A stretch of DNA of 64,000 nt, taken from an uncultured Lachnospiraceae bacterium. Lineage in GTDB: Bacteria > Bacillota > Clostridia > Lachnospirales > Lachnospiraceae. A program made the translations under genes and the position numbers. Each line of letters opens with the position of its first letter. The stretch's first letter is position 1. The DNA lies in contig CAJTSD010000010.1 in NCBI GenBank assembly GCA_910578795.1, positions 10,898-74,897 of the forward strand, written 5' to 3'. Under the pieces are notes generated by a model. The model saw nothing but the letters and a program-made list of their open reading frames with translations. It did not search any database and was not told the DNA's origin. Of this stretch, positions 1 through 64,000 are shown in pieces.

Positions 1-93
1 GGCGTGATTCTGATTCGGGGAAAGAAGAAGGCATTGGAGCAGCAGCTCATCGAGGAGCAGGCGGGGAAGGGAGATGATTTACATGACGCATAG
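1..93 (+). CDS. C-terminal fragment of an unidentified CDS entering from upstream
   Basis: Frame 1 is open from base 1 to TAG 91-93. Only 30 codons are visible and no motif is recognisable. Confidence 0.3.
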   Translation, partial: GVILIRGKKKALEQQLIEEQAGKGDDLHDA

Positions 94-379
94 AGTCGGA
101 ACAATCACGCTTGGCGTGACGATGGTTGCAATTGGAGTGTTGTATTTGGCGCAGATTTTTTTCGGCGTGATGGAGTATGGATGGATCTGTAAGCTGTGGC
201 CTGTGATTTTTATTCTGCTTGGCTTGGAGATTTTGCTTGCGAATGCAAGGAAGAGCGGGGAGTTTGTTTATGATAAGGTCGGGATTGTGCTGACGTTTGT
301 GCTGACGGTTTTTGCGTTTGTGCTGGCGGCGGTGCAGCAGGCGGTTGAAATCAGTGTGCGGTATGGGTGGCAGATGTAG
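74..379 (+). CDS. small integral membrane protein, function unknown
   Basis: 101-aa ORF with about three hydrophobic helices (ITLGVTMVAIGVLYLAQIFF, WPVIFILLGLEILL, IVLTFVLTVFAFVLAAV). A purine-rich SD lies upstream. The start may be ATG 83. Confidence 0.5.
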   Translation: MIYMTHRVGTITLGVTMVAIGVLYLAQIFFGVMEYGWICKLWPVIFILLGLEILLANARKSGEFVYDKVGIVLTFVLTVFAFVLAAVQQAVEISVRYGWQM

Positions 380-500
380 GAACTACGATTAGAGTGGTAT
401 GTTCCTGATTGGGTAAAATAAGATTGGAAACAGGGCAATTTCTATTAAGACGAATCTTGGCGGATGTGTTATACTGGAGAAAAGAAGGGAGCGGTTTGCT

Positions 501-869
501 ATGAAAGATGATAAGATTGTAAAGGGAATTGCGGATTATGTTGCGGCGCATTTGGACGGGGATTTATCGCTGGAGGCGCTTGCGGATAACCTGCATTATT
601 CCAAGTTTTATCTTGCGAGAACGTTTGCGCAGCAGACGGGGGATACGATTGGAAAATATATTCAGCGGTGCAGGCTGGATTTGGCGGCAAGACAGTTAGT
701 GGAAACAAACAAGCCGATTGTTGAAATCGCTTATGAGGCGCATTACAATTCACAGCAGGCATTTACGCTTGCCTTTCGGAGCCGGTATCTGTGTACGCCG
801 CAGGTATACCGTAAACGGGGACGTTTTGACGTGCAAAGCTGTGCGGGGATTGGAGGGATGGCGGCATGA
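501..869 (+). CDS. AraC/XylS-family transcriptional regulator, HTH domain only (122 aa)
   Basis: Two HTH units typical of the AraC C-terminal domain ([21 protein letters not shown]; [24 protein letters not shown]). Stop TGA 867-869 overlaps the clpP ATG at 866. Confidence 0.75.
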
Positions 870-1456
870 GCACAATCCCTTACGTGGTGGAACAGACGAG
901 CCGCGGCGAGCGCAGCTACGATATTTTTTCACGGCTTTTGTCGGACCGGATTATCTTTTTGGGTGAGGAGGTCAGCAATACAACGGCGAGCCTGATTGTG
1001 GCGCAGATGCTGTTTTTGGAGGCGCAGGACCCTGGGAAGGATATTCAGCTTTATATCAACAGTCCGGGCGGTTCGGTGACGGCAGGCTTTGCCATTTATG
1101 ATACGATGCAGTATGTTAAGTGCGACGTTTCCACAATCTGTATCGGGCTTGCGGCAAGCTTCGGTGCGTTTTTGCTTGCGGGCGGCGCGAAAGGAAAACG
1201 TATTGCGCTTGCAAATGCGCAGATTATGATTCATCAGCCTGCAATCCACGGCAACGGCGTGCAGGGGCAGGCGACGGACATTCAAATCGTGTCGGAGCAT
1301 ATGCAAAAAAGTAAGGAGCGGCTGAACCGTATTTTGGCGCAGAATACGGGGAAGTCAGCAGAGCAAATCAGGGAGGATACGGAGCGCGACAATTACATGT
1401 CTGCAAACGAGGCGCTTGCATATGGGCTGATTGATAAAGTCATTGAGAAACGGTAA
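866..1456 (+). CDS. clpP: ATP-dependent Clp protease proteolytic subunit
   Basis: 196 aa with ClpP hallmarks: [23 protein letters not shown], active-site Ser context [11 protein letters not shown], His context IMIHQP. Confidence 0.95.
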
Positions 1457-1507
1457 AAGAAAATACCTTATTTATGCTTGATAATATAAATAAGGTATTT
1501 TTCTTTT
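1457..1507 (+). terminator. intrinsic terminator after clpP
   Basis: About 19-bp AT-rich hairpin (aaagaaaataccttatttat / ataaataaggtatttttcttt) followed by a T-run. Confidence 0.7.
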
Positions 1508-1668
1508 GCCGGAATTAACCTTTACAAACACGCTTCCGATATATTACAATAGGAGATATTGTAAAGAATACCGGAAATGAGGAGAAAAGTTGAAAATAAA
1601 TTTTCAACTAACAAGTTTGTGCTTTAAAGCTCAAACTTGCAGACTTTGAAAGGAGCGTAACTATAAAA

Positions 1669-3378
1669 ATGAGTGAACCAGAAATGAATAAAAACGAAGC
1701 GGCGGAAGGGGAAAAGGAAGTCGTTTCGAGGAATTTTATCGAGCAGATGATTGACAAGGACCTTGCGGAGGGGGTGTATAACACTGTACACACGCGGTTT
1801 CCGCCCGAGCCGAACGGGTACCTTCATATCGGTCATGCGAAGGCGATTCTTGTAAACTACAATTTGGCAAAGCAGTACGGCGGCAAGTTCAACATGCGCT
1901 TTGACGATACGAACCCGACAAAGGAGGATATTGAGTTTGTCGAGTCTATCAAGGCGGACGTGGCATGGCTTGGCGCAGACTGGGAGGACAGGCTGTTTTT
2001 TGCTTCTGACTATTTTGAACAAATGTACGAATGCGCCGTAAAGCTGATTCAGAAGGGCAAGGCATATGTGTCCGACCTTTCGGCGGAAGAAATTAAGACG
2101 TACCGCGGTTCGTTTACCGAGCCGGGAAAGGAGGATCCTTCGGCTGCGCGCTCCGTAGAGGAAAACCTGCGGTTGTTCGAGGAGATGAAAAACGGGAAGT
2201 ACGCGGACGGTGAGAAGGTGCTGCGTGCCCGTATTGATATGAGCTCGCCCAACATTAATATGAGAGACCCCGTGATTTACCGCGTGGCGCATATGACGCA
2301 CCACAATACGGGTGACAAATGGTGCATTTATCCGATGTATGACTTTGCGCATCCGATCGAGGACGCGATCGAGGGAATTACGCATTCGATCTGTACGCTG
2401 GAGTTTGAGGATCACAGACCGCTTTATGACTGGGTGGTGCGTGAGTTAGAGTTTCCGAATCCGCCACGTCAGATTGAGCAGGCGAAGATGTATCTCACAA
2501 ACGTGGTGACCGGAAAGCGCTATATTAAAAAGCTTGTACAGGACGGGATTGTGGACGGCTGGGACGACCCGCGTCTTGTTTCGATTGCAGCGCTTAGAAG
2601 GCGTGGATTTACGCCGGAGTCCATTCAGCGTTTTGTGGAGCTTTGCGGTGTGAGCAAGGCAAATTCTTCGACTGATTACGCGATGCTGGAGTATTGTATC
2701 CGGGAAGATTTGAAGCTGAAAAAGCCTAGGATGATGGCGGCGCTTGACCCGATTAAACTTGTGATTGACAATTATCCCGAGGGGCAGGTGGAGTACCTTG
2801 AAGTCCCCAATAATTTGGAAAACGAGTCGCTTGGCACAAGACAGGTTCCGTTCTGCCGGGAGCTTTATATTGACCGCGAGGACTTTATGGAGGAGCCGCC
2901 AAAGAAGTATTTCCGGCTTTTTCCGGGCAACGAGGTCCGCTTGATGAGCGCTTATTTTGTAAAGTGTGTCAGCTATGAGAAGGACGGGAACGGAAACGTG
3001 ACGGTGGCGCACTGTACGTATGACCCTGAAACAAAGCAGGGCAGTGGTTTTACGGGGAGAAAGGTCAAGGGAACCATTCACTGGGTGCCTGCACCGTTTG
3101 CGGTGAAGGCGGAGGTCAGACTGTATGAGAACCTGATTGACGAGGAGAAGGGCGTGTACAACGAGGACGGTTCGCTGAACTTAAATCCGAATTCGCTGAC
3201 GATCTTAAAGGAATGCTATGTTGAGCCTGCGTTAAAGGACGCAAAGGCGTATGAGAGTTTTCAGTTTGTACGGCAGGGCTTTTTCAATGTGGACTGCCAC
3301 GATTCAAAGCCGGATGCGCTTGTGTTTAACCGGATTGTGTCACTGAAAAGCTCGTTTGTCCTGCCCAAAAAAGTGTAA
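1669..3378 (+). CDS. glnS: glutamine--tRNA ligase
   Basis: 569 aa. The N-terminus closely resembles E. coli GlnRS ([38 protein letters not shown]). SD AAAGGAG lies upstream. Confidence 0.92.
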
Positions 3379-3430
3379 AGAGAACGCAAGGATGACGTTT
3401 TTTGCATAGCATGAAAGGTTGGAAGAAAAC

Positions 3431-4084
3431 ATGAAATACAAATGTCTGATACTTGACCACGATGACACGGTGGTGAACAGCACTGCAACGATTCACCACC
3501 CTGCGTTTTTGGAGGCGCTGAAGGTTCTTCGTCCCGGTGTGACCATATCGCTTGAGGATTATTTCCGTGAGAATTTTCACCCGGGCTTTACGGAATACTG
3601 CATGGGGAAGCTTGGTATGACGGACGAAGAGCTGGAGACAGAGGTCGGTCTTTGGCGTGACTACGTGGAGAAGCATGTTCCAAACGTATATGACGGAATG
3701 CGGGAAATTATTGAACGCCAGAAAGCGCAGGGCGGCATTGTCTGTGTTGTTTCGCACTCGTATGATTTTAACATTAAGCGGGATTATGCGGCGAATCATC
3801 TGCCCGAGCCGGATTTGATTTTTGGATGGGAGTGCCCGCCTGAGTTTCGAAAGCCAAGCACGTATGCGTTGGAGCAGATTGCGAAGCGGTATGCTTTAGC
3901 GCCTTCGGATATGGTCATGGTAGATGATTTGAAGCCTGGCTTTGACATGGCACGGGCGTTTGGTGCGTTTTTTGTGGGAGCGGGCTGGGCGAATGACGTG
4001 GCAGAGATTCGGGAGTTTATGAAGCATAACAGTGATGTGTACTTCACGAACGTGGAGGAGCTGGCGCAGTTTTTGTTTGATTAG
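3431..4084 (+). CDS. HAD-superfamily hydrolase (phosphatase-like)
   Basis: DxD nucleophile motif LILDHDDTVVNS and distal motif MVDDLKPGFDMA. The ATG at 3431 is preferred over the TTG at 3419. Confidence 0.8.
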   Translation: MKYKCLILDHDDTVVNSTATIHHPAFLEALKVLRPGVTISLEDYFRENFHPGFTEYCMGKLGMTDEELETEVGLWRDYVEKHVPNVYDGMREIIERQKAQGGIVCVVSHSYDFNIKRDYAANHLPEPDLIFGWECPPEFRKPSTYALEQIAKRYALAPSDMVMVDDLKPGFDMARAFGAFFVGAGWANDVAEIREFMKHNSDVYFTNVEELAQFLFD

Positions 4085-4092
4085 AAGCCAAT

Positions 4093-4137
4093 AAAAGAAC
4101 GCATATTTTTTGCAGTGCAAAAAATATGCGTTCTTTT
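4093..4137. terminator. bidirectional intrinsic terminator between convergent genes
   Basis: 19-bp perfect stem aaaagaacgcatatttttt / aaaaaatatgcgttctttt with a 7-nt loop. A-run and T-run flanks. Confidence 0.85.
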
Positions 4138-4160
4138 TATGATTCAAAATTTTATAAAAT

Positions 4161-4646
4161 TTATATATTTTTGGAGTCATCAAAAAATTCTTCTGTCGCG
4201 GATGTATTATCGGAATGATCGGTTTCGTTTGTATCGGAATATGCGGCAGATGATGAAGTGCTCATATCCATTTCCGTGTATTCCGTTTCAGTGGGGGCAG
4301 CAGGCGATATGCGGTCACTTATGATTTCCTTTGCCCTGTCAATTTTTTCCGGCACATTGAGCTGTTCCAGTTTTTCTTTTGTCTTATCAAGTGTCTCTAT
4401 GACCTTTTCACCGATTTTCTCTTTGGCATTGTCAAGGTCAATGGGGATATGTGGATGAGATTTATTGCTTGTTGAATCATCAAAAAAGTCGTCATCCAAA
4501 TCCTCATCAAAATCATCAAAATCATCAAAATCGTCAAAATCATCAGCCGGAGCGGCATTTTTCTTTTGAAGATAATAATAAGTTCCTGCAGCAGCGGCTC
4601 CTGCCAGCGCACCAAATAATGCGAGCTTGCCTAGTTTTTTTGCCAT
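4161..4646 (-). CDS. YtxH-like membrane-anchored acidic low-complexity protein
   Basis: N-terminal helix MAKKLGKLALFGALAGAAAAGTYYYL followed by an acidic (DDF)n and Ser/Thr/Glu-rich tail. SD GGAGAA lies 5 nt upstream of the ATG at 4646. The longer ORF to 4703 lacks an SD. Confidence 0.6.
   Translation of the reverse strand: MAKKLGKLALFGALAGAAAAGTYYYLQKKNAAPADDFDDFDDFDDFDEDLDDDFFDDSTSNKSHPHIPIDLDNAKEKIGEKVIETLDKTKEKLEQLNVPEKIDRAKEIISDRISPAAPTETEYTEMDMSTSSSAAYSDTNETDHSDNTSATEEFFDDSKNI
4504..4545. repeat. 9-nt tandem repeat (about 4.6 copies) inside a CDS
   Basis: tcatcaaaa x3, tcgtcaaaa, tcatca on the + strand. It encodes DDFDDFDDFDDFDED on the - strand. Confidence 0.85.
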
Positions 4647-4878
4647 TGGTAATTCTCCTTTCATGTTGCAGTTGTGTATTTGATGCATATGATCATGGAG
4701 CATAGGATATGCCCCTGTATATACCTTTATATTTTAATACTATTTTATGGAAAATAAAAGAGAATATGTAAAAAAAGATTTTTTAAAATAAATTTTTCGT
4801 TCTTGAAACCCTTGTGGGAGTATGTTAAGATATGTATTAATCGACTGAAAAAGTCAATGATATAAAATGGAGGTTTGA

Positions 4879-5511
4879 ATGAACGAAAAGTTTTTTGATC
4901 TTGCAAGAGAAAAGCAGGACAAGATGATAAACGGGGCAATTGAAGTATTTGCAAAAAACGGATACAAGCATGCCGCTACGGACGATATGGTAAAGGCGGT
5001 CGGTGTGAGCAAGGGACTTTGGTTTCACTATTTTGGATCGAAAGAGGGAATCTATGTATTTGTGTATGATTACAGTGTAAAATATATGATGCTTGAGCTT
5101 TCGACCGTGGTGGATGAGAGTGTGACGGATTATTTTGAGATGGTACGTCAGATTGAGCATGTTAAGACACGGGTAAGAAAAAGCTATCCATATATGCTGG
5201 AGTTTTTAAAGACAGCAGAGTATGAGAGTGACGAAACGGTAATGCAAAAAACAGCGGATGTAAGGCAGTTATACCGGCAACGCATGGACAGTCTTTTAAA
5301 AAGTGCAGAGATTGAGAACATATCAGACAGGGCGAGGCGAGAACGCATTAAAAGGATACTGGCGTTTAGCATTGACGGTATTGCACATGAAAAACAAGGA
5401 TCTGATCCGGATACGGTGTATCGGGAGATTAAGATGTACATAGATTTGGTGCGTGATATGTCACAGGGGAATATAGGGCAGGAAAAGAGAGAAATCATAG
5501 GACTTCGGTAA
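4879..5511 (+). CDS. TetR/AcrR-family transcriptional regulator
   Basis: N-terminal TetR HTH (AIEVFAKNGYKHAATDDMVKAVGVSKGLWFHYFGSKEG). 210 aa. SD GGAGG. Confidence 0.8.
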   Translation: MNEKFFDLAREKQDKMINGAIEVFAKNGYKHAATDDMVKAVGVSKGLWFHYFGSKEGIYVFVYDYSVKYMMLELSTVVDESVTDYFEMVRQIEHVKTRVRKSYPYMLEFLKTAEYESDETVMQKTADVRQLYRQRMDSLLKSAEIENISDRARRERIKRILAFSIDGIAHEKQGSDPDTVYREIKMYIDLVRDMSQGNIGQEKREIIGLR

Positions 5512-5648
5512 AATTTGATAAATATTTAGCAAATATATATAATATTTTTGATAAATATGATATAATATATTTAATTAAGAAGACGCCCTCATATGATTAA
5601 GACTTCGACAATGAGATATGGCAGTTTCTGAAAGGATGGTGATGTGTA

Positions 5649-6566
5649 ATGAGTAAATTTTTGGTAGCAGGTTTTGTGCAGTTTGAAACAATTGTAAAGG
5701 TGGATGACCTTCCACTGCCGTATAAAGAATTTGAAAGTATACCAGAAACAATCAATACGGATATTGGAGGCGCCGGATTTAATGAGGCAATAGCGCTTCG
5801 TTGGCTTGGCGATGAAGTGGATTTTATGAGTATGGTGGCAAAAAACATGTCAAGAACGCAGATCCATGCATATCTTGAAAAGAATGACGTAAATCTGAGC
5901 ACGGATTATGTACTGCAGAAGCTTGACGGTATGCCGACAGCGGTAGTGCTTTATAAATCAAGTGGTAAAAAGCAGGTATTTGAAGACGTAAAGGATATCA
6001 GAACCGTAGAGTATGATCTTGACTTATTTGAAAGACAGATTCAGGACAAGGATATGGTGCTCATATCAAACTGTAATTTTTGCCGACCACTGTTAGCGCT
6101 TGCAAAACAATATAAGAAACCGCTTGCATTGAATGTAAGAAGCATGCGTGCGGAAAAAATTGCAAACAAGGCAGACTTTTTAGCGGCTGCGGATATTGTT
6201 TACATAAGTGATGATGATTTGGAAGGCGATCCGTATGACTGCATTAATGAGTGCAGGAAAAAATACGATCCGGAAATCATTATCATGGGCATGGGATCGC
6301 AAGGTGTTATTCTTTATATAAGAGAGGATAACAGTGTGATTGAATATAAGCCCGTAAAGACTTATGACGTTGTGAATACAGTGGGAGCAGGAAATGCTAT
6401 TTTTTCAGCGTTTTTGCATTATTATGTAAAGACAAAGGACGCAAGGGATGCAATTAAAAATGCGTTGTTGTTTGTATCCTATAAGATTAGCTTTGTCGGT
6501 ACCTCAAACGGATTTATGACGGAAGAACAGATTGAGCAGTGGAGAAAGCTTATTTGGAAGGAATAA
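5649..6566 (+). CDS. PfkB-family carbohydrate/nucleoside kinase
   Basis: 305 aa. N-terminal GG motif (DIGGAGFNEAIAL) and C-terminal ATP/anion-hole motif NTVGAGNAIFSAF, which resembles DTxGAGD. Confidence 0.72.
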   Translation: MSKFLVAGFVQFETIVKVDDLPLPYKEFESIPETINTDIGGAGFNEAIALRWLGDEVDFMSMVAKNMSRTQIHAYLEKNDVNLSTDYVLQKLDGMPTAVVLYKSSGKKQVFEDVKDIRTVEYDLDLFERQIQDKDMVLISNCNFCRPLLALAKQYKKPLALNVRSMRAEKIANKADFLAAADIVYISDDDLEGDPYDCINECRKKYDPEIIIMGMGSQGVILYIREDNSVIEYKPVKTYDVVNTVGAGNAIFSAFLHYYVKTKDARDAIKNALLFVSYKISFVGTSNGFMTEEQIEQWRKLIWKE

Positions 6567-6569
6567 TAA

Positions 6570-6613
6570 AATCAAAAAGAAAGCCGCGCGGATGTGCGGT
6601 TTTCTTTTTGATT
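6570..6613. terminator. bidirectional intrinsic terminator
   Basis: Hairpin aatcaaaaagaaagccgc / gcggttttctttttgatt lying between convergent genes. Confidence 0.75.
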
Positions 6614-6629
6614 CGATAGACGGGGACTG

Positions 6630-7334
6630 CTAATCCTCCATATAAATATAGTTCAGAAATGCGATGGCATTCTCTGTTTTGTCAGAGTTTATAATAAAAC
6701 TGAACACAGGTTTCTTGCCTTCATAATAGTGATATTCATTTAATTTTGGGGCGTCAGAAACATGGATACCGACAGGAATGCGTTCTCCACTGCCCGTTTC
6801 GGCAAAATAAAACCGGTCCTGATAGGTTTCCAGCAGATTCTCAGGAAGGATCGTTGTTAGGTTGCCTAAGCAGTCGCATTTCGTGAAGTAATCAATAGTA
6901 TCCGTATCACCAACAATCACATCAACATCATTTGCCGTAATGGAAGCCATTGCTTTTTCGAGCCCTGCGTAAGCATCAAGGTCAGAAAAATCTGCGGAAT
7001 AGGTCATGCTGGAGTCAATATAGGCATTCTGTTTGGAAGTGTCAATTTCCATATACTCTACGAACTTATCAATCAGTCCGGTGTCTGATGAATCTCCGGT
7101 GTCGTTGTAGAAAAATGCACCAAAGGCGGTGTCACGCGGTGCGGTGATCATGGTATACGCAAGGGAAAATACAAAAATGCAGATTGCAATCACGATAATG
7201 GTAGTCATTAAATAATAGTCCTTAAAATATAAAAGCCTGTCCTTTAAGGGGGCGTTTTTAAGTTTTGCGTTCTGTTCCTTGATTTCATCGGACAGGGATT
7301 GGTTTTTGTCACGGTTTTTATTATAAACATCCAT
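6630..7334 (-). CDS. membrane-anchored extracytoplasmic protein, function unknown
   Basis: The ATG at 7334 follows SD GGAGAA. One TM helix (TTIIVIAICIFVFSLAYTMI) is followed by an acidic soluble domain. Confidence 0.5.
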   Translation of the reverse strand: MDVYNKNRDKNQSLSDEIKEQNAKLKNAPLKDRLLYFKDYYLMTTIIVIAICIFVFSLAYTMITAPRDTAFGAFFYNDTGDSSDTGLIDKFVEYMEIDTSKQNAYIDSSMTYSADFSDLDAYAGLEKAMASITANDVDVIVGDTDTIDYFTKCDCLGNLTTILPENLLETYQDRFYFAETGSGERIPVGIHVSDAPKLNEYHYYEGKKPVFSFIINSDKTENAIAFLNYIYMED

Positions 7335-7514
7335 GAAGGTTCTCCATTTCTTTGCAGTTGTTTTTACATATAAAAAATGATATATTCTATGAAGGCACAA
7401 TGTCAATAAAAATTTTCTAAAAGATTTTTTTAAAAGAAAGGGAAAGGCTTGCATAATAAGGTGATTTATTCTAAGATATAAGAGATATTAAAATGTATTA
7501 ATATAAGGAAGGAT

Positions 7515-8024
7515 ATGATTACAAACATGAATGATAGCTACAAGGAATTGCTGGTAAAAAAGGAACGGGGAATTCAGGGAACGGTTATGCGGATTGTATG
7601 TGTTGTACCTACAGTGCTGCTGGCATTACTGACACTTTCAGGAAATCTGATTGTTTTCATAGCAGTTGTCGCGCTTGGCGTTTTTGATTATTTTGTGTTC
7701 CAGTGGACGGACGTTGAGTTTGAGTACCTTTATCTTGACAAGGAAATTACGGTGGACAAGGTTATGGCTAAGACAAGAAGAAAACGCGCCGCGGTTTTGG
7801 ATGTGAACAAGATTGAGATGATGGCCCCGCACAATTCAGGACAGCTTGCTTACTATAAAAACAGGCAGGTGAAAACAACGGATTTGAGCGCCGGACAGGA
7901 TCTTCCTGACCAAAAGCTTTACATGGTGTATTATGAGGGGAACCAATGCTTTTTGCTCAACCTGGATGATGATTTTGCAAAGACCGTGAAAGCGGTGGCT
8001 CCGCGCAAGGTTTACATGGAATAG
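7515..8024 (+). CDS. hypothetical membrane protein
   Basis: 169-aa ORF with a two-helix hairpin (VCVVPTVLLALLTLSGNLIVFIAVVALGVF). SD AAGGAAGG. Confidence 0.5.
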   Translation: MITNMNDSYKELLVKKERGIQGTVMRIVCVVPTVLLALLTLSGNLIVFIAVVALGVFDYFVFQWTDVEFEYLYLDKEITVDKVMAKTRRKRAAVLDVNKIEMMAPHNSGQLAYYKNRQVKTTDLSAGQDLPDQKLYMVYYEGNQCFLLNLDDDFAKTVKAVAPRKVYME

Positions 8025-8053
8025 TGCTGTATTGTCCGGAAAAAATTTTATGC

Positions 8054-9594
<1,541 letters not shown>

Positions 9595-9671
9595 AAAACG
9601 ACGCTGTCACGTTTATTGTGGCAGCGTTTGCATTGTACCGTATCAATTTGACAGAGAGGATTTTTGCAGCT

Positions 9672-10142
9672 ATGCAGTATGAAAAATACCGTTTTTATGA
9701 TGACGGGGTTGAGATGATGATACCTTCCTGCCTAAAGGAACCGACCTCAAGGCTTTTTGCTCAGAACAGCTTTGTTTCTGATAATAAGAGAGTAATTGTT
9801 AATGTTTCAAGAGGCGCAGACGGTTTGACACAGCAGCAGCTGGAAACAAGGCTGAATGAATATTGTAGGGGATTTGCAAAGGATGCGCGGAAATTTGAAT
9901 GTCTTAAGATTGATAAAAGGCAGTTTTTGGACGATTTGTTTGTAGATCTGCGTTATCTGTCTAGTATGATGGGATATCAGTTTTACAATGCTTTTGTATT
10001 GGGAATTTATGAAGGCAGGGAACTGGTTGTGACGATGCAGTGTATGCAAAATGAAACAGCGGATAATGAACACATGTTTGATTTTATTGCGGATTCCATA
10101 AGAATCTTAAAAAAAGATGTCAGAAATGGAGGATTAATATGA
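9672..10142 (+). CDS. hypothetical protein
   Basis: The ORF from ATG 9672 (MQYEKYRF...) is preferred. The annotated GTG at 9618 lies inside the guaB terminator hairpin (about 9597-9632). The stop overlaps the next gene (ATGA). Confidence 0.45.
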   Translation: MQYEKYRFYDDGVEMMIPSCLKEPTSRLFAQNSFVSDNKRVIVNVSRGADGLTQQQLETRLNEYCRGFAKDARKFECLKIDKRQFLDDLFVDLRYLSSMMGYQFYNAFVLGIYEGRELVVTMQCMQNETADNEHMFDFIADSIRILKKDVRNGGLI

Positions 10143-10711
10143 AGGATACAGTAGAAATCAGGTGGCATGGAAGAGGCGGACAGGGGGCAAAAACCGCAGC
10201 GCTTCTTCTTGCAGATGTGGCATTTAAGACCGGAAAATATGTACAGGGATTTCCCGAGTACGGTCCGGAGCGAATGGGGGCGCCGATTACGGCGTACAAT
10301 CGGATCAGCAGTGAACCGATTACGGTTCATTCCAATATTTATGAGCCGGATTATGTGGTCGTGGTGGATGAAAGCCTTTTAGAGAGCATTGATGTTACGA
10401 AAGGGCTGAGCAAAAAAGGTGCAGTGATTATTAATTCGGAGCGTACGAAGGAGGAACTGCTGCCAATGCTGCATGGCTACGAGGGCGCAGTGTATACGGT
10501 CAATGCGAAGGGGATTTCCATCAAGGCGCTTGGAAAGAATTATCCGAATTCACCGATGCTTGCGGCGACGGTGGCTGTGTCAGGGATAATGGATAAGAAT
10601 GCGTTTTTAGGCGAGATGAGAGCATCATTTGAACATAAGTTTGCAAAGAAGCCCGAGGTGATAGATGGAAATATGCAGGCGCTTGAGATGGCGTTCCATG
10701 AGGCTGTATAA
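10139..10711 (+). CDS. 2-oxoacid:ferredoxin oxidoreductase, gamma subunit
   Basis: 190 aa. The N-terminus RWHGRGGQGAKTAALLLA is typical of POR/VOR gamma subunits. Confidence 0.85.
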   Translation: MKDTVEIRWHGRGGQGAKTAALLLADVAFKTGKYVQGFPEYGPERMGAPITAYNRISSEPITVHSNIYEPDYVVVVDESLLESIDVTKGLSKKGAVIINSERTKEELLPMLHGYEGAVYTVNAKGISIKALGKNYPNSPMLAATVAVSGIMDKNAFLGEMRASFEHKFAKKPEVIDGNMQALEMAFHEAV

Positions 10712-10729
10712 AAGGAATTGGAGGTAACG

Positions 10730-11032
10730 ATGGAAAAGATACAGGACAGAATTAATGAGCAGAGCCCGTGGGAACATATCACGGAGGGAAATAAGATTTT
10801 TGAGGCTGCAACGGCAAGAGAATTTTGTACCGGGGAATGGAGGACTTCCACACCGGTGTTTGAGAAGGAAAAATGTAAACAGTGTCTTTTATGTGTGCCG
10901 GTCTGCCCGGATTCATCCATTCCGGTGAGCGCAGGAAAAAGAGCGGATTTTGACTATGACCACTGCAAGGGCTGCGGCATTTGTGCAAAGGTATGCCCAT
11001 TCGGCGCAATCAGCATGAAGGAGGGGAAATAA
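10730..11032 (+). CDS. 2-oxoacid:ferredoxin oxidoreductase, delta (2x[4Fe-4S] ferredoxin) subunit
   Basis: Two CxxCxxCxxxCP motifs (CKQCLLCVPVCPD; CKGCGICAKVCPF). The ATG at 10730 follows GGAGG. Confidence 0.85.
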   Translation: MEKIQDRINEQSPWEHITEGNKIFEAATAREFCTGEWRTSTPVFEKEKCKQCLLCVPVCPDSSIPVSAGKRADFDYDHCKGCGICAKVCPFGAISMKEGK

Positions 11033-12286
11033 ATGGCAATCAGAGAACGTTTATCTGGAAATGAAGCGGTGGCATATGCGATTAAACAGATTAATCCTGA
11101 TGTAATGCCGGCGTTTCCGATTACTCCGTCTACGGAGATTCCGCAGTATGTTGCTACATATATTGCAAACGGTGAGATTGATACGGAGTTTATTCATGTA
11201 GAAAGTGAGCATAGTGCGATGAGTGCGACAATCGGCGCATCCGCGGCAGGTGCGCGGGCGCTTACGGCAACGTCTTCCTGTGGAATGGCACTGATGTGGG
11301 AGGAGCTTTATGTGGCGGCTTCCGACAGGCTTCCAATTGTGCTTGCGCTTGTCAACAGGGCGCTTACAGGTCCGATTAATATTAATGCCGACCATTCGGA
11401 CAGCATGGGCGCGCGGGATACTGGATGGATACAAATCTATGCGGAGTCCAATCAGGAGGTCTATGACAACTTTATCCAGGCATTTCCGATTGCGGAGCAT
11501 GAGAAGGTTCACCTTCCCGTGATGGTATGCCAGGACGGATTTATTACAAGCCATGGTGTGGAGAATATTCTGCTTGTGGAAGACGACAAGGTGAAGACGT
11601 TTGTGGGTGAATACGAACCGGAGCATTATCTGTTGAATCCGAATGAGAAGATGGCGGTAGGACCGTATGCCGTATCAAATTACTATATGGAAACAAAGCG
11701 TGCACAGCGTCAGGCAATGATTGAGGCAAAGCAGGTTATTTTGGATGTGGCGAAAAAATTCGAGGAAATGACAGGTCGGAAATATGCTTTCTTTGAGGAA
11801 TATCGAATGGAAGATGCAGAATATGCGGTTGTGATTATTGGATCGGCAGCCGGAACATGTAAGGCAGCAATTGAGCATATCAGAAGCACCACGGGAAAGA
11901 AAGTGGGATTAATCAAGATCAGAGTGTTCCGTCCGTTTCCCGAGGAGGAGCTGGCGAAGGCGCTCGCACATGTAAAGGCTGTTGCAATTATGGACCGGAG
12001 CGAGATGTTTTCCGCAACGGGCGGACCGCTCGGTGCAGAGGTAAGGGCTGCGCTCTATCAGGCAAAGAGCAGCGCGGAAACGGTGAATTATTTTTACGGA
12101 CTTGGCGGAAGGGATATTACAGTAGCTGATTTTGAGCAGGTATATGAGAATCTTGGGGAAATGGCGCGGACACATAAGCCTGTCGGAATGTACGGTTACA
12201 TCGGGCTTCGCAGTGAGCAGAATCAGGAGGTAAAACCCTCCGAAGAGAATGGAGGTTTAAGGGTACATGGTACAGACAGCATATAA
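11033..12286 (+). CDS. 2-oxoacid:ferredoxin oxidoreductase, alpha subunit
   Basis: 417 aa. N-terminus LSGNEAVAYAIKQINPDVMPAFPITPSTEIPQ, typical of POR/VOR alpha. Lies within the gamma-delta-alpha-beta operon order. Confidence 0.85.
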   Translation: MAIRERLSGNEAVAYAIKQINPDVMPAFPITPSTEIPQYVATYIANGEIDTEFIHVESEHSAMSATIGASAAGARALTATSSCGMALMWEELYVAASDRLPIVLALVNRALTGPININADHSDSMGARDTGWIQIYAESNQEVYDNFIQAFPIAEHEKVHLPVMVCQDGFITSHGVENILLVEDDKVKTFVGEYEPEHYLLNPNEKMAVGPYAVSNYYMETKRAQRQAMIEAKQVILDVAKKFEEMTGRKYAFFEEYRMEDAEYAVVIIGSAAGTCKAAIEHIRSTTGKKVGLIKIRVFRPFPEEELAKALAHVKAVAIMDRSEMFSATGGPLGAEVRAALYQAKSSAETVNYFYGLGGRDITVADFEQVYENLGEMARTHKPVGMYGYIGLRSEQNQEVKPSEENGGLRVHGTDSI

Positions 12287-13205
12287 TTTCAAGGAAGTGA
12301 TGAGTAAGCCGGAGCGTTTGGCTCCAGGGCATAGAATGTGTGCAGGCTGCGGTGGAACAATCACGGTAAGAAACGTGCTCAGGGCGTTGAAGGAGGAAGA
12401 CAAGGCGGTGATTGGTAATGCTACGGGCTGTCTTGAGGTTTCTTCGTTTATGTATCCCTACACGGCATATGAGGACAGTTATATTCATAATGCCTTTGAG
12501 AATGCGGGAGCAACGCTTTCCGGAGTGGAAACTGCTTACAATGTGTTAAAGAAAAAGGGAAAAATCAAAGATAATTATAAGTTTATCACTTTTGGCGGTG
12601 ATGGCGGTACCTATGATATTGGTTTTCAATCGCTTTCGGGAGCAATGGAGAGAGGTCATGATATGGTGTATGTATGTTATGACAATGGTGCATATATGAA
12701 CACCGGAACACAGCGCTCCTCTGCAACGCCGCAGTATGCGGACACGACGACTACGCCTGCGGGAAGGGCTTCGGCAGGAAAGGTACAGATTCGAAAGGAT
12801 TTAGCGGCAATTATTGCGGAGCATCATGTGCCATATGTAGGTCAGACAACGTTTACCTCCAACTTTAAGGATTTATATACCAAGGCGCAGAAGGCAATCT
12901 ATACACCGGGAGCCGCATTCTTAAATGTGATGTCGCCGTGCCCGAGAGGCTGGGGATATGAAACAAGCGAGCTGATGAATATCTGTAAGCTCGCCATTGA
13001 TACATGCTATTGGCCGTTGTTTGAAGTAATTGACGGTCAGTGGATATTGAGCTATGAGCCGAAGAATAAACTGCCGATTGAGGACTTTTTAAAGCCGCAG
13101 AGGCGTTTTAGACATCTTTTCAAGAAAGAGAATGAAGAATTGATTGGATGTTTTCAGGAGGAAGTAGACAGACGCTGGGAGGAGCTTCGGAACAAGTGCA
13201 ATTAA
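12267..13205 (+). CDS. 2-oxoacid:ferredoxin oxidoreductase, beta (TPP-binding) subunit
   Basis: CAGCGG cluster motif and TPP motif FGGDGGTYDIGFQSLSG. 312 aa. Confidence 0.85.
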   Translation: MVQTAYNFKEVMSKPERLAPGHRMCAGCGGTITVRNVLRALKEEDKAVIGNATGCLEVSSFMYPYTAYEDSYIHNAFENAGATLSGVETAYNVLKKKGKIKDNYKFITFGGDGGTYDIGFQSLSGAMERGHDMVYVCYDNGAYMNTGTQRSSATPQYADTTTTPAGRASAGKVQIRKDLAAIIAEHHVPYVGQTTFTSNFKDLYTKAQKAIYTPGAAFLNVMSPCPRGWGYETSELMNICKLAIDTCYWPLFEVIDGQWILSYEPKNKLPIEDFLKPQRRFRHLFKKENEELIGCFQEEVDRRWEELRNKCN

Positions 13206-13216
13206 AAATGGGCATA

Positions 13217-13251
13217 AAAATGCAGGCTGCAGTAAAATCAGCCTGCATTTT
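13217..13251. terminator. bidirectional intrinsic terminator
   Basis: 13-bp stem aaaatgcaggctg / cagcctgcatttt with a 9-nt loop. Confidence 0.8.
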
Positions 13252-13258
13252 GTGATTC

Positions 13259-13807
13259 CTATGACTGTTCAACCTGTTGTCGTACTGCCTCAATTTCGGC
13301 TTGCTTTCTAGCCTCATCTTCGGCTGCTTCCCGTAACAGTCTTTCATATATGGCATTTGCCTCCTTCACGATATCATCGTGTTCCGGAGAGAGCGTTACA
13401 TCACTGCTCTCTTTTTTTTTTGACGATGCATCCTCTCCAGATTCACTGCCCGAAAGAAGCGAGTCAACGGTATTCTGATTGCTGGATGTGCTCAGAATAG
13501 CATTCAGGGCAGCTTTTGTCTGGTCGTCAACGGGTCCTTTGCCATAGAGACCGGAATAAGAACCTGTGGTAGCATTATAGGCAGACGCATCAATACTGTC
13601 ATTTGCATTTTGGCTGGCAGCATTCGCTTCAAGGCTAAGCCTTTTTTCCTTCTCCGCCTCTAATTGAAGCCGTTCTTTTTTGAGTGCTTCCTTCTTCTCG
13701 GCCTTTGAGGGCCACACACGGAAAACATCAGGGTTATATGAAACTAACCACCATTTGATGACATGCGGATAATATTTTTTTAGAAAATATGCTGTCGCTG
13801 CATCCAT
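13259..13807 (-). CDS. hypothetical protein (coiled-coil / low-complexity)
   Basis: 182-aa ORF. No recognisable catalytic motif. Contains an A10 run on the coding strand at 13412-13421. Confidence 0.45.
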   Translation of the reverse strand: MDAATAYFLKKYYPHVIKWWLVSYNPDVFRVWPSKAEKKEALKKERLQLEAEKEKRLSLEANAASQNANDSIDASAYNATTGSYSGLYGKGPVDDQTKAALNAILSTSSNQNTVDSLLSGSESGEDASSKKKESSDVTLSPEHDDIVKEANAIYERLLREAAEDEARKQAEIEAVRQQVEQS

Positions 13808-13991
13808 AATAAATTCACACCATCTTTCAATGCCGTATCAGGCAAAAAATTACACGAATATATTATAGCATATATTGTCTAAAAACGATACAAAAAATAA
13901 AAAATTCTATGCATAATTTCCGTCTTTTTATGCTGTGCTCTCTTTGAAATCTTAAATTGAAATAAAAAATGTAATAAAAGTATAAACTAAA

Positions 13992-14019
13992 TTGACAAAT
14001 TGCAAAATGGTGTTATATT
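13992..14019 (+). promoter_or_regulatory. sigma-A type promoter of clpB
   Basis: TTGACA, 16-nt spacer, TATATT, with a TG extended -10 (tgttatatt). Confidence 0.6.
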
Positions 14020-14071
14020 TAATGTAGAACAGATAAAACAAGACAAAAAAGAAAAGAGGGAGGAACGCAAT

Positions 14072-16660
14072 ATGAATATTCAGCGGTTTACACAAAAATC
14101 AATTGAAGCAGTCAATACCTGTGAAAAGCTTGCAATGGAATACGGGAATCAGGAACTGGAACAGGAGCATCTTCTGTATGCGCTTTTAACGATTGATGAC
14201 AGCCTGATTTTGAAGCTGACGGAGAAGATGGAAATCAATACAGACTATTTTTTGGAGCGTGCAAGAAAAGCAATTGAAAAGCGCGTGAAGGTACAGGGTG
14301 GACAGATTTATGTCGGTCAGTATTTGAATAAAGTGTTAATCAGTGCAGAGGATGAGGCAAAACACATGGGGGACGAGTATGTTTCGGTAGAACATTTGTT
14401 TCTCGCAATGCTTCAGAATCCGAATAAGGAAATCAAGGAAATTTTCAGGGAATACGGAATTACGCGGGAACGTTTTTTAAAGGCGCTTTCGCAGGTCAGA
14501 GGCAATCAGAAGGTTGTGAGCGATAATCCTGAGGCAACGTATGATACGTTGGAGAAATACGGTCAGGACTTGGTGGAGAAGGCGAGAAACCAAAAGCTGG
14601 ATCCGGTGATTGGACGCGATAATGAAATTCGGAACATTATTCGGATTTTGTCGAGAAAGACGAAGAACAATCCGGTGCTGATTGGAGAGCCGGGGGTAGG
14701 AAAAACGGCTGTGGTGGAAGGACTGGCACAGCGTATTGTGCGGGGGGACGTGCCCCAGGGCTTGAAGGATAAAAAGATTTTTTCTTTGGATATGGGCGCA
14801 CTTGTGGCAGGTGCAAAGTACCGCGGCGAGTTTGAGGAACGTTTAAAGGCTGTGCTTGAGGATGTGAAAAACAGCGACGGACAGATTATTTTGTTTATCG
14901 ATGAGCTTCACACGATTGTGGGGGCAGGAAAGACGGACGGCGCGATGGATGCGGGAAACATGCTAAAGCCAATGCTTGCAAGAGGGGAGCTGCACTGTAT
15001 CGGTGCGACGACGCTTGATGAGTACAGGCAGTACATTGAAAAGGACGCGGCGCTTGAGCGGCGGTTCCAGCCGGTTATGGTCAGTGAGCCGACGGTTGAG
15101 GACACGATTAGCATTTTGAGAGGATTAAAAGAGCGCTATGAGGTATTCCATGGTGTAAAAATCATGGACAATGCCCTTGTGAGTGCGGCGGTGCTCTCGA
15201 ACCGATACATTACGGATCGTTTCCTGCCGGATAAGGCGATAGACCTGGTGGACGAGGCGTGTGCCTTGATTAAGACGGAGCTTGATTCCATGCCGGCAGA
15301 GCTTGACGAGCTGCAAAGAAGGATTATGCAGATGGAGATTGAGGTTGCCGCTTTGAAAAAAGAGGAGGATCGGTTAAGCGCCGAGCGTTTGGAGGCATTA
15401 CAGGCGGAGCTTGCGGAGCAGAAGGCGGAGTATGACAACCGAAAAGCGCAGTGGGATAATGAGAAATCCTGCGTGGAAAAGCTTTCCAAATTGAGAGAAG
15501 ACATTGAAGAAATCAATAATCAGATACAGATTGCGCAAAGAGAAGGAAATCTTGAGAAAGCGGCGGAGCTAAGCTATGGAAAGCTGCCACAGCTGAAAAA
15601 GCAGCTGGAGGCGGAGGAAGCGGCTGCAGGTTCCCGGGAAATGCGTCTTGTGCATGAGAGTGTGTCCGAGGAGGAGATTGCAAGAATCATCTCACGCTGG
15701 ACGGGAATTCCCGTGACAAAGCTAAATGAGAGCGAGCGCAACAAGACACTCCACCTTGACGAAGAGCTTCACAGGCGTGTCGTAGGGCAGGATGAAGGCG
15801 TCACCAAGGTTACGGAAGCGATTATCCGTTCTAAAGCTGGCATCAAGGATCCGGAGAAACCGATTGGCTCGTTCCTGTTTTTGGGACCGACTGGTGTTGG
15901 AAAGACGGAGCTTGCGAAGGCGCTTGCGGCATCGCTGTTTGACGATGAGTCCAATATGGTGCGGATTGATATGAGTGAGTATATGGAAAAGCATTCCGTA
16001 TCAAGGCTGATTGGAGCGCCTCCCGGATATGTAGGATATGACGAGGGCGGACAGCTGACGGAGGCAGTGCGCAGAAAGCCGTATAGTGTTGTGCTGTTTG
16101 ACGAGGTGGAGAAGGCGCATCCGGATGTGTTTAATATTCTGTTACAGGTACTTGACGACGGACGGATTACCGATTCTCAGGGGCGCACGGTGGACTTTAA
16201 AAATACAATATTGATTATGACTTCCAATATTGGGGCGAATTATTTATTGGAGGGCATTGATGAGCGCGGAAATATCAGTGAGCAGGCGCAGGAGCTGGTG
16301 ATGGGCGAGCTGCGTGCCCATTTTCGACCGGAATTTTTAAACAGGCTGGATGAAACAATTCTGTTTAAACCGCTCACAAAGGATAATATTGGCGGTATTA
16401 TCAAGCTGATTCTTGCCGATTTAAACAAAAGGCTTGCAGACAGGGAACTTTCCATTGAATTGACTGAGCGTGCAGAAGACTATATTGTGAAGAATGGGTA
16501 TAATCCGGTGTATGGTGCAAGACCATTAAAGCGGTATATCCAAAAATATGTGGAAACATTGGCGGCAAAGCTGATTCTTGCGGATCAGGTCAGGACAGGA
16601 GATGTTATACAGATAGACCTGAATGGGAATGGCGACGAGTTAGCTGCCTTGGTAAAATAA
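14072..16660 (+). CDS. clpB: ATP-dependent chaperone/disaggregase ClpB
   Basis: Two AAA+ modules (GEPGVGKTA; GPTGVGKTE), a long coiled-coil middle domain and a Clp N-domain. The ATG at 14072 follows GAGGGAGG. Confidence 0.95.
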
Positions 16661-16695
16661 AAATAACGCATGGTTTTATACCGTGCGTTATTTTT
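16661..16695. terminator. bidirectional intrinsic terminator
   Basis: Hairpin aaaataacgcatgg / ccgtgcgttatttt between convergent clpB and the SGNH gene. Confidence 0.75.
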
Positions 16696-16698
16696 GGG

Positions 16699-17601
16699 CT
16701 AAATAACAATAGCATGTTTTAGTAAAAAATCTTTCCATATCGGATAGTATTGTGCCCGAATATGTACCTGATCCCATGTGTAGTCCGATATTAATGAACC
16801 GTCTGCACAAAGGCTGCTTTCATTAATGTCAATATAAAAAATATCCTTTTGGTTGGCGAGCGTGGCAATCAGCTTATTTCGTGCGGAAATATTTTCATTT
16901 GTAATATTTTCATCCTCGCTTGACTTGCTTTCCGTTACAAGCAGATTTCCCTGTATGAAAATCAGTGCATCTGGCTGAAGGCTCCGGATATCCGCCACGA
17001 CTTCCTTGTATTGCTTAAAAAATGTTTCAGGTGTACCCGTACCGCACTCGTTGATGCCGACCATAAGATAGATTTTTGAAAATTCCTGATCCGACAGGAT
17101 TTCCCGTATGGTCTTTTTTTCGCCTTCATAGGTGAATTTTTTCTTGTCATAATCGTAAATGGATAGCGAGTTCTTACACAAAAAGGTGGCATTTTCAATG
17201 CCGGAATACTGGCTGATTCCCACGGTACGGGAGTCGCCGATAAAGCAGGCGTCTTTGAAATAATTGTCATCCGCAGTCGTAAAGCTGTATGTTTCGATAT
17301 TGGTGGACATTATTTCCACTGCCGAAAGGTCGGTTTCACTGACACGAAAGGCAATATTGCCAAAGAGCAGGGAGTTGTTGTCGATAAACGATGCTGTCGT
17401 AACTGTCCTGCTGCCCAAAAGATCCGAAAGATAAGTGCCGTCATGGATTGCCTTCATCGCCGTAACAAGCGGAATGTTTGGAACGGTATAGGTGTCTGCA
17501 TTATGATAATATAAAGCATTCCAGCGTGTTCCAAGTAGGCTGAACACCAGTGCCGATATTACAATCAATGAAAGGAGTGCATAATTTTTTCTGTCACTCA
17601 T
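16699..17601 (-). CDS. membrane-anchored SGNH/GDSL-like acyl-esterase/transferase (DltD/PatB-like partner of the MBOAT)
   Basis: N-terminal TM helix. Block I motif CFIGDSRTVG. Lies 24 nt downstream of the MBOAT gene on the same strand. Confidence 0.6.
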   Translation of the reverse strand: MSDRKNYALLSLIVISALVFSLLGTRWNALYYHNADTYTVPNIPLVTAMKAIHDGTYLSDLLGSRTVTTASFIDNNSLLFGNIAFRVSETDLSAVEIMSTNIETYSFTTADDNYFKDACFIGDSRTVGISQYSGIENATFLCKNSLSIYDYDKKKFTYEGEKKTIREILSDQEFSKIYLMVGINECGTGTPETFFKQYKEVVADIRSLQPDALIFIQGNLLVTESKSSEDENITNENISARNKLIATLANQKDIFYIDINESSLCADGSLISDYTWDQVHIRAQYYPIWKDFLLKHAIVI

Positions 17602-17624
17602 AAGGAAAGCTGCCTCCGATAAAT

Positions 17625-19043
17625 CTAAAATCTAAAGTATAAAAACGGGTTGTTAATGCCAATTGCCAACAGGTAAACGGAGTACCAAAATACCACAAGC
17701 AGTATGAGGATTCCAAGCGCTTTGTCGCGCACTTTCTCAAAAAGCTTTTCAGGATAGCTGACAGAGAAAATAACACTTACTATTAAAAGCGGTGCATATA
17801 ATTCAAGAAGTCTCCAAAAATCGGTTAGCGGGGCAGTCTGCACACCGCCAAAAAATGGAAACATTTTTAATAAATATACACGAAGCTCGGAAAAATCGGT
17901 TATGGCAAAAACAATCCAGCTCACGGGAATATAGAGCAGAATATATAAATGTGACAAAAGCCATGCAAATATATTTTTGCTGTTTAAAAACCGAAGCATT
18001 ATCGTTTTTTCAATCACCAAGAGGACAAAAATCAAAAGTCCCCAAAGAACAAAATTCCATGCCGCCCCATGCCAAAAACCGACAAGAAGCCACACAACAA
18101 ACAGGTGAAAAACAGTGCGCAGCGCCCCTTTACGGTTTCCGCCAAGCGGAATATAGACATATTCGCGAAACCAGGCACCCAGCGTAATATGCCAACGCCG
18201 CCAAAATTCCGTTACACTCCTTGCTATGTAAGGATACCGGAAATTTTCAGGCATCGAAAAACCGAGCATATCGCCTAAACCGATTGCCATAACCGAATAG
18301 CCCCAAAAATCAAAATAAAGCTGCATCGAATAGGCAAAAGCGCCGAGCCATGCAAGCGGTGTGGAAATGCTTTCAAACCCAATTGTGCAGATTTCATTCC
18401 AAAGTGTGCCGATGCGGTTTGCAATAATGACCTTGTAGCCGAGTCCAACAATAAAGGTTTTGAGACCGCGGTCAATATTTTCAATGGATACCTTGCGTTC
18501 CCTTAAAGCATCGGAAATGTCAGAGTACACGACAATCGGTCCCGCAATCAATTGAGGAAACATACATATGTACGCGCCGAGACTGACAAAAGATTTGTCG
18601 GCTTTTACCTTATCGCGGTATACATCAATGATATATGATACAATTTGAAAGGTATAAAAGCTGATGCCAAGCGGCAGACTAACATTTAGCGTAAAAAACT
18701 GCCAGTCAATACCACATGTCTTTAGGAGCAGATTGATATTTTCAATAAAGAAATTTGCATATTTAAAAAAAAGTAACAGCCCGAAATTATATAAAAGTGC
18801 AATCCAAAACAAAAAAAGCCGTTCAGCCCTGCCTCTTTGATACCTTGCAATGCCAAGACCGAACAGATAATTGAGAACGGTCGAGGCAAAAATTAAAAAT
18901 AAATAAAAAGGATCACCAAAACTGTAAAACACCAAACTGCCCAAGAAAAGTAAAGTATTTTTACTTTTTGAGGGCACACAATAATATAAGGCCAGAAAGG
19001 CAGGCAAAAATGCAAAAATAAAAGAAAGACTGCTAAAAACCAT
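17625..19043 (-). CDS. MBOAT-family membrane-bound O-acyltransferase (AlgI/DltB/PatA-like)
   Basis: 472 aa and polytopic. The MBOAT signature TEFWRRWHITLGAWFREYVYIPLGGNR contains the conserved His. Confidence 0.85.
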   Translation of the reverse strand: MVFSSLSFIFAFLPAFLALYYCVPSKSKNTLLFLGSLVFYSFGDPFYLFLIFASTVLNYLFGLGIARYQRGRAERLFLFWIALLYNFGLLLFFKYANFFIENINLLLKTCGIDWQFFTLNVSLPLGISFYTFQIVSYIIDVYRDKVKADKSFVSLGAYICMFPQLIAGPIVVYSDISDALRERKVSIENIDRGLKTFIVGLGYKVIIANRIGTLWNEICTIGFESISTPLAWLGAFAYSMQLYFDFWGYSVMAIGLGDMLGFSMPENFRYPYIARSVTEFWRRWHITLGAWFREYVYIPLGGNRKGALRTVFHLFVVWLLVGFWHGAAWNFVLWGLLIFVLLVIEKTIMLRFLNSKNIFAWLLSHLYILLYIPVSWIVFAITDFSELRVYLLKMFPFFGGVQTAPLTDFWRLLELYAPLLIVSVIFSVSYPEKLFEKVRDKALGILILLVVFWYSVYLLAIGINNPFLYFRF

Positions 19044-19327
19044 GAGCTCCCCCTAAAGCGGCATTTGATCCGGCACCACAATCTGCAGAACATATTGGCG
19101 TATGGTTACGCTGCCGCGAGAATATTATAGCAAAAATACAGACTAAATTCTACTGGAAACCAAGAATTTGTGTATACGAATTTTTGTCAGTAAAAAGCTT
19201 TTGTTTTGATACTTTTTACCAAAGATATTGCATAAGGCATCCAAAATATGCTAAAGTTTTTATGGAATTTTGTTTTTTGGTAAATTTTAGGAAAAGAATG
19301 ACATCAGTGGGAAAGGGATGATATCCG

Positions 19328-20380
19328 TTGAAAAAAATAGTTGTTTTATTGATACTGCTTGCTTTGGCTCTTGCCGGCTGTGCGGATAAGACGCAGCCTT
19401 CAAATGGAACGACGAGGATTGTACTGACGACAGGATTTGGCAGGGATGAGGTCTTTCGGATTGAAAAAAGCTCCTGTTTGCTTGCGGAAATTATGGTGTA
19501 CCTGACAAATACGAAAAACCAGTATGAAAATACATTTGGCGAAGAAATCTGGAATGCTTCCTACAACGGCGAAACATTGGAAGGAAATATTAAGGATACG
19601 GTACTTGCAAGAATGGCGCGGATTAAGGCATTGAATCTTCTTGCGTCGGAATATGAGATTGCACTTGAGCAAAATGAAAAAGAGCAGGCAAAACAGGCGG
19701 CGCAGATTTATCATGCCTCTTTAAATGATGCGGAGAAAAGGGCAATGGGAGTAGATGAGGCGCTGCTTTGCAGGATGTATGAGGAATATGCGTTGTCCGA
19801 AAAGGTATACCAGTATTTAATTGCGGATATCAATCCTGAAATCAGTGACGACGAGGCGCGGACAATCACGGTACAGCACATTTTGATTAAGACTTATTCT
19901 TTGAATGAAAACGGAGATCGAGTGGAATATACAAAACAGGCAAAAAACGAAGCGTATCAGAGGGCGCTTGAAGCGCTAAAGCGGGCGCGGGACGGAGATG
20001 AATTTACAAGCCTGATTGCCGAGTACAGTGAAGACAGCAATTCCTCCTATTCTTTTATCAAGGGGAGTATGGATCCGGCTTTTGAGGAAGCGGCATTTAA
20101 CCTTGGAACGGATGAAATCAGCGGAATCGTCGAAAGCTCTCACGGGTATCATATTATCAAATGTATCAGTACGTTTGACCGTGCCGAGACAGACAGAAAC
20201 AAGGTAGTGATTGTGGAGCAGCGCCGCAGGGAAGTGTTTAATGAGGAATATTCAGGGTTTGTTGAAGGACTTACGAGAAACTTAAATCAAAAGCTTTGGG
20301 ATCAGGTTGCTTTTATTGAGGATGAGAATGTGACGACGGACTCCTTTTTTTCCGTTTACGCAGAACAGTTTCACCAATGA
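19328..20380 (+). CDS. PrsA-like peptidyl-prolyl isomerase lipoprotein (parvulin type)
   Basis: Lipobox LALAGC. Parvulin domain (VQHILIKT ... SHGYHIIKC). TTG start. Confidence 0.78.
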   Translation: MKKIVVLLILLALALAGCADKTQPSNGTTRIVLTTGFGRDEVFRIEKSSCLLAEIMVYLTNTKNQYENTFGEEIWNASYNGETLEGNIKDTVLARMARIKALNLLASEYEIALEQNEKEQAKQAAQIYHASLNDAEKRAMGVDEALLCRMYEEYALSEKVYQYLIADINPEISDDEARTITVQHILIKTYSLNENGDRVEYTKQAKNEAYQRALEALKRARDGDEFTSLIAEYSEDSNSSYSFIKGSMDPAFEEAAFNLGTDEISGIVESSHGYHIIKCISTFDRAETDRNKVVIVEQRRREVFNEEYSGFVEGLTRNLNQKLWDQVAFIEDENVTTDSFFSVYAEQFHQ

Positions 20381-20424
20381 AAATTTATATAGGAATTATA
20401 AAAAGTATAAACAAAATATTAATT

Positions 20425-20452
20425 ATTAGCACTCAAACGCATCGAGTGCTAA
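20425..20452. promoter_or_regulatory. CIRCE operator (HrcA binding site)
   Basis: Perfect TTAGCACTC, 9-nt spacer (aaacgcatc), GAGTGCTAA inverted repeat about 95 nt upstream of htpG. Confidence 0.85.
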
Positions 20453-20459
20453 TTTTTGC

Positions 20460-20488
20460 TTGACATTTATTTTTTTGGGGATTAAACT
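20460..20488 (+). promoter_or_regulatory. sigma-A type promoter of htpG
   Basis: TTGACA, 17-nt spacer, TAAACT, starting about 8 nt downstream of the CIRCE. Confidence 0.55.
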
Positions 20489-20545
20489 TACTATCAGAAC
20501 AAAATATCAGAACCAAAAATATCTAAGGAAGGAATGTGATTTTTC

Positions 20546-22690
20546 ATGGCAGAAAAAAGAGGAAACTTGTCAATTAACAGTGATAATATTTTCCCGATAA
20601 TTAAAAAGTGGTTGTACTCAGATCACGATATTTTTTACAGAGAATTAATTTCTAACGGATGTGACGCCATCACGAAATTAAAGAAGTTGGAAATGATGGG
20701 AGAGTATGAATATCCCGCGGGTGTGAAAAACGATATCCATATTGTTGTCAATCCTGAGGAAAAAACTTTGAAGTTTATTGATACCGGTCTTGGAATGACG
20801 GCGGATGAGGTGGAGGAGTATATCAATCAGATTGCTTTTTCAGGTGCGACGGACTTTATTGAAAAGTACAAGGATAAGGCAAATGATGATCAGATTATCG
20901 GTCACTTCGGACTTGGTTTCTATTCCGCATTTATGGTTGCCGATGAGGTGCATATTGATACGCTTTCGTATAAAGAGGGCGCGCAGCCTGTACATTGGGA
21001 GTGCGACGGCGGTACGGAGTTTGCCATGTCGGACGGCAATAGGACGGCAGTAGGTACAGAGGTAACGCTTTTCCTGAATGAGGACTGCCTGGAGTTCTGC
21101 AACGAGTATAAGGCAAGAGAAGTGATTAAAAAATACTGTTCGTTCATGCCGTATGAGATTTATCTTGAGAAGGCAAATGCGCCCGAGGAGTTTGAAACGA
21201 TTGATCCTGCGGACAAGAGGGACGATGATGTTGTTGTCGAGACGGTCACAGAGGAGAAGGAAATCCCCGGCGAGGAAATCTCCACAGAAGATGGCAAAGA
21301 GCCGGCAAAGGAAACGGTTGAGAAGCTTAAGATTAAGAAGCGTCCCATACCGCTTAATGAAACGCATCCGCTTTGGACAAAACATCCGAACGATTGTACG
21401 AAGGAAGACTATGTTGACTTTTACAGAAAAGTATTTCAGGATTACAAGGAGCCGCTGTTTTGGATTCATTTAAATATGGATTATCCGTTTAACATGAAGG
21501 GCATTTTGTATTTCCCCAAGATTAATATGGAGTATGAGTCGATTGAGGGCACGATTAAGCTCTATAACAATCAGGTGTTTATCGCGGACAACATCAAGGA
21601 GGTCATTCCAGAATTTCTGCTGTTATTAAAGGGTGTGATTGACTGTCCGGACCTTCCGTTAAATGTTTCACGAAGCGCATTGCAGAACGACGGATTTGTG
21701 ACAAAAATCAGCGAGTATATCACAAAGAAGGTTGCAGACAAGCTTTCTGGTATGTGCAAGACGGACAAGGAAAATTATGAGAAATACTGGGATGATATCA
21801 GTCCGTTCATCAAGTTTGGCTGTTTAAAGGATGACAAGTTCTGCGAGAAGATGACAGATTATATTCTGTTTAAGAATCTCGACGGAAAGTACCTTACGCT
21901 TCCGGAATGCCTGGAAGTCAAAAAGATTGATCCTGATGAAACGGAAAATGCGGAAAACAAAGAGAGCGCGGAAGGCAGCGCGTCCGCAACAGATGCCGAG
22001 ACGGGCGAAAAGATTGAGGCGGAGGTCGTGGATGAGGATGGTGAAACCGTTGACATCCCGACAGAAGATGAGGAAACGAAGGAAAAGATTATTTATTACG
22101 TAACGGATCCCGTTCAGCAGAGCCAGTATATCAATATGTTCAAAAAGGCAAAGATGGATGCGGTCGTACTTCCTGACAGAATTGACCAGCCGTTTGTATC
22201 GCAGCTTGAGTCGAAAAATGAGGGCATTAAGTTTTCACGTATTGATGCAGACCTTACGGATACCTTTAAGACAAAGAATTCGAAGAAGGTAGAGGAAGAG
22301 CTTGCAAAGAAGAGTGAGGAAATTTCCAAACTGTTTAAGAAAGCTGTTAACAAGGACAGCATTACGGTCAAGGTTGAGAAGCTTAAGAACAAGGATATTG
22401 CATCCATGATTACGGTTTCCGAGGAAGCACGCAGAATGCAGGATATGATGAAGATGTATGCAATGCCCGGTATGGATATGGGAATGGGCAAGGAAGGCGA
22501 AACGCTCATCTTAAATGCAAATAACAAGCTTGTGGAATATGTGCTTGAGCATCAGGAAGGCGAACATGTGGATTTGATTTGTGAACAGCTCTATGATTTG
22601 GCATTAATCCAGCAGGCACCGTTACAACCTGAGCAGATGACAAAGTTTATCAGTAGAAGTAATAAGATTATGCTGTTGCTTGCAAAATAA
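20546..22690 (+). CDS. htpG: molecular chaperone HtpG (Hsp90)
   Basis: 714 aa. GHKL ATPase motifs ELISNGCDAI, DTGLGMT, IGHFGLGFYSAFMVA. An acidic insert lies in the C-terminal half. Confidence 0.92.
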   Translation: MAEKRGNLSINSDNIFPIIKKWLYSDHDIFYRELISNGCDAITKLKKLEMMGEYEYPAGVKNDIHIVVNPEEKTLKFIDTGLGMTADEVEEYINQIAFSGATDFIEKYKDKANDDQIIGHFGLGFYSAFMVADEVHIDTLSYKEGAQPVHWECDGGTEFAMSDGNRTAVGTEVTLFLNEDCLEFCNEYKAREVIKKYCSFMPYEIYLEKANAPEEFETIDPADKRDDDVVVETVTEEKEIPGEEISTEDGKEPAKETVEKLKIKKRPIPLNETHPLWTKHPNDCTKEDYVDFYRKVFQDYKEPLFWIHLNMDYPFNMKGILYFPKINMEYESIEGTIKLYNNQVFIADNIKEVIPEFLLLLKGVIDCPDLPLNVSRSALQNDGFVTKISEYITKKVADKLSGMCKTDKENYEKYWDDISPFIKFGCLKDDKFCEKMTDYILFKNLDGKYLTLPECLEVKKIDPDETENAENKESAEGSASATDAETGEKIEAEVVDEDGETVDIPTEDEETKEKIIYYVTDPVQQSQYINMFKKAKMDAVVLPDRIDQPFVSQLESKNEGIKFSRIDADLTDTFKTKNSKKVEEELAKKSEEISKLFKKAVNKDSITVKVEKLKNKDIASMITVSEEARRMQDMMKMYAMPGMDMGMGKEGETLILNANNKLVEYVLEHQEGEHVDLICEQLYDLALIQQAPLQPEQMTKFISRSNKIMLLLAK

Positions 22691-22780
22691 AAAAACGCAG
22701 GCTGCCGGACCTGCGTTCAAAGAATTTTCAAAGCAAATTCTTTCCGGAAAAATTTACACTGTTGCACTGTTTGATGCATA

Positions 22781-22824
22781 AAAAAGACGGCTGACATGAG
22801 GAAGGAAAATGTCAGCCGTTTTTC
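22781..22824. terminator. bidirectional intrinsic terminator
   Basis: 11-bp stem acggctgacat / atgtcagccgt flanked by an A-run and a T-run. Confidence 0.75.
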
Positions 22825-22833
22825 AGTTGTTTT

Positions 22834-23373
22834 TTATGAATGCGGTATTACGCGAAGCTGTGTGATGCGGTCGTCACTGATTAGCCATGTGCTTTCACGG
22901 TCTGCGCCAATGACTTCACAGAGCGTAGAGTACAGACAAAGCTCCGGATTCCACAGATAATCACGTTCCTCATACATGCCCAAAAGCAGATCTCTGTCTA
23001 TCAGTCCGGTAAAGCCAAGCTCTTTGACAGGCTTTAAGCCAAGCTCAAAGCCAAGGCGCGGATTGTAGGTGGAAATAATGATGCCTTCTTTTAAAATGTC
23101 ATGTATGATTACGTTTTCATAACATTCCCTTACGACGCCTACCATACGGATTTCACAGGCTCTTGTGAGCAGCTCGTCCCGAATATCAGTCTGCATCAGA
23201 TATCTGCCATCGTCAACAGGAAAGGTAAAATTTTCGTCTGCAACGTCAGAATACAGGACATAGCGACCGATACCGAGGTAAACGGCAGCATATTCCCTGC
23301 CATCATAGGTTACATAAAGACCGCCACGATACTCCCCCGTAGAAGTCCCTTCAAACTCAAAGCGTTCCCTCAT
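22834..23373 (-). CDS. hypothetical protein
   Basis: 179-aa ORF with SD GGGAGA upstream. No recognisable motif. Confidence 0.5.
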   Translation of the reverse strand: MRERFEFEGTSTGEYRGGLYVTYDGREYAAVYLGIGRYVLYSDVADENFTFPVDDGRYLMQTDIRDELLTRACEIRMVGVVRECYENVIIHDILKEGIIISTYNPRLGFELGLKPVKELGFTGLIDRDLLLGMYEERDYLWNPELCLYSTLCEVIGADRESTWLISDDRITQLRVIPHS

Positions 23374-23646
23374 ATGTTATCTCCCTTTTAACTTATTATG
23401 TAAAGTCCTTAACTATTAATCATAATATTATAAGGACTTCCAAAAGACAAGGGATTGTAGCCGAAAAAATCATAACAACACACTGTTTTCGGAATTGTTT
23501 GTTTTTTTTGAAATAATGCGACTTTTCCGGAAGCGTTCTGAAACGAGAAATTCGTTGATAATCTTGTGATTGAGTGATAGAATGATTAGGAAAACAGGTT
23601 TTATTTCGGGAAAACTACGAATGAGATTAAGGAAAGGAATATCAAT

Positions 23647-24705
23647 ATGCCACAAACAGTAGAAGAAATATTGTCAGCAGCAAAAAGAGCAGGTGCTTCC
23701 GATGTACATATCACCGTGGGGATTCCTCCGAAAATGAGGGTGAATGGCAAACTGATTATGATGGAGGGCGAACGGCTTATGCCTGCGGATACGATGGTGA
23801 TTGCGGAGTCCGTGATGAATGACGTGCAGAAGGCGCGTTTTGAGGAAAAGGGAGAGGTCGATATGTCCTTTGCGATTGCGGGTGAGGGACGTTATCGCGT
23901 GAACGTTTATAAGCAGAGAGGCTCGGCTGCTATGGCATTTCGTTTGGTGGACACGGTCGTTCCGTCACCGGAAACGCTTGGTGTTCCGAATTCTGTCATT
24001 GATTTGTACAATAGAAAAAGGGGGCTGATTCTTGTCACAGGACCTACTGGAAGCGGCAAATCGACGACGCTTGCGGCAATTATTGATAAAATCAACAACA
24101 ATAGAGAAGCACATGTTATTACGCTGGAGGATCCGATTGAGTACCTGCATCAGCATAAATCGTCCATTGTAAACCAGCGGGAGATTGGATTGGATTCCAT
24201 GTCTTATGCAAATGCGCTTAGGGCGGCGCTCCGGGAGGATCCGGATGTTATTCTTGTGGGTGAGATGCGTGATTTTGAAACCATCAGTGTAGCGATTACG
24301 GCAGCTGAAACAGGGCATTTAGTCTTATCAACACTGCATACGATTGGTGCGGCAAGCACGGTAGACCGTGTGATTGACGTGTTTCCGCCGCATCAGCAGC
24401 AGCAAATCCGTGTACAGCTTGCAAATGTGCTTGAGGCGGTTATTTCACAGCAGCTTGTGCCAATGATAGATGGAAAAGGACGTGTGGCGGCATTTGAAGT
24501 GCTTCATACCAATTCGGCGGTCAGAAATTTGATTCGTGAGGGAAAGACACATCAAATAACGAGCGTTATGCAAACAAACAGGAAAATGGGTATGATAACG
24601 ATGGATGATGCGCTTGTGCAGCTCTTTCAGCAATATAAAATTGACAAGGAGATGGCAATCCAATTTGCACAGGATCCTGAGAATATTAAGAATAAGCTGT
24701 TTTAA
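23647..24705 (+). CDS. pilT: type IV pilus retraction ATPase PilT
   Basis: 352 aa. Walker A GPTGSGKSTT, Asp box, Walker B ILVGEMRD, His box TGHLVLSTLHT. Confidence 0.9.
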   Translation: MPQTVEEILSAAKRAGASDVHITVGIPPKMRVNGKLIMMEGERLMPADTMVIAESVMNDVQKARFEEKGEVDMSFAIAGEGRYRVNVYKQRGSAAMAFRLVDTVVPSPETLGVPNSVIDLYNRKRGLILVTGPTGSGKSTTLAAIIDKINNNREAHVITLEDPIEYLHQHKSSIVNQREIGLDSMSYANALRAALREDPDVILVGEMRDFETISVAITAAETGHLVLSTLHTIGAASTVDRVIDVFPPHQQQQIRVQLANVLEAVISQQLVPMIDGKGRVAAFEVLHTNSAVRNLIREGKTHQITSVMQTNRKMGMITMDDALVQLFQQYKIDKEMAIQFAQDPENIKNKLF

Positions 24706-24751
24706 GTCGGGGTAAACTGTAGTTGTCGAAAACGGAAAGGAAGAATGATTG

Positions 24752-25336
24752 ATGAGACCAAATCCAAAGCCACAGGAAATATACAGGCATTTTAAGGGGA
24801 ACGTGTATCAGATTATTACGATTGCGCGTCACTCAGAAACAAAAATAAAGATGGTGGTGTATCAGCAGCTTTATGCGCCGTATGAGGTATATGTCCGACC
24901 GCTTGACATGTTTATGAGCAAGATTGACACGAAAAAATATCCGAATGAAAAACAAATTTTCCGCTTTGAAAGGATTGACATCAGAGGTGAGGATAAGGTC
25001 GAAACGCCTAAGGAAAGCTCTGCCGAAACATTAAACCGGATTTTAAGCCGGGGAAAAAAGGAAAATGAAATTGCGCAGGACGTTTCGAAAGCCGACACAA
25101 AAGAGGAAGAGTTTGCGCTTGATCCAGGGCTTGTAGAATTTCTTGATGCAGACAGCTACGAGAAAAAGCTTCAGATATTGAGTTCTCTTCACAATAGAAT
25201 AACAGATGCTATGATAGATACAATGGCGGTAAGCCTTGATACAGAGGTAAAAGAGGGAGATATTGAAACCCGATATGCGGAAATCAGGAACTGCCTGCTT
25301 ACAATGGAACGGTTTGAGTGCAATCGATTGCGCTAA
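24752..25336 (+). CDS. DUF1653-like protein with C-terminal extension
   Basis: N-terminus YRHFKGNVYQIITIARHSETKIKMVVYQQLY matches the DUF1653 pattern as I remember it. Confidence 0.55.
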   Translation: MRPNPKPQEIYRHFKGNVYQIITIARHSETKIKMVVYQQLYAPYEVYVRPLDMFMSKIDTKKYPNEKQIFRFERIDIRGEDKVETPKESSAETLNRILSRGKKENEIAQDVSKADTKEEEFALDPGLVEFLDADSYEKKLQILSSLHNRITDAMIDTMAVSLDTEVKEGDIETRYAEIRNCLLTMERFECNRLR

Positions 25337-25348
25337 AAGGAGATAAAA

Positions 25349-26374
25349 ATGAAATTATTATCAATAGCAGTGCCATGCTACAATTCGTCGGCGTATATGA
25401 GAAGATGTATTGATTCTCTTCTGCCCGGCGGCGAAGATGTGGAGATTATTATTGTAAATGACGGATCGACGGATAATACGGCGGATATTGCAGAAGAATA
25501 CAGGGAACGCTTTCCAGGGATTGTAAAGGTTGTGAATAAAGAAAACGGGGGACACGGTTCGGCAGTGAACGCTGGTTTGGCGTATGCAAAAGGTCTGTAT
25601 TTCAAAGTGGTTGACAGTGATGACTGGGTGAATCAGAGTGCATACATTAAAATTTTAGATACACTCAAGGGGCTTCTTTTGGATGCAAAGACTGTGGATT
25701 TGTTTATCAGCAATTACGTATACGAAAAAGAGGGGGAACGGCGCAAGAAGGTGATGAAGTATCACCACGCGCTATTGCAGGATCAGATTTTTACGTGGAA
25801 GGACGTAAGGCACTTTCGGGTCGGACAGTATATTTTGATGCACTCGGTGATTTACCGGACAAGCCTTCTTCGGGAGTGTGGGTTAAAACTTCCGGAACAT
25901 ACATTCTATGTGGACAATATTTTTGTTTTTAATCCATTACCTTATGTCAAGACGATGTATTATCTTGATGTGAATTTCTACCGTTATTTTATTGGCAGGG
26001 AGGATCAGTCAGTAAATGAGCAGGTTATGATTGGACGGATTGACCAGCAGATTAAGGTAAATAAACTGTTGGTGGATTATTATGTAAGCGAAAAACAGCG
26101 CATTATTGTAAATGGCAAGCTGCGGCGTTATATGCTGAACTATCTTGATATCATAACAACGGTTTCTTCCGTGCTGTTAATCCGCTCGGAGCAGGAAGAA
26201 AACTTGGAAAAAAAGAAAGAGCTGTGGAATTATATCAAGGAAAAAGACCGATGGATATGGAGGCATCTGCGTTTTGGAATATTGGGGAGCGCGATGCATC
26301 TGCCCGGAAAGCTTGGCAGGAAAATTACGGTGGACGGCTATAAAATATGTCAGAGAATTTTCCACTTTAATTAA
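25349..26374 (+). CDS. family 2 glycosyltransferase
   Basis: GT-A N-terminus LSIAVPCYNSSAYMRRCIDSLL, IIVNDGSTDNT, and a DxD-like VDSDD. Confidence 0.85.
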   Translation: MKLLSIAVPCYNSSAYMRRCIDSLLPGGEDVEIIIVNDGSTDNTADIAEEYRERFPGIVKVVNKENGGHGSAVNAGLAYAKGLYFKVVDSDDWVNQSAYIKILDTLKGLLLDAKTVDLFISNYVYEKEGERRKKVMKYHHALLQDQIFTWKDVRHFRVGQYILMHSVIYRTSLLRECGLKLPEHTFYVDNIFVFNPLPYVKTMYYLDVNFYRYFIGREDQSVNEQVMIGRIDQQIKVNKLLVDYYVSEKQRIIVNGKLRRYMLNYLDIITTVSSVLLIRSEQEENLEKKKELWNYIKEKDRWIWRHLRFGILGSAMHLPGKLGRKITVDGYKICQRIFHFN

Positions 26375-26448
26375 CACAAGCCTTGTAAAGGAAGCAGAAA
26401 ACAGGTATACTTAAGAAATATTACAAAATATTATGGAGGAAGAAATTC

Positions 26449-27687
26449 ATGTATTCACTTGACGAAATCAGAAATGTAGATCCACAGATAGCAGACGCTA
26501 TTGTTGCGGAACAGGAAAGACAGAACAGTCATATTGAGCTGATCGCATCAGAGAACTGGGTAAGCAAGGCTGTGATGGCTGCAATGGGGAGCCCGCTGAC
26601 CAATAAATATGCAGAAGGATATCCTGCAAAACGCTACTATGGCGGATGTGATTGTGTTGATGTGGTGGAAAACCTCGCGATTGAGCGTGCAAAACAGTTG
26701 TTTGGATGCGATTATGCCAATGTGCAGCCCCATTCCGGCGCACAGGCAAATATGGCTGTCCAGTTCGCGGTGCTTGAGCCGGGCGACACAATTATGGGGA
26801 TGAATCTTGACCATGGCGGACATCTTACACATGGTTCACCGGTCAATATGTCGGGAAAATATTTCCATGTAGTGCCTTATGGCGTGAATGACGACGGATT
26901 CCTTGATTATGATAAAATGAGAGCGCTTGCATTGGAGCATAAGCCCAAAATGATTATTGCGGGTGCAAGTGCATATGCAAGAACCATTGACTTTAAAAAG
27001 TTTAGGGAAGTCTGTGACGAAGTGGGCGCTGTGTTAATGGTGGATATGGCGCATATTGCAGGCTTGGTTGCTGCCGGACTTCATCCGAGCCCGATGCCGT
27101 ACGCGGATGTCGTGACAACAACGACACACAAGACCCTCAGGGGACCGAGAGGCGGATTGATTTTGGCAAATCAGGAAGCGGCGGAGAAGTTTAACTTCAA
27201 TAAGGCGATTTTCCCAGGGATTCAGGGAGGACCTTTGATGCATGTAATCGCAGCAAAGGCGGTATGTTTCCAGGAGGCGCTCACGGATGACTTTAAAGTG
27301 TACCAGCAGCAGATTATTAAAAACGCACAGGCGTTATGCAAGGGACTGATTGACCGTGATATTAAGATTGTATCCGGCGGTACGGATAATCACTTGATGC
27401 TCGTTGACCTTACTACATATGATCTTACAGGTAAGGCGGTCGAGAAGCTTATGGATGAGGCACACATCACATGTAACAAGAACACAATACCAAATGATCC
27501 GAAGTCACCGTTTGTCACAAGCGGCATCCGGTTGGGGACACCTGCGGTTACAAGCCGTGGCATGAAGGAAGAGGATATGGACAAGATTGCGGAAGCAATT
27601 GCCGTTGTGATAAAGGGACAGGAGAGTGCAGTGCCGCAGGCGCGTGCAATCGTGCAGTCACTTACGGATAAATATCCGTTAATATAA
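26449..27687 (+). CDS. glyA: serine hydroxymethyltransferase
   Basis: 412 aa. [23 protein letters not shown]-Lys context [14 protein letters not shown]. Confidence 0.95.
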
Positions 27688-27777
27688 CATTGCGAAAACA
27701 GCAGCATATATTTATTAGTTATAAGCGAAGCTTTTTGCAAGTCGGGTGCTTCGGCACTCGACATATTAAGGGGAGCT

Positions 27778-29061
27778 ATGAGAGACGAACATATTAAGAG
27801 GGAGAAGCGCAGGCGAAGACGTATCAGGAACCAGTTTTTTGCATATATGGCGCTTGTGATGTTTGCGGTTGCGGTGCTTGCCGGGATTTATTTTGGTGCA
27901 GGCGGCATCGTCAGATATATTAAGAATTATAATCATCATGTCAGTGAGGTCATTGCGGAAGCAGAGTCAAGCGCTGCGGCGGAACTTGAGAGCACCGTGC
28001 CGCAGGAGCAAAGGGAACCAGTCACGGCGCCCGAGGAGAAAGAATATTCGTCGCAGCTGTCTGAGGATCCTTTGGGAGAGCTTGTAGATACGCTATTGCA
28101 GGATATGACCATAGAGGAAATGGCTGCAGGTTTGTTTATGGTGACGCCGGAAGCACTGACCGGCGTGCAGACCGTGGTGCAGGCTGGGGATGGCACAAAG
28201 AATGCGATTGCCGAAAAGCCTGTGGGGGGAATTATCTATTCTGCCAAAAATTTCAAATCCAAAGAACAGTTTCAGGAGATGCTGGAGAATACAAAAAATT
28301 TTTCTAAATATCCGCTTTTTATGGCAGTAACGGCTGAATGCGGGGAGGATTCCTCCTTTGGGATAGCGGACACCAAAAGTGCGTCGGAAATTACGGATTT
28401 GAACAGCGCAGGCGAGGCATATACAGTAATCGGGGAAACGCTTGCTTCTTACGGCATTAACATGAATTTGGCGCCCGTGTCGGAAATTGTGGCTTCGGAC
28501 GGCGACAGCAGCCTTCAGGGGCGGACATTTGGCTCGGATGCTGCTGCTGCGGCGCCGCTGGTCAATGCATCGGTACAAGCGATGCAGGACAAAGGTGTGA
28601 GTGCGGTGCTGCAAAAATTTCCGGGGACAGGTACGGGGTTAAAGACTTTGGAAGAACTGAAAAACAGTGAGTTTTTGGTTTATGATGCAGCGATAAAATG
28701 CGGTACGGATTGTGTTATGGTTTCGAATATTAGTTCGAAAGAGGTAACAGCAAATGATATTCCGGATTCTCTTTCGGCAACAATCATAACGGAATTGCTC
28801 AGGGGAGATTTGGGGTTTGACGGTGTTGTGATAACGGATGCACTCGATGCTGCTGTGATTACGGAAAATTATACGCCTGCCGAGGCAGCAGTTGCGGCAA
28901 TTGAGGCAGGTGCAGATGTTTTGTACCGACCGGCAGATTTTGATGAGGCATATGAGGGGGTTCTTCAGGCGGTAACAGACGGAAAGATTACGAAAGAGCG
29001 TATTCGTGAATCTCTAGTGCGCATTTATCGTGTGAAATACAAAGATAAGGTTTTGGATTAA
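27778..29061 (+). CDS. membrane-anchored glycoside hydrolase family 3 (NagZ-like beta-N-acetylhexosaminidase) domain protein
   Basis: N-terminal TM helix. GH3 N-domain with KFPGTG (compare KHFPGHG) and GFDGVVITDAL. Confidence 0.72.
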   Translation: MRDEHIKREKRRRRRIRNQFFAYMALVMFAVAVLAGIYFGAGGIVRYIKNYNHHVSEVIAEAESSAAAELESTVPQEQREPVTAPEEKEYSSQLSEDPLGELVDTLLQDMTIEEMAAGLFMVTPEALTGVQTVVQAGDGTKNAIAEKPVGGIIYSAKNFKSKEQFQEMLENTKNFSKYPLFMAVTAECGEDSSFGIADTKSASEITDLNSAGEAYTVIGETLASYGINMNLAPVSEIVASDGDSSLQGRTFGSDAAAAAPLVNASVQAMQDKGVSAVLQKFPGTGTGLKTLEELKNSEFLVYDAAIKCGTDCVMVSNISSKEVTANDIPDSLSATIITELLRGDLGFDGVVITDALDAAVITENYTPAEAAVAAIEAGADVLYRPADFDEAYEGVLQAVTDGKITKERIRESLVRIYRVKYKDKVLD

Positions 29062-29076
29062 AATAGTAAAAAAGAG

Positions 29077-29105
29077 TTGACAAATATAAAAAGTTGTAGT
29101 AAACT
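29077..29105 (+). promoter_or_regulatory. sigma-A type promoter of tRNA-Gly
   Basis: TTGACA, 17-nt spacer, TAAACT, about 50 nt upstream of the tRNA. Confidence 0.55.
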
Positions 29106-29156
29106 ATATTTTGTTCGTGAGAATATTCTGATAAATTGATAGAACAGAATAGGAAT

Positions 29157-29229
29157 GCGATAGTGGCGTAGTTGGTAACGCGCGACCTTGCCAAGGTCGA
29201 GACCGCGGGTTCGAGCCCCGTCTATCGCT
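29157..29229 (+). tRNA. tRNA-Gly (anticodon GCC)
   Basis: Hand-folded cloverleaf. Acceptor GCGATAG/CTATCGC, D arm GCGT/ACGC, anticodon stem CGACC/GGTCG with loop TTGCCAA, T arm GCGGG-TTCGAGC-CCCGT. No encoded CCA. Confidence 0.9.
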
Positions 29230-29233
29230 CTAT

Positions 29234-29259
29234 AAAAGCCTAGAGTTTCTAGGCTTTTT
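29234..29259. terminator. bidirectional terminator shared by tRNA-Gly and integrase
   Basis: aaaagcctag / ctaggctttt hairpin. The integrase stop codon (29249-29251) lies inside the stem. Confidence 0.7.
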
Positions 29260-30295
29260 CTTTTATATGTTGCATTTCATGTTGCATATCTTCAAAATGT
29301 GTCAGTGTCATGTTGGTATATTTTTCCTCATAATCCTTAATTGTGCCTCGATATATTGCTTTTAGTGTCTTATCCGAAGACCAGCCACCGCGCTGCATGA
29401 TATACTGGTCAGGAACGCCGATTGCATGCATAATGGACGCCGCATAGTGGCGCAGGTCATGGAAGCGGAACGCAGGTACGTCAAGCCGTCGAAGCGCACG
29501 CATGAACCTATGTGTGATTTGATCAGGATTGAGATTGACAATACGTCCTTCAGCAGGGCACTTGTCTATAACAAATTGCGGCATTTCTATTGTACGTGTG
29601 CTTGATACGGTTTTGGTGGTTTTGATTACCCAGTCATCAGAGCCACTGTCCACCATAGCACGTCGCACTGTAATTGTATTTCCGTCAATATCCCCGGTTT
29701 CCAGCCCGCAGACTTCGGAGCGCCGCAATGTACCAAACGCTGCAAGATAAACTGCAAGCTCCATATCCGGATCATTCTCGCTGAAATATTCTATTAAAGT
29801 TTTAATATCGCTGTCAGAGGGGACATATAACTTATGCGGTATGCTTTGGGGCAGTGTAATCCGCAGGCGTATATCCGGTGCAAAAGTGTCCAGCACTGCC
29901 CTGATCAGCCCGTAAGCGTTTTTGACAGTTTTAGGGCTGTGATCTTTTGCGAATCCGTTTACCCAGCGTTGGATATCATCATTGGTTATCTCACTTAGCC
30001 GGATATCTTTAATATCAGTATAATTATAGTTTTGCGCCCTTCGGTATTCGCGGATAGTGGACGGTGAGAGTACGTTGTTCTTCAAATCACAGTAATTTCC
30101 GATAGCAGTATACAGAGTATATTCAGGAAGCGTTTTTTTCTTTTCTTCCTTTTCCATTATGTACTGCGTTGCTTTATATTCCGCTTCTTTTTTGGTTGGA
30201 GCCGTAAAAGATTTGTATTTCCTTTTTCCGTCCTCCATGTGGTCAAATATCAGGCAGCGGTACGCGCCTGATGGTAGTTTTTTAGCTGTTGCCAT
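29249..30295 (-). CDS. int: phage integrase (tyrosine recombinase)
   Basis: 348 aa. N-terminal SAM-like domain. Catalytic residues in LRRSE, HDLRHYAAS, GGWSS...KAIY. Confidence 0.9.
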   Translation of the reverse strand: MATAKKLPSGAYRCLIFDHMEDGKRKYKSFTAPTKKEAEYKATQYIMEKEEKKKTLPEYTLYTAIGNYCDLKNNVLSPSTIREYRRAQNYNYTDIKDIRLSEITNDDIQRWVNGFAKDHSPKTVKNAYGLIRAVLDTFAPDIRLRITLPQSIPHKLYVPSDSDIKTLIEYFSENDPDMELAVYLAAFGTLRRSEVCGLETGDIDGNTITVRRAMVDSGSDDWVIKTTKTVSSTRTIEMPQFVIDKCPAEGRIVNLNPDQITHRFMRALRRLDVPAFRFHDLRHYAASIMHAIGVPDQYIMQRGGWSSDKTLKAIYRGTIKDYEEKYTNMTLTHFEDMQHEMQHIKEKA

Positions 30296-30387
30296 TGTAT
30301 CATTCCTCCTTAGAATATATTCAAACCGTTACAATTTGCAAACGGTTGATTTTTAGGTATAAAAATAACAGCCAGCGCATTTAACGC

Positions 30388-30416
30388 TTGCAGGCTGCCC
30401 CCAAAAATGATACAAT
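30388..30416 (+). promoter_or_regulatory. candidate promoter of a short + strand transcript
   Basis: TTGCAG, 17-nt spacer, TACAAT with a TG extended -10. About 40 nt upstream of the hairpin at 30457-30490. Confidence 0.4.
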
Positions 30417-30456
30417 ATTATTGCATATGAAAGTATCTCATTTTGGGATTCTTATG

Positions 30457-30490
30457 AAAATTGCTCGGTGTTTTCGCATCGGGCAATTTT
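30457..30490. terminator. bidirectional hairpin terminator/attenuator in the int upstream region
   Basis: 11-bp stem aaaattgctcg / cgggcaatttt (one G-U pair) with a 12-nt loop. A/T runs on both sides. Confidence 0.5.
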
Positions 30491-30550
30491 TATTTAATTG
30501 CGATGTCGCAACATATTTTTAGATTGTCCATGCAGACCTCTTATGTTTGA

Positions 30551-30579
30551 ATGATAACGCACGATTGCTGATGCGTCAA
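30551..30579 (-). promoter_or_regulatory. candidate - strand promoter (P-int or small RNA)
   Basis: On the - strand: TTGACG, 17-nt spacer, TATCAT. It points toward the hairpin at 30490-30457 and the int gene. Confidence 0.4.
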
Positions 30580-30674
30580 TGATATTTTATCAAATGCAAG
30601 GATATAAAATCTACCCTTGTTTTTTCATATCTTCAATATTTTTAGAGAATTAATTGCATTTTCAGTGATTTCCA

Positions 30675-30702
30675 TTGCGCAAATCCCTTGTAATAATATA
30701 AT
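30675..30702 (+). promoter_or_regulatory. candidate promoter of the toxin-like peptide mRNA
   Basis: TTGCGC, 16-nt spacer, TATAAT. The predicted 5' UTR is about 58 nt and carries an anti-SD CCTCC (30730-30734) complementary to the SD GGAGG (30752-30756). Confidence 0.45.
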
Positions 30703-30766
30703 AGATTTGTTAGAATAATCTCGTTGTCGCCTCCGATACTGGCAACAGGAAGGAGGTCTGCTTAAT

Positions 30767-30850
30767 ATGTCTGCAATATTTGATTTTTTGCTTTCTGTCG
30801 CGAGCAAAGTAGTCGCATACTTTGTTTGTAAGTGGCTGGATAGGAAGTAG
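30767..30850 (+). CDS. 27-aa hydrophobic peptide, candidate type I toxin
   Basis: MSAIFDFLLSVASKVVAYFVCKWLDRK: one TM-like helix plus a basic tail. Strong SD AGGAAGGAGG lies 10 nt upstream. Not in the ORF track because it is shorter than 60 aa. Confidence 0.4.
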   Translation: MSAIFDFLLSVASKVVAYFVCKWLDRK

Positions 30851-30871
30851 CGGCAACATCTAAGCCACACA

Positions 30872-30948
30872 CATGAAAATCCCCTAAGTAGTCGCAATAC
30901 TTAGGGGATTTGTGTTGTCTGCTCAATGTTTGCAATATTTTTATCGCT
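30872..30948 (-). ncRNA. candidate ~75-nt antisense sRNA (type I antitoxin candidate)
   Basis: Bounded by the promoter at 30955-30983 and the terminator at 30911-30877 plus a T-run. No ORF. Complementary to the 3' end of the peptide mRNA. Confidence 0.3.
30877..30911. terminator. bidirectional terminator (14-bp stem)
   Basis: aaatcccctaagta / tacttaggggattt with a 7-nt loop. TTTT follows on the - strand. It serves the - strand unit(s) from the right and the + strand peptide mRNA. Confidence 0.75.
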
Positions 30949-30954
30949 AGCGAC

Positions 30955-30983
30955 ATTATAGCATATGCAGATAAATAGTTCAA
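30955..30983 (-). promoter_or_regulatory. near-consensus - strand promoter immediately upstream of the terminator
   Basis: On the - strand: TTGAAC, 17-nt spacer, TATAAT with a TG extended -10 (tgctataat). A palindrome tcgctagcga sits at the predicted start site. Confidence 0.5.
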
Positions 30984-31001
30984 TATGCTAAATACAACAA
31001 A

Positions 31002-32015
31002 TTAGTATCCTCTTAAAAATTTTGATATCCATGAAGACTTTCTTGTGTTTTTATTTAGAGAAAGCTCGGAAAGATACTTTTTATAATTTTTTATAATAAT
31101 TTTTGTGTATGGAGAAGCGTCAAAGTAGGCAGATTTCATCATGTCATTAATTGCGGCTTCAAAGCTTTCTTTATCAAATATCACATTTTGCAAATTTATA
31201 TTTTCATATACCTCATCTATCATATGAGGAGAATAACATTCAGAATGATTAACAATTTTTAGAATAGTATTCTGAATGAAAAGTGTTTCTGTTTCATGAC
31301 TTAAAGTATTACATAAATAATCGCCTCCGCTTATAGCAATATGTTCTTTGTTTAAGTAAAAGGAATCCAATAAGTTGGTTGTAATACACAAGCTTATAAG
31401 GGCATATTTAAGAGCATCCTCTCGCATTTCCAACTTTTCACAAATTGTCGAAAGAAAGCTAAAATCGCAAGAAGTGATGTTGTTTGGAATTAATCTACCA
31501 ATGGTTCCATGTTTGATTTTATCTTGCATTACCAAATAAGCGGTTTCATAATATCTTTTTATGCCTTCGCCTGCTTTTCTGTATTTAAAATAATCTTCAA
31601 GACTTATCATATATTTCCAGTTTCTGTGCAATTCCTCTAAATCAATATTATCATTATAACGCGCTAACCCTTTTTCAGATAGAAAATATCGGTTGTCTAA
31701 ATTAAGTTGTAAGGTGATTTCGCGTTCGGTCATGACTGATAAAAGTCTTTCTATCAGTTCATCTTTCTTTCCAGTGACTTTCATTCCTTTTTGGGATAAA
31801 AATTCTTTTAGTTCTGTTACTTTGTAAGATATAAGGACTTCCTTAATGGTTGGTTTTCTAAGATAATCATTTTTTAAAAGCCATTTATCAAGTTTACTTG
31901 GGTTGGTTATTTTGCATTCGTTCGTATAGGCTGTTATGTATCCGTTTCCTATTTCTGCACCTTTTAAATGGTGGCTGAGTAATAGCTCTATTGCATATTC
32001 TTCATAAATATTCAT
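31002..32015 (-). CDS. SAP (HeH) domain-containing protein, function unknown; prophage accessory gene
   Basis: 337 aa. SAP motif TELKEFLSQKGMKVTGKKDELIERLL. The rest is helical. AT-rich. An extended -10 (tggtataat on the - strand, + coordinates 32049-32057) lies upstream. Confidence 0.6.
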   Translation of the reverse strand: MNIYEEYAIELLLSHHLKGAEIGNGYITAYTNECKITNPSKLDKWLLKNDYLRKPTIKEVLISYKVTELKEFLSQKGMKVTGKKDELIERLLSVMTEREITLQLNLDNRYFLSEKGLARYNDNIDLEELHRNWKYMISLEDYFKYRKAGEGIKRYYETAYLVMQDKIKHGTIGRLIPNNITSCDFSFLSTICEKLEMREDALKYALISLCITTNLLDSFYLNKEHIAISGGDYLCNTLSHETETLFIQNTILKIVNHSECYSPHMIDEVYENINLQNVIFDKESFEAAINDMMKSAYFDASPYTKIIIKNYKKYLSELSLNKNTRKSSWISKFLRGY

Positions 32016-32343
32016 ACGTACTCCTTTTTTGATTTTTAAATGTCATGAATTATACCATTCAGTGAATGACTACTTTATGTATCGTAAAAAGCATAGCATA
32101 TATTTTAATAACCATACAAGATTTATTAAGAAAATTGTAAAATAATATTTATGAAAACCGCAGTATGCAGTAAACTATGAAAATATGACGGTTATATTTT
32201 TGTGATTGTCGCTGAAATTTATGTCGAAAACAAGATATGAAAAAACGAGGGTGGAATTTATACCTTGCAAGATGATAAAATGCTTACATAAAGAAAATTC
32301 ATGTAAAGTTGATATTGCTAATTTAAAACAAAGGAGCGGTATT

Positions 32344-32457
32344 ATGAGAAATTGTAAAGAAAAGGTTATTGAACTTGTAAGGCAGATAGACGATGAAAGC
32401 TTTTTGAAAAAATTATACTATTTGATACTTGCAAACAAAAACAGGGTAGGGCGTTAG
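32344..32457 (+). CDS. small hypothetical protein (37 aa)
   Basis: The ATG at 32344 follows AAAGGAG. The longer ORF from 32206 lacks an SD. The 3' end overlaps the repressor gene stop by 4 nt. Confidence 0.3.
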   Translation: MRNCKEKVIELVRQIDDESFLKKLYYLILANKNRVGR

Positions 32458-32849
32458 TTCCTATCCTGTTGCTTTTTTAGTACGGATTTAATAAATTGTA
32501 CAACCGTTTTTTTATTGTCGTCGTTAAGTTCGGAATATGATTTTATAATATCCAAAATTATATCACGGAAAGAACTATCCACGCCATTCATTAGCAATTC
32601 TATGTATTCTATACCATTTTCCTCCGACAAGTCATAAACTGGATCAATCCCATCACGCAGCCATTCTTCACGAACATTAAATTCACGACATATTGATCTA
32701 AACATTTGGTCGGTTACACTACGTTCGCCTTTTTCGATCCTAGAAATAGCAGTCTTTGTCACACCAACATGTTCCCCAAATTTATCAAGAGTTAAATCAA
32801 GTGATTTTCGGAGTTGTTTAACTCTGTCATTAATAGTCAATTCAACCAC
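32454..32849 (-). CDS. CI-like prophage repressor (XRE-family HTH)
   Basis: HTH LTLDKFGEHVGVTKTAISRIEKGERSVT. 131 aa. GTG start after GGAGGTGG. Divergent from the early promoter. Confidence 0.85.
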   Translation of the reverse strand: MVELTINDRVKQLRKSLDLTLDKFGEHVGVTKTAISRIEKGERSVTDQMFRSICREFNVREEWLRDGIDPVYDLSEENGIEYIELLMNGVDSSFRDIILDIIKSYSELNDDNKKTVVQFIKSVLKKQQDRN

Positions 32850-32895
32850 CTCCTAGTGTATAGGATACCATGATAAATAAAAAAAGTAAATAAAA

Positions 32896-32965
32896 ATGTA
32901 ACCAACGGCAACAAAAAAGTATTGACATAGTGACCGACGGTGATTATAATGTAACCAAAGACAAC
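32896..32965 (+). promoter_or_regulatory. early rightward promoter with two operator repeats
   Basis: TTGACA (32922-32927), 17-nt spacer, TATAAT (32945-32950). Direct repeats AATGTAACCAAcGgCAAC (about 32895-32912) and AATGTAACCAAaGaCAAC (32948-32965); the second overlaps the -10. Confidence 0.65.
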
Positions 32966-32991
32966 GCCAAAAGGGAAGGAGGATGTTAAAC

Positions 32992-33165
32992 ATGGCAGCA
33001 GTAACAATGGAAAAACAAACAACACCAAAAGACGAGACAACCCTTGAAAGCATCAAGGAAAGCTTACTAAAACTTGATGAAACGTCCTTGCATGAAGTTT
33101 CGCAGGTAGTCAATTCGTTCTTAGTAGTTCAAAAAGTAAAAAGCGGATTGGAAAAGGTTGGATAA
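32992..33165 (+). CDS. small early protein in the Cro position
   Basis: First ORF after the early promoter. The ATG at 32992 lies 9 nt after GGAGG. 57 aa. No clear HTH seen. Confidence 0.45.
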   Translation: MAAVTMEKQTTPKDETTLESIKESLLKLDETSLHEVSQVVNSFLVVQKVKSGLEKVG

Positions 33166-33193
33166 AAAGCACAGCCGGCAAAAGCTCAAAACT

Positions 33194-33218
33194 AGTAGTG
33201 AAGTAGAAGGGAGGTGAG
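33194..33218. repeat. left cassette repeat, copy 1 (SD-containing)
   Basis: agtagtgaagtagaagggaggtgag, identical to 33867-33891. Confidence 0.9.
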
Positions 33219-33222
33219 GGAG

Positions 33223-33417
33223 ATGAATCGGCAAAGAAAGAAGGCTGCTAAAGGACAGCCTAAATTCAAAATAACAAAAATGGTTGAAAATATAAGTGAT
33301 TGGATTAAGTGGAACACATCACCAATAGTAATCTTATCACTCACGGCACTTGTGATTAGTATTGTATCGGCTATTTTAACGACAGGTACACTAATACAAT
33401 ATTTGATAACACACTAA
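33223..33417 (+). CDS. small membrane protein (64 aa)
   Basis: Basic N-terminus and a C-terminal TM helix (IVILSLTALVISIVSAILTTGTLI). Its SD is supplied by the left repeat. Confidence 0.4.
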   Translation: MNRQRKKAAKGQPKFKITKMVENISDWIKWNTSPIVILSLTALVISIVSAILTTGTLIQYLITH

Positions 33418-33748
33418 GCAGACTGACCAAGATAGCTGCAATTGAACTAAATTTTGCAAAACGGGCGTTTTTAAGAGCGTTTGAAGCGTAAAGGCTATTT
33501 AAAAATTCATATCCTGATATGGTAAGCCCAGGTTTTATTAAATGCTCAAAATGTGGTGTAGCACTTGCATCACGGTAGGCATCAATAAAATTAATATATC
33601 CCTTTTCATAGCATTGGTAAATAAATTCCTGTATTTCTACTTGTGAATATTCTTTAACGTCTAATTCATTTACATTAGTTATGCTAGGAATTTGCGTCAA
33701 TATTTTAATAGCCATTCCGGTAAAGTGGTCATAAGAAGATTTAGACAT
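33371..33748 (-). CDS. hypothetical protein with C-terminal TM helix
   Basis: The ATG at 33748 (MSKSS...) lies 11 nt after AAAGGAG. The soluble N-domain may be a winged helix. C-terminal helix FSSIAAILVSLLSVLSNIVLVYL. The 3' end overlaps 33223..33417 by 47 nt. Confidence 0.5.
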   Translation of the reverse strand: MSKSSYDHFTGMAIKILTQIPSITNVNELDVKEYSQVEIQEFIYQCYEKGYINFIDAYRDASATPHFEHLIKPGLTISGYEFLNSLYASNALKNARFAKFSSIAAILVSLLSVLSNIVLVYLSLK

Positions 33749-33760
33749 TACATTGAATTC

Positions 33761-33831
33761 TCCTTTCATATGTACTCGGCTGTTGGCGCAGCCTGTAAGA
33801 AAAGTATAGGAGAAAAGTGAGAAAAGTTCAA
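33761..33831. repeat. right cassette repeat, copy 1 (promoter + leader of the - strand gene)
   Basis: About 85% identical to 34340-34410. On the - strand: TTGAAC, 17-nt spacer, TATACT, then a leader with hairpin GGCTG-n6-CAGCC and an AAAGGA SD. Confidence 0.8.
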
Positions 33832-33866
33832 TTAAAAATCCCGGTGCAGCAAAAGCAACCGGAACC

Positions 33867-33891
33867 AGTAGTGAAGTAGAAGGGAGGTGAG
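33867..33891. repeat. left cassette repeat, copy 2
   Basis: Identical 25-mer to 33194-33218. Precedes the GTG at 33900. Confidence 0.9.
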
Positions 33892-33899
33892 AGAAGACA

Positions 33900-34121
33900 G
33901 TGGAATATCCGAAAGAGCCTCAATTTTATCCTGATAAACAGCAAATTATTTTTACAGGAGATAAAAATAATAGTACGCTCCAAAGCATTGACGGTACTTT
34001 GAAGCGTATCGAAACTATTCTTCTCGATTTTCAGAAGAAAGAGTGTTATTCACCATTGAAGATTTTACAAGATGCAGTTGCGGTTTCACTTTCAGAGACG
34101 AAAGCAATTCAGGAGAAATGA
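33900..34121 (+). CDS. hypothetical small protein (73 aa)
   Basis: The GTG start lies 9 nt after the GGAGGTGAG of the repeat. Overlaps the convergent ORF 34015..34332 by 107 nt, so one of the two may be spurious. Confidence 0.3.
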   Translation: MEYPKEPQFYPDKQQIIFTGDKNNSTLQSIDGTLKRIETILLDFQKKECYSPLKILQDAVAVSLSETKAIQEK

Positions 34122-34332
34122 TATTCATTTCAACAAGGGTATTTATTACAACTTGTGCGGAAATATTTGCAGATATACTCATGGATTGTAAAAACATATG
34201 TGCGTATACTTCTTGCTCTGTCATATCTTCTGTTGCACCTTTAAAAAGTTGTTCTTGAATAAGTTCTTTTGATAAATCGAAAGACTCGCCTATTTGTCGA
34301 GAAATTAAGTTGTGCAATTCTTCTGTTGTCAT
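34015..34332 (-). CDS. hypothetical protein (105 aa)
   Basis: The ATG at 34332 follows the repeated leader. Acidic and helical. No motif recognised. Confidence 0.45.
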   Translation of the reverse strand: MTTEELHNLISRQIGESFDLSKELIQEQLFKGATEDMTEQEVYAHMFLQSMSISANISAQVVINTLVEMNIISPELLSSLKVKPQLHLVKSSMVNNTLSSENREE

Positions 34333-34339
34333 CCCGTGT

Positions 34340-34410
34340 TCCTTTCATATGTACTCGACTGCTGCAACAGCCTGTAAGAACAGTATAAGGAAGATAACAG
34401 AAAAAGACAA
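34340..34410. repeat. right cassette repeat, copy 2
   Basis: On the - strand: TTGTCT, 17-nt spacer, TATACT plus the conserved leader. The -35 lies inside the palindrome agacaac-a-gttgtct (34405-34419). Confidence 0.8.
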
Positions 34411-34646
34411 CAGTTGTCTGAAAATACCGTGCGTAGAAATTGACGAAAAAGGATCGAATTTCCAAACGGAAAGTAGAAAACTATGAAAACTGAATTATAA
34501 GAAAGACAATGCGTCTTGTGCGTGGTGTGTTCCTCAACACATCACACTAACTCCCCTTAGCTAATATGTGATGCATCGTTACCGGTGCATCACGCACAGG
34601 GCGCATTTTATAAAAAAAACACTCGGCAGCAGAAAGGAGCGAAAAC

Positions 34647-34907
34647 ATGGTAAGAGGATTCAAACCGGAAGCAACACAGAGAAACGAAGATTTTGCCCGC
34701 ATTGTAAGGACAAAATTAGTCGAGCATGAAATATCGCGTGATAAAATCATGAAGATTACGGGAATAGCTTCAACGACATTATCACACCGATTCTATTCCA
34801 AAAAAACAAGCCCGGAGCCGGACTTGATGACAGTAAAAGAACTGCGCGCGTACTGCAAGATATTGAAACTGTCTGATGAAGATATCCTGAATTTTATAAA
34901 GGGATAA
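34647..34907 (+). CDS. hypothetical early protein, possibly HTH
   Basis: 86 aa. SD AAAGGAG. The segment KIMKITGIASTTLSHRF looks like an HTH. Confidence 0.5.
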   Translation: MVRGFKPEATQRNEDFARIVRTKLVEHEISRDKIMKITGIASTTLSHRFYSKKTSPEPDLMTVKELRAYCKILKLSDEDILNFIKG

Positions 34908-35049
34908 GGCGGACGCATGGAAAATATTGACGGAAACATATATGAGACATACACGTGAAAATGCATAAAATACACAGCATTTTGGCACAGTGTTTTTATT
35001 TTTTGCCTTTTTCGCGGAAAAACAGGACAGAAAAGAGAGAAAGGAAGCA

Positions 35050-35463
35050 ATGAAAATGGCTAAAGAAACAAAGAAAACAGAGGAACTGACGGGCGTATGC
35101 CGGTACTGCTGCCAAACGCGGATCGTGAAAGGAAGCGCCGGCATGACGGACGAGCAGTTAACGGAAGCAGCGACGCTTTCATGTGGCTGCGAGGCTGCAG
35201 TTTATTATCAGGAAAAAACTCGTCGTGAAAAGGCAGCAAAAAAACGTGTTGATGAACTGTTCGGCGAAGCGGCCAGCGGGTTTAATCAAGACGAGGCTGT
35301 CCTCAACTTCATGAAACAGGGAATAGACCTGATTAATGACGGGAAAATCAGGAATTTAACCCTGAACCTCAACAAAGGCCTGAAAAGTAAAATTGCAGTT
35401 ATGACAGATGACAAGATAAAAGTTTCACGGGAGGTAAAATCCGTAGTGGAGTTCAAGCAGTAG
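35050..35463 (+). CDS. hypothetical early protein (Cys-rich N-terminus)
   Basis: The ATG at 35050 follows GAAAGGAAG. CRYCC...CGC cysteine cluster. Confidence 0.5.
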   Translation: MKMAKETKKTEELTGVCRYCCQTRIVKGSAGMTDEQLTEAATLSCGCEAAVYYQEKTRREKAAKKRVDELFGEAASGFNQDEAVLNFMKQGIDLINDGKIRNLTLNLNKGLKSKIAVMTDDKIKVSREVKSVVEFKQ

Positions 35464-35475
35464 GAGGTATGACGG

Positions 35476-35730
35476 ATGGAAAGCCGGATTTGCGACACAG
35501 ATGAAGACCTGGAATATAAGAAAGCGATCAGGGAGTTTTACCAAATATACAATTCCCTGAAGAAAAAACGCGCGTTAAGGATGCATGGTCACTCTGACCT
35601 GAAAAGTGCCCTGATAGAGATATGGGAATACAAGAACAACGGGGAAATAAAGACCATATGCAGGGTAAAAGCTGAAAATTCGTTAGAGTGCCATAAGATA
35701 GCAGCGGATTTTTTGAAGAAGGAACAGTAA
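35476..35730 (+). CDS. hypothetical early protein
   Basis: 84 aa. SD TAGGAGG. Confidence 0.5.
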   Translation: MESRICDTDEDLEYKKAIREFYQIYNSLKKKRALRMHGHSDLKSALIEIWEYKNNGEIKTICRVKAENSLECHKIAADFLKKEQ

Positions 35731-35911
35731 ACAGCGCTGAATATAAGGGCACAGCAGGGGTGACGGTACCGCAGTGGTTTGCTGATAAAGACACCGGCAG
35801 CACAATGCTGACATTAATTAAAGCCGCAACGGCTTTGGAGCTTGTATATAAGTATTAACGTTATGGACAAAGCAGCCAGGCAGAAAAAGTGAAAGAGGAT
35901 CGTGAGGGCGG

Positions 35912-36841
35912 ATGATAAGAAAGAAAACAGTCCACCGTGAAAAAGGAACCATAAGACAGAAAATAATCCACTGTGGAAAAGGGACTAAAACAAGATACCG
36001 GGAGATCGACATCTACTACTACAAGAAGACTGTAAGGGGCAGGGGGGAACGGAAGAACAAAAGCAGGCCCGAACAGGAAAAGCTGAATGATAAAAATGCA
36101 AGGCGGTACATCAACCAGCTTGTGAAAGCAAATTTCTTTGAGAATGATTACCGCGTCGATCTGACGTATGATGATGAACATCTCCCAAGAAATGAACAGG
36201 AAGCAAACAAGCTGGTTAATAATTTCCTCAAGAAGATTAAAAGAGAGCGGGCAAAGCTTGGACTGGGACCATTAAGGTACATATGGATAAACGAAGGATT
36301 TGACGGAGAGGGAAGACCGCACCACCATCTTCTGATTAACGGTGGACTAAGCAGAGACGCTATAGAAGGCATGTGGGTAAAAGGCAGGGGGAAGAATGCA
36401 AAACAGATAGGGTACACATGTGCGGAGCGCCTCCACTTTAACAACGAAGGCATCGTCGGCCTTGTTAAATACATGACAAAGCAGGCACTTAAAGAAGAGA
36501 ACAGGAAATCGGGAGCTACAGAAGGACAGCTCACCCTTGCGGATGCGTCGGATGGAGATATCACAATGGCGGACCTGCTGGGCGATGGTGTTCCGGGTGG
36601 GAAGAAACGCTGGAAGCAGTCCAAGAATTTAGTAAAGCCTCATGAAAGGACAAGGGACAGGGCATACAGCAATAAAGAGATACGGAAGGTCATAAGCTGC
36701 CCTCCCGACTGCGAGGACACCAAAAGGCTGTTCGAAAGCAGATACAAAGGGTACGCGCTTGACACATGCCGTTTCGAACATAATGAGGTAACCGGTTTAT
36801 GGAGCATCTATTTAACCATGCACAGAAAAGAAGACGGATAG
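35912..36841 (+). CDS. HUH-superfamily rolling-circle replication initiator-like protein
   Basis: Three RCR motifs at canonical spacing: I RVDLTYD (aa 81-87), II PHHHLLI (aa 136-142), III GLVKYMTKQ (aa 183-191). Confidence 0.6.
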   Translation: MIRKKTVHREKGTIRQKIIHCGKGTKTRYREIDIYYYKKTVRGRGERKNKSRPEQEKLNDKNARRYINQLVKANFFENDYRVDLTYDDEHLPRNEQEANKLVNNFLKKIKRERAKLGLGPLRYIWINEGFDGEGRPHHHLLINGGLSRDAIEGMWVKGRGKNAKQIGYTCAERLHFNNEGIVGLVKYMTKQALKEENRKSGATEGQLTLADASDGDITMADLLGDGVPGGKKRWKQSKNLVKPHERTRDRAYSNKEIRKVISCPPDCEDTKRLFESRYKGYALDTCRFEHNEVTGLWSIYLTMHRKEDG

Positions 36842-36855
36842 AACAGAAAAACAGG

Positions 36856-36875
36856 TTATCCACATATGTGGATAA
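36856..36875. promoter_or_regulatory. inverted pair of perfect DnaA boxes
   Basis: TTATCCACA-TA-TGTGGATAA, a 20-bp perfect palindrome. A third 7/9 box, TGTTCCACA, lies at 36891-36899. Confidence 0.7.
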
Positions 36876-36932
36876 GTGCCCTGCGGTTAGTGTTCCACAA
36901 ATCGGAAAGGGTTTCGAGGGAAGGTGAAAAAC

Positions 36933-37412
36933 ATGTTTAAAGTGAATGTATACATAGAGACGGATAAAAGCGGTGTAAAAAACCAGTACAGGGCATATGC
37001 CTCCATAGTCGAATTTATAACCAAAAACGGAGAACCCCTGACAAGGGAGGCGTACGGTGTTGAAAAAGCAACCGGGAACAGGATTATGCTGGTCGCACTC
37101 ACTTCCGCACTGGGCATACTGACAAAGCCCTGTGAGGCAACCATATACATGGACTGCCCGTATGTTACCGAAACCATCCGCAAGGGCAGGATGTATGAAT
37201 GGCTTTCCAACGGCTGGAAGACTATAAGAGGCGAGCCGATTGCAAACCGTGAAGAATGGGAGAAGGTCATAAAACTTACGGAAAGGCATAATATTGCTTT
37301 TGCCGCTGCAAAGAAACATTCCTACAGTGACAGGCTGCAGTACGATATCAGGAAACTCATGGGTCAGAACTGGCAGCAGGAGATAGGAGGTGAGGGATTT
37401 AATGGGAATTAA
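36933..37412 (+). CDS. RNase H-like protein
   Basis: RNase HI-like pattern ATGNRIMLVALTSALGIL...ATIYMDCPYV...WLSNGWKTIRGEPIANREEWEKV. Confidence 0.6.
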   Translation: MFKVNVYIETDKSGVKNQYRAYASIVEFITKNGEPLTREAYGVEKATGNRIMLVALTSALGILTKPCEATIYMDCPYVTETIRKGRMYEWLSNGWKTIRGEPIANREEWEKVIKLTERHNIAFAAAKKHSYSDRLQYDIRKLMGQNWQQEIGGEGFNGN

Positions 37413-37472
37413 GATGACAATATTGTTATCAGGATTTGAGGAATACCATAATCAGAAAGAGCAGGAAATGCC

Positions 37473-38315
37473 ATGAATGCAATTGTAAAATATCCAGGAA
37501 GCAAATGGGCTTTAGCAAACTGGATTATAAGCCACTTCCCAAAGCATCACAGCTATTTGGAACCATTTTTCGGAAGTGGGGCCGTACTTTTTAATAAACC
37601 TCGGTCTAATATTGAGACAGTGAATGACTTGGATAATAATGTCGTAAATTTGTTTACTTGGATTAAAGATGATCCGGAAAGATTGGCGTATGAGATATAT
37701 TATACACCATATGCGCGGCAGGTATATGAAGATGCTTACACAGCGGTACCAGGAAATAGTTTGGAGAAAGCAGTCAATTTTTGTATAAAACTCAATATGG
37801 GACATGGTTTTAGAACTAATGGGGAAAGAGTCGGATGGAAGAATGATATTCAAGGTAGAGAACGTGCCTATGCGTTACAGGGCTGGCATAATCTTCCTGA
37901 TAAAATTATCCAGGCAGCAAAGCGGCTTCGGGAAGTACAGATTGAGAATAGACCGGCAATTGAAATTATAAGTCGATTTAATTTCGAAAGCGTGCTGATA
38001 TACTGCGATCCGCCATATATGCTTAAAACCCGGCATGGAAAACAATATAGGTACGAAATGAATGACAGTGATCATGAAGAACTGCTGAAAATTCTTTTAA
38101 TGCATAAAGGTCCAGTCTTGATAAGCGGATATGATACAGAGTTATACAAAGATATGCTTGACGGCTGGATAAGTGAGGAAAAAATAATATATACTCAATC
38201 GCGTTCTAAAAAGAAAGAAATCCTTTGGATGAACTTCGAACCGACTATACAGATGACGCTTACAGATATGCAAAGTGAAGGCAGCAGTTTTTTTGGCGGA
38301 AAGGAAAAATTATGA
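37473..38315 (+). CDS. dam: DNA adenine methyltransferase (Dam / D12 class)
   Basis: VKYPGSKW, SAM motif EPFFGSGAV, catalytic DPPY (IYCDPPYM). Confidence 0.9.
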   Translation: MNAIVKYPGSKWALANWIISHFPKHHSYLEPFFGSGAVLFNKPRSNIETVNDLDNNVVNLFTWIKDDPERLAYEIYYTPYARQVYEDAYTAVPGNSLEKAVNFCIKLNMGHGFRTNGERVGWKNDIQGRERAYALQGWHNLPDKIIQAAKRLREVQIENRPAIEIISRFNFESVLIYCDPPYMLKTRHGKQYRYEMNDSDHEELLKILLMHKGPVLISGYDTELYKDMLDGWISEEKIIYTQSRSKKKEILWMNFEPTIQMTLTDMQSEGSSFFGGKEKL

Positions 38316-39046
38316 TCAGAGTATTACCAATATTATTTAATACAGAAATGGTGAAAGCAGTAGAAAGGAAGGTGAATCCCAAAACAGCCACTAGAAGGGT
38401 TATAAAAGGGTTTATACCTAATGATGCAGTTTGGGGATACACAATATTTACACCGGAAGGCTGCATATCATGCCGCGGAACATTCGCAGACGGATATGGA
38501 GAGAAATTCTTTAAACTTCCCTGTCAGCCAAAGGATATTCTGTATGTAAGAGAAAAATGGTGCAGGAATACAAATTTTGAAGAGTATTATTATGCAGCAA
38601 AAAGGAAACCGGGGGCCGATGCGCCATATGGATTAAAGTGGCGGCCTTCCATCCATATGCCAAAAGAAGCTGCCCGCATTTGGTTAAAGGTAACAGATGT
38701 GAGGCCGGAACGGCTGCAGGATATCACACATGTGGATATTATCATGGAAGGGGTTAAACCAGAGTATATTGATGCCGCCAGTGGAGAAAAAACAAGGAAT
38801 GATTTTTCTAAATTGTGGGATTCCACGATAAAAAAGTCAAAACTCGGGATATATGGCTGGAAAGCCAATCCCTGGGTGTGGGCAATAGAATTTGAACGCT
38901 GCGAAAAGCCTGAACCATGTATTCTGAAAGGAATAGGGTCGGCAGAGGATAAAAGACCCTGCATCGGTTACGGTGATGCGTGGGCCGACGAACCTTGTGA
39001 GATGTGCAAAGGATGCAGACAATGCACAGGGAGAGAAGAAGATTAA
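38312..39046 (+). CDS. conserved phage protein (ASCH/PUA-like N-terminus, Cys-rich C-terminus)
   Basis: N-terminus LPILFNTEMVKAVERKVNPKTATRR, common in phage early modules. C-terminal CxxCxxCxxC cluster. Confidence 0.45.
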   Translation: MIRVLPILFNTEMVKAVERKVNPKTATRRVIKGFIPNDAVWGYTIFTPEGCISCRGTFADGYGEKFFKLPCQPKDILYVREKWCRNTNFEEYYYAAKRKPGADAPYGLKWRPSIHMPKEAARIWLKVTDVRPERLQDITHVDIIMEGVKPEYIDAASGEKTRNDFSKLWDSTIKKSKLGIYGWKANPWVWAIEFERCEKPEPCILKGIGSAEDKRPCIGYGDAWADEPCEMCKGCRQCTGREED

Positions 39047-39090
39047 CACAATTACAATCAGGGCAGCAGTTTTGGAGAAAGGAAAAACAT

Positions 39091-39369
39091 ATGACATATA
39101 AAGAGCTGCCAATAGGGCAGAAAATAAAAATTAACGAACGTGAATTCGACGATAAAACCGGAAGAACGCGTACTGTAAAAAGACAGTACACAGTATCTGC
39201 AAAATATCCGCACATGTGCATTGTGGAAAGCAGAAAAGGCAGCAGAAAAAGAGGCCTGTCACTCGGCGATTTGGTCATAAACGGAATAATCGAACAGAGG
39301 GCAGAACTTGAAGCGCTCCGGAAAGAACCGGTTTCAAGGACATTCAGGAAAGGAGAAGCACGGAAATGA
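39091..39369 (+). CDS. hypothetical protein
   Basis: The ATG at 39091 follows GGAGAAAGGAAA. 92 aa. Confidence 0.5.
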   Translation: MTYKELPIGQKIKINEREFDDKTGRTRTVKRQYTVSAKYPHMCIVESRKGSRKRGLSLGDLVINGIIEQRAELEALRKEPVSRTFRKGEARK

Positions 39370-39836
39370 AATTAAAAAACATGAAACGAAGCGAGGATAC
39401 TGAACAGATAAAGGTAATCCGCTGGGCAGCAGCGGCAGAATGCAGGTATCCGGAATTAAAATGGCTGCACCACATACCAAACGGAGGCACGCGGAATAGC
39501 CAGGAAGCGATAAAGCTGAAAAACATGGGGGTAAAACCGGGAATATCAGACCTGCATTTTCCCTTCCCGCATGGAAGATACCACGGGCTGTACATAGAAA
39601 TGAAATACGGAAAGAATGTAACCACGCAGAAACAGTCAGAGTTCCTGTGTGACATGTGCGATGCAAGGCATTGTGTAGCAGTCTGCCATGATGCACAGTC
39701 GGCAATAAAGTTAATAGAGGAGTATATAAACCTTCCGGAGAATGGCTTAGTCGATCCGGATGAACTGGAAAAAAGCAGTTACCACTTTGACGATGACGGC
39801 ATCTGCCACATACAGTCGCTTGATCCTTTTGCCTGA
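39366..39836 (+). CDS. VRR-NUC domain nuclease
   Basis: EDTEQIKVIRW, GVKPGISDL, LYIEMKYGKN: a PD-(D/E)xK arrangement typical of VRR-NUC. Confidence 0.8.
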   Translation: MKLKNMKRSEDTEQIKVIRWAAAAECRYPELKWLHHIPNGGTRNSQEAIKLKNMGVKPGISDLHFPFPHGRYHGLYIEMKYGKNVTTQKQSEFLCDMCDARHCVAVCHDAQSAIKLIEEYINLPENGLVDPDELEKSSYHFDDDGICHIQSLDPFA

Positions 39837-39880
39837 AAAGGATTTATATATCACGAAACAATAAAAAAGCAATAAAGAGT

Positions 39881-39906
39881 CTCCGGATCCTGCTGTGGTC
39901 CGGAGG
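39881..39906 (+). repeat. 26-bp hairpin element, copy 1
   Basis: ctccggatcctgctgtggtccggagg: stem CTCCGGA/TCCGGAG. Identical to 43714-43739. Lies 16 nt upstream of the ATG at 39923. Confidence 0.9.
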
Positions 39907-39922
39907 GAAAGGAGTACGGGAT

Positions 39923-40423
39923 ATGTTTGAAATATTCGGGGAAATGGATTCCGCAGAGGAAATCAATAAAACCGCGGAGGGATTAAAAAACGAAGGCGAT
40001 AATGAGAACCTTCTGAAGCTTGCACAGGAGAACGGCATTGACGCCGCATTTGCCCAGATGTATTATGCAGGTGAAACAGAAAGCCTTTGCGACGCCGCAA
40101 CTGCGGCAATCGGAAAAACAGAGGCGGAGGCAGCAGAGCTGAAGCCGGTTGAAATTATGGCTGACTGGGTGGAATATATCAAGGCATCGTGTCTTAACAA
40201 TGAGGAGCTTGCGCTTGCTGTCCGCAGGAAGGGAAAAAGCCTGAAGGGATGCATCGGTCACCTGCTCCGGTGGTCTTTCAATGCACGCTATAAGGTGGAC
40301 AAAGACATCATTAAGGCAGCGGGGATCAGCGCCGCGTCAGTGGAAATGGGAATACCCGGAATGGGACGCGCAAAAAAACTAATAAAGGAATACTATCTGA
40401 AACAGGGAGGCGGAGAAAAATGA
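39923..40423 (+). CDS. hypothetical protein (possibly PcfK-like)
   Basis: 166-aa acidic helical protein immediately upstream of, and overlapping, a PcfJ-like gene. The family assignment rests on position only. Confidence 0.35.
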   Translation: MFEIFGEMDSAEEINKTAEGLKNEGDNENLLKLAQENGIDAAFAQMYYAGETESLCDAATAAIGKTEAEAAELKPVEIMADWVEYIKASCLNNEELALAVRRKGKSLKGCIGHLLRWSFNARYKVDKDIIKAAGISAASVEMGIPGMGRAKKLIKEYYLKQGGGEK

Positions 40424-42531
40424 GGAAAGCGGGACTTCTTGACCAAAAACCCATGACGGCGACGCGCAGGATGCTTGAAACGGCAAAAAACGACACCGGC
40501 ACGGTAAAATATGCACAGTTCACATATTCCCCGAGCCGTAAATACACGGAATATGAATCGCGGTATTATTTCAGAGCGGCGCCGTCCGCACTGCAGGGGA
40601 TACTCGAAGTGGACCTGTTTACGAGAAAGGACCTTGCGGAAGGAAGAAAAGAACCGCGTTTCCGGATATTCCTTGATTACGAAAATAAGGATTTCATAAG
40701 CTGGAATGTCACGGAGCAAAAATGGAGCAGGGCAAAAATAGACATGATTGATGCGGGCGATGAACGGTACCTGTATTCCTACCGGGGAAGGAATTACGCG
40801 GCGGAAACCACGCGGAAGCTTGTGAACAGGCATCTTGGGACCGGAAACATGCAGGACGTGGAGACGGCGGTGTTTGAGTTCCAGCTGCGCGTAAGAAAGG
40901 AAGAGCTGAAAAGCCGGCACAGGCTTGTAACGGATGCAATTGATGCATACATGGACACAGTGCCCGGCAGGCTTCCCGCGGACTGGATGCGGTTTATTAA
41001 CAGGCGTGTGCTGGAAAAAGGCCACTGTATCCTGTATGACGCGCAGAGCGGTACCGGATACTGCACATGCTGCAGGCTCCATGTGCGCGTGCCCGGCACC
41101 GTGCGCCACAATATGCCCGGAAAATGCACGTGCGGCAGCAGGATTACATATAAAAGATGGAAAATGCAGAAGCACATCACATACGACACAAAGGCGTCGC
41201 TGGTACAGAAATGCACGGACGGGCGGAGCTTCGTATACAGGCAGTTCGATGTCAGCATGAAAGCGGAGCGCGAAAAAGGATACATTCCCGAAATAACATT
41301 CCATGAGAATTACAGAAAGCTGTTTGCAATTACGGACGGCAGGGGGCCGCTGCGGGAAACAGTGTCATGTGAATGGGGCTCTTTCAGGCAGACAGGTGTG
41401 GTCAGGTGGTGTGGAGAAGGAACGATAAACCGCGGCTACGGTTACGGCTACAGCGCATATGCGAGGAGCGTGCTGTACACATCAAACCTCAAAAAAACGT
41501 TAAAGGGCACAAAGCTGCAGCATGTCCCCGCAGCTGAAATCATAAAAGGCATTGAAAAAGTAAACGCTATTGCGGTTTTTGGAGACATGGGAATGGGCTT
41601 TCCCTATGAAGCATTCTGGAAAATGGGGCTGAAACGTTTTGTACTTGAACGTGCAGAACGGGACGGCGCGAACGGGCTTGTACATACCGACACGGATGCC
41701 CGGAAACCCTGGCAGTATCTGGGAATAACAAAAGAAGCCATGAGGCAGGCGGTAAGGCTTAACGCCACCGGCCAGCAGCTGCGGATTATACAGCGCGCAG
41801 CGGAAGCAGGGGTAAAGCTTGAAGATGGGCAGATCCTGTGGCTGGATAAAAACGTCGGCGTGAGCGTGCTGATGAAATACTTTTCACTCCACACGCCGCA
41901 CAGGATAATCCGGTACATGAAGGAAAACGCGGGAATACCGGAGGAAGGCGACGCCGGAAAGGAAAAGCTGCACCTGTGGGAAGATTACCTTGACACTGCA
42001 GGGCAGCTGCACTGGAACCTGGGCGACAGGGACGTGTTCTTCCCCCAGAATATACAGAGGGCGCATGATGAGGCAGCGAATGTGTTTATGCTCGAAAAGG
42101 AAAAAGAAGACGCGGAAAAAATGAAGCGCAGCGACCTTATAATGCACGGGCATGCAAAAAAGATAAAGAAAGTGTTCTGCTACAGGGACAAAAAATATAT
42201 GATAAAAGTCCCGGGACGCTACCTTGATTTCCAAAAAGAAGGGCAGGCGCAGCATAACTGCGTGGCGACATACTACGAAAAGGCATTAAAAGCCGAATGC
42301 ATTATACTGTTTATCCGGAGACGGACGGAACCGGACAAACAGTTCTGCACGGTGGAAATCCAAAACACCGGCGGCAGGTTCAGGATAATGCAGAACCGGA
42401 CGGCATACAACGAACCTGCGCCGCAGGATGCGCAGGAATTCATGCAGAAAGCAGTAAAAGCAGCACAAAAAATAGCAGACAGAATGCCGGCAGAAGAAAA
42501 AACGGAAATCCGCATTCAGACAGCGGTATAG
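40420..42531 (+). CDS. PcfJ-like protein
   Basis: 703 aa. The C-terminal block QHNCVATYYEKALKAECIILFIRRRTEPDKQFCTVEIQ is typical of the PcfJ domain. Internal Cys4 ribbon (CTCC...CTCG). Confidence 0.65.
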   Translation: MRKAGLLDQKPMTATRRMLETAKNDTGTVKYAQFTYSPSRKYTEYESRYYFRAAPSALQGILEVDLFTRKDLAEGRKEPRFRIFLDYENKDFISWNVTEQKWSRAKIDMIDAGDERYLYSYRGRNYAAETTRKLVNRHLGTGNMQDVETAVFEFQLRVRKEELKSRHRLVTDAIDAYMDTVPGRLPADWMRFINRRVLEKGHCILYDAQSGTGYCTCCRLHVRVPGTVRHNMPGKCTCGSRITYKRWKMQKHITYDTKASLVQKCTDGRSFVYRQFDVSMKAEREKGYIPEITFHENYRKLFAITDGRGPLRETVSCEWGSFRQTGVVRWCGEGTINRGYGYGYSAYARSVLYTSNLKKTLKGTKLQHVPAAEIIKGIEKVNAIAVFGDMGMGFPYEAFWKMGLKRFVLERAERDGANGLVHTDTDARKPWQYLGITKEAMRQAVRLNATGQQLRIIQRAAEAGVKLEDGQILWLDKNVGVSVLMKYFSLHTPHRIIRYMKENAGIPEEGDAGKEKLHLWEDYLDTAGQLHWNLGDRDVFFPQNIQRAHDEAANVFMLEKEKEDAEKMKRSDLIMHGHAKKIKKVFCYRDKKYMIKVPGRYLDFQKEGQAQHNCVATYYEKALKAECIILFIRRRTEPDKQFCTVEIQNTGGRFRIMQNRTAYNEPAPQDAQEFMQKAVKAAQKIADRMPAEEKTEIRIQTAV

Positions 42532-42540
42532 GAGGAATAT

Positions 42541-43689
42541 ATGGAGCAGTTAACATTAAGCCTTGACGACTACGCTGAGGTAAAGCACAAAATAAAGGAA
42601 AAGCTAAACGAAACGGTCTACAATTTTATTATAATCGGCTATTATCTCAAGCAGGTAAGGGACAGCGGGGCATTCCGCAAAGACGGATACAGAAGCATGG
42701 AGGAATTTGCCCGCGCCGAATACGGGCTTTCGGCAGGTACGGCAAGCCGTTTCATGGACATCAACACGGAGTTTTCAAAGGACGGAAACAGCGTTGAAAT
42801 AAAGGATGAATACCGCGGATTCGCGTACAGCAAGCTTCAGGAGATGCTTACCGTAATGCCGGAGGACAGGGAGCTGGTAACGGAGCATACGACCGTGCAG
42901 CAGATACGGGAGATAAAACAGGCGGAAAAAGAGGAAAAGCAGTCGGACAGGGAGAGGGAGCAGAAAAACATGCCCCTGATGCAGATGGCGGCGCCGGACA
43001 ACCTGCCAAAGAAAACAGAGGAAGAAACAGGGAATGAGACGGAGCCGTCAGCCCCGCCGGATCCTTTCAGGGATATAATGACAGATTTTTGGAAAGAAAA
43101 CGCGGAACTGTACAGTAAAGCATTATCAGGAATGCTGACGCCTGAAATCGCGGCAGAGGAAATCTGCCCTTCCGGCAGCAGGACATACAGAAAAGGCACA
43201 AACATGCTGTTCTTCTATGATTTTGACAGGGGATTAAAGCTGAGAAGCTATACAGACGGAAAACCTGTTATTACGGCGTACACATATCAGGAGCTTTTGG
43301 AAAAAACAGCGGGCATGGACACTGCACCTGTAAAGGAGAAGGATGGACATCAGCCGGAAAATGCGGTTGCGACGCCGCAATATGGACAGGCAGAAAATGC
43401 GGCAAACAATGAAGCTGCTGAAGAAACACAGGCAGAAAAGGACACAGTAATCGACGGGGAATACAGGGAGCTTGAAAGCGGAAGAAAAAAAGACGGCGAA
43501 AAGAGTGCGGACGGACAGCAGGCAGGGTATATGGATGAAGAGATTAAACATGCAATAGATTATTTTGACACAGAGCATTCACGCATGGCCGGGCTCGGAC
43601 AGGACAGCGCGAAAAGAAGAAATTACAAAATAGCGCTTGAATGCATACGCAGGTGTTACAAATCCATAGCAGAAGAGATGGATTATTAA
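42541..43689 (+). CDS. DUF3102-like protein
   Basis: N-terminal region IIIGYYLKQVRDSGAFRKDGYRSMEEFARAEYGLSAGTASRFMDI. Acidic low-complexity centre. Confidence 0.4.
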   Translation: MEQLTLSLDDYAEVKHKIKEKLNETVYNFIIIGYYLKQVRDSGAFRKDGYRSMEEFARAEYGLSAGTASRFMDINTEFSKDGNSVEIKDEYRGFAYSKLQEMLTVMPEDRELVTEHTTVQQIREIKQAEKEEKQSDREREQKNMPLMQMAAPDNLPKKTEEETGNETEPSAPPDPFRDIMTDFWKENAELYSKALSGMLTPEIAAEEICPSGSRTYRKGTNMLFFYDFDRGLKLRSYTDGKPVITAYTYQELLEKTAGMDTAPVKEKDGHQPENAVATPQYGQAENAANNEAAEETQAEKDTVIDGEYRELESGRKKDGEKSADGQQAGYMDEEIKHAIDYFDTEHSRMAGLGQDSAKRRNYKIALECIRRCYKSIAEEMDY

Positions 43690-43713
43690 CTGATAACAGA
43701 CAGATAATGCAGC

Positions 43714-43739
43714 CTCCGGATCCTGCTGTGGTCCGGAGG
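43714..43739 (+). repeat. 26-bp hairpin element, copy 2
   Basis: Identical to 39881-39906. Lies 23 nt upstream of the ATG at 43763. Confidence 0.9.
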
Positions 43740-43762
43740 AAAAAGGAGAGGGGTGAAGCAAA

Positions 43763-44161
43763 ATGAACATAAAGGATTTCAAGAAGGGTCAGACTGTTTA
43801 TATTCTTGATATACACAAAGGCCGGAATACGGAACCGACAATATACAAAGCCGTTGTGGACAGCGCTGGGAGAAAATATGTCACAACAGACAGAGGCGGA
43901 AAATATGAAACTTCCAACGATGAATACAGTCTGACTGAACATACCGGCTGTGGCAGCAGGACATATCTCTGCCCAAGCATGGAATATGCACAACTGTATA
44001 TTGAGCGTGAGGAACTGAAAATGTGGCTTTATAATATGCCGCACCTGAACAGGAAATATACACTGGATCAGCTCAGGAAGGTAAAGGAGATACTGGACGG
44101 AGAAATAAACAAAGGAGCTGACAGCCAATGCACATATCAAAACACGCCAGGCAGCGCATGA
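43763..44161 (+). CDS. hypothetical protein
   Basis: 132 aa. SD AAAGGAGAGG. Confidence 0.5.
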   Translation: MNIKDFKKGQTVYILDIHKGRNTEPTIYKAVVDSAGRKYVTTDRGGKYETSNDEYSLTEHTGCGSRTYLCPSMEYAQLYIEREELKMWLYNMPHLNRKYTLDQLRKVKEILDGEINKGADSQCTYQNTPGSA

Positions 44162-44415
44162 AAGAACGCTGCGGATTTAATAAAAAATCGCAGGAACGCA
44201 TGTCGAAGAAAGCGCTTGAGTGCGGAATAACCCACGCATAGACCAAAGGCAGGCTGAACAAATGGATAACAAGCCTGTTCTTCAAAAATACCAATGCGAA
44301 CAATATACGGATATACGGCGACAATGCATATATATTTTGTAGAGAAACACTTGTCACTGTCATTCCCGTTCCCGCTAATATAAAGAAAGACATGGACAAA
44401 ATGATAAGGAGATGA
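44128..44415 (+). pseudogene. small DUF4258-like phage ORF interrupted by an in-frame TAG (pseudogene or read-through gene)
   Basis: AAAGGAG lies 10 nt upstream of the ATG at 44128. 37 codons, then TAG at 44239-44241, then 57 further open codons with no internal start. It ends at TGA 44413-44415, overlapping the next gene's ATG (ATGA). Confidence 0.55.
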
Positions 44416-44948
44416 AAAAGATGCTGCGACCGGCACAACTATATGAAGCAGAGCTTCAGGAAGAAAACATTAAATCATGGTACAAACCGGAAAACATATA
44501 CTGGCATGGAAGGGCAGGCGATAGCACGTTGGAGCTGACTGATGATAATTACGACCGTCACTGTTTTGTATCGGTTGATAAAGACGACAATATCATTGGA
44601 TACATAAGCTATCACATTGACTGGACTGCAATGTCCGCCGACAGGTTCGGCATCATCAGTTTCAGAAAAGGCAGCATGGAATTTGCCAAAGACCTGTATA
44701 AAGTGGTATGTGACCTTTTTGAGGTCTACCACATGAACAGAATATCGTGGGGCGCCTACGAGGATAATCCGGCAGTAAGAGGATACCGCAATTTTATCAA
44801 AAAGCATGGCGGAAGGGAATGCGGGCATTACAGACAAGTTGTAAAGCTTCAGGACGGAAAGCTGCATGACAGCGTTTCATTCGAGATACTGGCAGCAGAG
44901 TTTGTCAGAAAAAACAAAATACAAGGTCGAAAACTAAATAATAAATAA
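44412..44948 (+). CDS. GNAT-family N-acetyltransferase
   Basis: 178 aa. RimJ/RimL-like pattern (FGIISFRKG..., MNRISWGAYEDNPAVRGYRNFIKKHGG). Confidence 0.65.
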   Translation: MKKMLRPAQLYEAELQEENIKSWYKPENIYWHGRAGDSTLELTDDNYDRHCFVSVDKDDNIIGYISYHIDWTAMSADRFGIISFRKGSMEFAKDLYKVVCDLFEVYHMNRISWGAYEDNPAVRGYRNFIKKHGGRECGHYRQVVKLQDGKLHDSVSFEILAAEFVRKNKIQGRKLNNK

Positions 44949-45070
44949 AAAAATAAGTGACAGCACCGGCCAAAGTACCTGTCACTTATCACAAATCGTC
45001 TAAGAAAAGTATATCACTTTAATGTTTCTTAGACAAGTAAAATTTTTTACCGGCAGCAGGAGGGAAGACG

Positions 45071-46087
45071 ATGAACACAAAAGAAAGAGTAAGAAATAAT
45101 ATACTTGTTGGGATGAAAATGCACCTTGATATATGCACAATGGCAGTACTGGATGCAGTTATAGTGAAAGCAGTGCAGAATGTGGAGATAACAGAAACAT
45201 CCACTCTTCCGGCGACGTTTGATGATACAAACAGATATATAATGAGTCTGTTTGACACAAAGAAAGCTCCGAAACTAAGCCCGAAAACAGTGGAATATTA
45301 CAAAAGCACCCTGAATGAGTTCGTGGCACTTATAAATAAGCCGCTTAACAAAATCAGTGAGTCGGACGTTGAGTATTATTTGTTAACCAAGAAACCAAGC
45401 AACACAAACGCATCGCTGAACAATCTCCGCCGCAACCTGTCAGCGTTCTTTAACTGGATGCGGAAAGAGAAGATAATAAGCGAAAATCCCTGCGACGGAA
45501 TAGAGCCATACGCGGCAGTCGAAAGACCGATTGACCATATGGAAGCTACGGACGTGGAGAAACTTAAACTTGGGTGTATACATAAACGGGACAGGGCATT
45601 GATAGAATTTATGAGGTCGACGGCAATAAGGAGAGGAGAAATTCCGCTTGTAAAAGTCTGCGATATAGATTTCAGAAGCGGAAAGCTGATAATATTCAGC
45701 GAAAAGACACAGAAATACAGAACCGTTTTTCTTGATGATGTTGCAATACATTATATACAGGAATATTTAAAAGACAGGGGAATAACAGAGGGCAGCAGGG
45801 AACCGCTGTTCACATATCTACGGGGAGATAAAACAAAGGCACTGGATGTTGACGGGATATACGCAAGTATAAAAGATATAGCTAAAAGGGCAGGAATGGG
45901 CAGGCGTGTATATCCGCATCTTTTCAGGAAAACGACCGCAACAAACATCTGCAGGCGCGGAGGCAGCGAAGACGCGGCAGGGGAATATCTTGGACATGCT
46001 CCAAGAAATGTAACGGGAAAACATTACACATACAAAGGAGACAGACATATTGAGCAGATATTCCATAATTATGTAGAGGCAGTATGA
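45071..46087 (+). CDS. second tyrosine recombinase (XerC/D / phage integrase family)
   Basis: 338 aa. RRGE, HLFRKTTAT, GHAPRNVTGKHY catalytic blocks. SD GGAGGGAAG. Confidence 0.88.
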   Translation: MNTKERVRNNILVGMKMHLDICTMAVLDAVIVKAVQNVEITETSTLPATFDDTNRYIMSLFDTKKAPKLSPKTVEYYKSTLNEFVALINKPLNKISESDVEYYLLTKKPSNTNASLNNLRRNLSAFFNWMRKEKIISENPCDGIEPYAAVERPIDHMEATDVEKLKLGCIHKRDRALIEFMRSTAIRRGEIPLVKVCDIDFRSGKLIIFSEKTQKYRTVFLDDVAIHYIQEYLKDRGITEGSREPLFTYLRGDKTKALDVDGIYASIKDIAKRAGMGRRVYPHLFRKTTATNICRRGGSEDAAGEYLGHAPRNVTGKHYTYKGDRHIEQIFHNYVEAV

Positions 46088-46193
46088 AAATATAAGCAAA
46101 ACATTTTTAAATTCCTAGGACAATTTTGAAAGTTGATATTTAAATTAAAACGCGATATACTATAAACAGATGTACGAAATAAAAAAAGAGCCT

Positions 46194-46232
46194 AGAGCCG
46201 TATATGTAGAAATACATAAGCGGCTCTTTTTA
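46194..46232 (+). terminator. intrinsic terminator after the second recombinase
   Basis: agagccg-tatgta / tacata-cggctct hairpin followed by TTTTT. Confidence 0.7.
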
Positions 46233-46254
46233 TATTAACAGGCAGGTGACGAGA

Positions 46255-47067
46255 ATGGGAAAGAAAAATCCCCTTGTGGACAGGGCGGCAGAGATGTTTC
46301 AGGCAGGAAAGAGCATGGCAGATATTGCAAGGAGCCTTGATATTCCGGACAGTACAGTGCGCAGATGGAAAAACACATATAAATGGGAAACAACTCATCC
46401 GAACGGCGAACGAAAAAAACGTTCAAAAAGCGGACGTTCGGATAAGTTAAAAATATCAAAAAACGACGGCACAAAACAGACTATGGAAAACAAGGAGCTG
46501 ACCGAGCAGGAACGCTTATTTTGCTTGTATTATATCAATTCTTATAATGCCACAATGAGCTATAAAAAAGCATACAAATGCGACTATGAAACGGCCAATA
46601 AAATAGCATATAGATTGTTGGTAAAAGTTGGTATAAAAAACGAAATCGAACGACTGAAAGAAATCAAGCGGCAGCAGGTGATAATTGAAGAGATAGATAT
46701 CGTCGAATTACAGATGCGGATCGCGTTCTCAAATATCGGTGATGTCGTTGACATCAAAAACAATAATATGTCTGTAAAACCGTTCGAAGAAATTGACACA
46801 CAGATGATCCGGGAAGTAAAAAGTACCAAAGACGGAATCGGAATAAAGATGGAGGACAGACAGAAGGCGTTCAACTGGCTTACAAAATATTTCCTGATGC
46901 ATCCGGATGACAAATACAAAGCAGAATTTGACCGAAAAAGAGCGGAGGCAGGTAATGCATCAATTGACAAACTTCTTGAGAATATGCAGACACTTGCTGA
47001 TATATTCCGCGAACCAAAAGAAAACAGATCCTTAGAGGAACTTGAAGGAGAGGAGGACAATGAATAA
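46255..47067 (+). CDS. terS: terminase small subunit
   Basis: N-terminal HTH (KSMADIARSLDIPDSTVRRWK) plus a terminase_2-like core (ERLFCLYYINSYNATMSYKKAY). Confidence 0.85.
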   Translation: MGKKNPLVDRAAEMFQAGKSMADIARSLDIPDSTVRRWKNTYKWETTHPNGERKKRSKSGRSDKLKISKNDGTKQTMENKELTEQERLFCLYYINSYNATMSYKKAYKCDYETANKIAYRLLVKVGIKNEIERLKEIKRQQVIIEEIDIVELQMRIAFSNIGDVVDIKNNNMSVKPFEEIDTQMIREVKSTKDGIGIKMEDRQKAFNWLTKYFLMHPDDKYKAEFDRKRAEAGNASIDKLLENMQTLADIFREPKENRSLEELEGEEDNE

Positions 47068-48409
47068 TCCGGCACCGTTCAGCAGACGGCAGTATGAATA
47101 CTTTCAACGCTGCATTTACAGTTGGTTCAACGTAGCCGAAGGCGGAAAAAGAGGCGGTAAAAATGTTCTTCAAACACTGATATTCTGTACCTTGCTGGAA
47201 ACACACAAAAATAAGATACATCTTGTGGCGGGCGTTTCCGGCGCTACGGCAAAACTCAATATTCTTGACTGTGACGGTTACGGGCTGCTGAATTATTTTG
47301 AAGGACGCTGCAGGGAGGGAAAATACAAAGACCGTGACTGTGTTTATGTGCAGACCAAGACAGGGGAAAAAGTCGTTCTTGTTTCAGGCGGAGGAAAAGA
47401 CGGCGATGAGAAACTGATCAAGGGAAACACATATGGAATGGCATATGTGACAGAAGCAAACGAGTGCCATAAAAAGTTCCTGAAAGAAGTATTTGACAGA
47501 ACGCTAACAAGCTCTGACCGAAAAATATTCCATGACCTGAATCCGAAAGAGGAAGAACACTGGTATTATACAGACATTTCGAGTTTTCACGAAAAAATTC
47601 AGGAGAAAAATAAAGAATATGGTTATAATTACGGACATTTCACCATTGTCGACAATATGTCCATGTCGGATGATGAGATAAAAACTGCCCTGACAACCTA
47701 CCAAAAGGATACAGTTTGGTACCGCAGGGACATCAGGGGTGAAAGGGCAGTTGCGGAAGGGGTTATATTTGCGCGTTTTGCTGGCAATTCGGAGCCGTAC
47801 CTGTACGATGAGAACGAACTGTTTGATATGCATCAAAAATCAGGAGAAAAGCCAAAACTCAAAAATAAGCCGTATATGATCACAATAGGCATAGATTTCG
47901 GAGGGAACGGATCCATGACAACTTTCGTGGCAGCAGGCTATTTTAACAGGTACCATGAAATCAGGATAATGGAAGAGGACGGCATAGAGAAATCCCCGGA
48001 TATTGATGCGGACAGAATATGTGAGGAATTTGTAAAGTTTTACAGAATGATTATAGAAAAATATGGCATATATCCTGAATGGATATTCCCGGACAGCGCG
48101 GCGACTACGATGATAAACAGTCTGCGGAGTGCCGCAAAGAAATCAGGTCTTCCGTGGCATAATATCGCAGGCTGCCACAAAAACGAAGTGAGTGAGCGCC
48201 CGAGAATGATTGATATCCTGTTTAATACGGGCAGGCTGAAAATCAACAAAAAATGCAAACGCATCATATCGGCGGTAAAAGCCCTGAAATGGGATGAAAA
48301 GAAACCGAACCAGCCGGAGGATAAAAATATCGGAAACTGCAACGACTGGTGGGATGCATGCTGTTATACCATGCTTGACTTTGAACAGTACATAATGTTG
48401 GACAGATAA
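47060..48409 (+). CDS. terL: terminase large subunit
   Basis: About 450 aa. Walker A-like AEGGKRGGKN. C-terminal nuclease region. Overlaps the terS stop. Confidence 0.9.
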   Translation: MNNPAPFSRRQYEYFQRCIYSWFNVAEGGKRGGKNVLQTLIFCTLLETHKNKIHLVAGVSGATAKLNILDCDGYGLLNYFEGRCREGKYKDRDCVYVQTKTGEKVVLVSGGGKDGDEKLIKGNTYGMAYVTEANECHKKFLKEVFDRTLTSSDRKIFHDLNPKEEEHWYYTDISSFHEKIQEKNKEYGYNYGHFTIVDNMSMSDDEIKTALTTYQKDTVWYRRDIRGERAVAEGVIFARFAGNSEPYLYDENELFDMHQKSGEKPKLKNKPYMITIGIDFGGNGSMTTFVAAGYFNRYHEIRIMEEDGIEKSPDIDADRICEEFVKFYRMIIEKYGIYPEWIFPDSAATTMINSLRSAAKKSGLPWHNIAGCHKNEVSERPRMIDILFNTGRLKINKKCKRIISAVKALKWDEKKPNQPEDKNIGNCNDWWDACCYTMLDFEQYIMLDR

Positions 48410-48421
48410 AGGAGGAAAAAG

Positions 48422-49819
48422 ATGGAACGATGCGTAGAAAACTTATTGATGAAAAGAGGATACCGCGTCAACAACGATGCAATGTCAATAATCGGCGAAT
48501 GTGACGACTGGTACGCAAACAGAATGATAGAAAGCTTCCACAGAAGGAAAACCCTGCAAGGGGCGGAATATGAACTGAACAGGCTCAACTTTGCAAAAAG
48601 GTGCTGCTCTGATGATGCAAATCTCTGCGAGGTTATTGAAATCAATGCAGGTACGGGAGGACAGGCGGAATTTGTCAATGAAATCCTCCGGAACAACGAG
48701 TTTGGTATACAATACAGAAAACAGCTGGAAAAGTCATCGGCGGTTGGTACATCCGCATGCTATGTCAGGCTGGATAATGCGGATATCTATAGTAACGGTA
48801 CAATTAAAGGCGGGGATATACGGCTCAATTACGTAAATGCGGACTGTTTCATTCCGCTTACGGTGGTAAATGACATCGTTACGGAAGCGGCTTTTTCCGG
48901 CAGCAGCCTGAAAAAAGGAAAAAAACAGACAACGCTTGTGCTTTTCCTGCTTACGGAAACGGGAGAATATACAGCGGAAACGCACATATTCGATGAGTAT
49001 GGAACGGAACTTCCGGAACTGGAAACGATTATTACGCTTGGAACTGTGAAACCGTTTGCGGTAATGAAAAACGCAGAAGTAAACAACCTTGACAATATGG
49101 ACGGATACGGTTTTCCAAAACTGATTAACACAATTTCAACCCTGAAAGTTGTCGACTTGTGCTACAACGTGCTTTTCAGCGATTTGGACAAGGCAGAAAA
49201 AGTAATACTGATAAACGAAGCACTATGTGAGTTTAATCCGGAAACGGGAAAACCGAAACTGACACCGGAGCAGAAAAAGCTGTTTGTGCTGCTGGGTGAG
49301 AAACTTCCTGAACAAAAAGAAGTAATACAGGAGTATAACCCCACTATAAGGATAGAAGACATAACAAAATGTTTTGAGCTTGCACTGTCCCTGTTGTCTA
49401 TGAGTTTTGGATACGGGACAAAAAAGTACAGTTTTGAAAACGGTCAGATAACAACGGCAACCGAGTACATAGGAGAGCGTCAGGACCAAATGCAGGAACT
49501 GAACAGACAGAGGCAGGAGGCATTGAAATATATACAGGACATTTGCAGGGCGGTGCTTTGGTATTCCAATACATTTCACGGAACCGGATATAGCATTGAT
49601 GAAGAAATACTTGTTGATTTTGATGATAGTTACGTAACGGACAAGGAGGCGGAGCTTGAGCGGGTGAGGAATGATGCATTGAGTTTTGAAATTCCAAAAC
49701 TGACAGTGTGGTATCTCATGCAGGCATACAGTCTGACAGAAGATGAGGCGCAGGCATTGGTGCAGGAAAAAGAGGAACGCAAAGAGGAAAATGAAAAAGA
49801 TGAAGAGAGCGAGGACTAA
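48422..49819 (+). CDS. portal protein
   Basis: 465 aa. Position after terL. Acidic C-terminal tail. SD AAAGGAGG. Confidence 0.85.
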   Translation: MERCVENLLMKRGYRVNNDAMSIIGECDDWYANRMIESFHRRKTLQGAEYELNRLNFAKRCCSDDANLCEVIEINAGTGGQAEFVNEILRNNEFGIQYRKQLEKSSAVGTSACYVRLDNADIYSNGTIKGGDIRLNYVNADCFIPLTVVNDIVTEAAFSGSSLKKGKKQTTLVLFLLTETGEYTAETHIFDEYGTELPELETIITLGTVKPFAVMKNAEVNNLDNMDGYGFPKLINTISTLKVVDLCYNVLFSDLDKAEKVILINEALCEFNPETGKPKLTPEQKKLFVLLGEKLPEQKEVIQEYNPTIRIEDITKCFELALSLLSMSFGYGTKKYSFENGQITTATEYIGERQDQMQELNRQRQEALKYIQDICRAVLWYSNTFHGTGYSIDEEILVDFDDSYVTDKEAELERVRNDALSFEIPKLTVWYLMQAYSLTEDEAQALVQEKEERKEENEKDEESED

Positions 49820-49822
49820 ACC

Positions 49823-51751
49823 ATGCTTACGGATAAACAGTTAGAATATATCAGCGATGCGCTGGTACCGTTGTTTCAGTATCTTGAGAGCGAGGTTATT
49901 GCAGATGTGACGCAGAGGGTAAAAGCGACAATGGCATATACAAGAACAGCAGAGCAGCAGGCACAGGCGCTTTACCAGTTGGGCTACAGTCCGGCGTGCA
50001 TCAGGAAAGAAGTCATGAAAAAACTCAGAGCGGATAAAGAGTTTCAGAAAATTGTAGCGCAGAATACGCTTGAACACAAAAAGACAGTCAAAGAGCTTTT
50101 GAAAAAAATAAGAAAAGAGGCAGGAAGGGGAGGAGAAAGACTATTTGCAGATGCGGGCAATTTAAGCTTCCTTGACGATCTGCGTGTATGGGAGCCTGGA
50201 CATAAGCCGATTACAGGCAGTTCTTTTCTGCCAAAACTTGAAAAAGCAATGGAGGAGCAATTAAAGGGTGAAGTGAGCAACCTGACAAAAACGACGGGTT
50301 TCAAGACTGTGGCAGGTATGGAACCGCTTGAGAACGTGTACAGGCGCGAATTAGATAAAGCTATGATAAAAATAACATCAGGCACATTTTCACAGGAGCA
50401 GGTTTTGTATGATGTGATTCATAATCTTGCACACAGCGGTCTTAGAACAGTTGATTACGGAAGCGGGCGGACAATGCAGCTTGATACGGCGGTGCGCGTT
50501 GCGGTAAGAACGGGTACACATCAGCTCATGGGAAAGATAGCCGAACAGAGTATCAGGGAAACAAATACGAATATGGTATACGTATCCTCACATTGGGGAG
50601 CACGTAATAAAGGGACGGGACACGCCAACCATGCACAGTGGCAGGGGAAAGTATACACCATAGGCGCAGACATGGCAGCAGGGGCAGCCCAAAAAGAGGC
50701 GGAGCGCATCGGGCAGTTCGGAATAGGCGACTTATGGGAGGCGACGGGATACTGTATGGACGGAAAACACGAGAATGATCCGTTGGGATTGTACGGATAT
50801 AACTGCCGCCACAGGATATACCCGTGGTTTGAGGGCATTTCCTCCCTTCCTGACGAAGATCCGGAGCCCGACCCCATAACCATTGATGGAAAAGAATATG
50901 ATTACTATGCGATGTCGCAAAAGCAGCGTGCCAAAGAAAGTAATATTCGCGCTCTGAAACGGGAACGTGAAGCGATGCAGAAACTCGATATGGACACAAC
51001 ACAGGTGCAGAAAAAGATAAAGGAGAAAATCAGGGAGTACGAGGAATGGTGCAAAAAGTACAAAATGCCTGAAAAGTACAACAGAATACGTTATGATAAC
51101 GGGACAGGTGAATATAAAAAAACAAAGGCGTGGAAAGAGTACGAAGCGAAGCATAAAGCAGATATGGAAAGTACGGGAAGCGTTGCTGAAGCAGAGTTGC
51201 AGAAAATAGTTTCTAATGATAAAATAGTTTTGACAAAAGAAATTCAAGAAAAGGCGGATATGATAAAGCCTATGGATATCACAAAAGAGTGGACAGAGGT
51301 AAAACGGATAAAAGGATCCATTATTGAAAAACAGGAATATACGATTGATGGCGTAACATATAAAGTGGACGGAAGACATATTATACTTCATCCGACTAAG
51401 CAGGAAAGAGCTGTTGCAACAATATTAAGTGAAAAATATGGTAAAGTTGTTGAATTTGTTCCGCAAGTATTATTTCCACAAGGGGTACAAACGCCGGATT
51501 ATTTAATAGATGGTTCGCGGTATGATTTAAAGACACCAACAGGAAGCGGAAAGAATTTATTATACAGTTTATTATCAAAAAAAAGAAAGCAATCGCCAAA
51601 TTTCATCTTGGATATTACAAATTGTCCATTAGATAAGGACGAAATAGTACAACAAATTGATGGTATTTTTGCGTCAAGGCATACAAGGTTTGTAGAAATA
51701 ATAGTCTTAATAAAAGACAGTGAGATAATAAGTGTATTTGGCAAAAAATGA
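49823..51751 (+). CDS. MuF/SPP1 gp7-family head morphogenesis protein with C-terminal PD-(D/E)xK nuclease-like toxin module
   Basis: MuF core (HWGARNKGTGHANHAQWQGKVY, GYNCRHRIYPW). The C-terminal ~140 aa contain EFVP...TPDYLIDGSRYDLKTP (PD at 51494-51499). Confidence 0.8.
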   Translation: MLTDKQLEYISDALVPLFQYLESEVIADVTQRVKATMAYTRTAEQQAQALYQLGYSPACIRKEVMKKLRADKEFQKIVAQNTLEHKKTVKELLKKIRKEAGRGGERLFADAGNLSFLDDLRVWEPGHKPITGSSFLPKLEKAMEEQLKGEVSNLTKTTGFKTVAGMEPLENVYRRELDKAMIKITSGTFSQEQVLYDVIHNLAHSGLRTVDYGSGRTMQLDTAVRVAVRTGTHQLMGKIAEQSIRETNTNMVYVSSHWGARNKGTGHANHAQWQGKVYTIGADMAAGAAQKEAERIGQFGIGDLWEATGYCMDGKHENDPLGLYGYNCRHRIYPWFEGISSLPDEDPEPDPITIDGKEYDYYAMSQKQRAKESNIRALKREREAMQKLDMDTTQVQKKIKEKIREYEEWCKKYKMPEKYNRIRYDNGTGEYKKTKAWKEYEAKHKADMESTGSVAEAELQKIVSNDKIVLTKEIQEKADMIKPMDITKEWTEVKRIKGSIIEKQEYTIDGVTYKVDGRHIILHPTKQERAVATILSEKYGKVVEFVPQVLFPQGVQTPDYLIDGSRYDLKTPTGSGKNLLYSLLSKKRKQSPNFILDITNCPLDKDEIVQQIDGIFASRHTRFVEIIVLIKDSEIISVFGKK

Positions 51752-52223
51752 AAAGCCATTTATCCGATTGGTCAACTGTTCAAAGAACAGGACATTGGAA
51801 TCAGCAAATGACTTTTCCTCATTTATATTATACCAATAGTGAAACAATTATGCAAGAAATTTACTTAAGTTGCTGGAAAATTGCGGGAAATTGTGATATT
51901 AGTTTTGAGGAGGTATTGCCATGAAAAAAGAACATGGAGAATTTATTGTTGATGACAGACCTGACTTGTCAGTATTTGATATTTTTTTTCTGAATCAGAG
52001 AAAAAAAAGAACTGTATGAAACCGTTGAACAAAAAGAAAAAGAGTATGGCGAGCGTAGAAAAAATATGACAAAAGAAGTGAAGCATGTGAAAAACATAAT
52101 ATTGAAATTGAACAGATATTTGAGCAGTTTAAGGACAGGACATTGAAAAGGCAGCAAAATACTGCAACGGCATAGTTAAAAAAATAAAGGAAAAAAGTCT
52201 TGCAATATTGCAATAACTTTATG

Positions 52224-52252
52224 TTGCAAATAAACGGGAATTTGTATATAAT
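52224..52252 (+). promoter_or_regulatory. consensus promoter of the KTR moron
   Basis: TTGCAA, 17-nt spacer, TATAAT, preceded by the 14-bp palindrome TTGCAATATTGCAA (52200-52213). Confidence 0.55.
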
Positions 52253-52303
52253 GAATTTGTAGCAAACATACATTCCAAATAAATAAATAAAGATGGTGGC
52301 AGA

Positions 52304-52465
52304 ATGCAGAAGGAATACTGGTACGGATGCCCGAACTGCGGATTTCCCAAAATGCTGAAATACCTTGACAGTACCAAGATCATCAATTTCCCCGGGTATT
52401 GTAAAAGATGTAAACGGGAAGCCATAATAACAATAGAGCCTAAGAGCCGGATAGTGAATCATTAA
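52304..52465 (+). CDS. cysteine-rich KTR-type small protein (53 aa)
   Basis: MQKEYWYGCPNCGFPKMLKYLDSTKIINFPGYCKRCKRE...: a CPxC...CxxC zinc-ribbon pattern of the Cys-rich KTR family. Not in the ORF track because it is shorter than 60 aa. Confidence 0.6.
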   Translation: MQKEYWYGCPNCGFPKMLKYLDSTKIINFPGYCKRCKREAIITIEPKSRIVNH

Positions 52466-52490
52466 ATTGATTGACGTTCGGCTCTTTTTT
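52443..52490 (+). terminator. terminator after the KTR gene
   Basis: agagccg / cggctct stem enclosing an inner hairpin, followed by TTTTTT. Confidence 0.5.
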
Positions 52491-52575
52491 ATATTTCAAA
52501 GGCGGAAAGGCAACCAAAAACAAATTTCCTATATCGGGGAAAACCCGATTCACAAATTATTTTAAGGAGAGGCAT

Positions 52576-53160
52576 ATGAAAAATATTTTTGAGATCATGA
52601 AGGAGTTCGGGCTGGAAGTTCCGGAGGACAAACAGAAAGACTTTGAGAAAGTGATGCTTGAGAACTATAAGACAATATCCGATTATGATGTTCAGACAAA
52701 AAAGCTTGAGTCAGCGGAAGATAAGGTAAAGACTCTGACAGAAAGCCTTGATAAGTTCAAGGACGTGGATGTTGACAAGCTCAACGAAGACATCGGAACA
52801 CTCAAAAAGCAGCTGGAGGACAGGGACAAGGAACTTGCAGACCAGCTTGCGGAACGGGATTTCATGGATACCCTGAAAGAAAGTGTCCATGCGGCAAAGG
52901 GGAAAGACACAGAGAAGATTATCCGGCTTTTGGATGTGGAGGCACTGAAAACATCCAAGAACCAAAAGGAGGATATCGCAGCAGCAATCAAGGCAATGGC
53001 AGAGGACGATGTCACAAAAGGAATGTTCCATACGGATGAACCCGAAAAGACAGGTACGGCAAATGTCATTGGAGGAATTACAGGAAGCGGCAGTGGCGGC
53101 ATGGACGCGCAGATGCGTGTGGTTATGGGACTGCCTCCGGCAGAAACGAAAGGAGAATAA
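52576..53160 (+). CDS. phage scaffolding protein (GP20-like)
   Basis: The ATG at 52576 follows AAGGAGAGG. Helical, acidic, coiled-coil. Lies immediately upstream of the capsid gene. Confidence 0.75.
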   Translation: MKNIFEIMKEFGLEVPEDKQKDFEKVMLENYKTISDYDVQTKKLESAEDKVKTLTESLDKFKDVDVDKLNEDIGTLKKQLEDRDKELADQLAERDFMDTLKESVHAAKGKDTEKIIRLLDVEALKTSKNQKEDIAAAIKAMAEDDVTKGMFHTDEPEKTGTANVIGGITGSGSGGMDAQMRVVMGLPPAETKGE

Positions 53161-53165
53161 AGTAG

Positions 53166-54035
53166 ATGCCAAACACAATTGCATTAGCAAAAAATTACAC
53201 AAGTTTACTTGACGAGGTATACCGAAATGCCTCTGTTACGGCAGATCTCACATCAGATCCTGCAATGTCAAGAGCGGGCGCAAATGCAAACGAAATCATA
53301 TACCCGCAGATATCTGTGACAGGTCTTGGCGATTATGACCGTAACAGCGGATATACCACAGGTGCGGTAGACCTGAAATGGCAGACAGTGTCATTCAATT
53401 ATGACCGTGGCACCAAGATATCGGTAGATGTAATGGACAATGAGGAATCAAGAAACCTTGCGTTTGGAATGGCGGGGGCAACGCTTATGAGGGATAAGGT
53501 TGCGCCGGAGGCGGATGCCTTCACGTTTGCAACGATTTCAGGAATTGACGGTATTACAAAAACAACAGGAACCATTGCAGGTCCGCAGCAGTTTCTTGAA
53601 GCGCTTTTAACGGCGTGGTCAGAGATGGATGAGGACGAAGTACCGCAGGAACAGAGAATGCTTTACGCGACAGCCACACTGCTCAACAGCGTCATGTCGC
53701 TGGATACGACAAAATCAAGGGAAATTCTTGCAAAATTTGCAGTAAAAAAAGTAGTACCGCAGGCGCGTTTTTATACTGCGATAGACATGATGGATGGAAA
53801 GACTGCCGGTGAGGAATTAGGGCACTATAAGAAGTCCGATGCAGGCGCAGACATTAACTTTATGATACTTCACAAGCCCGCAATTATTAAATTCGACAAG
53901 CACACCGCAAGCAACATTATCCCTGCGGCATCAAATCCGGATGCAGATGCGGATATCATCAAATATCGTAAATACGGACTTGTAGATGCATATAAAAACA
54001 AGCGTGCCGGAATTTACGTGAGCAGCAAAGCATAG
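53166..54035 (+). CDS. major capsid protein
   Basis: 289 aa. Position after the scaffold gene. SD AAAGGAG. Confidence 0.75.
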   Translation: MPNTIALAKNYTSLLDEVYRNASVTADLTSDPAMSRAGANANEIIYPQISVTGLGDYDRNSGYTTGAVDLKWQTVSFNYDRGTKISVDVMDNEESRNLAFGMAGATLMRDKVAPEADAFTFATISGIDGITKTTGTIAGPQQFLEALLTAWSEMDEDEVPQEQRMLYATATLLNSVMSLDTTKSREILAKFAVKKVVPQARFYTAIDMMDGKTAGEELGHYKKSDAGADINFMILHKPAIIKFDKHTASNIIPAASNPDADADIIKYRKYGLVDAYKNKRAGIYVSSKA

Positions 54036-54045
54036 GAGGTGCAGT

Positions 54046-54354
54046 ATGAGGACGGTAGGCGCAGGAGCAAAGACAGGCAGCGGTAAAAGTGTGGCGGAAC
54101 TGGAATCGGATAACAATATGCTCAGGGAAGCTAACAGCAGTGCAGGCAAAAGAATCTGCGATTTGGAAGCGATGCTTAATGAAAGCAGGAAAGAGGCAGC
54201 AGAGCTGAGAACGCAGCTTGATGAAAGTAAAAAAGAGACAGAAGAACTGGAGCAGATGTTCGCTGAAAGCAGGAAAGAGGCAGCAGAGCTGAGAGCACAG
54301 CTCGCAGAAAACAAAAAAGAGAAAAGCGGCAAGGAAAAAAGCGCTGAAAAATAA
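54046..54354 (+). CDS. coiled-coil repeat protein (head module)
   Basis: 102 aa. Internal 28-aa repeat ESRKEAAELR.QL.E.KKE. The 30-nt identical DNA repeats lie at 54181-54210 and 54265-54294. Confidence 0.5.
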   Translation: MRTVGAGAKTGSGKSVAELESDNNMLREANSSAGKRICDLEAMLNESRKEAAELRTQLDESKKETEELEQMFAESRKEAAELRAQLAENKKEKSGKEKSAEK

Positions 54355-54368
54355 GGGGGAAAGGGAGC

Positions 54369-54761
54369 ATGGATGTGCCTTATATTGATTGGGAGTATTA
54401 CAGCTCCCTTTTTGACAACATCACAGACGAAGCGGCTTTTAACAGGGCGTATGCCAAAGCATCAGCATATATGGACAGGCGTACCGCTATGCGTACGAGA
54501 GAGTTCATGAATGCATACGATGAAGAAAACGCCACAATGTTCCAAAAAGGGACAGCACAGGCCATAAAAATGACAATGTGCGAGCTGATAAACAGTATAT
54601 CCGCGCAGGAAACGTCAGGAATGGGCACAGGCATAGCGAGTGTGTCAAACGACGGGTATTCTGAAAGCTATAAAATTACGACGGCAGCAGAGAAAGAAGC
54701 GCAGCTGTTAAGCATTATGCGGAGCGGGCTTTCGGGTACAGGACTGGCAGGTGCGCTATGA
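54369..54761 (+). CDS. head-tail connector / DNA-packaging protein
   Basis: 130 aa. Position and size are typical of gp6-like connectors. Confidence 0.55.
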   Translation: MDVPYIDWEYYSSLFDNITDEAAFNRAYAKASAYMDRRTAMRTREFMNAYDEENATMFQKGTAQAIKMTMCELINSISAQETSGMGTGIASVSNDGYSESYKITTAAEKEAQLLSIMRSGLSGTGLAGAL

Positions 54762-55204
54762 ATGTATTGTTCAATGATGCAATGACTGTATACAATTACC
54801 GCCAAAACAGGGAAACGGGAGAAGAAACGTGGCACAGGACGGTGGTAAAAGGGGTACAGTGGCGCCACAACCGGAAAGAATTGTCTACGTCGGGCAATAC
54901 ACAGAGCTTTCCACTGGCAGAGAGTATTACAATTGATTTTAAACGTGATTACGGTAACGCAGCAGTGTATCTGCCTCCGCATGAGTTCAGGAGACTGTCA
55001 GATGAGGAAATAACAAAATACTGGACTTTGGACGCAAAGGAAGGGCAGGATGTGCTTGTGCTTGGCATATCTGAGTATGAAATAGGAGCGGACTGCGGAT
55101 TGTCGCAGCTGTCAGAACTGTTTCAATATACAGGAACCGTTACGGCAGTATCGGACAACAGGAACATGCCGAGATTAAAAAATATAAAGGTGGTGGCCAA
55201 ATAA
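54758..55204 (+). CDS. minor capsid / head-closure protein
   Basis: 148 aa. Start overlaps the upstream stop. Call is based on synteny. Confidence 0.55.
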   Translation: MNVLFNDAMTVYNYRQNRETGEETWHRTVVKGVQWRHNRKELSTSGNTQSFPLAESITIDFKRDYGNAAVYLPPHEFRRLSDEEITKYWTLDAKEGQDVLVLGISEYEIGADCGLSQLSELFQYTGTVTAVSDNRNMPRLKNIKVVAK

Positions 55205-55644
55205 TGGCAGGAACAATATATGGCTGTACATTGAGCCTTGATACAAGAAAGTTAATGAAACGTTTGGGAATAGAGGAAAGAGGCAGGGTGCAGCGTGTGG
55301 TAAGTGAAGAAATCCTCCATTTGTGTGATCCTTATGTGCCGTTATCGGAGGGACACCTAAGAGATACAGGGCATGTGGAAAATAATTCAGAAATTGTATG
55401 GAACGGTCCATATGCGCATTATCTGTTTGAAGGCATTGTTTACGAAGATCCGGAACTGCACTGTGCAGGCTTTAAGACGGAAAACGGGTGGCGGTCAAGA
55501 AAAAATGTCCAAAAAGTTCCGTCAGACAGAATGCTCCATTACAATAACGGTTCCCGCAGAGGGGCGCACTGGGTAGACAGGGCGCTGCAGAACGGAGGCA
55601 GGAAAAAGGCAGAGGACGCAGCGAGAAGGGCGGTTGGATCATGA
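55204..55644 (+). CDS. minor capsid / head-tail joining protein (gp10-like)
   Basis: 146 aa. Overlapping start. Motif WNGPYAHYLFEG. Confidence 0.55.
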   Translation: MAGTIYGCTLSLDTRKLMKRLGIEERGRVQRVVSEEILHLCDPYVPLSEGHLRDTGHVENNSEIVWNGPYAHYLFEGIVYEDPELHCAGFKTENGWRSRKNVQKVPSDRMLHYNNGSRRGAHWVDRALQNGGRKKAEDAARRAVGS

Positions 55645-56042
55645 CAGTATCAGAGAGTATTATAAAATGGCTTCAGGGATTTCAGATGGGGCGTATAGAT
55701 ACGGATATCCAAAAGGCCGATAAAGGAAGATATTCGCTTGCAAAAGAGCCTGTACAGAATGTAAAATCATATCTTTCCGGCAGGAAGGAGTACACAGAAC
55801 ATTATACAATCAGGGCGCGACTTCCAAGCCTTGCAGATGCAGACAGAATTGCAAATAATGGTTTTGGTGAAAGGCTGTCTGAGTGGGTAGACGAAAAGAA
55901 CGGGAAAGAAGAGTTTCCGCTGATAAAAAATGCGGTTGTGAGTGAGATTAAGATAACAACCCCTTTTTATATGGGCGCTACGGCAACAAATGACAGCGTT
56001 TATGAAATGACGATAGCCATAAGATATGTAAAGGAGAAATAA
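55641..56042 (+). CDS. minor capsid / tail-completion protein
   Basis: 133 aa. Overlapping start. Call is based on synteny. Confidence 0.55.
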   Translation: MTVSESIIKWLQGFQMGRIDTDIQKADKGRYSLAKEPVQNVKSYLSGRKEYTEHYTIRARLPSLADADRIANNGFGERLSEWVDEKNGKEEFPLIKNAVVSEIKITTPFYMGATATNDSVYEMTIAIRYVKEK

Positions 56043-56046
56043 GACA

Positions 56047-56544
56047 ATGGCAGAGATGAGAGAAAAACTAATGCATTTTTTTAATATCGGTTCTGCAGAT
56101 ACACCGGACTACGTGCTTTTAGGTGACGGCATTACATCGCTTACGGAGGAATTTAACCCGGAAAGCGAAACAAAGCAGTACATCAATCAGGCAAACGGTA
56201 CGACAAACATAAAATCGTACACGCCGTCAATCAGCGTTGAAAAGGAATATATCAGGGATGAAAAACTGCAGAAGTGGATAGACAAAAAAGTAAAGCTTCT
56301 TCCTGTAGGAACGGCAGCGCAGTCGGACTATGTAAGAGTAAACATCATGGAGGAACCCACATCATCCGGTGTGTATCCGGCAGTTAAGAGAAAATGCTCT
56401 TATCAGCTCGACAACATCGGAGGAGATGCCGGATCGGAGTTGAAAAGCTCCATGACGCTTGGCGGAGTTGGAGACGGAATACAGGGATTTTTTGATGTTA
56501 CCAAAATGACATTTAGTGAGAGTGATACGGAAAGCGGAATCTAA
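56047..56544 (+). CDS. major tail (tube) protein
   Basis: 165 aa. Last gene before the chaperone pair. SD AAAGGAGAAA. Confidence 0.65.
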   Translation: MAEMREKLMHFFNIGSADTPDYVLLGDGITSLTEEFNPESETKQYINQANGTTNIKSYTPSISVEKEYIRDEKLQKWIDKKVKLLPVGTAAQSDYVRVNIMEEPTSSGVYPAVKRKCSYQLDNIGGDAGSELKSSMTLGGVGDGIQGFFDVTKMTFSESDTESGI

Positions 56545-56559
56545 CAGGAGGGAAAAGTT

Positions 56560-56910
56560 ATGGATAACAGCAGTAATACAGTAAAAAATGCAGGGATAGA
56601 CGGAAGCATACGTATCAAAAGCAGTCTCCGTATAAATGTGAATGATGAGGGCGATGTCATACTTATTCCGGTAGAAGACACACAGTTTATTGAGGATTTC
56701 TTCAATATGCTTGACAAATTCACAGAGGCAAGCAGGAATATCAAGTCGAAGACGGCGGGCAAAGATGTATCAGAACAGGTAAAACCTGTTGCTGAGGAGA
56801 TGCGCGGCATGATGACGGAGCTTGATAATCTGTTTGGAGAAAGATGCTGCCGAAAGGTATTCGGGAATATTGTGCCGACACCGTATATTATGGCTGATTT
56901 CTTTGACTAG
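56560..56910 (+). CDS. tail assembly chaperone (short form); possible extension to 57060
   Basis: 116-aa acidic protein between the tube and tape-measure genes. It ends at TAG 56908-56910, and the same frame stays open for 49 more codons. Confidence 0.6.
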   Translation: MDNSSNTVKNAGIDGSIRIKSSLRINVNDEGDVILIPVEDTQFIEDFFNMLDKFTEASRNIKSKTAGKDVSEQVKPVAEEMRGMMTELDNLFGERCCRKVFGNIVPTPYIMADFFD

Positions 56911-57077
56911 ATTACGCCAATCCTGCACAAATACGCGAATGACAGGCAGTCAAAAATTGCAGAAAAATACAACAGGAACCGTACAGGAGGCACAAATCCT
57001 GTATATAATCCTCAGAACAGCCATAAGAACAGTCACAAGAATAGAAAAAGCCACCATTAGCAGAAAGAAGCGGTAAT

Positions 57078-57668
57078 ATGTTCAATGTGCTATTAGACAG
57101 GCTTCCGGACAAATGGCGCGGATACAGAATAGAAGCAGAGTTCCGGACGGGCATACAGATCATGCAGTGCCTTTCAGATGAGGAGTTTCCAAAAGAAGAA
57201 AGACTGCTTCATGTTTTAACTCTTTTATTTCCCTGTGGTATGCCCGAAACAGAGGAGGCGCTTGAAGGGCTTAAATGGTTTTTGAGCGAGTTTTCCCATG
57301 ACAACCACAGTGAAAAGAGTGAAACAGACAATGTGAAGGTATATGATTTCGACATAGACCAATGGAGGATATACAGCGCATTTCTGAATCAGTATGGAAT
57401 AGATCTCAACACAGCGAAAATGCATTGGTTTACTTTTATGGGGCTTTTGTCAAATCTTGAGGAATGCGCGTTTACGAGGGTGGTTGATATACGCATCAGG
57501 AAACCGGATAAAAGGGCAGGCACAAAAGAAAAGAGAGAGCTTGAAAAGATAAAAGAGGTGTACAGGATCGGGGATAAGGATGCGCATCTGACACCGGAGC
57601 AAAAACGCGCAGAACAGAGACAGCTTGAAATATTCAATAATTTTATGAATGCAGGTAAAAAACAATAA
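57078..57668 (+). CDS. Gp15-family phage protein (tail assembly)
   Basis: N-terminus MFNVLLDRLPDKWRGYRIEAEFRTGIQI is typical of the Gp15 family found upstream of the TMP in A118-like phages. Confidence 0.6.
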   Translation: MFNVLLDRLPDKWRGYRIEAEFRTGIQIMQCLSDEEFPKEERLLHVLTLLFPCGMPETEEALEGLKWFLSEFSHDNHSEKSETDNVKVYDFDIDQWRIYSAFLNQYGIDLNTAKMHWFTFMGLLSNLEECAFTRVVDIRIRKPDKRAGTKEKRELEKIKEVYRIGDKDAHLTPEQKRAEQRQLEIFNNFMNAGKKQ

Positions 57669-57756
57669 TGCAGCAAGAGCCAAGAGCCGCGCAGACAGTC
57701 CGCAAAGGACTGCTGAAAGGCTCTTTGTTTTTTGTTAAGCTGCAGAAGGCGGACAC

Positions 57757-60700
57757 ATGGCAGGCAGATACGACGGTTCGATAAGGATTAATACATTACT
57801 GAATACAGATAATTTTACAGGCGGCGTCAGAAACATGCGCAATGATGTGAATAGACTTGGCAGGAGTATTGCCGGAGTCAGAAGCAGCTTGGGCGGGCTG
57901 GTCAAGTCACTTGGTGTAGGTTTGAGTATTGCAGGGATTGTTGCGCTTGGAAAACAGGCAATCGAAACGGCAAGTGACATTGCGGAAGTTCAGAACGTTG
58001 TAGACACAGCATTTGGCAGCATGTCGTACAAAATGGAGGCATTTGCGGATACAGCGGTAAAGCAGTTTGGCATATCAAAATTATCCGCTAAAGAAATGGG
58101 CTCTACGTTTATGGCAATGGGGCGCGCTATGGTGGACAGCATGGAAGATGCAAGCGACATGGCGATCAACCTGACGGCGCGTGCAGCGGACATGTCAAGC
58201 TTTTACAATAAAAGCGCGGAAGAAACTGCCACAGCATTAAAGTCTATTTATACGGGAGAAACGGAAACATTAAAAGCCTACGGCGTGGTAATGACGGAAA
58301 TTAACCTTCAGGAATACGCATACAGGCAGGGTATAAAAAAGAAAATATCCGCAATGACGCAGGCGGAAAAAGTGCAGCTGCGTTACATGTATGTAATGGA
58401 GCAGACAGCGCTTGCGGAAGGTGATTTTGCAAAGACATCAGACAGCTGGGCAAATCAGACAAGAATTTTAAAAGAACAGTTTAAAGAGCTGCTTTCCGTT
58501 GCAGGTACAGGGCTGATTACCGTATTAACACCTGTTGTCAAGTTTCTTAATACCATTCTCACGCAACTGATTGCGATAGCAACACAGGCAGGCGCCATAT
58601 TATCCAAACTGTTAGGAATATCCATACCGGTGGCGGATTCGGAAAAATTTGCAAAGGATTTATTTGATGCGTCGGGCGGGGCAGATGACCTGACAGAGAG
58701 CATCGAGGCAGCAGAAAAAGCAGCAAACAAAGCACTGGCACCATTTGACAAACTAAATGTATTAAATAATGACAATGGAAGCGGTGTCAGTTCAGGAAGC
58801 AGTGGCAGCAGTTTTGAAATGCCGAAACTTGAGATGAATGAAACAGAGGCTGTTGATGAACTGGACGAAAAAGCAGAGAAAATAAAAGACATACTTGGTC
58901 GTCTGTTTAATCCGTTTCATGAAGCGTGGGAAAACGAAGGCGAATTTGTCATTGAATCATGGAAGTATGCGCTGGGTGAGATTTCAGAGCTGTTGAAACG
59001 GCTAGGAATAGACTTTCTACGGGTATGGGATACATCGGAAACAATCACCATACTTTCAGACATTTTACACATTATCGGCGATATCGGTCTTATTATAGGG
59101 CATTTGGCGAGAAACTTTCGGGAAGCATGGACAGAAAACGATACAGGTTATAAAATCCTCTGCCACATACGGGACATTATTGGCGTCATTATCGGCAATA
59201 TAAGGGACGCAGCAGACTATACGGCGGAGTGGGCAGATAAACTTGATTTTTATCCGTTGCTCTCAAAAGGTGAGGAATGGCTGGAAAGTCTGATACCTGT
59301 TATTGATACATTGTCCGGAATTTTGACAGATTTTTATACAATGGTTCTGCTTCCGCTTGCAAAATGGAAGCTTGAAAAAGGCATTCCGGGTCTGCTACAG
59401 GTTTTTATTGACTTTAATAACGAGGTGGACTGGGAAAAATTAAGAGCCAATATGCAGGAATTTTGGGAGCACTTAGAGCCGTTTGGTGAAACTGTGGGTG
59501 AGGGTTTAATACTCTTTATTGACAGATGTGCGGATGCACTTGCAGATTTCATAAACAGCGATGGATTTGTGGATTTTCTGCACCTGATAGAAGGATGGAT
59601 GGACAGTGTCGAGCCGGAGGATGTTGCAGACGGCTTGGAGAAAATTGCAAAGGGCGTAATTGCTTTAAAAGCCGGATTGAAAGCATGGAGCATACTGAAA
59701 GTACCTTTGAACCTGTTTGGGTCTTTTCTGAGCCTGCTTGAAACGCAAAAGATTACAAAGGCTTTGAAGAATTTGGGCGGCGCAGGGGGAGCCGCCAAAT
59801 CCGGTGGCGTTTTGGCTAAAACACTGGCTTCGTTTGGAGGCAATAAAGGTATTTTGGCGGGATTAAAAAGTCTTTTAACAATGGATTTGGCTACTACGTT
59901 TGGTGCCGGCACTGCTGCTGAGATTGGAATGACAATCGGTACGGGAATTATTGGTAGTATTGCGGCAGCCCTTGCGGGTGGGCTAGAGGCTAAATTTTTA
60001 GACAAATATGTTTTAGGACCGATAATAGGGCTTTTTGACAAGGAAACAGGAGACTTTTACAAAAATTTTAAATGGTTTGGCGAAAACGGTTTTTTTGATA
60101 CGATAATTCCCGATACAACGAGCATGGATACGTTTGTATCGGATTTGAAGACGAATTTAACAGCTATCCAAAATATGATAACCGATTTTCAGGATAATCC
60201 CGTATTGGGGAAACTTACATTAGTCCTTGCGGGACCGTGGGCAAAAGCAGCGCTTGACATACTAAACCATTTGGGCGACATGAAAGGTGCACTTAAGGAT
60301 TTTGGTAAGGACGTGGAATCATGGTGGGACACGGACATTGTAGGCGCATTCTCCTTATGGGGACAGGATATCAATGCTTTTTGGGACGAAAGCATTGCAC
60401 CGTGGTTCAGAAAAGAAAAATGGACGCAATTTGGCGAAAATATGAAATCCGGAATTTCCGAAAAATGGACGGAGTTTACAGGCTGGTGGAAAGGCACAGG
60501 ATTCTATAATTGGTGGAATGAAGATGTTGCATCGTGGTTTGAAAAAGATAAATGGTCTTTTAATGGAATAAAAGATGGTCTTGAAAGTTCTTGGGATGCG
60601 GCAATTGCTGCTGTTAAAAAAATATGGAACAAATTCGCGGGCTGGTTGAATGACAAATTGACATGGACGATTGATCCAATTTCCGTAGCGGGAAAAACGG

Positions 60701-60999
60701 TTTTTGAAGGTACAAAGATTAGTCTGGGAAAAGTGCCGATGCTTGCGGACGGCGCAGTAATACGCGGCGGTAATCCATTCATGGCAGTATTGGGCGATCA
60801 GCCCAAAGGTGTTACAAACATAGAAACACCGCTTCCTACAATGGTACAGGCATTCAAACAGGCAATGGCAGAAAGTGGCGGCATGGGAGGCGGAGAATAT
60901 ACGTTTATTGCACAGCTAAATGAAAAAGTCATATTTGAAGAAATGATACGACTTGACCGCATGCAGAAAAAGTCAACCGGACGCAGCAGTTTTGCATGA
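57757..60999 (+). CDS. tail tape measure protein
   Basis: 1080 aa. Helical N-terminal TMP core, Gly/Ala-rich hydrophobic centre, repeated W-rich C-terminal segments. Confidence 0.9.
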   Translation: MAGRYDGSIRINTLLNTDNFTGGVRNMRNDVNRLGRSIAGVRSSLGGLVKSLGVGLSIAGIVALGKQAIETASDIAEVQNVVDTAFGSMSYKMEAFADTAVKQFGISKLSAKEMGSTFMAMGRAMVDSMEDASDMAINLTARAADMSSFYNKSAEETATALKSIYTGETETLKAYGVVMTEINLQEYAYRQGIKKKISAMTQAEKVQLRYMYVMEQTALAEGDFAKTSDSWANQTRILKEQFKELLSVAGTGLITVLTPVVKFLNTILTQLIAIATQAGAILSKLLGISIPVADSEKFAKDLFDASGGADDLTESIEAAEKAANKALAPFDKLNVLNNDNGSGVSSGSSGSSFEMPKLEMNETEAVDELDEKAEKIKDILGRLFNPFHEAWENEGEFVIESWKYALGEISELLKRLGIDFLRVWDTSETITILSDILHIIGDIGLIIGHLARNFREAWTENDTGYKILCHIRDIIGVIIGNIRDAADYTAEWADKLDFYPLLSKGEEWLESLIPVIDTLSGILTDFYTMVLLPLAKWKLEKGIPGLLQVFIDFNNEVDWEKLRANMQEFWEHLEPFGETVGEGLILFIDRCADALADFINSDGFVDFLHLIEGWMDSVEPEDVADGLEKIAKGVIALKAGLKAWSILKVPLNLFGSFLSLLETQKITKALKNLGGAGGAAKSGGVLAKTLASFGGNKGILAGLKSLLTMDLATTFGAGTAAEIGMTIGTGIIGSIAAALAGGLEAKFLDKYVLGPIIGLFDKETGDFYKNFKWFGENGFFDTIIPDTTSMDTFVSDLKTNLTAIQNMITDFQDNPVLGKLTLVLAGPWAKAALDILNHLGDMKGALKDFGKDVESWWDTDIVGAFSLWGQDINAFWDESIAPWFRKEKWTQFGENMKSGISEKWTEFTGWWKGTGFYNWWNEDVASWFEKDKWSFNGIKDGLESSWDAAIAAVKKIWNKFAGWLNDKLTWTIDPISVAGKTVFEGTKISLGKVPMLADGAVIRGGNPFMAVLGDQPKGVTNIETPLPTMVQAFKQAMAESGGMGGGEYTFIAQLNEKVIFEEMIRLDRMQKKSTGRSSFA

Positions 61000-61017
61000 T
61001 AACTGGAGGAACGATAA

Positions 61018-61434
61018 ATGTTTGAGGGATGGCTAATAAAATTCGGTAACGTGATTCTTCCTAATAAATTTATACTTGCGGACGGTTGGAACTCTGTACC
61101 GAACCAAAGGATTGATATTGAGGCATATAGGGATGCAAATGTGTTTCTGCACAGGGAGACGAGCAAAAATTACAAGACATCTCTTAAGCTGAATATAGGC
61201 GAGATGAACCTGAAAGAGATGGAGGCTTTTAAGGCGGTAATCGGTCTTGCCACACTTGGTATCAATGACAGAAATCAGAGAAAGCTGTCCGTAACATACT
61301 GGAATGATGAGGAGCTTGCCTACAGACATGCGCAAATGTATATGAGGGATACAGAGTATTCCATACACATAGTTGACGAAATAAGCCGTGATATAGAGTA
61401 CAATTCCTTTACGATTGAGCTTATTGAGTATTAG
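61018..61434 (+). CDS. distal tail component (Dit position)
   Basis: 138 aa. First gene after the TMP. SD GGAGGAA. Confidence 0.5.
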   Translation: MFEGWLIKFGNVILPNKFILADGWNSVPNQRIDIEAYRDANVFLHRETSKNYKTSLKLNIGEMNLKEMEAFKAVIGLATLGINDRNQRKLSVTYWNDEELAYRHAQMYMRDTEYSIHIVDEISRDIEYNSFTIELIEY

Positions 61435-61446
61435 AGGAGGGTATGC

Positions 61447-62841
61447 ATGAAAGTGCCTGATAATGTTAAGAAGGCGTATGGTTCGGACAGCACGAACAAA
61501 TATATTTCTATCTGTTTTCCGGAAATAAATCAAAGCATTACGCTTGAACAGATTGACTATGAGTCAATGGAGCTGACAGAAGCGCTTATGAGCAATGGAA
61601 ATGTTGAGTTTGTAGGGTGCATTGCAAGCGTATTTCAGATTAAAATACGGAAATTAAAGGAAGACATAAAAGGCAGGAAAATTACCGTCCATATGTATAC
61701 GGATGGTACGGAGGATATGCCGATTACGCTGTTTAACGGTATTGTGGATTCCGCCACAGAGCAGAGTAATAAGCAGATAAAGAAAATTACAGCGTTTGAT
61801 ATCCTATACACGAAAGGAGACATTAATGTTGGGGAATGGTATAAAGGCTTAAAATTTCCGATATCCTTAAAAGATTTGCGAAACAGTCTGTTCGGATGTA
61901 TCGGAATAACACAGGAAGATGCAGAGCTGCCAAACGATGATGTAATGATAGATAAAAAATATAATCCCGAACAGATGAAAGCGCGTGATGTGATAAAAGC
62001 TGTCTGCCAAATCAATGGGGCATGCGGGATTATCAACCGTCAGGAAAAATTTGAGTACCGTATATTGAGTAAGCTTCCCGAAACGGAATGGGGGAATTAT
62101 CCATCTTCGAATACATATCTGCCGTTTTACCCGAGAAATCCGGAACTGGCAGCAGTTAAAAACACTATATTGGAAGACAAGAATAGAAATAATGAATTTT
62201 TCTCCTATTACCGTGATGTGCAGTACGAGAAGTACACGGTTAAGCCGGTTGATAAGGTGACAATACGGCAGACGGAGGATGCAAAGGGTGTGACGTACGG
62301 AGACGGTATAAACAATTATATTATTCAGGGCAATATGTTTACGCTTGGGTTAAAAGACGATGTTTTATCGAAAATTGCGCACCGGATATATGATTGCGTT
62401 AGTGGGATAGAGTTTCATCCATTTACGGGAAAAAATAACGCACTCCCGTTCGTGGAAGTGGGACTGGACAGCGTATCCTATAATATGTTTAATTTTGACA
62501 GTCTGTATGATCCGGAAGTTGAAGAATATACGGAGAAAAGTTTTTATGTTTTAAACAGGGAACTGACAGGTGTGCAAGCCTTAAAAGACACCTATAAGGC
62601 ACAGGGTGAGGAATATCAGACAGAGTTCATAACAGACCTGCAGACGCAGATTGACACATTAAAGAAAAGTACCAAGCAGGAGGTTGAAGAAAAGGTCAAG
62701 GATTACACCTATAATAAGGAAGAAATTGACGGCATGATTGCCACGGGCGGCGGATTAAAGGTGGAATCAGTGCCCGTCCTTCCGGTAACGGTCGCTGCGA
62801 ATACGATTTACCTGATACAGGGGGAGGTGACAGTTGGATAA
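61447..62841 (+). CDS. tail-associated / baseplate hub protein (Tal position)
   Basis: 464 aa. Second gene after the TMP. SD AGGAGG. Confidence 0.55.
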   Translation: MKVPDNVKKAYGSDSTNKYISICFPEINQSITLEQIDYESMELTEALMSNGNVEFVGCIASVFQIKIRKLKEDIKGRKITVHMYTDGTEDMPITLFNGIVDSATEQSNKQIKKITAFDILYTKGDINVGEWYKGLKFPISLKDLRNSLFGCIGITQEDAELPNDDVMIDKKYNPEQMKARDVIKAVCQINGACGIINRQEKFEYRILSKLPETEWGNYPSSNTYLPFYPRNPELAAVKNTILEDKNRNNEFFSYYRDVQYEKYTVKPVDKVTIRQTEDAKGVTYGDGINNYIIQGNMFTLGLKDDVLSKIAHRIYDCVSGIEFHPFTGKNNALPFVEVGLDSVSYNMFNFDSLYDPEVEEYTEKSFYVLNRELTGVQALKDTYKAQGEEYQTEFITDLQTQIDTLKKSTKQEVEEKVKDYTYNKEEIDGMIATGGGLKVESVPVLPVTVAANTIYLIQGEVTVG

Positions 62842-64000
62842 TGGGAAAGCAGTCATCAAGGTTGTATTTTAAGGGGAAAGACCATAAGGACATATATTTT
62901 CAGGGGCACTACCACGATGCGATGTACCTGACAGATGGTGGGGGGAATGCAACACTTGTTTGGGAGAAAATTAAAGGTATTTTAGATACAAAGACCTTTT
63001 GCTTGGCTTATAAAGATGGGCTTTACATTGCCCTTATTGCCAATGGATCTGTAAAAGACATTACAATTTATGGTGGAACTGACATTTACGGAATGAATCC
63101 CAATAGTATTAAAGATATACAGGCTGGTTATAAACGCGTACACAGTTTATTTATTTTCGAAAATAAACTGGAAATTGTTTATGAACGTTCTTATTATATC
63201 AATTCTTACACCATACAAATTACAGGCGGGAAATTGGATACCGGGAATGCCATACTGGATGACCTGGATGGATATTATTGGTATTCGAGCCGCGTATTGG
63301 TTGGAAAAAAATGCAAAAAGTATATGGCTGCCGTTTTTTCCTCCAGTGTATCCATAGCGTCGAAACCCGGGATTTTAATAGACAGCAAGGCGGTATCTTA
63401 TGAAGAATTTCTTGAAAACGAAGTAAGCAGAGGGGTTTTTTTCATATCAGGCAAACTTTTTGTAGATTCGACAATAGCGGGAAAAGGCATGAATATAGAC
63501 GCGCCTATTCGTTTTTTCGAGTTAAATGATTTTGAAACAGAACTTGCACTAAGGGAAATAAAACTTCCACCATCCCTTGTGAATGAATTTAAAGCAGAAG
63601 CTGAAAAGGCTTTTTACGAAAAAATTCCGACAGGATATAGCCCGAAAGACTGGTCCTATTCGTTTTCGGTGTACCAGTCATCAAACCATGCAGGCGGGGT
63701 GTGCGTACTTGACAATAACAAAGGCGCTGTATTTTTAAATTTATCCGCAACATGTTCAATGGAAGCTGCACAGGGACATATCCCTACCAGCAGTGAATTT
63801 GGATACGGCAATGCAATATACAGAGCCATTGTTGATTTTTCGACCTGTCGAATCACAAAATACGAAAAAACAGAAATGGTTGCATTGAATGAGGCGCAGG
63901 GATTCAGCCGAAACTGGAGGGTGCAATTTGCGTTCAGAATAACAGGTGGAAAAGAAGCTAATTATTTGAGCTATGGAAAAATTTCAGATACGAACGACAG
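62841..64000 (+). CDS. tail fibre / receptor-binding region protein (5' part; runs off the window)
   Basis: Hand translation shows no stop from ATG 62841 (overlapping TAA 62839-62841) to the window end (386 codons). It is absent from the ORF track only because it has no stop. AT-richer than the neighbouring tail genes. Confidence 0.6.
   Translation, partial: MGKQSSRLYFKGKDHKDIYFQGHYHDAMYLTDGGGNATLVWEKIKGILDTKTFCLAYKDGLYIALIANGSVKDITIYGGTDIYGMNPNSIKDIQAGYKRVHSLFIFENKLEIVYERSYYINSYTIQITGGKLDTGNAILDDLDGYYWYSSRVLVGKKCKKYMAAVFSSSVSIASKPGILIDSKAVSYEEFLENEVSRGVFFISGKLFVDSTIAGKGMNIDAPIRFFELNDFETELALREIKLPPSLVNEFKAEAEKAFYEKIPTGYSPKDWSYSFSVYQSSNHAGGVCVLDNNKGAVFLNLSATCSMEAAQGHIPTSSEFGYGNAIYRAIVDFSTCRITKYEKTEMVALNEAQGFSRNWRVQFAFRITGGKEANYLSYGKISDTND

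What the first reader, a model, noticed from the sequence alone, without database searches (positions are those of the whole stretch)
56560..57076. The tail-chaperone long isoform cannot come from a -1 frameshift: the frame stays open across TAG instead
Long-tailed phages normally make two chaperone isoforms (G and G-T) by a programmed -1 frameshift in the gene between tail tube and tape measure. Here the chaperone-position ORF ends at TAG 56908-56910. The -1 frame is closed, with stops at 56823, 56826, 56895 and 56904. The zero frame continues for 49 more codons (ITPILHKYANDRQSKIAEKYNRNRTGGTNPVYNPQNSHKNSHKNRKSHH) to a second TAG at 57058-57060. The +1 frame is also open (56822-57076). A long isoform would therefore need amber read-through or a +1/-2 shift. 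This is the second in-frame TAG with apparent coding continuation in this prophage (see 44239). Stop-codon read-through replacing the conserved chaperone frameshift is, to my knowledge, not an established mechanism.
Basis: partly seen in the sequence, partly recalled or inferred. Interest (0 to 1): 0.7.

Follow-up and report, generated by a model that had tools for sequence, protein, structure and literature searches.

The report
Amber nonsense mutation in prophage tail-chaperone gene
The in-frame TAG is a single C-to-T change that turned a conserved glutamine codon into a stop in one clonal prophage lineage, cutting short a gene that is one uninterrupted reading frame in all relatives, so it is an ordinary broken (or at most leaky) gene and not a new recoding mechanism.

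Summary
The sequence facts are all correct: TAG at 56908-56910, a closed -1 frame, 49 further open zero-frame codons to TAG 57058-57060, and an open +1 frame. The interpretation does not hold.

- **The gene is normally uninterrupted.** It belongs to family DUF6673 (PF20378), whose members are single ORFs of about 130-190 aa. Only the zero-frame continuation is homologous to the family.
- **The TAG is a point mutation.** All 17 full-length homologues have Gln at that column. The closest relative (96% nt identity) has CAG there, so the change is one C>T transition.
- **It is confined to one clone.** Every TAG-bearing contig is 100% identical to the window.
- **No chaperone frameshift exists here.** The next gene (Gp15, PF06854) has its own ATG and lies in any of the three frames in relatives.
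- **The second TAG (44239) is the same event.** It is also CAG>TAG in a normally intact 95-aa gene.
- **TAG is not reassigned.** It ends 11 of 41 phage genes, including a complete major capsid gene, and no tRNA-CUA is in the window.

Best reading: a recent nonsense mutation in a probably defective prophage. Suppression by a tRNA encoded outside the window is not excluded, but it is unlikely.

The parts
56560..56907 (+). Codons 1-116 of the DUF6673 gene (putative tail assembly chaperone). This is the part still translated.
   Evidence: ORF. It matches Pfam DUF6673 and phrog_11299. The exact 116-aa product is called on 11 contigs read, from several samples.
56908..56910 (+). Premature amber codon TAG, derived from CAG (Gln117) by one C>T transition.
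   Evidence: Relatives at 96% nt identity have GAC CAG ATT where the window has GAC TAG ATT. Gln is invariant in the 17 full-length homologues of alignment A3.
56911..57060 (+). Orphaned 3' part of the same gene: codons 118-166 plus the native TAG stop at 57058-57060.
   Evidence: Zero-frame translation aligns to the conserved C-terminal motif PIL.KYANDRQ.KIAEKYNRNR of homologues. It extends the Pfam and PHROG matches. Against the nearest relative, pN/pS is 0.034/0.142 here and 0.022/0.130 upstream.
56822..57076 (+). +1-frame open stretch. It is a chance ORF, not coding.
   Evidence: A +1 fusion product does not extend the family match (21.6 bits, match ends at residue 105). Substitutions relative to L005 fall mostly on zero-frame third positions.
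56047..56544 (+). Major tail tube gene (context).
   Evidence: phrog_3099 at 1e-48 and phrog_820 'major tail protein'. The syntenic gene in Roseburia phage Jekyll is annotated 'major tail tube protein'.
57078..57668 (+). Gp15-family gene (PF06854). It is an independent second gene between the tube and tape measure genes.
   Evidence: Pfam 1.2e-30. It has its own ATG. In 10 related lineages it lies in frame -1 (4), 0 (3) or +1 (3) relative to the DUF6673 gene.
57757..60999 (+). Tape measure protein gene (context).
   Evidence: phrog_1535 at 1e-113.
44128..44415 (+). Second amber-interrupted gene, a 95-aa family (phrog_16724). TAG at 44239-44241 replaces CAG (Gln38).
   Evidence: Searches show the frames. 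Homologues are 95 aa with ITHAQTKGRL. Relatives read GCG CAG ACC where the window reads GCA TAG ACC. Downstream of the TAG there are 11 synonymous and 0 non-synonymous differences.

Best explanation
The TAG at 56908 is a recent, lineage-specific nonsense mutation (CAG Gln117 to TAG, one C>T transition). It sits in a gene that is normally a single uninterrupted ORF of about 166 codons. That gene is the DUF6673-family protein encoded between the tail tube and tape measure genes of a siphovirus-type prophage of a Lachnospiraceae host.

**Shown**
- The ancestral state is CAG.
- The downstream 49 codons are the homologous C-terminus.
- The mutation is confined to one clonal prophage lineage.
- TAG works as a normal stop elsewhere in this phage.
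- No programmed frameshift is conserved in this gene pair.
- A second gene (44128-44415) carries the same kind of lesion.

**Inferred**
- Ribosomes terminate at 56908 and release a 116-aa fragment. The fragment lacks half of helix 4, all of helix 5 and the most conserved motif.
- This probably abolishes function.
- It may also weaken translation of the weakly initiated Gp15 gene, because the upstream stop now lies 167 nt rather than 17 nt before its ATG.
- The prophage is therefore probably defective in tail assembly.
- Any residual read-through by near-cognate tRNA-Gln (my own knowledge of UAG miscoding) would restore the wild-type residue. The allele could therefore be leaky rather than null.
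For: - **Family match.** The read-through product matches DUF6673 positions 11-109 of 114 at 29.7 bits, against 22.4 bits for the truncated form. It also matches phrog_11299 positions 16-142 of 152.
- **Homologues.** Twenty homologues were found, and every one that spans the column has Gln at the TAG position and a conserved tail.
- **Family size and length.** There are 570 representative clusters. Of the 150 best, 144 match to profile position 132 or beyond.
- **Ancestral codon.** Relatives L005-L012, 96-97% identical, have CAG.
- **Clonality.** TAG-bearing contigs L001-L004 are 100% identical to the window over 3.5-6.4 kb. Every contig with the window's exact tube protein that reaches the stop carries the 116-aa allele. 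The Gln-restored version of this haplotype is not in a 15-billion-protein collection.
- **Structure.** In the AlphaFold model, residue 117 lies inside helix 108-123, where pLDDT is about 92.
- **TAG as a stop.** TAG terminates 11 of 41 phage genes, including the major capsid gene, which is complete against phrog_422.
- **No suppressor found.** No tRNA with a CUA anticodon is found by ARAGORN or Rfam in the window or in the 2.6 kb beyond it.
- **A functional relative.** The cultured Roseburia phage Jekyll has the same gene order with an intact 155-aa ORF annotated as tail assembly chaperone.
Against: - **No relaxed constraint.** Neither TAG is followed by signs of relaxed constraint: pN/pS is 0.24 after 56908 and 0 after 44239, the latter with 11 synonymous and 0 non-synonymous differences. 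This fits a very recent mutation, but equally fits continued translation.
- **Both lesions are the same type.** Both in-frame stops are CAG>TAG. A simple codon-count model gives about 1-6% for that coincidence, and 12-24% for 'both TAG'. This is a post-hoc figure.
- **No other lesions.** No gap-filling TAA or TGA was seen in the prophage, and no frameshift was noticed in the genes checked.
- **The allele is widespread.** It is fixed in a strain seen in more than ten sequencing runs from several projects.
- **Incomplete sampling.** The rest of the host genome and the right end of the prophage could not be searched for a suppressor tRNA.
Confidence: 0.8

Rival explanations
1. Amber suppression. 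A tRNA-Gln with a CUA anticodon, encoded outside the window in the host or in the unsampled prophage end, reads both TAGs as Gln. Both genes would then stay functional, possibly as a switch on late-gene expression like that of code-15 gut phages.
For: - Both in-frame TAGs sit at Gln positions, and there is no sign of decay downstream.
- No other lesions were seen in the prophage.
- The coincidence of two CAG>TAG events has about 1-6% probability under neutral models.
- Relatives carry tRNA genes (Met, Arg) just upstream of the scaffold gene.
- TAG-to-Gln recoding with suppressor tRNAs is documented in gut phages (PMC9523058, PMC10879173, PMC11210395).
Against: - There are only 2 in-frame TAGs in 41 genes. 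TAG ends 11 phage genes, including the capsid gene.
- No tRNA-CUA is in the window, in the tRNA slot used by relatives, or in the next 2.6 kb.
- All relatives use CAG.
- The TAG alleles occur in a single clone.
- CAG>TAG is the commonest transition route to a stop in this genome: 235 CAG codons against 88 CAA and 28 CGA.
Confidence: 0.07
2. Leaky nonsense allele. Basal read-through of UAG by normal tRNA-Gln(CUG) restores a small amount of wild-type protein, enough for an assembly factor needed in sub-stoichiometric amounts. The prophage would remain weakly viable.
For: - The ancestral residue is Gln, so miscoding by tRNA-Gln would regenerate the wild-type sequence.
- Both TAGs are followed by A.
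- The region 56900-57020 folds more stably than shuffled sequence (z = -3.3), and the mutant U at 56908 adds one pair to a stem with 56948.
Against: - Nothing is conserved in relatives that would mark a read-through signal, because they have no stop there.
- Basal read-through in bacteria is usually well below 1% (own knowledge).
- The structure lies in ordinary coding sequence shared with intact relatives.
Confidence: 0.1
3. A +1 or -2 ribosomal frameshift into the ORF 56822-57076 makes a long isoform.
For: The +1 frame is open for 84 codons and ends 1 nt before the Gp15 ATG.
Against: - The +1 translation has no family similarity.
- Homologues continue in the zero frame.
- Substitutions follow zero-frame codon positions.
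Confidence: 0.01
4. Sequencing or assembly error at 56908.
For: It is a single-base difference from the relatives.
Against: The same base is present in independent assemblies from many runs and in an NCBI MAG.
Confidence: 0.01

Closest known systems
Premature amber (nonsense) mutations in prophage genes / cryptic defective prophages
   Same: A single-base change of a sense codon to a stop in an otherwise intact structural gene. It is restricted to one lineage, and relatives keep the sense codon.
   Different: Both lesions in this prophage are CAG>TAG, and no other decay is visible. The inactivation, if that is what it is, is therefore very recent.
Lambda G / G-T tail assembly chaperones made by a programmed -1 frameshift (Xu et al. 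2004, as cited in PMC10885494)
   Same: The genes lie between the tail tube and tape measure genes. The predicted fold matches proteins annotated as tail assembly chaperones.
   Different: There are two independent genes with separate starts, no conserved frame relation and no slippery site. PMC10885494 notes that the frameshift is not present in every tailed phage.
Code-15 (TAG to Gln) recoded gut phages with suppressor tRNAs (PMC9523058, PMC10879173, PMC11210395)
   Same: TAG stands where relatives have Gln, in late-region genes of a gut-bacterial phage.
   Different: Only two such codons are present. TAG is still a frequent true terminator, including in the capsid gene. No suppressor tRNA was found, and close relatives are not recoded.
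Roseburia phage Jekyll (LR596902) tail module
   Same: The order is the same: tube, 155-aa 'tail assembly chaperone' (a distant DUF6673 relative), a roughly 205-aa protein, then the tape measure gene.
   Different: Jekyll's gene is intact. Identity to the window protein is only 24%.

Membership tests
DUF6673 (PF20378) / phrog_11299 | Sequence match above Pfam's gathering score over most of the profile | tested here: met
   Met only when the TAG is read through: 29.7 bits against a 24.5 cut-off, profile positions 11-109 of 114. The 116-aa product alone scores 22.4 bits, below the cut-off.
Lambda-type G/G-T chaperone pair with programmed -1 frameshift | Position between the major tail and tape measure genes | tested here: met
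   The order is tube 56047-56544, DUF6673, Gp15, then tape measure 57757-60999.
Lambda-type G/G-T chaperone pair with programmed -1 frameshift | Second ORF overlaps the end of the first in the -1 frame, and this relation is conserved among relatives | tested here: not met
   Gp15 has its own ATG. Across 10 lineages its frame is -1 (4), 0 (3) or +1 (3), often with stops in between.
Lambda-type G/G-T chaperone pair with programmed -1 frameshift | Slippery heptamer (X XXY YYZ) near the end of the first ORF | tested here: not met
   At the true gene end the sequence AAT AGA AAA AGC gives no in-frame heptamer. In L013 the -1 frame is closed by TGA directly before the ATG.
Lambda-type G/G-T chaperone pair with programmed -1 frameshift | Chaperone activity on the tape measure and tube proteins | not testable with these tools
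   Only annotation-level support: Foldseek hits to 'tail assembly chaperone' entries in BFVD, E = 3e-6 to 5e-3. There was no PDB match.
TAG-recoded (code 15) phage | Many in-frame TAGs across genes, and coding density that rises when TAG is read as sense | tested here: not met
   There are 2 in-frame TAGs in about 10,100 codons. Coding density is 0.894 with the standard code and 0.876 with TAG open.
TAG-recoded (code 15) phage | TAG not used as a terminator | tested here: not met
   11 of 41 phage genes end in TAG. The capsid gene 53166-54035 ends in TAG and is full length against phrog_422.
TAG-recoded (code 15) phage | Phage-encoded suppressor tRNA with a CUA anticodon | tested here: inconclusive
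   None in the window or in L024. The right end of the prophage and the host genome are outside the data.
Programmed stop-codon read-through | The stop codon is conserved at that position among relatives | tested here: not met
   All full-length homologues have Gln, and the nearest relative has CAG.
Recent nonsense mutation (pseudogene) | A sense codon one substitution away in close relatives, with the lesion confined to one lineage | tested here: met
   CAG against TAG. TAG contigs are 100% identical to each other.
Recent nonsense mutation (pseudogene) | Relaxed constraint downstream of the stop | tested here: inconclusive
   pN/pS downstream is as low as upstream. There is no variation within the TAG lineage that could test it.

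The most novel reading that the evidence does not exclude
The two CAG>TAG codons, both at Gln positions, would be conditionally suppressed by a tRNA-Gln(CUA) encoded elsewhere in the host or in the unsampled prophage end. One lies in the gene before the packaging module and the other in a tail-assembly gene. This would be an incipient, two-codon version of the TAG-to-Gln late-gene lock known from heavily recoded gut phages, here in a temperate Lachnospiraceae siphovirus.
Probability: 0.05. Interest if true: 0.7.

Novelty: already known. Interest (0 to 1): 0.15.

Why it matters
As it stands, the finding matters mainly for annotation.

- The 116-aa call and the 167-nt 'intergenic gap' are two halves of one gene.
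- This prophage should be flagged as probably tail-defective.
- The DUF6673 + Gp15 phage group is an example of tail-chaperone-position genes expressed as two separate ORFs without the lambda-type frameshift.

Only if a suppressor tRNA were found would it become interesting. It would then be an early evolutionary step toward stop-codon reassignment in a temperate phage.

Tried and rejected
1. **A canonical G/G-T frameshift at the true gene end.** In the window, Gp15 is in the -1 frame, that frame is open from 57045, and there is an A-run at 57045-57049. I rejected this because the frame relation is not conserved in 10 related lineages and there is no in-frame slippery heptamer.
2. **A read-through fusion of DUF6673 to Gp15 in relatives where the two are in frame** (L014, L015, L019). 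The spacers are only 2-5 codons, so open frames are expected by chance, and the three stops are TAG, TAA and TGA.
3. **A -1 extension of Gp15 into the 38-aa ORF 57668-57784.** The apparent conservation there is better explained by a conserved hairpin.
4. **PDB similarity.** Sequence and fold searches for DUF6673 and Gp15 found nothing significant.
5. **Exact-pattern DNA scans for C/T alleles of this haplotype.** The viral and metagenome contig collections gave no matches.
6. **An unrecognised tRNA in the 51.7-52.5 kb low-coding slot.** Only noise-level Rfam hits turned up.
7. **Global TAG recoding.** Coding density is lower with TAG open.

Full report
**Observation.**
- ORF 56560-56910 encodes 116 aa and ends in TAG at 56908-56910.
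- The -1 frame is closed, with stops at 56823, 56826, 56895 and 56904 and four more before 57045.
- The zero frame continues for 49 codons to TAG 57058-57060.
- The +1 frame is open over 56822-57076.
- A second in-frame TAG at 44239-44241 is also real.

**Context.** The window holds about 29 kb of host DNA. A prophage follows, inserted next to tRNA-Gly(GCC) at 29157-29230, with an integrase at 29249-30295. The late region is a typical siphovirus module:
- small and large terminase, portal, minor head and scaffold genes;
- major capsid 53166-54035;
- adaptor and completion genes;
- tail tube 56047-56544;
- the gene in question;
- a Gp15-family gene (PF06854) at 57078-57668;
- tape measure 57757-60999.

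**What the gene is.** The 116-aa product matches Pfam DUF6673 weakly: 22.4 bits against a cut-off of 24.5, covering profile positions 11-71 of 114. With the TAG read through, the match extends to position 109 and rises to 29.7 bits. A +1-shifted product gains nothing. phrog_11299 is matched over positions 16-142 of 152.

A search of 5.8 billion proteins returned 20 homologues. All that span the column have Gln where the window has TAG (…ADFFDQ…). All continue with the conserved motif PIL.KYANDRQ.KIAEKYNRNR and a basic tail. A profile search of 1.84 billion representatives found 570 family clusters. Of the 150 best, 144 match to profile position 132 or beyond, with lengths mostly 130-190 aa.

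**Origin of the TAG.** The exact 116-aa protein occurs on 11 contigs read, from an NCBI MAG (GCA_949469055.1) and several sequencing projects. All of these contigs are 100% identical to the window over 3.5-6.4 kb. Every contig carrying the window's exact tube protein that extends far enough has the 116-aa allele.

The same 90% cluster contains a 166-aa member, P0142. Its contigs (L005-L012) are 96-97% identical to the window and read GAC CAG ATT where the window reads GAC TAG ATT. The lesion is thus one C>T transition in a conserved Gln codon, seen in a single clone. The Gln-restored version of the window haplotype is absent from the 15-billion-protein collection.

**The second TAG.** It is the same kind of event. 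ORF 44128-44415 belongs to a 95-aa family (phrog_16724; 183 homologues). Close relatives read GCG CAG ACC where the window reads GCA TAG ACC.

**Is there a chaperone frameshift to replace?** No. I tested whether the true gene end (57058) restores a lambda-like G/G-T arrangement. In the window, Gp15 lies in the -1 frame and that frame is open from 57045. But in 10 related lineages (Lachnospiraceae and Acetatifactor MAGs) Gp15 has its own ATG and lies in frame -1 (4 lineages), 0 (3) or +1 (3). There are often stops in between, and there is no in-frame slippery heptamer.

The cultured Roseburia phage Jekyll has the same order, with two separate ORFs. PMC10885494 notes that the chaperone frameshift, though widespread, is not present in every tailed phage.

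**How well supported is the 'tail assembly chaperone' label?** It rests on three things:
- position between the tube and tape measure genes;
- the Jekyll annotation;
- Foldseek matches of an AlphaFold model (pLDDT 76.5) to BFVD entries annotated as tail assembly chaperones, E = 3e-6 to 5e-3.

No solved structure matches.

**Consequence of the stop.** The model has a β-hairpin (residues 23-36) followed by helices 41-65, 70-92, 96-101, 108-123 and 128-142. Residue 117 sits inside the fourth long helix, where pLDDT is about 92. Truncation removes the nearly invariant residues P120, I121, R129, Q130, I133, K136 and Y137. I infer loss of function.

A polar effect on Gp15 is also possible. Its start has only a weak ribosome-binding sequence and normally lies 17 nt after the upstream stop.

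**Is TAG reassigned or suppressed?**

Evidence against:
- TAG terminates 11 of 41 phage genes, including a full-length capsid gene.
- Coding density falls when TAG is opened.
- There are only two in-frame TAGs, and no in-frame TAA or TGA fills a gap.
- ARAGORN and Rfam find only tRNA-Gly in the window. Nothing is found in the slot upstream of the scaffold gene, where relatives carry tRNA-Met or tRNA-Arg, nor in the 2.6 kb beyond the window.

Evidence that keeps it open:
- Both TAGs stand for Gln.
- There is no relaxed constraint downstream. pN/pS is 0.034/0.142 after 56908, and 0/0.311 after 44239 with 11 synonymous and 0 non-synonymous changes.
- A simple codon-count model gives 12-24% for both lesions being TAG, and roughly 1-6% for both being CAG>TAG. 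That figure is post hoc.
- CAG is by far the commonest codon one transition from a stop: 235 CAG against 88 CAA and 28 CGA.

The low pN/pS is also what a very recent mutation predicts. With zero non-synonymous changes after 44239, that stop must have arisen in roughly the last 7% of the divergence, if the tail is untranslated. This matches the clonal, zero-SNP distribution of the allele.

**Verdict.** This is a real feature with an ordinary cause: a recent amber nonsense mutation, one of two, in a probably defective prophage (confidence about 0.8). The alternatives are:
- leaky near-cognate read-through, which would regenerate wild-type protein (about 0.1);
- a suppressor tRNA encoded outside the sampled DNA (about 0.07);
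- a +1/-2 shift, or a sequencing error (about 0.01 each).

The finding corrects the annotation: one gene, not a gene plus a gap. It also shows that this phage group uses two separate genes at the chaperone position. It does not reveal a new recoding mechanism.

Noticed in passing
window 44128-44415 (TAG at 44239-44241): A second amber-interrupted gene, from a widespread 95-aa family (phrog_16724) of Lachnospiraceae phages. It lies upstream of the packaging genes. Relatives have CAG (Gln) at the TAG, and downstream there are 11 synonymous and 0 non-synonymous differences.
   Followed up: yes
window 57669-57744 (core stem 57682-57725, T-run 57726-57733): A strong hairpin followed by a U-run lies between the Gp15 stop and the tape measure start (-39.7 kcal/mol, z = -4.2). 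A hairpin plus T-run occupies the same position in at least 6 of the 8 more distant related loci and in the close relative L005, with different stem sequences. This suggests a conserved terminator or attenuator before the tape measure gene. The simple terminator scan missed it.
   Followed up: partly
window 56900-57020: The RNA after the TAG folds more stably than shuffled sequence (z = -3.3). The mutant U at 56908 pairs with A at 56948 and lengthens a 6-bp stem by one pair; the ancestral C would not pair. The significance is unknown, and the region lies in ordinary coding sequence in relatives.
   Followed up: no
window 51752-52470: A 719-nt stretch of low coding density lies between the minor head and scaffold genes. 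It holds only small ORFs, including a Cys-rich 53-aa ORF at 52304-52465. Four related phages (L015-L017, L019) carry a tRNA gene (Met-CAT or Arg-CCT), shown in L015 to lie just upstream of the scaffold gene. No tRNA is present there in the window.
   Followed up: partly
window 49823-51751: The minor head protein (phrog_581, Phage_min_cap2) carries a C-terminal region that hits the CdiA_C toxin domain (PF18451) in the precomputed Pfam list for the identical gene in L024.
   Followed up: no
window 45071-46087: A second tyrosine-recombinase/integrase-like gene (phrog_1, 1.8e-40) sits in the middle of the prophage, just upstream of the small terminase gene. It is additional to the integrase at 29249-30295 next to tRNA-Gly.
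   Followed up: no
window 57040-57080: In this lineage the Gp15 ATG (57078) is in the -1 frame of the DUF6673 gene, with that frame open from 57045 and an A-run at 57045-57049. This looks superficially like a G/G-T arrangement, but it is not conserved in relatives.
   Followed up: yes
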